Below are positions 1 to 21,040 of a DNA stretch of 21,040 bases, piece by piece. The DNA is taken from positions 1 to 21,040 of the forward strand of contig CAXGWI010000053.1 of the NCBI GenBank assembly GCA_964013405.1, in the 5' to 3' direction. The notes under the pieces are model-generated. The model ran no database searches. It saw only the letters and a list, made by a program, of their open reading frames with translations, and was not told the DNA's origin. Position 1 is the stretch's first letter. Each line of letters opens with the position of its first letter. This DNA is from an uncultured Myxococcales bacterium (GTDB lineage Bacteria > Myxococcota > UBA4151). The translations under genes were made by a program, and so were the position numbers.

Positions 1-370
1 TGTTATCGAGGATGTGCTGCACCTGGTCCACATAAGCTGCCCGTTTCGAGTTTCGATCCACCTCTTGGGCGAGCAGAATATCGATATCGGTTTGGCGAAT
101 CAGCGCATTGATGCCCTCCATGTTCGCCTCCACCTCTGCGGCGTCCATGTGGACCCGCTCACCCCAGTAGTCCCAATAGAAGTTGATGCGTCCACCGCCG
201 AACTTCACGTTCCACGTCATCACCTTGAGGCGCTGGGGATTCTCTTCACCGGCCTCGATGGTCTTAGCGACATCGATAGGAAAGACCTCTTCGCCCACCC
301 AGTTGGTGGCCAAGGGTTCACACGCGATCGTCGCCAAAGCGGCGACGGCGAAGAAGCATGATCGCAGCAT
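1..370 (-). CDS. Endonuclease/exonuclease/phosphatase (EEP) family lipoprotein, 5' part only (runs off the left edge)
   Basis: Translated by hand from ATG 370: MLRSCFFAVAALATIACEPLATNW...RLKVMTWNVKFGGGRINFYWD...DIDILLAQEVDRNSKRAAYVDQV. TWN and QEVD are EEP motifs. Lipobox-like TIAC, and GGAGG SD just upstream. Absent from the ORF track because the stop lies outside the window. Confidence 0.88.
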   Translation of the reverse strand, partial: MLRSCFFAVAALATIACEPLATNWVGEEVFPIDVAKTIEAGEENPQRLKVMTWNVKFGGGRINFYWDYWGERVHMDAAEVEANMEGINALIRQTDIDILLAQEVDRNSKRAAYVDQVQHILDN

Positions 371-437
371 CCTTTTCCTCCAGACATAAATCGGGGTGGC
401 TGTCCCGCCCCCCACAGGCTATCCAAAAAGCCAGCGG

Positions 438-2678
438 ATGAGGAGAGTCGCTTTGCTAAACCCCATCGGACGGTCGCTTCTTGGCGCCATGCTTCTCTTT
501 GGATCGGCCGCCGCGTGGGCCCACGTGGGGCCCCATGACGGGGATGGCAATGACCTCCCCATCCCCGGTCAGGATCAGGGCGGAGCGCTCACGCCTTCCT
601 TCACCTACGACGTCTTAGATCAGAGCCAGGCCGGTGGTCCGGCCGGCAGCTTCGTGGCTCGCCCCGCCGGCGCGGTCTCCGTGGCCTTCGGCGATGACTC
701 CGTGCAAGGCCCCTTCAATCTCCCCTTCCCGACCCGCTTCTACGGCGAAATCGTGACCCAGTTCTGGGCCTCATCGAACGGCTTCATCGCCTTCGATGCC
801 CTCAACCATGCCCATTGCTGCTCCGGGCGCCCCCTGCCGTATGCCTCCGGCGCATCCCTCGCCATCTTCGGTTATTGGACCGACTGGAACCCTAGCTCCG
901 GCTGGTATGCGACCACCGGCGAGCCCGGCGCGCGAGTTTTTCTGTGGACCCATACCGGGCGGGAGATCGGCAATCAGGAAAACACGATGACCTGGCAAGT
1001 CCAGTTACGAGAGGGCTCGCAGAACGTGGACATCGTCTATTCGACGCCCCACCAGAGTCAGCGGGCCATCACGGTGGGGGTGCAAAATCGCTTGCGGGAC
1101 CAAGCGACGACCTACCGCTACGGTCGCCATACCATCCCCGCGAATACCGTGGTTCGTTTTCAACCGGCAAATCAACCGCCTGCGTTTGAAATCCTCGATG
1201 GGGAAGCCCGTGGCCAAACGGTCGACGTCCACGGCGAGTATCAGTTGAGCTTCGCCCTCACGGACCCAGAAGACCAAGCTGTGAGTGTGCGGTTCGGCCC
1301 TGAAGCTCCCGACGGTCACCGGTTGCAGCATCTGGCCGACGGGACCTGGCGCCTCCTAGCCAACCCTGGCCCCAGCGAACCCGGTCTCGTTCAATTCGAT
1401 ATCATCGGCTCCGATGGAGTCGAAGACGTCCGGCTCCCGGTCGAGTACGAGTTAACGGCACCGGCCAACGAAGCACCGAGCATCTTTCTCGATGCCCCCG
1501 AACTCGATTCGCTCCCCGGCGACATCTTTCTGCTGACCACCGGGGAAGAAGCTCAGATCATGGTCGGAAGTCATGACCGTGAAGATGGCAGCGCGACGAT
1601 CCGTGCGGCAAGCGCGCTCCCTGGGGGCCTTGCGAACGATGGCGGCCAACTGCGCTGGACCCCCGAGGAAAATCAAACGGGCGAGTACGATCTGACCTTC
1701 ACCGCCGAAGACAGCCAAGGCGCGATCGGTCGCTACACCTTCACGCTGCGTGTCCGCCGGGCCAGTAGCGCACCTCGGTTCACTTCGCAGCCTCCAACGG
1801 AACTGTCTGTGGGTCAGGATCTGGCCTATGCCATCCACGGCGAAGATGACGACCTGGGCCATGGCGATGTGGTCACCCTTCATATCGATCAGGGGCCTGA
1901 GAGCGCCTTGATCGATGAAAACACCGTCCTCCACTTCACCCCGGTCGAAGCCGAGCTCGGCAGCGTCATCGCCATCGTCCTGCGCCTTCAGGATGCAGAC
2001 GGTCAGACGGCCCACCAACATCTGGAGTTAACCATCACCCGCTCCGAAGAAGCACCTCGAGCGCTGGCAGGCCTGGACTTCGAAGCCGATCCGGGGCGGA
2101 TCGAACTACGGGGTAACGCCGAGGGTGCGGGGCCCCATCAGTTCCGCTGGACCGCGATCAGCGGGCCCGGATCTCCCCTCCCTGAGGTGGTGGGCTCAGA
2201 CCAACAAGTCGCTTGGTTCGAGGGCAAAGCAGCGGGCGCTTATGTCTTCCACCTCGATGTCACCAATGGCACCCACGCAGGCCTACCAGACGAAGTGACG
2301 GTCACCGTGCGAGACCTGCCGCCCACCGTCCGCATCCCAGCCCCCCCAGTGGGCCGAGTTGGCGAAGCATTGAACATGCAAATCGAGGCCGAAGACCCTA
2401 ACGGTGACCCCATCGAATCGATCGAATGGCAGTTGCTGCCGGCCGATGCGGGTAGCCTTGAAGGCCAGGGCACCGAGGCCATCCTGACAGGAGAGGCTCC
2501 GGGTCAGTATCAGGTGCACGTGACGGTGAGCGCATCGGGCGGCCGTACCGAGGCGGCCACGAACGTGGTTCTCGAGGGGCAAGTCGGCTGCGGTTGTGAC
2601 AGTCGAGGAGACCACTCGGGGTGGCTGCTGCTCATGGCGCTCTTACTGGCCCGCCGTCGGTGGCACCGTGCAGCCTGA
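438..2678 (+). CDS. Large secreted/surface protein: nidogen-like N-terminal domain, Ig/cadherin/PKD-like repeats, C-terminal MYXO-CTERM-type sorting signal
   Basis: Signal peptide ...LLGAMLLFGSAAAWA. Nidogen-like GDD..GPFNLPFPTRFYG....WASSNGFIAF segment. Repeated N.PP/D.ED/LRWTP Ig-like motifs. C-terminus GCGCDSRGDHSGWLLLMALLLARRRW. Start is ATG 438 or in-frame TTG 453 (AGGAG at 441-445). Confidence 0.8.
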   Translation: MRRVALLNPIGRSLLGAMLLFGSAAAWAHVGPHDGDGNDLPIPGQDQGGALTPSFTYDVLDQSQAGGPAGSFVARPAGAVSVAFGDDSVQGPFNLPFPTRFYGEIVTQFWASSNGFIAFDALNHAHCCSGRPLPYASGASLAIFGYWTDWNPSSGWYATTGEPGARVFLWTHTGREIGNQENTMTWQVQLREGSQNVDIVYSTPHQSQRAITVGVQNRLRDQATTYRYGRHTIPANTVVRFQPANQPPAFEILDGEARGQTVDVHGEYQLSFALTDPEDQAVSVRFGPEAPDGHRLQHLADGTWRLLANPGPSEPGLVQFDIIGSDGVEDVRLPVEYELTAPANEAPSIFLDAPELDSLPGDIFLLTTGEEAQIMVGSHDREDGSATIRAASALPGGLANDGGQLRWTPEENQTGEYDLTFTAEDSQGAIGRYTFTLRVRRASSAPRFTSQPPTELSVGQDLAYAIHGEDDDLGHGDVVTLHIDQGPESALIDENTVLHFTPVEAELGSVIAIVLRLQDADGQTAHQHLELTITRSEEAPRALAGLDFEADPGRIELRGNAEGAGPHQFRWTAISGPGSPLPEVVGSDQQVAWFEGKAAGAYVFHLDVTNGTHAGLPDEVTVTVRDLPPTVRIPAPPVGRVGEALNMQIEAEDPNGDPIESIEWQLLPADAGSLEGQGTEAILTGEAPGQYQVHVTVSASGGRTEAATNVVLEGQVGCGCDSRGDHSGWLLLMALLLARRRWHRAA

Positions 2679-3273
2679 GGCAGACCGGATCCTGGTCTGC
2701 GGTTTCGGTGCCTTCCCAGGCGTGACGGACAACCCCACCACCGATCTGGTGCGATCGCTCCCCTGGCGCCTCGGCGGTTTCAACGTCCATCGCTGGGTCC
2801 TGCCCGTGTCCTGGCAAGACAGCAGCGCCTGGCTACGCCGCCGGGTTCGAGCGGTCTCTCCCCACCTCCTCTTACTCACCGGTGTCGGCAGTCGGGAGGG
2901 CTGTGCTCAGCTGGAGTCCGGGGCTGATAACCGTCAGAATGGCCAACCTGATGTCCAAGGCGATATGCTGCTGCCAGGACCCATCGACCCACGGCGCAAA
3001 CTCACCCACCGAAAATCATGCCCCTGGCCGGTCGGCGATTTGGTCGAAGGGCTCCAACGGCGCGGCCATCTCGTGGAAGAAAGCAGCGATGCGGGCAGCT
3101 ATCTCTGCAATCACACGCTCTATCAGGCCCTGGATCTAGGGGTCCCCGCTGGGACGGGCTTCCTCCATGTGCGGGGGGGCGGCTATGAGGGCCTAGGCGA
3201 TCCCAGGCGCCTGGCGATGATGGAGTTGATTCGATCCCTCCATCTTGTCCTCCGCCTCAACCGGGAGCGATAG
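2668..3273 (+). CDS. pcp: Pyroglutamyl-peptidase I (peptidase C15)
   Basis: ILVCGFGAFPGVTDNPT, LPVSW and LES (Glu), DAGSYLCNHTLY (Cys), GFLHV (His). GTG 2668 overlaps the upstream stop. Confidence 0.88.
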   Translation: MQPEADRILVCGFGAFPGVTDNPTTDLVRSLPWRLGGFNVHRWVLPVSWQDSSAWLRRRVRAVSPHLLLLTGVGSREGCAQLESGADNRQNGQPDVQGDMLLPGPIDPRRKLTHRKSCPWPVGDLVEGLQRRGHLVEESSDAGSYLCNHTLYQALDLGVPAGTGFLHVRGGGYEGLGDPRRLAMMELIRSLHLVLRLNRER

Positions 3274-3277
3274 CCCG

Positions 3278-3709
3278 ATGTCTCTTCCCCAGCGCCAGGC
3301 TTTCCATCTGGCTTTTCCCGTGGATGACCTCGAGGCTGCACGACGTTTTTATTGTGATCACCTGGGCTGTGGCCTTGGCCGGGAAGACCCGGGCAAGTGG
3401 ATCGACTTTGACTTCGGCGGCCATCAACTGAGCGCCCATTTCAAGCCGGAAGAATGCCGGCGGGCTCTCCGCAACAGTGTCGATGGGGATCAAGTCCCAA
3501 CCCGCCACTTTGGCCTGATTCTGGACTGGACCCATTGGCATGAACTTGCGGAACGTCTCCAGCGTTCCCAGCAGGACTTTCTCATTGCGCCCAAGACCCG
3601 GTTCGTGGGCCAAGCGGGGGAACAAGCGACGTTCTTCTTACTCGACCCAGCGGGCAACGCGCTGGAGTTCAAGAGCTTCAAAAACCCCAGCCAACTCTTC
3701 GCCACCTAG
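3278..3709 (+). CDS. VOC/glyoxalase family protein (COG3565-like)
   Basis: FHLAFPVDDLEAARRFY, WIDFDFGGHQLSAH, VDGDQVPTRHFG and FLLDPAGNALEFKSF. ATG lies 4 nt after the pcp stop. Confidence 0.9.
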   Translation: MSLPQRQAFHLAFPVDDLEAARRFYCDHLGCGLGREDPGKWIDFDFGGHQLSAHFKPEECRRALRNSVDGDQVPTRHFGLILDWTHWHELAERLQRSQQDFLIAPKTRFVGQAGEQATFFLLDPAGNALEFKSFKNPSQLFAT

Positions 3710-3739
3710 CCCGGTGACATCGCCACCTTCGCGAAAGGG

Positions 3740-5299
3740 CTAGTACCAGATCGCGTCCATGAAGAGTTCCGGGCGAGACTGCTGCGCCGTCCCATTGCGC
3801 TCATCGACCCACACCAGAAGGACCTGACTCCCCAAACTCTGGCCACTGAGTTTCGCCATCCCACTAAACAGGCGAACATGGGGCACCGCAACGTGGCCAC
3901 CGATCCGAAACCCAGAGTCTGGATCGGAGAGCGGGGCAACGAGCAGTTGTATTTTATCCTCCGGGCTCCCCGGCTGATCTCTTCCCCGCTCGTCGGTCCA
4001 GGCCATCACAGCCCACTCCCGCTCATGGGCAACGAGCATCATTTCACCACGGGTTCTCGGTGCGTCCAGCACCAGCCGATAGTCCCATTCCTCCGGCGAT
4101 GCCGGGAACTCCGTTGGCACTCGGCTGGCAAAGATGCGGTGGGGCTCATGAAGGGCTTCGTCAGCCAAGGAGCTCGCCGTGCTCAAGGTCACCAAATCGT
4201 CGCCGATTCGGTGCACGTGGGACTCATGCTCAAAGGGCATAAGCAGGGAATGTGGCAGGATACCAGCTTCGAGAAGCTCACCGGCCGGGTCGATCACAAC
4301 AACCTGATTCCTGCTGATTCCCATGTCGAGGACATCATCCCAGTAATCCCGGGTGAAACTGACCACACTATGTCCCTGTCGGGCGGCGATTCGCATTTGA
4401 ATGTAGGGCAAGAAATCACCATGGGGGTCGTTCGAGCCGGCCCGCGCAATCTCGTGAGGACCAGCCAAGATCCCCCCTTCCGAGAAGCGTACCCAACGGA
4501 TGACCTCCGCATCGTCGGCCGTCACCAGGCGCCAGGCTGCCACCCAGGCCTCCCCATCGTAGGCGATAACATGCTGGAAGCGGCCTCGTTCGCGATCGGA
4601 CTCTAAAGGGATTGGTTCCAACAGCACATTGCCATCGAGATCCAAGACGCTGATCCAATGACGGCGCCCGTCGGCGACCAGTTGTTGATGGATCAGGCCC
4701 AGTAGCCCCTCACCAAGGGCCCCATGAACCCGGGCGACCGCTTGATCTGCCGGCGTGATCGAGATGGCCTGTGCGAGAGGAGCCCCGCTGCCATCGATGG
4801 CCTGGAGGTAGCCCCCGCGCGGTTCGGCCCGGCGGTCAGTCCACGTGAGGTACAGTTGGCCGTGATGGTGGTGAAACTGGGGGCTATCCGCTGTCCCCAC
4901 CGCCTCCCAGTCCGTTAAGCGATGTCCCTGGCGGTCGATGAACAAGCGAACCGCCCCATCCCCTTTGGCAGCACCGGCCTGGGCCCGGGCTTCGATCTCG
5001 TGGACACCATCGGCCAAGGCCTCGATGCTGATCTCCACGATCCAACTGCCATCGTCCAAACGCTGTGCTGGTTTGGTCTGGTCCCCAAGACTGACTTCAA
5101 TCACCTCGGCTTCGGCGCTTTCAAGGCGGATCGGTAAGATCCCGTTGATGGTGGGATTCGCCCTAAAGGCTCCATCCTGAGCCTGGAGAAAACCAATCTC
5201 GATGGGGGGGATGCCCCCGCCGTCCGGGCCAGAATCCGGCGTTTCATGGGAACAGGCCAGCAGCGCGAGCAGCGCGCTACAAACGATGCGGCTATGCAT
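3740..5299 (-). CDS. Hypothetical lipoprotein (Ig-like domain plus probable beta-propeller)
   Basis: MHSRIVCSALLALLAC lipobox. Ig-like LADGVHEIEARA segment. Recurrent W.D.R blade-like motifs (LTWTDRR, MAWTDER, LVWVDER). Start overlaps the DAACS stop (ATGCATAG). Confidence 0.7.
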   Translation of the reverse strand: MHSRIVCSALLALLACSHETPDSGPDGGGIPPIEIGFLQAQDGAFRANPTINGILPIRLESAEAEVIEVSLGDQTKPAQRLDDGSWIVEISIEALADGVHEIEARAQAGAAKGDGAVRLFIDRQGHRLTDWEAVGTADSPQFHHHHGQLYLTWTDRRAEPRGGYLQAIDGSGAPLAQAISITPADQAVARVHGALGEGLLGLIHQQLVADGRRHWISVLDLDGNVLLEPIPLESDRERGRFQHVIAYDGEAWVAAWRLVTADDAEVIRWVRFSEGGILAGPHEIARAGSNDPHGDFLPYIQMRIAARQGHSVVSFTRDYWDDVLDMGISRNQVVVIDPAGELLEAGILPHSLLMPFEHESHVHRIGDDLVTLSTASSLADEALHEPHRIFASRVPTEFPASPEEWDYRLVLDAPRTRGEMMLVAHEREWAVMAWTDERGRDQPGSPEDKIQLLVAPLSDPDSGFRIGGHVAVPHVRLFSGMAKLSGQSLGSQVLLVWVDERNGTAQQSRPELFMDAIWY

Positions 5300-6515
5300 C
5301 GCCACCTTCCCCAACGGCATCCTCGGACCCGACCGGTGCAAAGCGATTCACCACAACGGTGCCGCCCAAGTCACCGAGCACGTTCACGCTGGTGCGCATC
5401 ATGTCGAGAAAGCGATCGACAGCGAGGATCATACCGATCCCCTCCAACGGCAGTCCAACTGCGGTGAGGACGAGGGCCATGGTCACCAGGCCGGCGCTGG
5501 GAATCCCCGCCGCGCCGATCGCGGCGAGACAGGCTGTCACCGCCACGATGAGTTGGGCGCCGAAGTCGAGGTGAATCCCGTAGAGATTGGCGATGAACAA
5601 GGCGGCTACTGCCTCATACAGGGCTGTCCCATCCATGTTCACGGTCGCGCCCAGGGGCAAGACCACTCGACTCACCGTGGGCGGAACGTCCAACTCCTCC
5701 TCCGCCGCTTCCATCGTCACGGGGAGGGTCGCGGCGCTCGAGGCGGTGGCAAAGGCCACGGTCAATGGTTTCAAAGCAGCCCGGAAGAACGAGAGCGGTG
5801 AGCGCTTGGTGACCAGCCAGATGACCAAGGGCAGCACGATCAAGCCGTGCAGGGCGAGACCGCCTGCGACCACAAGAACGTAAGAACCCAACTTCAGGAT
5901 GGGCTCCCAGCCCGTCTGGGCCACCTGTTTTGCAGCCAAACAGAACACACCGACGGGGGTGGCGTAGAGCACCAAGGTCACCAAGCGCCCCAAGGCATCG
6001 GAGGCCACCTCGAAGCCACTGGCGACCCCATCGCCCTTGCCGCTTTTCCCCAAGGCCAGACCAAAGGCCAAGGCAAAGACTAAAATGGCGAGGATGTTGT
6101 TGCGGCTCCATGCCTGAATAGGATCTTGGACCAGCTTCTTCGCCTGAGCCTCGAGGAAAGCCAGCGGTGAGGAAGGCCCAGTAATGTTGGGGGCGTCCCC
6201 AGCCAATGCGGCCAGCTCTCCCCCCGATCCGGGAGCAACGAGATTCACCAATACCAGACCGATCGAGACGGCTGCGATCATCGTCCCGAGGAAGTACATA
6301 AAAGAAACGCTGAGGAGTCCGCCAATCTTTCCCTGGGCGCCGAGACGGGCCATCGAGGCCACAACCGAGCAAAAAATAATCGGCAGCACCAAGGCTTTGA
6401 GGGCGCCCACAAAAAGTGTCCCACCAAGGGCAAGAACGGGTCCCGTGGACGGAAAATAAGCACCCAAAACAGCGCCAGCGACCAACGCGATCAAGGTAAT
6501 AGAAGCAAAACGCAT
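5292..6515 (-). CDS. Dicarboxylate/amino acid:cation symporter (DAACS, GltP/GltPh family)
   Basis: Multi-TM protein with FATASSAATLP, PLGATVNMDGTALYE, SAGLVTM and VDRFLDMMRTSVNVLGD motifs. Start taken as ATG 6515 (MRFASIT). Confidence 0.93.
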   Translation of the reverse strand: MRFASITLIALVAGAVLGAYFPSTGPVLALGGTLFVGALKALVLPIIFCSVVASMARLGAQGKIGGLLSVSFMYFLGTMIAAVSIGLVLVNLVAPGSGGELAALAGDAPNITGPSSPLAFLEAQAKKLVQDPIQAWSRNNILAILVFALAFGLALGKSGKGDGVASGFEVASDALGRLVTLVLYATPVGVFCLAAKQVAQTGWEPILKLGSYVLVVAGGLALHGLIVLPLVIWLVTKRSPLSFFRAALKPLTVAFATASSAATLPVTMEAAEEELDVPPTVSRVVLPLGATVNMDGTALYEAVAALFIANLYGIHLDFGAQLIVAVTACLAAIGAAGIPSAGLVTMALVLTAVGLPLEGIGMILAVDRFLDMMRTSVNVLGDLGGTVVVNRFAPVGSEDAVGEGGDA

Positions 6516-6581
6516 GGGGTCATCTTTGAGATTTGTCTTCTTCGCTGGTAGAGCGCAGCCGGACATAAGGGCAACTCTTTC

Positions 6582-7313
6582 ATGAAAGTCGCTTTGGTCT
6601 CAGACCTCCATGCGAATCATCAGGCCGCTCAGGCCGTCTTTGGCCGGATCACTGATCTCGGGGTGGATCGAACCATTTGTCTTGGGGATGTGGTGGGCTA
6701 CGGCTCGGCCCCCAACGAGGTTTGCCAGCTGGTGCGAGACCATTGTGATCTGACCATCATCGGCAATCACGACGCTGCCGTCGCTGGCCTGATGGACTAC
6801 AGTTATTACTATCAGGCGGCCCGTGAAGCCCTGGACTGGACGGTCTCCGTCCTCGATGATGACCATATCACCTGGTTACGGAGCCTACCGTACACGGCCA
6901 AAGCCGGGGATGCTTGTTTCAGTCATGGTTCACCGGTTTACCCCGAGAGCTTCGAGTACGTCTTCAATCAGGCCCTCGCCCGGGCCCACTGCGCCTTCCA
7001 TCAACGGCTGCAGAACATTACCTTCATGGGACATACCCATCTCACCCGCTCGTGGCGCTTCAACGAGACCACCGCGGAGGATGTCCCGCCCGGCCCCATC
7101 CCATTCGAGTCGGGATGGAAATACTTGGTGACGATCGGCAGTGTCGGACAGCCCCGCGACTACGATCCGAGGGCCTGTTTCGTGCTCTACGACACGGAAG
7201 CCGGCGAAGCCAAACACATCCGGGTGCCTTACGATATCGACAGTGCGGCGAATGGGATCCGGGAAGCAGGTCTCTCTGAACACTTCGCTCGACGGCTCGC
7301 CCGCGGTGTCTGA
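6582..7313 (+). CDS. Calcineurin-like metallophosphoesterase family protein
   Basis: SDLHAN, LGDVVGYG, GNHD, HGSP, GHTH and GSVGQPRD motifs. Confidence 0.92.
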   Translation: MKVALVSDLHANHQAAQAVFGRITDLGVDRTICLGDVVGYGSAPNEVCQLVRDHCDLTIIGNHDAAVAGLMDYSYYYQAAREALDWTVSVLDDDHITWLRSLPYTAKAGDACFSHGSPVYPESFEYVFNQALARAHCAFHQRLQNITFMGHTHLTRSWRFNETTAEDVPPGPIPFESGWKYLVTIGSVGQPRDYDPRACFVLYDTEAGEAKHIRVPYDIDSAANGIREAGLSEHFARRLARGV

Positions 7314-7629
7314 GCCAGCCCAACGGGCTCAACATTTAGCGGAGCAAATCTCCCGGGAAGAAGCCCGGCTTCGTACCCTGACTACCTACAGTTATGGCGT
7401 GCGGATCTTCACTTGGATGGGCCTCATCCTTTTGGCCAGTGCGGCCTACGTCTACGGCGGCTCGTCCAGCCCACGGCTCGCCCTCGCCCTGGCGGCTGCA
7501 GGCCTTCTAGGCTGGTTGACTGGCTATTTCTTTGCACCACTGGTTGCCTATTATCGAGATCAGACACAGGGTCACATCGCCAGCGCCAAAGCGCAGCTTG
7601 AGACGATGAAGCAGGAGCACCATGGATAG
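7306..7629 (+). CDS. Small two-TM membrane protein, hypothetical
   Basis: In-frame GTG 7306 within the 7141..7629 ORF, overlapping both neighbours by 8 nt. Two hydrophobic segments (IFTWMGLILLASAAYVY; LALALAAAGLLGWLTGYFFAPLVAYY) flanked by coiled-coil-like ends. Confidence 0.72.
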   Translation: MSEPAQRAQHLAEQISREEARLRTLTTYSYGVRIFTWMGLILLASAAYVYGGSSSPRLALALAAAGLLGWLTGYFFAPLVAYYRDQTQGHIASAKAQLETMKQEHHG

Positions 7630-8953
7630 AGCCGACGATTACATCGAATTCTCCAAGGCGACGCCGACGCCTTTCCACGCAGTGCATGAGATCACTCGTC
7701 GTCTGCGCGAAGACGGCTTTAGCCCTGTCGAGCCGACGGACGCTTGGTCATTCCAGGGCGGCGAGCGGCACTACGTCATCGCGCCGGACCAACGCACCGT
7801 CATCGCCTTCGTGGTGGGACAGCAGGCGCCCTCCGATGCGGGCTTTCGCATTCTGGGAGCCCACACCGACGCCCCCGATCTGCGCTTGAAACTGAATCCG
7901 GTCAGTGAGGCTTGCTCGGTGACGCGACTCCACACGCAAACCCACGGTGGTGTCCTCTTTCGTACCTGGCTGGATCGCCCCCTCGATCTGGGCGGCATGG
8001 TGTATCACCTGCAAAGAGATGCCGATGGAAACATCGTGGATGATCCTGAGACCGGGTTGCCGGCACTGGAACGGCATCTGGTTCGGGCCAATGAGCCGGT
8101 CGCCTTCATTCCCGAGCTTGCCATCCACCTGAACCGAAAGGTGAACGACGAAGGTAAAATCAACCCAGAAGACCAACTGGTGGCTGTGCTCGGCTCAGGC
8201 GAAAGGGCGCCGCTGGTGGCCCGCCTAAGTGAGTTGCTCGGCCACGACCTGCACGAGGCATCAGGCTTCGATCTTCACCTCTTTCCCTATCAAGAGCCCC
8301 TGCGGGTCGGCGTGGACGGCTCCATCGTTCTGGGGCCCAGGCACGACGACCTGGCCATGTGTTGGGCCAGTTGCGAAGCCTTACGCGCAAGCGTTCAGGG
8401 ATCTCCCCAATCGGACCGGACCCGGGTCGGCTACTTCGTGGACGCCGAAGAGGTCGGTTCGATGACGAGTTCCGGTGCCCAGAGCAGTTTCCTTCGTCAT
8501 ACCTTGCTTCGGATTGCTCGTCAGCACGCCGCCTTTGGGAACAGTGGTCGGGAGGCAGAAGCAGCCTTTCAAGCCACCCTGGTCGTCAGTGCTGACATGG
8601 CCCACGCGCAGCACCCAAACCACCCAAAGAAGCACGCGACCGGGCACGCGCCCCAGATCAATCACGGGATCACCATCAAAACCAACGCCAATGAACGCTA
8701 CGCCAGCACCGGCGAGACCGCAGCCCTGTTTCGGGGTCTCTGCGAGAAAGCCGGGGTTTCAGTGCAGGAGTTCGTCATGCGCCAGGACATGGGTTGTGGT
8801 AGCACCATCGGCCCGATCGTCGCCGCGGGGCTGGGCGCCCGAACCGTGGACGTTGGCCTGCCTATGTGGGGGATGCACAGTACTTTTGAATCCTGCGGTG
8901 CTGCGGATCTCAATGACGCGGTGCTCGTCTTCACCCAACATTTTTCCAGCTAG
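7622..8953 (+). CDS. apeB: M18 family (aspartyl) aminopeptidase
   Basis: TPFHAV, GAHTDAP, TWLDRPL, IPELAIHLNR, DAEEVGS, SADMAHAQHPNH, CGSTIGP and MHS motifs. Confidence 0.93.
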   Translation: MDRADDYIEFSKATPTPFHAVHEITRRLREDGFSPVEPTDAWSFQGGERHYVIAPDQRTVIAFVVGQQAPSDAGFRILGAHTDAPDLRLKLNPVSEACSVTRLHTQTHGGVLFRTWLDRPLDLGGMVYHLQRDADGNIVDDPETGLPALERHLVRANEPVAFIPELAIHLNRKVNDEGKINPEDQLVAVLGSGERAPLVARLSELLGHDLHEASGFDLHLFPYQEPLRVGVDGSIVLGPRHDDLAMCWASCEALRASVQGSPQSDRTRVGYFVDAEEVGSMTSSGAQSSFLRHTLLRIARQHAAFGNSGREAEAAFQATLVVSADMAHAQHPNHPKKHATGHAPQINHGITIKTNANERYASTGETAALFRGLCEKAGVSVQEFVMRQDMGCGSTIGPIVAAGLGARTVDVGLPMWGMHSTFESCGAADLNDAVLVFTQHFSS

Positions 8954-8961
8954 GAGTCGCC

Positions 8962-9603
8962 ATGCGCCAGACCCCCATCCTATCCATGACGGTGATCCTC
9001 TCTAGCCTTGCTGCCGGCTGCATCAGTATTCCGGAGATGCAAGGGGGGGCGAGCACGATCACAGGTAGCTTCACCCCGGAGGAAGCGAAAGTCCTCATGG
9101 CCCAGAAGAAAATTCTGCCGGCCAGTCGGATCACCACTCGCACCAGTCGCAACGCGACGACCAATCACACATCCTCTCGAATCGTCCATCAACGGCACTT
9201 TCTGACGCAACAAAAACACCTCTATCCCCCCGTCAAGTTCATGCCTTTGCTCCGGGCCGAAGGGATTGCAACCGACCTCGAACTCGGCACGGAGTCAGGG
9301 GCATACGTGCCGATCTATATCGGTTCGCTCCTGGCTTCGGTGGGAGGGTTGAGCCTCGCCTTAAACGGGACGATCGAAGAAAACGACACGATGAAGTTGA
9401 CGGGACAGGGGCTGATGGTGGTCGGTGTCGGCGGCTATCTGTGGACCGCGTATGTTGCGATCCTCGACGCCCATACCATCACATCGAATCGCAAAGACTG
9501 GTCAATCCAGTGGAATCAGGCCCTCGCCGAGAGACTGGGTCTTGAGTTCGACCCGGAGTCAGTCCGCTCCATTGTTTTCATCGGCAACACGCCCGTCGAG
9601 TAG
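8962..9603 (+). CDS. Hypothetical lipoprotein/membrane protein with a Gly-rich hydrophobic hairpin
   Basis: AGGAG SD upstream, lipobox LAAGC and two Gly-rich hydrophobic segments in the C-terminal half. Confidence 0.7.
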   Translation: MRQTPILSMTVILSSLAAGCISIPEMQGGASTITGSFTPEEAKVLMAQKKILPASRITTRTSRNATTNHTSSRIVHQRHFLTQQKHLYPPVKFMPLLRAEGIATDLELGTESGAYVPIYIGSLLASVGGLSLALNGTIEENDTMKLTGQGLMVVGVGGYLWTAYVAILDAHTITSNRKDWSIQWNQALAERLGLEFDPESVRSIVFIGNTPVE

Positions 9604-9837
9604 GGCCGCCTCAGCGCTCCCCTCCCGGTGGGTTAGTCGCTGAATCAAGGCCTCGAACTCGGAGCCCTCAAATTCCTTCCCGTACTTGCGTAAGAGATCG
9701 GCGATCGCCTCCCGAATGAAGGCTGCCTGGGGAATCCGTGTCCTGCGGCTCAGGTAGCGGAGTTTCTCCTTGTCCAAGACGGGAAGGACCACATTGGTTG
9801 GCACCGCCTTCGCAGCTTTACTGTCGGCAAAAGCCAT
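9559..9837 (-). CDS. Ribbon-helix-helix DNA-binding protein, CdbA/CdbB-like
   Basis: Strong GAGGAGG SD before ATG 9837. The strand-helix-helix segment VPTNVVLPVLDKEKLRYLSRRTRIPQAAFIREAIADLLRKY matches the RHH pattern. Confidence 0.82.
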   Translation of the reverse strand: MAFADSKAAKAVPTNVVLPVLDKEKLRYLSRRTRIPQAAFIREAIADLLRKYGKEFEGSEFEALIQRLTHREGSAEAALLDGRVADENNGAD

Positions 9838-9951
9838 GGTTCGGTCCTCCTCAACCATCTTCAGTCCTCGGGCATCTCAGCGCAAAAAATCGGAGGGCAT
9901 TGTTGCATCCTTGCCCCTGCCGTGACGATACTGCCCTCGGAGAGAAGACTC

Positions 9952-10374
9952 ATGCGACTGGTGCTTTGCCTCAGCCTCGGCCTTTGCGCGGCTTGTGAGA
10001 CCCCCAATGACATCGGCGAGGTCTGCAGTGAGATCCCGCGCATCGTCTCGGAAACGATGCAACCCCAGGTCGGTGAAACTCGGGTGGTTCAAGACGTCGC
10101 GTTCGAACGCTGCGCCCAATTCCTGTGTATCTCCGTGGAGGGGCACAATCCCTATTGCACCCGCCGCTGCCAGGTCGACAGCGATTGCCCGGAGCATTTT
10201 AGCTGCGAACACCCCGTCGAGTTTGGCCCGCTGAGCCGGGTCTGCGCCGATGATGGCGGCCCTTGCGAACCTGCGGACTACTGCGTGCGAAAGAGTGAGT
10301 GGGAGGATCCCATCGGGACGATGAGCGATGGCGGGCCTACGGAACCCGCTGCAGACAGCGGTCCGGCCCCATGA
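9952..10374 (+). CDS. Cys-rich lipoprotein resembling the gliding-motility lipoprotein CglC
   Basis: GGAG SD, lipobox LCAAC and the pattern DIGEVC...C.QFLC.....YCTRRC....DC...FSC......YC. Confidence 0.6.
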   Translation: MRLVLCLSLGLCAACETPNDIGEVCSEIPRIVSETMQPQVGETRVVQDVAFERCAQFLCISVEGHNPYCTRRCQVDSDCPEHFSCEHPVEFGPLSRVCADDGGPCEPADYCVRKSEWEDPIGTMSDGGPTEPAADSGPAP

Positions 10375-10784
10375 TGCTGCTCGCCGTGGTCTTGGCCATG
10401 CCCTGTCAGCCAAGCATCAGCTTTGAGGGCGGCGAGAAGACCCATCGAATCCAAGTGCGTGTGGCCCAAACCCCCAAGCAACGGGAACAAGGGTTGATGC
10501 ATGTCGAGTCCCTGGCCATCGATCGGGGCATGTGGTTTGTGTTTCCCCGGGAAGCGACCCGGCGCTTTTGGATGAAAAATACCCTGATTCCCCTGGACAT
10601 CATCTTCGTCAACGGGAGGCTTGAGGTGATTAACATCGTCCACCGGGCCGAGCCCGGGACGCTTACAGCCCGACGCTCAACCGCACCGGCTCAATATGTG
10701 CTGGAGTTAGCCGGAGGCCAAGCGAAAGCGAGGGGCTTGAAACCGGGTACTCGTCTCCAACCCTGCGGGCTGCCAGCCCTTTAG
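10371..10784 (+). CDS. DUF192 (COG1430) domain protein
   Basis: VAQTPKQREQGLM, GMWFVF, FWMKNTLIPLDIIF and YVLELAGG motifs. ATGA overlap with the upstream gene. Confidence 0.92.
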   Translation: MMLLAVVLAMPCQPSISFEGGEKTHRIQVRVAQTPKQREQGLMHVESLAIDRGMWFVFPREATRRFWMKNTLIPLDIIFVNGRLEVINIVHRAEPGTLTARRSTAPAQYVLELAGGQAKARGLKPGTRLQPCGLPAL

Positions 10785-11362
10785 TTGACCCCACAGGCTT
10801 CAAGCACGTCAGGGCAGTTGGACCGGAAACAGGCAATCACAACTTCTTCATTCTCCTGGGCGTCAGCGCAGCTGTTCTCCCAGCATTCTTCGATACGACC
10901 ACGGGTTCGCCGTACGATCGGCTCGGATTGTAGCGAGCACTCCTCAGCGCAGACCGCTTCCGATGCTACACAGGCGGTGACGCAGCCGATATAAGCGCGA
11001 CACGTCAACAGTTTGTCCGTTTCGAAAGCCTCGCGCAGACTGACCGGATCGGGCTCATCCTCAGGCCTGTACTGACGAAACTCGGCTGCATTATCGAGAT
11101 CTTTGCACAGACCACGATTCGTGCAGCGGTAGGTCCCGTGACAGTCTTGGTCTGTCAGGCAGTCCTGGCGGCAAATCCCCTCATCTTTATATTTGGCTTG
11201 ATGGGGGTCCATCCCCTCCGGCGCCTCCGGGTCATTGGGCCCCCGCGGTTCAAGGTAACAGAAGGTGCCATCGGCGCAGTCCTCATCCTCGGTACAAGGG
11301 ACGGGCTCCGCCTGGCAGGCCAACAGGACCAAAGGAATAATTGCCAGAAAACAACGATGCAT
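10781..11362 (-). CDS. Cys-rich hypothetical lipoprotein
   Basis: Lipobox VLLAC, two CxxDxDCxxxxxC repeats and a C-terminal helical CxxxC-rich region. Its stop overlaps the DUF192 stop. Confidence 0.75.
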   Translation of the reverse strand: MHRCFLAIIPLVLLACQAEPVPCTEDEDCADGTFCYLEPRGPNDPEAPEGMDPHQAKYKDEGICRQDCLTDQDCHGTYRCTNRGLCKDLDNAAEFRQYRPEDEPDPVSLREAFETDKLLTCRAYIGCVTACVASEAVCAEECSLQSEPIVRRTRGRIEECWENSCADAQENEEVVIACFRSNCPDVLEACGVN

Positions 11363-11446
11363 GCTGGTATCCGCTCTAGGTAAAAGCTAGTCGGCCTTAC
11401 CTACTGCTGCAAGATCGTCGCGCGAGACGAAGGGGTTTAGTCGTCG

Positions 11447-12409
11447 ATGGAAGTCATTCCGATTTCACCACGAGGGTATTGTTACGGTGTGGTCGATGCC
11501 ATGACACTGGTTCGGCGCATCGCCGCGGACCCGGACATCCCTAGACCGATCCACGTCCTCGGCATGCTGGTCCACAATCGCCAAGTCACCGAAGCCTTTG
11601 CCGCCATCGGGGTGATCTGCCTTGATGAGCCCGGCGCCACCCGGGTCGAACTGCTCGAAAAGGTCGAGTCCGGCACCGTCGTGTTCACGGCCCACGGGAT
11701 CTCGCCCGAGGTGCGACTCAAGGCGCTGCAGCGGGGCCTTCATATCGAGGATGCAACCTGTCCGGACGTGGCCCGCACCCATCAACTCATCGAGCATCAC
11801 GTCGAAGAAGGGGGCTTCGTCGTCTATGTCGGAATCAGTGGCCATCCCGAGCCAGAAGGAGCCTGTGGTGTCGCGCCCGGTGCGGTCCACCTGGTCAGTT
11901 GCCTGGACGATGTGGACCGTTTGCCCGCCTTCGACGCCCCGCTGCTCGTGACCAATCAAACCACGATGAGCCAGTGGGATATCAAACCGATCATCGCTGC
12001 CATTCGGGACCGTTTTCCGACGGCGATGGTCCAGACCGAGATCTGCTTGGCCACCCAAGTCCGCCAGGAAGCCGTCGCCGACCAAGCGGGTAGCGCCGAC
12101 CTCTTGGTCGTGGTGGGTGATGCGCGCAGCAACAACTCCCAGCGCCTCGCCGCGGTTGGAACAGAGATCGCCGGGGTTCCTGTCATGCAGGTGGCCTCGG
12201 TGGCCGACATCGATACCAGCCGCCTCCCGATCTCTGGCCGCATCGCTGTCACCTCCGGGGCCAGCACCCCAACGGCTGTCACCCGAGAGGTGATCTCGTA
12301 TCTCAAGCGTTACGATGGTCGCCAGCACCCCCCCGAAACCAGCATCGCAGTGGGTAACCGGGTCCTCCCGAGCCTCCCGCGCAAGCGAGGTGGCGGACAG
12401 ACGACCTAA
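11447..12409 (+). CDS. ispH: 4-hydroxy-3-methylbut-2-enyl diphosphate reductase (LytB)
   Basis: Three Fe-S Cys (GYCYGV, DATCPDV, EICLAT) plus VHN, TAHG, GHPE, NQTT, SNNS and TSGASTP motifs. Confidence 0.96.
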   Translation: MEVIPISPRGYCYGVVDAMTLVRRIAADPDIPRPIHVLGMLVHNRQVTEAFAAIGVICLDEPGATRVELLEKVESGTVVFTAHGISPEVRLKALQRGLHIEDATCPDVARTHQLIEHHVEEGGFVVYVGISGHPEPEGACGVAPGAVHLVSCLDDVDRLPAFDAPLLVTNQTTMSQWDIKPIIAAIRDRFPTAMVQTEICLATQVRQEAVADQAGSADLLVVVGDARSNNSQRLAAVGTEIAGVPVMQVASVADIDTSRLPISGRIAVTSGASTPTAVTREVISYLKRYDGRQHPPETSIAVGNRVLPSLPRKRGGGQTT

Positions 12410-12413
12410 GCCG

Positions 12414-12442
12414 TTGACGCGGGGCGCCCACGGGACTATCGA
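12414..12442 (+). promoter_or_regulatory. Possible sigma-70 promoter for the tRNA
   Basis: TTGACG (12414-12419), 17-nt spacer, weak -10 TATCGA, shortly upstream of the tRNA 5' end. Confidence 0.35.
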
Positions 12443-12454
12443 CCGCCCGGATCC

Positions 12455-12531
12455 GGCGAAGTAGCTCAGCTGGTTAGAGCGACGGTCTCATAAATCGTAG
12501 GTCCGCGGTTCAAGTCCGCGCTTCGCCACCA
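12455..12531 (+). tRNA. tRNA with anticodon CAT, most likely elongator tRNA-Met
   Basis: Acceptor stem GGCGAAG/CTTCGCC, D arm GCTC..GAGC, anticodon arm ACGGT-CTCATAA-ATCGT, T loop GGTTCAAGTCC, encoded CCA, 77 nt. The G1-C72 pair and lack of a triple G-C anticodon stem exclude the initiator. Ile2 is less likely but not excluded. Confidence 0.95.
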
Positions 12532-12549
12532 ACATGACGGAAATCCACC

Positions 12550-13293
12550 ATGCGGGTCGCCTTGATCATCATCGGAGATGAAGTTCTCGGCGCCGAGGTG
12601 GAGGACCGTAATATCACGCCACTGCTGCAATGGGCTGCCGAACAGGGCCATCGAGCTCAGTCCGTGCAGGTGGTCGGTGACGAGATCGAAGAGATTACCA
12701 CCGCACTGGGCAGGGCCCGATCCGACGGGGCGGAAGCCATCATTACCACGGGTGGTGTCGGCATTACCCACGATGATCGAACCGTTGAGGCCGTTGGGCG
12801 TAGTCTCGGGCTTGGCTGTACGACTGAATCCCAAGAGATGATCCAACTGCTGACCTCCTGGCTGGGTCACGAGCCAGAGGGGGTCCGTCGGCGATCCAGC
12901 CAAGTCCCGCCGGGCACTCAACTCCACTTCCCGATCATGGAGGACGGCCGCCAGGGCTGGCCAATCTTTCAGGTGGGCGATTGCTACTGCCTACCGGGGA
13001 TTCCTCGTCTGGTTGCCTTCCTCATTCCCCTCTTGCCCAAAGGTCCCGGACCCCAGCCAAAGGCCGAGGTGAGCTTCGAGGGGCGAGAGGCGGACAGTGC
13101 GGAGCTCTTAGAGGAGATGTTGCGGCGTTTTCCTGACCTCAGCGCGGGGAGTTATCCGCCAACCAAAAGACGTAACCGTCGGGTCCGGTTGGTGATCAAG
13201 GGGACAGATGCAACCATGATTATTGCGGCCTGCGAGTGGCTCGAAACCGGTTTGAAGGCCCGCGGCTTGGATCCAGAACGCTGCGGTCCTTGA
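12550..13293 (+). CDS. Stand-alone CinA N-terminal (COG1058, molybdopterin-binding fold) protein; putative ADP-ribose/FAD pyrophosphatase
   Basis: IIGDEVL...DRN, VGDEIEEI, TTGGVGITHDDRT and LPGIP motifs. No C-terminal PncC domain. Confidence 0.85.
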   Translation: MRVALIIIGDEVLGAEVEDRNITPLLQWAAEQGHRAQSVQVVGDEIEEITTALGRARSDGAEAIITTGGVGITHDDRTVEAVGRSLGLGCTTESQEMIQLLTSWLGHEPEGVRRRSSQVPPGTQLHFPIMEDGRQGWPIFQVGDCYCLPGIPRLVAFLIPLLPKGPGPQPKAEVSFEGREADSAELLEEMLRRFPDLSAGSYPPTKRRNRRVRLVIKGTDATMIIAACEWLETGLKARGLDPERCGP

Positions 13294-13324
13294 CCCAGCC
13301 GAAAGAGCGAGGAATGGAGAGGGC

Positions 13325-13825
13325 GTGGATCGATTGTGGGCAGCGTGGCGCTTGAAATACGTGACCGAAGACAAATCGGCCCCTGGTGACTGCCCCTTTT
13401 GCGGCCTCGAAACCGAAGACCCCCAAGCAGACAAGGCCCGCTACGTGCTCTACCGAAGTGAGCACAGTGTGGCACTCCTCAATCGCTTTCCCTACACCAA
13501 CGGACATGTCCTCGTCCTACCGTTTGAACATTGTGATGCCCTCGATGGCCTGGATCCGGCCCTGGCGGCTGATCTCCATGAGACCCTCATGATCACCGTC
13601 AAGGCTTTGCGGACCTGCTACCAACCCGATGGCTTGAACCTGGGCATGAACATGGGCTCCGCGGCCGGAGCCGGGATCGCCAACCACTTGCACTACCATG
13701 CGGTTCCACGCTGGTCCGGTGATACCAACTTCATGCCCGTGGTCGGCGAAGCCAAAGTGCTGCCAGAAACCTTGGAGATGACCTGGGAAAAGCTCCGTAA
13801 GACCTTTGGGGACCTCGAGCGATGA
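13325..13825 (+). CDS. HIT family hydrolase (Ap4A phosphorylase/FHIT-like)
   Basis: LWAAWR, CPFC, LNRFPYTNGH, GLNLGMNMGSAAGAG and the HLHYHAVPRW histidine triad. GGAG SD before GTG. Confidence 0.93.
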   Translation: MDRLWAAWRLKYVTEDKSAPGDCPFCGLETEDPQADKARYVLYRSEHSVALLNRFPYTNGHVLVLPFEHCDALDGLDPALAADLHETLMITVKALRTCYQPDGLNLGMNMGSAAGAGIANHLHYHAVPRWSGDTNFMPVVGEAKVLPETLEMTWEKLRKTFGDLER

Positions 13826-14589
13826 TGAACCTAGCGATCCAACTGCTCCTGTCCTTCGGCGGGGCCGACGAGGTCCCGAAGCACCTGCTTCGATTGCAGC
13901 GAAAGCCGAACACTGAGCGGGTTTACCGAGTGGAACAGAGCGCCCAGTTCGGCAGTCGTTCCGGCATCACATTGTCCATGCGTCTGCGAGAGATCGTCCA
14001 CGAGGTGGAGGATCAGAGGGCCCGCGTGGAACGCCGTCTCGAGCAGATCGAGCTCGCGGAGCCAGGCCCCGGCGACGATCTCGTCAAATCGATTGCCGGC
14101 GTCTCCTGGCGCGGTTGGGTCGACGACCGGGGCCGATGGGAGCGACTGGCGCTCAGCCCAACGGAAGATAAGCCCAAACTCCTCAAACCCCTACTCGAGG
14201 AGCTCCAGTCCCTGCCAGCCGGGGGAAGCTTGCTCCTCCCGGAAGCCCCCGTCGGCATCGGCTCGACATGGCAGTTGCCCGCCGCAATGTTACTCAAACC
14301 AACCCGGCGGGATGCCCAGCCCACCACTGGCCAGATCGAGTGCAAGCTCCTCTCCCTGCAAAGCCAAATCGCCACGATCCAATTGAAGCTCGCGGCCGAA
14401 TTGGGAACGGAGCAAGACCAACGAACGGGGAGTGCAAGTGGTGAGGGACAGTTAGTCGTCGACCTTTCGTCCGGATTTTTACAACGCTTTCAATTTGAAT
14501 CGACCATGAAACTCAACGTTCGTGTCGGCGGACGGATGGAGACACACTTGCTCCGCAGTCGCTTCCAGTTGATTGGAGAAACACGATGA
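13822..14589 (+). CDS. Hypothetical exported beta-rich protein
   Basis: ATGA overlaps at both ends, short hydrophobic N-terminus, LPEAPVGIGSTW and GEGQLVVDLSSG segments. Confidence 0.68.
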   Translation: MMNLAIQLLLSFGGADEVPKHLLRLQRKPNTERVYRVEQSAQFGSRSGITLSMRLREIVHEVEDQRARVERRLEQIELAEPGPGDDLVKSIAGVSWRGWVDDRGRWERLALSPTEDKPKLLKPLLEELQSLPAGGSLLLPEAPVGIGSTWQLPAAMLLKPTRRDAQPTTGQIECKLLSLQSQIATIQLKLAAELGTEQDQRTGSASGEGQLVVDLSSGFLQRFQFESTMKLNVRVGGRMETHLLRSRFQLIGETR

Positions 14590-15017
14590 ACCTACTTCTT
14601 TCCACCCTCCTTCTTGTGCAGGGCGCCCCAGCGCTATCGAGCCACCATCAAGGCAGCACCAATTGGCTTGAGGGCTGTGTCGCAACCCACAAAGCCCTGT
14701 TCAAAGGCGACGAGAAAACCGCGGCCAAAGCGCTCAAGGGCATGCTCCTCTACAAGACCACGCCGCAAGCGGCACGGCAGCTTTTGTTGAACATCCCGAA
14801 AGGCCTCAAAGCCCAACGAAACCTCTTCAAGAAGGTCAGCGTTCAGTGCCGGTCCCATTGGCAGAAAACGCCAAAGGACCGATCGAACTTTGTCGTCATG
14901 ACCTGTCCCATGGTCGATGCGGACTGGATCCAGAAGGCGGGCAAACTGGAGAACCCCTACGCTGCGGAAACCATGCCGCATTGTGGCTATCAGTTGCTGC
15001 CTAAAAAGAAGAAGTGA
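14586..15017 (+). CDS. Exported DUF3347-associated, putative heavy-metal-binding protein
   Basis: Signal peptide, HH, and C-terminal CPM...WIQ....LENPY....MPHCG motif as seen in DUF3347/CusB-associated proteins. Confidence 0.7.
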   Translation: MNLLLSTLLLVQGAPALSSHHQGSTNWLEGCVATHKALFKGDEKTAAKALKGMLLYKTTPQAARQLLLNIPKGLKAQRNLFKKVSVQCRSHWQKTPKDRSNFVVMTCPMVDADWIQKAGKLENPYAAETMPHCGYQLLPKKKK

Positions 15018-15556
15018 CCACCACGCGAGTCCCAAGACGAGTTTCCCGTCGCCGTCGGTGGCGAGTGGCCCCTGTCGTCTTGGTCGTGCTGCTCACTTTA
15101 ATTTGGGGCTTGAGCCGGTGGTCGCCGGAGACGCCGGCCCCAGAAGTGCTGATGGACAGCGGACCGACCACCCCCCCCTGCCCCCTCCTCATGCGTCTCG
15201 CCGACCGAGAGCGTCGCTGTGACAACGAGCCGATCGAATTGCCCGGCGAAAAGGTTGATGTGGTTTTGTTGAGCCCCCGGTGGTCAGCGGATTGCCGACT
15301 CTTGCTGCGGGACGATAAGGACCGCTTCGTCCCCTTCGACTTGGTGGCTTCCGGCGACGGAACCGCCCGGGGTACTCTAGGCCCCTTCAAGCGCCGCTCG
15401 GAGCCCTACATCCTTAGCTTCGTGGCTATCGATGAACGGCGCAATGTCGAGGACAGCTGTGGAGCCTATCAGGATGTTCGGCTGGAGTTAAGCTACCCGC
15501 CCCTTCAGTCGACGGACGCTGGGGTCGACGGCAAGGCAGAGGACAAGGCCCCCTAG
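15014..15556 (+). CDS. Hypothetical single-TM membrane protein
   Basis: GTGA overlap, Arg-rich N-terminus followed by a TM helix (VAPVVLVVLLTLIWGL), and 4 Cys in the soluble domain. Confidence 0.65.
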   Translation: MTTTRVPRRVSRRRRWRVAPVVLVVLLTLIWGLSRWSPETPAPEVLMDSGPTTPPCPLLMRLADRERRCDNEPIELPGEKVDVVLLSPRWSADCRLLLRDDKDRFVPFDLVASGDGTARGTLGPFKRRSEPYILSFVAIDERRNVEDSCGAYQDVRLELSYPPLQSTDAGVDGKAEDKAP

Positions 15557-15557
15557 C

Positions 15558-17873
15558 CTACCACATCCCGGTCCCTTGACCTTCCGGATCCAAGTAAGGG
15601 GCGATGACCTTCGCCCGAGTGGCATGCCGCAATTTGCGCAGTGCCTTCGCCTCGATCTGCCGGATTCGTTCTCGGGTCACATGGAAGTCCTGACCGACCT
15701 CTTCCAGCGTATGGTCTGATTTTTCGCCGATCCCGAAGCGCATACGCAGCACCTTTTCTTCCCGAGGCGTCAGCGTCGCAAGGACTCGACGCACAGAAGC
15801 TGCGAGATCATGACTCATGGCTGCAGCATCCGGATGGATGGCATTACGGTCTTCGATGAAGTCACCCAAGTGGCTGTCTTCTTCTTCACCGATCGGGGTT
15901 TCCAGCGAGATGGGTTCCTTGGTGATCTTAAGCACCTTCAACACTCGATCCACCGGGAGTTCCATCTTCTCGGCGATCTCCTCAGGGGTCGGCTCACGCC
16001 CGAGTTCTTGAAAGAGGGTGCGGCGGACCCGGGCCAGCTTGTTGATCGTCTCGATCATGTGGACCGGGACACGAATCGTGCGGGCTTGGTCGGCAATCGC
16101 TCGGGTAATGGCCTGGCGAATCCACCACGTCGCATAGGTGCTGAACTTGAAGCCCCGACGATACTCGAACTTGTCGACGCCCTTCATCAGGCCAATGTTG
16201 CCTTCCTGAATCAGGTCGAGGAACTGCAGTCCCCGATTCATGTACTTTTTGGCAATACTCACCACCAGGCGCAGGTTGGCTTCGATCAGGCGGGTCTTCG
16301 CTCGACGAACTTCGTCTTCGGCAAAGACAATACGATCGTAGAGATCGGCGACCTCATCAAAGGAGATTCGATTCTGCCGCTCCAGGCGCTCCAAGCGCTT
16401 CATGGCAATCTGCTGGCGGTTGAGCTGTTCCCGAAGTTCGTGCTGCCGCATGTGGGTTTGATCGGGCAGATGCTTTTCAAGGAGCTTGCGAAAGCTACCG
16501 GCCTGGGCAAACGCGAGACTGGCCAAGGTCTTCATCTTCAGATGAAAACTTCGTGCGTGGGCATCTTCGAGGTCGTCAGTGTAGGTGGCCCCCCGTTCCA
16601 CAAACTCTCGTACGGTGACCGTCAGCGCGTTCAAGGTGTTCTGATTGAGACGGAGTCGCAGGAAAGCTTCAAGCCGGTTTTCCTTAAGCCGGTTCAACTC
16701 CTCTTCCACGCTAGGCCGCTTGTCGGCCCGCACTCGGCTGAGGCGGAGTTGGTTTTCCTCGATCCGCCGCTGCACCACACGGAAGCCCTCAAAGGTGTCT
16801 AGAGAGCGAACGAGGCGCTCCTCATCGGGCATCCCCTGCTCGGTCTCGTCGGCATCCTTGATCAGATCTCGTAGACGAAGGTCGGCGTTGGCTAACTGCT
16901 CAAATCGTTCCCGCAGTGCGGTTGTGGCCAACCGGCAATCCAAGAGGACTCGGTAGACATTGTGCTCGGCTTCTTCGATCTGACGAGAGATCTCAACTTC
17001 ACCTTCCCGGTCAAGGAGAGGCACAGCCCCCATCCGACGCAGGTAGGCTCGCACGGGATCCTGGCTTGAACCTTCCCGGCGGACACTCTTTCGAGCGGTC
17101 GCTTTCTTGGCCGCCGGGCGAGCCGGCGCCTCCTTGGGGGTTTCCGTGCTCAGTTCGGCGAGCACCTCTAAGGCTGCTTCGTCACCGCTGCTGCCATCAT
17201 CATCGACTTCGGTTGCAGCCTCCATGAGGTCTTTCGCCGAAGGTTGAGCCTCGGCCTTCTTAGCGGCTTCAGCCTCGAGCGCTGCCTCTTCGGTCGCCTC
17301 GGCGTCGACCTCCTCGATGCCCTCCTGCCCTTCGCTTTCGGGCTCAGCGGCCTTCTTGGCAGCCTTCTTCTTCTTCGCAGCCGGCTTCTTGGCTGCCGCC
17401 TTCTTCTTGCCGCCGGTTGCCCGACTCGGTGCGGCAGCGCTCGCTGGCTCGGCAGCCGCAGTCGAAGCAGCAGCCTCAGTCGTAGCAGCAGCAGGACTCG
17501 AGGCTGCGGCCTTTTTCTTACGGGTCGACTTCTTCTTGCGGCCGGTCGCCCGACTCGGCGCAGCAGCACTCGCCGCCTCGGCAGCCGTCGCCGAGGCAGT
17601 AGCCTCCGCTGAAGCAGCAGGACTCGAGGCTGCAGCCTTTTTCTTCCGAGTCGACTTCTTCTTACCGCCGGTCGCCCGACTCGGTGCAGCACTCGCCGCC
17701 TCGGCAGCCGTCGTCGAAGCAGCAGCCTCAGTCGAAGCAGCAGCCTCAGTCGAAGCAGCAGCCTCAGTCGAGGCAGCGGCTTTTTTCTTCCTCGCGGCGG
17801 GCTTCCGCTTTGCCTTTGCCGCTGTTGTCTTCTTTTTCGCAGCCTGCTCAGCCGCCGTGCTTTTCTTAGCCAA
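15558..17873 (-). CDS. rpoD: RNA polymerase primary-type sigma-70 factor with a long low-complexity N-terminal extension
   Basis: Region 1.2 DPVRAYL, NCR, region 2 [13 protein letters not shown]...[10 protein letters not shown]...[25 protein letters not shown], region 3 and region 4 [29 protein letters not shown]. Probable start TTG 17873 (MAKKSTAA) with AGGAAGG SD; the ORF track extends to 17909. Confidence 0.95.
17401..17780 (-). repeat. About three imperfect 126-129-bp tandem repeats inside rpoD
   Basis: CCGGT(C/T)GCCCGACTCGG recurs at 17413, 17542 and 17668. The unit encodes approximately EAASAA(A)PSRATG(G/R)[17 protein letters not shown]. Confidence 0.9.
17713..17766. repeat. Three exact 18-bp tandem repeats (GTCGAAGCAGCAGCCTCA) encoding (STEAAA)n in RpoD
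   Basis: Exact copies at 17713, 17731 and 17749, a degenerate copy at 17767 and another exact copy at 17461. Confidence 0.95.
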
Positions 17874-18004
17874 ACCCAAGGCCTTCCTGCTCGCGCAACG
17901 CCAATCCAATGCGGAACGGCTTCAAAAACATCCGTTCCGGGAACCGTGTTTTGCCAGGCCAGCGGCGGGGTGCAAGGATATGTCCCGTAGCAGGGCGGCG
18001 GCGG

Positions 18005-18033
18005 CTTATACAGATGAACATAATCGGGTACAA
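18005..18033 (-). promoter_or_regulatory. Putative sigma-70 promoter for rpoD
   Basis: Minus strand TTGTAC (18033-18028), 17-nt spacer, TATAAG (18010-18005), in a locally AT-rich patch ~130 nt upstream of the rpoD start. Confidence 0.5.
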
Positions 18034-19324
18034 ACCCTTTCAAACACTGAAAAACTGGTCCTATGTTACCGGCTGGACCCTGGAGCTGTACCATCGTGTT
18101 CGACACGAGGGCGAAGTCGCAGACCGATGCCTTGCCTCCTTTCTTCGGCGCAATCGGCAAATCGGTTCGCGAAACAGGCGCGCTTTGGGCGATTTACTCT
18201 TCAATACCCTACGCTGGGACCTGGCTGCAGAGGCCTATGCCGACCTGGTTTTGCCAACGGAAACGTGCACGGACGCATTCCGTATCGCCGCTGGCCTGAT
18301 CCTGGCAGGCCCGTCGGAAGCTCCAAATCCCGACGTCCTGGCCCAGCACCTGGAGCTTTCGGATGCGGCCCAGCAAGCCTTGTCCTCCCTGCCCTTGCAT
18401 CGCGCTCAAGCCGAGGAACCGATCTGGACCACTGGACTCAGCCCCTACCTTTCCCACGAGTTGACCAAGATTCTTGGCGAGGACAGCTTCCATCGCTTGG
18501 CCCAGGCCTTGATGGGAACCGGGCCGGTCTGGCTACGAGCACGAGTTCCTTCGCAAACCCACCAGCTCATGAGGTCCTTAGGCCGCAGCGGTCTCTCCTG
18601 CGAGCCCTCGCCAACGCTTCCTGGGGCACTGCGACTCGAGAAGCGAGGCCCCCTGCAAAATAGCCAAGCCTATCGAGAAGGTCACTTCTGGGTACAGGAT
18701 CTGGGCAGCCAACTCATCGGGCGGCTGGTGGCCCCGGAGCCCCACCACCGGGTGCTCGATGCGTGTGCCGGTGCGGGCGGGAAAAGTCTCTGCCTGCTCA
18801 GCGACCACCCAGACTTGGATCTCACGGCCTGGGACGTGGATGAGAGAAGGCTTCAACGGCTCCATACTCGGCTCAAGCGCAGTCGCCTGGGGCCTATCTC
18901 AAGCCAAGTCATCGAGCCGGAGGGTCCCCTCCCCGAGAGCGTTGGTTCCTTCGACCGAGTCCTCATCGATGCTCCATGCTCCGGCTCCGGCACGCTTGCT
19001 GGTCACCCCGAAGGGCGCCGGCGCATCACCGCAGAGCAAGTGGGCGGCTACGCAAGGCGCCAGCGGGAAATCCTGCGCCGCTTCGCTGATCTGGTGAGGC
19101 CTGGCGGCCGGTTGATCTATGCCACTTGCTCGATGCTCAGCGCTGAAAACGAGGAGCAAGTGTCCTCGTTTCTCGAAGAAGATAAACGCTTCCAACGCCT
19201 CGATAGTCGCGACGTGCTGGGTGAGGAAATCGCAACCACGATGCAACAAGGGGTCTACCTTCAGCTTTGGCCTCACCTCCACGACAGCGATGGATTTTTT
19301 GCCGCCGTACTCGAGCGGTCCTGA
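18014..19324 (+). CDS. RsmB/NOP (Sun/Fmu) family RNA m5C methyltransferase
   Basis: VQDLGSQ, VLDACAGAGGKS, DRVLIDAPCSGSG, YATCS...ENEEQV and DGFFAAVL motifs. Start uncertain: ATG 18014 chosen, without a clear SD. Confidence 0.9.
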   Translation: MNIIGYKPFQTLKNWSYVTGWTLELYHRVRHEGEVADRCLASFLRRNRQIGSRNRRALGDLLFNTLRWDLAAEAYADLVLPTETCTDAFRIAAGLILAGPSEAPNPDVLAQHLELSDAAQQALSSLPLHRAQAEEPIWTTGLSPYLSHELTKILGEDSFHRLAQALMGTGPVWLRARVPSQTHQLMRSLGRSGLSCEPSPTLPGALRLEKRGPLQNSQAYREGHFWVQDLGSQLIGRLVAPEPHHRVLDACAGAGGKSLCLLSDHPDLDLTAWDVDERRLQRLHTRLKRSRLGPISSQVIEPEGPLPESVGSFDRVLIDAPCSGSGTLAGHPEGRRRITAEQVGGYARRQREILRRFADLVRPGGRLIYATCSMLSAENEEQVSSFLEEDKRFQRLDSRDVLGEEIATTMQQGVYLQLWPHLHDSDGFFAAVLERS

Positions 19325-19397
19325 ACCGCCAGCGGCGACCTTGTCTCGCCGACGACAAACTGGCAGCTTCACTTGCCGTTGAAGGGGATAGAAACTC

Positions 19398-20396
19398 GTG
19401 TTCATGGCCTCCCTGCTCCCCTTGATACTCATGAGCTCCAATGCGGGTGCGGAGTGTCCGGGAAATGCGCGCCTCAGTGGCACCCTGGAGACGGAAAGAG
19501 GCAAGATCCGCTTCCGCACGGAGCCGGTTCATTTCACGGCCGGTCATTGCATCGACGTCGACCGGGAAGATCAGGGGGGCTGTGTTTCCTATTACCGGGT
19601 TTCGACCGCCAAAAAACGGGGCTGTCTTTTGACGATGGTCCTGTACCGGGACCCCATCGAAGATGTCTTCAAAGTGCGGTCGCTCTCCTTCTCCACGGAC
19701 AGCTATTGCCCCGGTTGGTTCGATGATGCCGAGCAAATGTACATGGTCACCAGCCCAAGCCTCGATGTGAAGGCGACCAGAAATGTTCGCCGGGGCCAGG
19801 AGATTCTCGATGTCGCCTGCTTCAACGCCCGCGTGTCCCTAGGAGGTACGGCGAGCTTCCGCTCCTCACAACGACGACTCAACGGCGAACTCAAAGGCTT
19901 TGTCGTGTCGGGTATCGCCAGGTCTGAGGGCAAGGTGAATCGTCGTTGTGTCAGGAAGCCAGAAAAACAGAAGGTCGCCAAACCTCGCCCTGCTCGTAGC
20001 CCGCAAAAAGGAAAGACGGTCGCTCAAGGCCGCAAGAACCCAGCTCCGAGCCCGAAACCCGTCGTCGAAGTGAAAAGGAGTACGATTCGCATCGATCTCG
20101 GCGCCGGCCTCTCCGACGGTGACACGGCCCCCTGGCTCCAATTGAGCTATGGAAAAATGGTCACTCCCGTCGCCCAAATCCTGCCCACGCCCGGCCTCGG
20201 GGTTGGCATCGCCATCAGCAACTCCACCTTCGAACTGCACCCCCGGATTCTCGTCGTATCGAAGGCTGACCAAACGGGCGGTGTTTCTCTCGGTGCAACG
20301 GCCCGCGGCTTCTTCACCGAGCATATTGGCCTCCATGCTGCGTTCAACATCGGATGGCAGGAAGCCCTTGCCGCTGGCTTCAGCCTTCGTTTCTAG
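19398..20396 (+). CDS. Hypothetical exported protein with a Cys-containing N-domain, Lys/Pro linker and C-terminal beta-barrel-like domain
   Basis: Signal peptide, linker KPEKQKVAKPRPARSPQKGK and amphipathic strands ending AGFSLRF with terminal Phe. Confidence 0.65.
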   Translation: MFMASLLPLILMSSNAGAECPGNARLSGTLETERGKIRFRTEPVHFTAGHCIDVDREDQGGCVSYYRVSTAKKRGCLLTMVLYRDPIEDVFKVRSLSFSTDSYCPGWFDDAEQMYMVTSPSLDVKATRNVRRGQEILDVACFNARVSLGGTASFRSSQRRLNGELKGFVVSGIARSEGKVNRRCVRKPEKQKVAKPRPARSPQKGKTVAQGRKNPAPSPKPVVEVKRSTIRIDLGAGLSDGDTAPWLQLSYGKMVTPVAQILPTPGLGVGIAISNSTFELHPRILVVSKADQTGGVSLGATARGFFTEHIGLHAAFNIGWQEALAAGFSLRF

Positions 20397-20453
20397 ATTT
20401 GAGCCCCATCAACTCATTTGGTGAGCGTTACTCGCCAGCCTAGCAGCCCAGGC

Positions 20454-20948
20454 TCAAATTTGAGGCGAAAGATGGGCGTCCAAATGCCACTGGCTGCTCG
20501 TCATCGCATCCTGCCAGGTCTCGGCCTCTGAACTCAGAACCAAGCACTCCCCCGTCTTCAGCCCCCGAAAGCCACCGGTAAAGGCTTGGGCGGCAAGGGA
20601 CCAGGTGGGGTTATGCCCGATCGCGATGAGGCTCGTATGGGCGCTATCGATGCCGGCCAAATGGTGTACGAGAGAATCGATGCCCTCGTAGTAGAAACTG
20701 GCCTGTTGATCCCGAGAAGTCGGTCCCTCGGGACCCAGCCGCCCCTGAACCTGGTCCCCCGTCTCCCGAGCCCGTCTCGCCGTTGAGGTCACCATCAAGC
20801 CAAGGTTCAAGGACATCAACTTGAGTTGATCTGCGGTGGCATCGGCCTGATGTCGACCACGCTCGGTCAGGGGGCGCTCATGATCAACGCCCCCCGCAAT
20901 GTTTGCAGCTTCACCATGGCGCATCAGAACGAGTTTCAACACGATCAA
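20454..20948 (-). CDS. sixA: SixA-like phosphohistidine phosphatase (histidine phosphatase superfamily)
   Basis: LVLMRHGEA, DHERPLTERG, TSTARRARET and IGHNP motifs. GAGG SD before TTG 20948. Confidence 0.88.
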   Translation of the reverse strand: MIVLKLVLMRHGEAANIAGGVDHERPLTERGRHQADATADQLKLMSLNLGLMVTSTARRARETGDQVQGRLGPEGPTSRDQQASFYYEGIDSLVHHLAGIDSAHTSLIAIGHNPTWSLAAQAFTGGFRGLKTGECLVLSSEAETWQDAMTSSQWHLDAHLSPQI

Positions 20949-20999
20949 TCGACCTCAGGGGGCTACGCTAAAGAGAAGTGACCTGACAAACAAGGGTCG

Positions 21000-21034
21000 A
21001 AAAAAGAAGAAAGCCGACCCTGATGGATCGGCTT
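21000..21034 (-). terminator. Rho-independent terminator of a minus-strand gene beyond the right edge
   Basis: Minus strand AAGCCGATCC-ATCA-GGGTCGGCTT (10-bp stem) followed by TCTTCTTTTTT. Confidence 0.8.
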
Positions 21035-21040
21035 CCTCCT

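Follow-up and report, generated by a model that had tools for sequence, protein, structure and literature searches.

A primary sigma-70 factor of an uncultured Myxococcales bacterium raises the question of what serves a housekeeping sigma factor as its gatekeeper when a long basic tail and an acidic block stand ahead of region 1.2 and a folded region 1.1 is not to be seen there. Region 1.1 of E. coli presents an acidic face that mimics DNA in the downstream cleft (PMC5101437). The window, meaning the whole stretch of DNA that was analysed (21,040 nucleotides), comes from a genome that we call G000; other G-numbers, and L- and P-numbers, denote the genomes, loci and proteins with which it was compared. 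The class to which the window belongs consists here of one family and six genomes.

Layout of the gene and position of its start

Judged by its domain matches, the minus-strand gene at 15558..17873 (rpoD, 771 aa, TTG start) encodes the housekeeping, group-1 sigma-70 of this small Myxococcota class. The Pfam families for regions 1.2, 2, 3 and 4 (PF00140, PF04542, PF04539, PF04545) are all above their cut-offs, as are the curated RpoD models TIGR02393 (390 bits, cut-off 354) and PRK05658 (581, cut-off 555). It is the sole group-1 copy in G000, where the nearest other sigma factor is 41% identical to it, and exactly one RpoD passes the cut-off in each of the six class genomes, which are 59-94% complete.

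All parts of the protein are read from the minus strand. Regions 2-4 lie at 15591..16301 (aa 525-761; TIGR02393 over its cut-off) and region 1.2 at 16971..17060 (aa 272-301; PF00140, E 3.6e-10), with a long NCR of the proteobacterial type at 16302..16970 (aa 302-524) between them. This NCR of about 220 aa aligns to the NCR of a solved RpoD (PDB 9gdo_F), is mostly predicted at pLDDT 76-94 and has E. coli and Vibrio sigma-70 as its top fold matches; Pfam PF04546 gives no match to it. Ahead of region 1.2 stand an Ala/Lys-rich basic tail at 17346..17873 (aa 1-176), an acidic block at 17145..17345 (aa 177-243, net charge -20), which may substitute for region 1.1 as a disordered chain, and a short basic linker at 17061..17144 (aa 244-271), whose composition gives net +5 over aa 244-270. 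When aa 1-271 were searched alone, neither Pfam (E<=1) nor NCBIfam (E<=0.1) gave any family. The description of this segment in the earlier note, as a basic tail, an acidic stretch and a short basic segment in a protein with a long NCR, is accurate by composition, Pfam and alignment.

The placement of the start ahead of the tail's repeats, on which that description depends, holds as well, and a TTG start at 17873 is well supported by several sequence features. A Shine-Dalgarno-like AGGAAGG (17882..17888, minus strand, read from the sequence) lies 8 nt ahead of this TTG; P0036, from the same genus, opens with the same MAKK.TAA residues; and in three genomes of the sister genus (G002, G003, G005) an in-frame stop precedes the ATG at the head of the tail by 2-6 codons. 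Other ATG, GTG or TTG codons between codon 1 and region 1.2 occur at codons 217 and 237 only, neither with a clear ribosome-binding site. Codon usage does not confirm the frame of the tail (score -0.04 in the sigma frame, versus +0.18 for the core), and the differences between repeat units, 4 synonymous versus 2 non-synonymous, are too few to use. On the plus strand a gene for an RsmB/F-family RNA methyltransferase, whose true start is not fixed, runs divergently at 17909..19324, an arrangement found also in G002, G003 and G005; a promoter scan upstream of rpoD detected no promoter.

Search for a folded region 1.1

The earlier note had found no region 1.1 in the extension, and profile searches of several kinds bear this out. 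PF03979 was not found anywhere in G000, nor did a relaxed G.LTY.E motif match the window's RpoD. With a phylum-specific HMM built from 39 region-1.1 segments, mostly from Myxococcota, this RpoD scored -1.3 bits and its relatives at most 0.2 bits, while as positive controls the half-domains of L032 and L033 reached 15 bits and the distant P0012 and P0017 11-12 bits, such cases being missed by Pfam. By hhalign the two genera had probabilities of 0.35% and 0.06% against region 1.1, versus 75.6% for a half-domain control. A KDLL-like resemblance seen by eye in the acidic block had suggested a degenerate region 1.1, a candidate ruled out by the HMM and hhalign with these positive controls. Homology of the block to the acidic motif that lies ahead of region 1.1 in other families was likewise rejected, hhalign giving only 0.36% and 0.91%.

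What is kept in this segment is its charge. The net charge of acidic block and linker together is -15 in each of the two genus-1 proteins and between -30 and -32 in genus 2. These values are comparable to, or more negative than, those of the final 95 residues of seven relatives that bear region 1.1 (net -2 to -20). Between the two genera the acidic blocks are not alignable (hhalign 1.08%), while within genus 1 (two proteins) block and linker are 63% identical, the tail 35% and the core 95%. A charge pattern that is kept within a genus and not alignable between genera fits a charge-dependent function of the block.

The basic tail

The tail (net +33) contains 72 Ala, 42 Lys+Arg, 20 Ser, 18 Thr, 8 Pro and 9 Asp+Glu and no aromatic residues; it is predicted to be disordered from its composition and from pLDDT 25-32 in a model with a shallow alignment. 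It is not uniformly basic, as Lys clusters alternate with Ala/Glu spacers in tandem units, and the array that they form (17400..17744, given without strand) consists of 2.7 copies of a 126-129-nt unit of about 42 aa with 84-85% matches. Just 9 of 34,109 stop-to-stop frames of at least 60 aa in G000 come through a filter for Lys/Ala windows, the RpoD of the window being one of them; Lys/Ala tails are thus not a habit of the genome as a whole.

The order of basic tail, acidic block and short basic linker is common to all ten full-length proteins of the family (the window's and nine relatives), with tails of 112 to 268 aa and net +33 to +88. In the sister genus the tails consist of near-perfect KPAAKKAAA-type repeats and reach 268 aa in proteins from 3.7-Mb contigs. 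A part of the length variation may come from collapse of repeats during assembly: the assemblies of four of the five relatives are broken inside the tail, and gene callers often cut such proteins at the repeats.

Distribution across the phylum

PF03979 was found in no genome of the class (0/6, versus 32/35 other genomes of the phylum), and a wider draw, which includes the unpublished G167, gives 0/4 class genomes versus 239/247 other Myxococcota. Among the eight misses outside the class, four genomes (G012, G098, G110, G170) had no match of RpoD strength to the query, G069 has a divergent RpoD copy with a recognisable region 1.1, and G044, G049 and G061 have only the last helix of region 1.1, with or without a strand. 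Part of region 1.1 is also kept at L032, L033 and L034, in other lineages of the phylum.

Basic tails are distributed differently. We surveyed 30 RpoD loci of the phylum with a region-1.1 match of at least 10 bits, two half-domains among them, with starts chosen by eye. At 17 of these loci at least 60 residues precede region 1.1 and a 40-residue window there has net charge of at least +10; 12 have at least 100 residues of basic extension, and 7 have an acidic stretch as well. More than 300 residues of basic extension lie ahead of region 1.1 at L019, L020 and L024, and in the best-sampled family L011 and L013 combine a tail, an acidic block and an intact region 1.1. The proposal that the tail had replaced region 1.1 therefore fails, and because tails coexist with region 1.1 across the phylum they do not explain its loss. 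The other possibility considered earlier, that the same layout is ordinary among myxobacterial RpoDs, stands for the tail, which is common, and not for the loss of region 1.1, which is uncommon.

Since relatives combine tail, acidic stretch and region 1.1, the simplest history would be that an ancestral tailed RpoD lost the folded region 1.1 and kept or enlarged the acidic stretch. The class lies on a long branch, and a careful tree of 29 rows leaves it unplaced within the phylum; secondary loss of region 1.1 consequently rests on counts and not on a rooted branch order. As to near kin, the closest proteins are labelled Myxococcales or Myxococcota bacterium in their source records, a locus search in genomes gave one confirmed relative, and one in metagenomes gave no confirmed relative among 406 candidates.

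Ancestry of the core and location of the gene

The likeness of this N-terminus to that of actinobacterial sigma-A is convergent and not imported, as far as the relationships of the core can be read from sequence. The core matches proteobacterial RpoD about 100 bits better than actinobacterial, and the NCR aligns: solved proteobacterial RpoDs score 406-430 bits against the window's protein in most entries, actinobacterial ones 316-324. Regions 2-4 were scored against the best 7,999 candidates; PF03979 is present in 105 of the 116 nearest proteins outside the family, and those with names were almost all from Bdellovibrionota, Myxococcota or Deltaproteobacteria. Transfer from Actinobacteria is ruled out by these nearest proteins and scores. 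The mixed architecture that had been suggested, an N-terminus that is basic and then acidic, as in Actinobacteria, on a core of the proteobacterial type, is upheld by charge and by bit scores alike.

The class is divergent in general. Identity to other families is 61% versus 70% for RpoB, 64% versus 73% for RpoC and 80% versus 90% for RpoD regions 2-4, and an acceleration specific to the sigma factor was rejected, RpoB and RpoC being equally divergent. The polymerase also carries inserts private to the class, 12 aa in beta and 10 aa in beta-prime, the latter being the largest class-only insert in RpoC as compared with 17 other genomes of the phylum.

The rpoD gene of the class has left the dnaG operon. 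No rpoD follows dnaG in any of the five class genomes that can be scored (G005 is broken at a contig end): a tRNA gene stands directly after dnaG in G000 (at 9 bp) and in G001, and rpoD is not found after dnaG in G002, G003 and G004. In other families, dnaG or a gene for the zinc ribbon lies in the 1.5-kb flanks of 15 of 36 RpoD-like loci, and the complete dnaG-rpoD-tRNA-zinc ribbon order is seen at L061 and L063. We considered whether a paralogue had taken the place of the dnaG-linked rpoD, as a quick tree of 63 rows joined the class to off-locus paralogues of family f24 (SH-aLRT 86); this possibility was dropped with the careful tree, which left the class unplaced.

Promoters and RNA

The tRNA promoters of G000 follow TTGAC-17-TA without a T at -7 (0/17 loose matches). 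Across 16 families (25 genomes) the genome-wide count of the -7T pattern correlates with the region-1.1 score at Spearman 0.68, a post hoc figure from kin that are not independent and diluted by background. In a direct comparison, for which 30 tRNA-centred loci per genome were read in the six genomes other than G000, -7T was found in 1/25 tRNA promoters of the class and in 4/42 of five other families; region 1.1 is intact in three or four of these families. A link between loss of region 1.1 and loss of -7T was rejected, since tRNA promoters are without -7T alike in the class and in the five other families; the rRNA promoter of M. xanthus is also already known to be without it (PMC7703639).

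In sequencing runs searched for expression, at most 15% of the words looked for were found. A few RNA contigs match the window closely, at 17842-17999 (X5, 0 differences), 17112-17374 (X10, 6 differences) and 16884-17019 (X11, 1 difference); they show neither transcription nor habitat and are too sparse to help in placing the start.

Comparison with known systems

Bacteroides fragilis sigma-A is reportedly a primary sigma factor that naturally has no acidic region 1.1; the protein is short and is not known to carry a long extension. AlgP is a further example of a lysine-repeat-tailed protein.

The nearest known counterparts are mycobacterial and streptomycete sigma-A/HrdB, which share with the window's protein a group-1 sigma core, the absence of a folded region 1.1 and a long, predicted-disordered extension before region 1.2, basic and then acidic (PMC5511352, PMC10011835). 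For mycobacterial sigma-A this extension has been proposed to gate DNA entry (PMC5511352). The window's RpoD differs from them by its proteobacterial-type core with an NCR of 220 aa and by the additional short basic linker before region 1.2, and the RpoC of the class has no large insert like that of actinobacterial beta-prime. We infer that the layout arose independently of sigma-A/HrdB. With E. coli sigma-70 the protein shares an acidic segment just before region 1.2 and a flexible linker (PF03979; PMC5101437, PMC5511352), while the compact three-helix domain that constitutes region 1.1 in E. coli is not detectable in it. Other Myxococcota RpoD/SigA proteins (L007-L030) have the same core, type of NCR and region 1.2, and basic Lys/Ala extensions, some followed by acidic ones, are common among them; they keep the folded region 1.1, many in the order dnaG-rpoD-tRNA-zinc ribbon, and the class of the window has neither. 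Lysine-repeat tails of HrdB, B. pertussis RpoD, Hc2 and the H1-like part of CarD resemble the tail described here in that Lys/Ala/Pro repeats are attached to a protein that acts on DNA in a GC-rich bacterium. The window's tail differs in the Ala/Glu spacers between its Lys clusters and in giving no match to Pfam HC2 (PF07382), and its DNA binding is putative.

Discussion

We propose, with about even confidence, that the acidic block stands in for region 1.1 as a disordered chain acting through its charge, with the basic tail as an accessory. This role is inferred from M. tuberculosis sigma-A, in which deletion of the first 132 residues is tolerated and deletion of the acidic residues 132-179 is not (PMC10011835). 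The folded region 1.1 would have been secondarily lost in the class, and the acidic block would be located in, or at, the basic cleft of RNA polymerase that receives downstream DNA, from where it may, until displaced by a promoter, restrain free sigma or limit DNA entry; the tail, probably an inherited and largely dispensable accessory, may add weak non-specific affinity for DNA or fold back on the acidic block. In favour of such a role, the segment adjoining region 1.2 stays negatively charged even where its sequence differs between genera, and in genus 1 block and linker are better conserved than the tail. Against it, blocks that do not align between genera also fit weak constraint, and Hubin et al. 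describe the mycobacterial extension as too large for the cleft and as working with the actinobacterial beta-prime insert (PMC5511352), while the class has only small inserts.

The same features can be read otherwise. The basic tail itself could be the working part, a non-specific anchor of the H1/Hc2/AlgP kind that holds the holoenzyme on the nucleoid while the acidic block competes intramolecularly; the earlier note had put forward tethering of this sort, and self-inhibition, as possible roles. All ten full-length proteins of the family keep a strongly basic tail, and two of the four scanned, P0036 and P0004, score 43.8 and 42.5 against the HC2 cut-off of 40, a low-complexity match. Published work points the same way: the complexes that Streptomyces TopA forms with DNA are stabilised by its lysine repeats (PMC5714199), such repeats are required for DNA binding by HupB (PMC7398561), and an H1-like domain gives DNA binding to the CarD of the myxobacterium Anaeromyxobacter (PMC2919716). 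We nevertheless consider such an anchor doubtful, as the tail varies widely in sequence and length, has no HC2 match in the window's own protein, gives no account of the loss of region 1.1 and corresponds to the half of M. tuberculosis sigma-A that is dispensable, truncations of which left promoter binding by SPR unchanged (PMC10011835). Still another reading turns the tail into a switch whose DNA binding is turned off by Ser/Thr phosphorylation, as the earlier note had suggested; there are 38 Ser+Thr in the window's tail, and phosphorylation is described for the disordered region of M. tuberculosis sigma-A (PMC10011835), while the 5-12 Ser+Thr in the tails of nine relatives run contrary to conservation and make a switch highly improbable.

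It is also conceivable, if unlikely in our estimation, that a fast-evolving lineage simply lost region 1.1 and that its entire N-terminal part is low-complexity sequence under weak constraint, none of it acting as a stand-in. The divergence of the class across RpoB, RpoC and RpoD, the partial region 1.1 of L032, L033 and L034 and the acidic blocks that do not align between genera agree with it; moreover, several phyla have no recognisable 1.1-like sequence (PMC5511352), and a stand-in may for that reason not be needed. It accommodates less well that both genera keep the basic-acidic-basic order and a net negative charge, and that in genus 1 the identity of block and linker is far above that of the tail. 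A folded or foldable block, either a region 1.1 diverged beyond recognition or amphipathic helices docking on sigma or core, appears very unlikely to us. Short helices are predicted at 189-207, 213-221 and 231-240 in a first AlphaFold2 model and at 188-208 and 213-221 in a second, and these motifs are kept within genus 1. Both models, which rest on 8-11 related alignment rows in the N-terminal part, give that part pLDDT 25-56 and isolated helices (29-56 where a fold of the block would lie), and the first has a mean pLDDT of 49 and is poor even in conserved domains; at so low an alignment depth the models are weak evidence of disorder and fail to show an N-terminal fold. The HMM and profile searches, though they recovered half-domains, found no match, and an Atlas search of aa 172-275 gave a best score of 0.82, all scores being below 0.9, the level that shuffled sequences reach.

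Primary sigma factors without region 1.1 and primary sigma factors with lysine tails are already known, lysine repeats having been published on HrdB and on B. pertussis RpoD (PMC5714199, PMC7398561), and the basic tail alone is not new. What is new is that a whole class lost the folded region 1.1 from a core of the proteobacterial type that has a long NCR, with half-domains in neighbouring lineages and the gene itself relocated. A full-text literature search, mostly without subscription papers, found no paper on loss of region 1.1 in Myxococcota; Supplementary Table 2 of PMC5511352, on clades without region 1.1, may bear on this novelty. For annotation the case is a warning, given RpoDs that gene callers cut at the repeats and assemblies that break inside the tail.

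Outside E. coli it is debated whether charge alone is enough for the role of region 1.1 and whether its disordered counterpart in Actinobacteria goes into the cleft. A proteobacterial-type sigma factor that kept the charge and lost the fold, with relatives having a whole or a half region 1.1, offers matched sequences for domain swaps. We would go further only in speculation: the class may have independently rebuilt the sigma-A design on an E. coli-like core, with a two-part charged chain that gates the cleft and anchors or clusters the holoenzyme on the nucleoid, with the class-only inserts of beta and beta-prime as its partners and with the folded gatekeeper eroded, which we think improbable as a whole. 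Half-domains of region 1.1 survive in neighbouring families, an observation relevant to erosion of such a gatekeeper. If this reading of a rebuilt sigma-A were true, the phylum would be a natural series, with region 1.1 whole, half and none, in which one could ask what region 1.1 is for.

Genomic position of rpoD

The slot downstream of dnaG that normally holds rpoD was found to be vacant in the five scorable genomes of the class, which comprises six genomes of one family whose RpoD has no detectable folded region 1.1; this is seen at positions 9500-15000 of contig C23 in G000, the assembly that holds the window (L054), and at the loci L064-L067. At the vacant slot genus 1, to which G000 belongs, has the order yqeY-dnaG-tRNA(CAT)-zinc-ribbon gene, and in the sister genus the gene next after dnaG is the zinc-ribbon gene, encoded on the other strand.

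The rpoD gene of the window (15558-17873, minus strand) is convergent with a plus-strand frame at 15014-15556 encoding a 180-aa protein, which has no match in Pfam and adjoins rpoD in all six class genomes. By eye, a possible rpoD promoter can be noticed at 18005-18033 of the window on the minus strand (TTGTAC, 17 nt, TATAAG, with a GC-rich run after it). A motif similar to this putative promoter is present in the sister genus, and the match is uncertain because automatic alignment matched the motif to a different stretch of G000.

N-terminal layouts in other lineages

Several RpoD proteins of other lineages (L019, L020, L021, L024, P0100, P0105 and P0168) have a Lys/Ala tail, then a long Glu/Arg/Lys/Ala repeat, which is likely to form a single charged helix, and then an intact region 1.1. 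In P0164 (1198 aa) region 1.1 is placed at the extreme N-terminus with a long charged linker behind it, and the unrelated RpoD P0110 (720 aa) possesses an acidic N-terminus of 234 aa with no match to region 1.1.

Region 1.1 is reduced to its last helix and strand in RpoD of L032 and L033 (family f23), both at the normal locus, and of L034 (genome G061), and it is possible that these proteins represent an intermediate of region 1.1 loss. Some genomes encode up to five RpoD-like paralogues (L037, L040, L043, L058 and L059 in G054; L038 and L041 in G059), several of them with a divergent region 1.1, and two are adjoined by a second sigma gene.

Separately, frames containing Lys/Arg runs 15-35 residues long occur in G000 on contigs C70, C151, C122, C146 and C77, mostly with the runs directly behind a signal-peptide-like segment; some of these frames are interrupted by contig ends.

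Core polymerase and tRNA promoters

On contig C104 of G000, class-only inserts were found in RpoB (12 aa, frame positions 291-302, L087), presumably in the beta lobe, and in RpoC (10 aa, frame positions 235-244, L108), presumably after a clamp helix; the opening residues of the class RpoC also differ from the phylum consensus. Inserts private to other families occur as well, so the class-only ones need not be connected with sigma.

Among 67 TTG-17-TA tRNA promoter candidates from seven Myxococcota genomes of six families, taken from the upstream regions of G000 tRNA genes and from loci L137-L316, only 5 have T at -7, a scarcity similar to that of Alphaproteobacteria. Among the papers examined, absence of -7T is described for the M. 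xanthus rRNA promoter only (PMC7703639). A PF02559 frame of CdnL size was found in five of the six class genomes, and the scarce -7T, as read from sequence, would be compatible with CdnL dependence.
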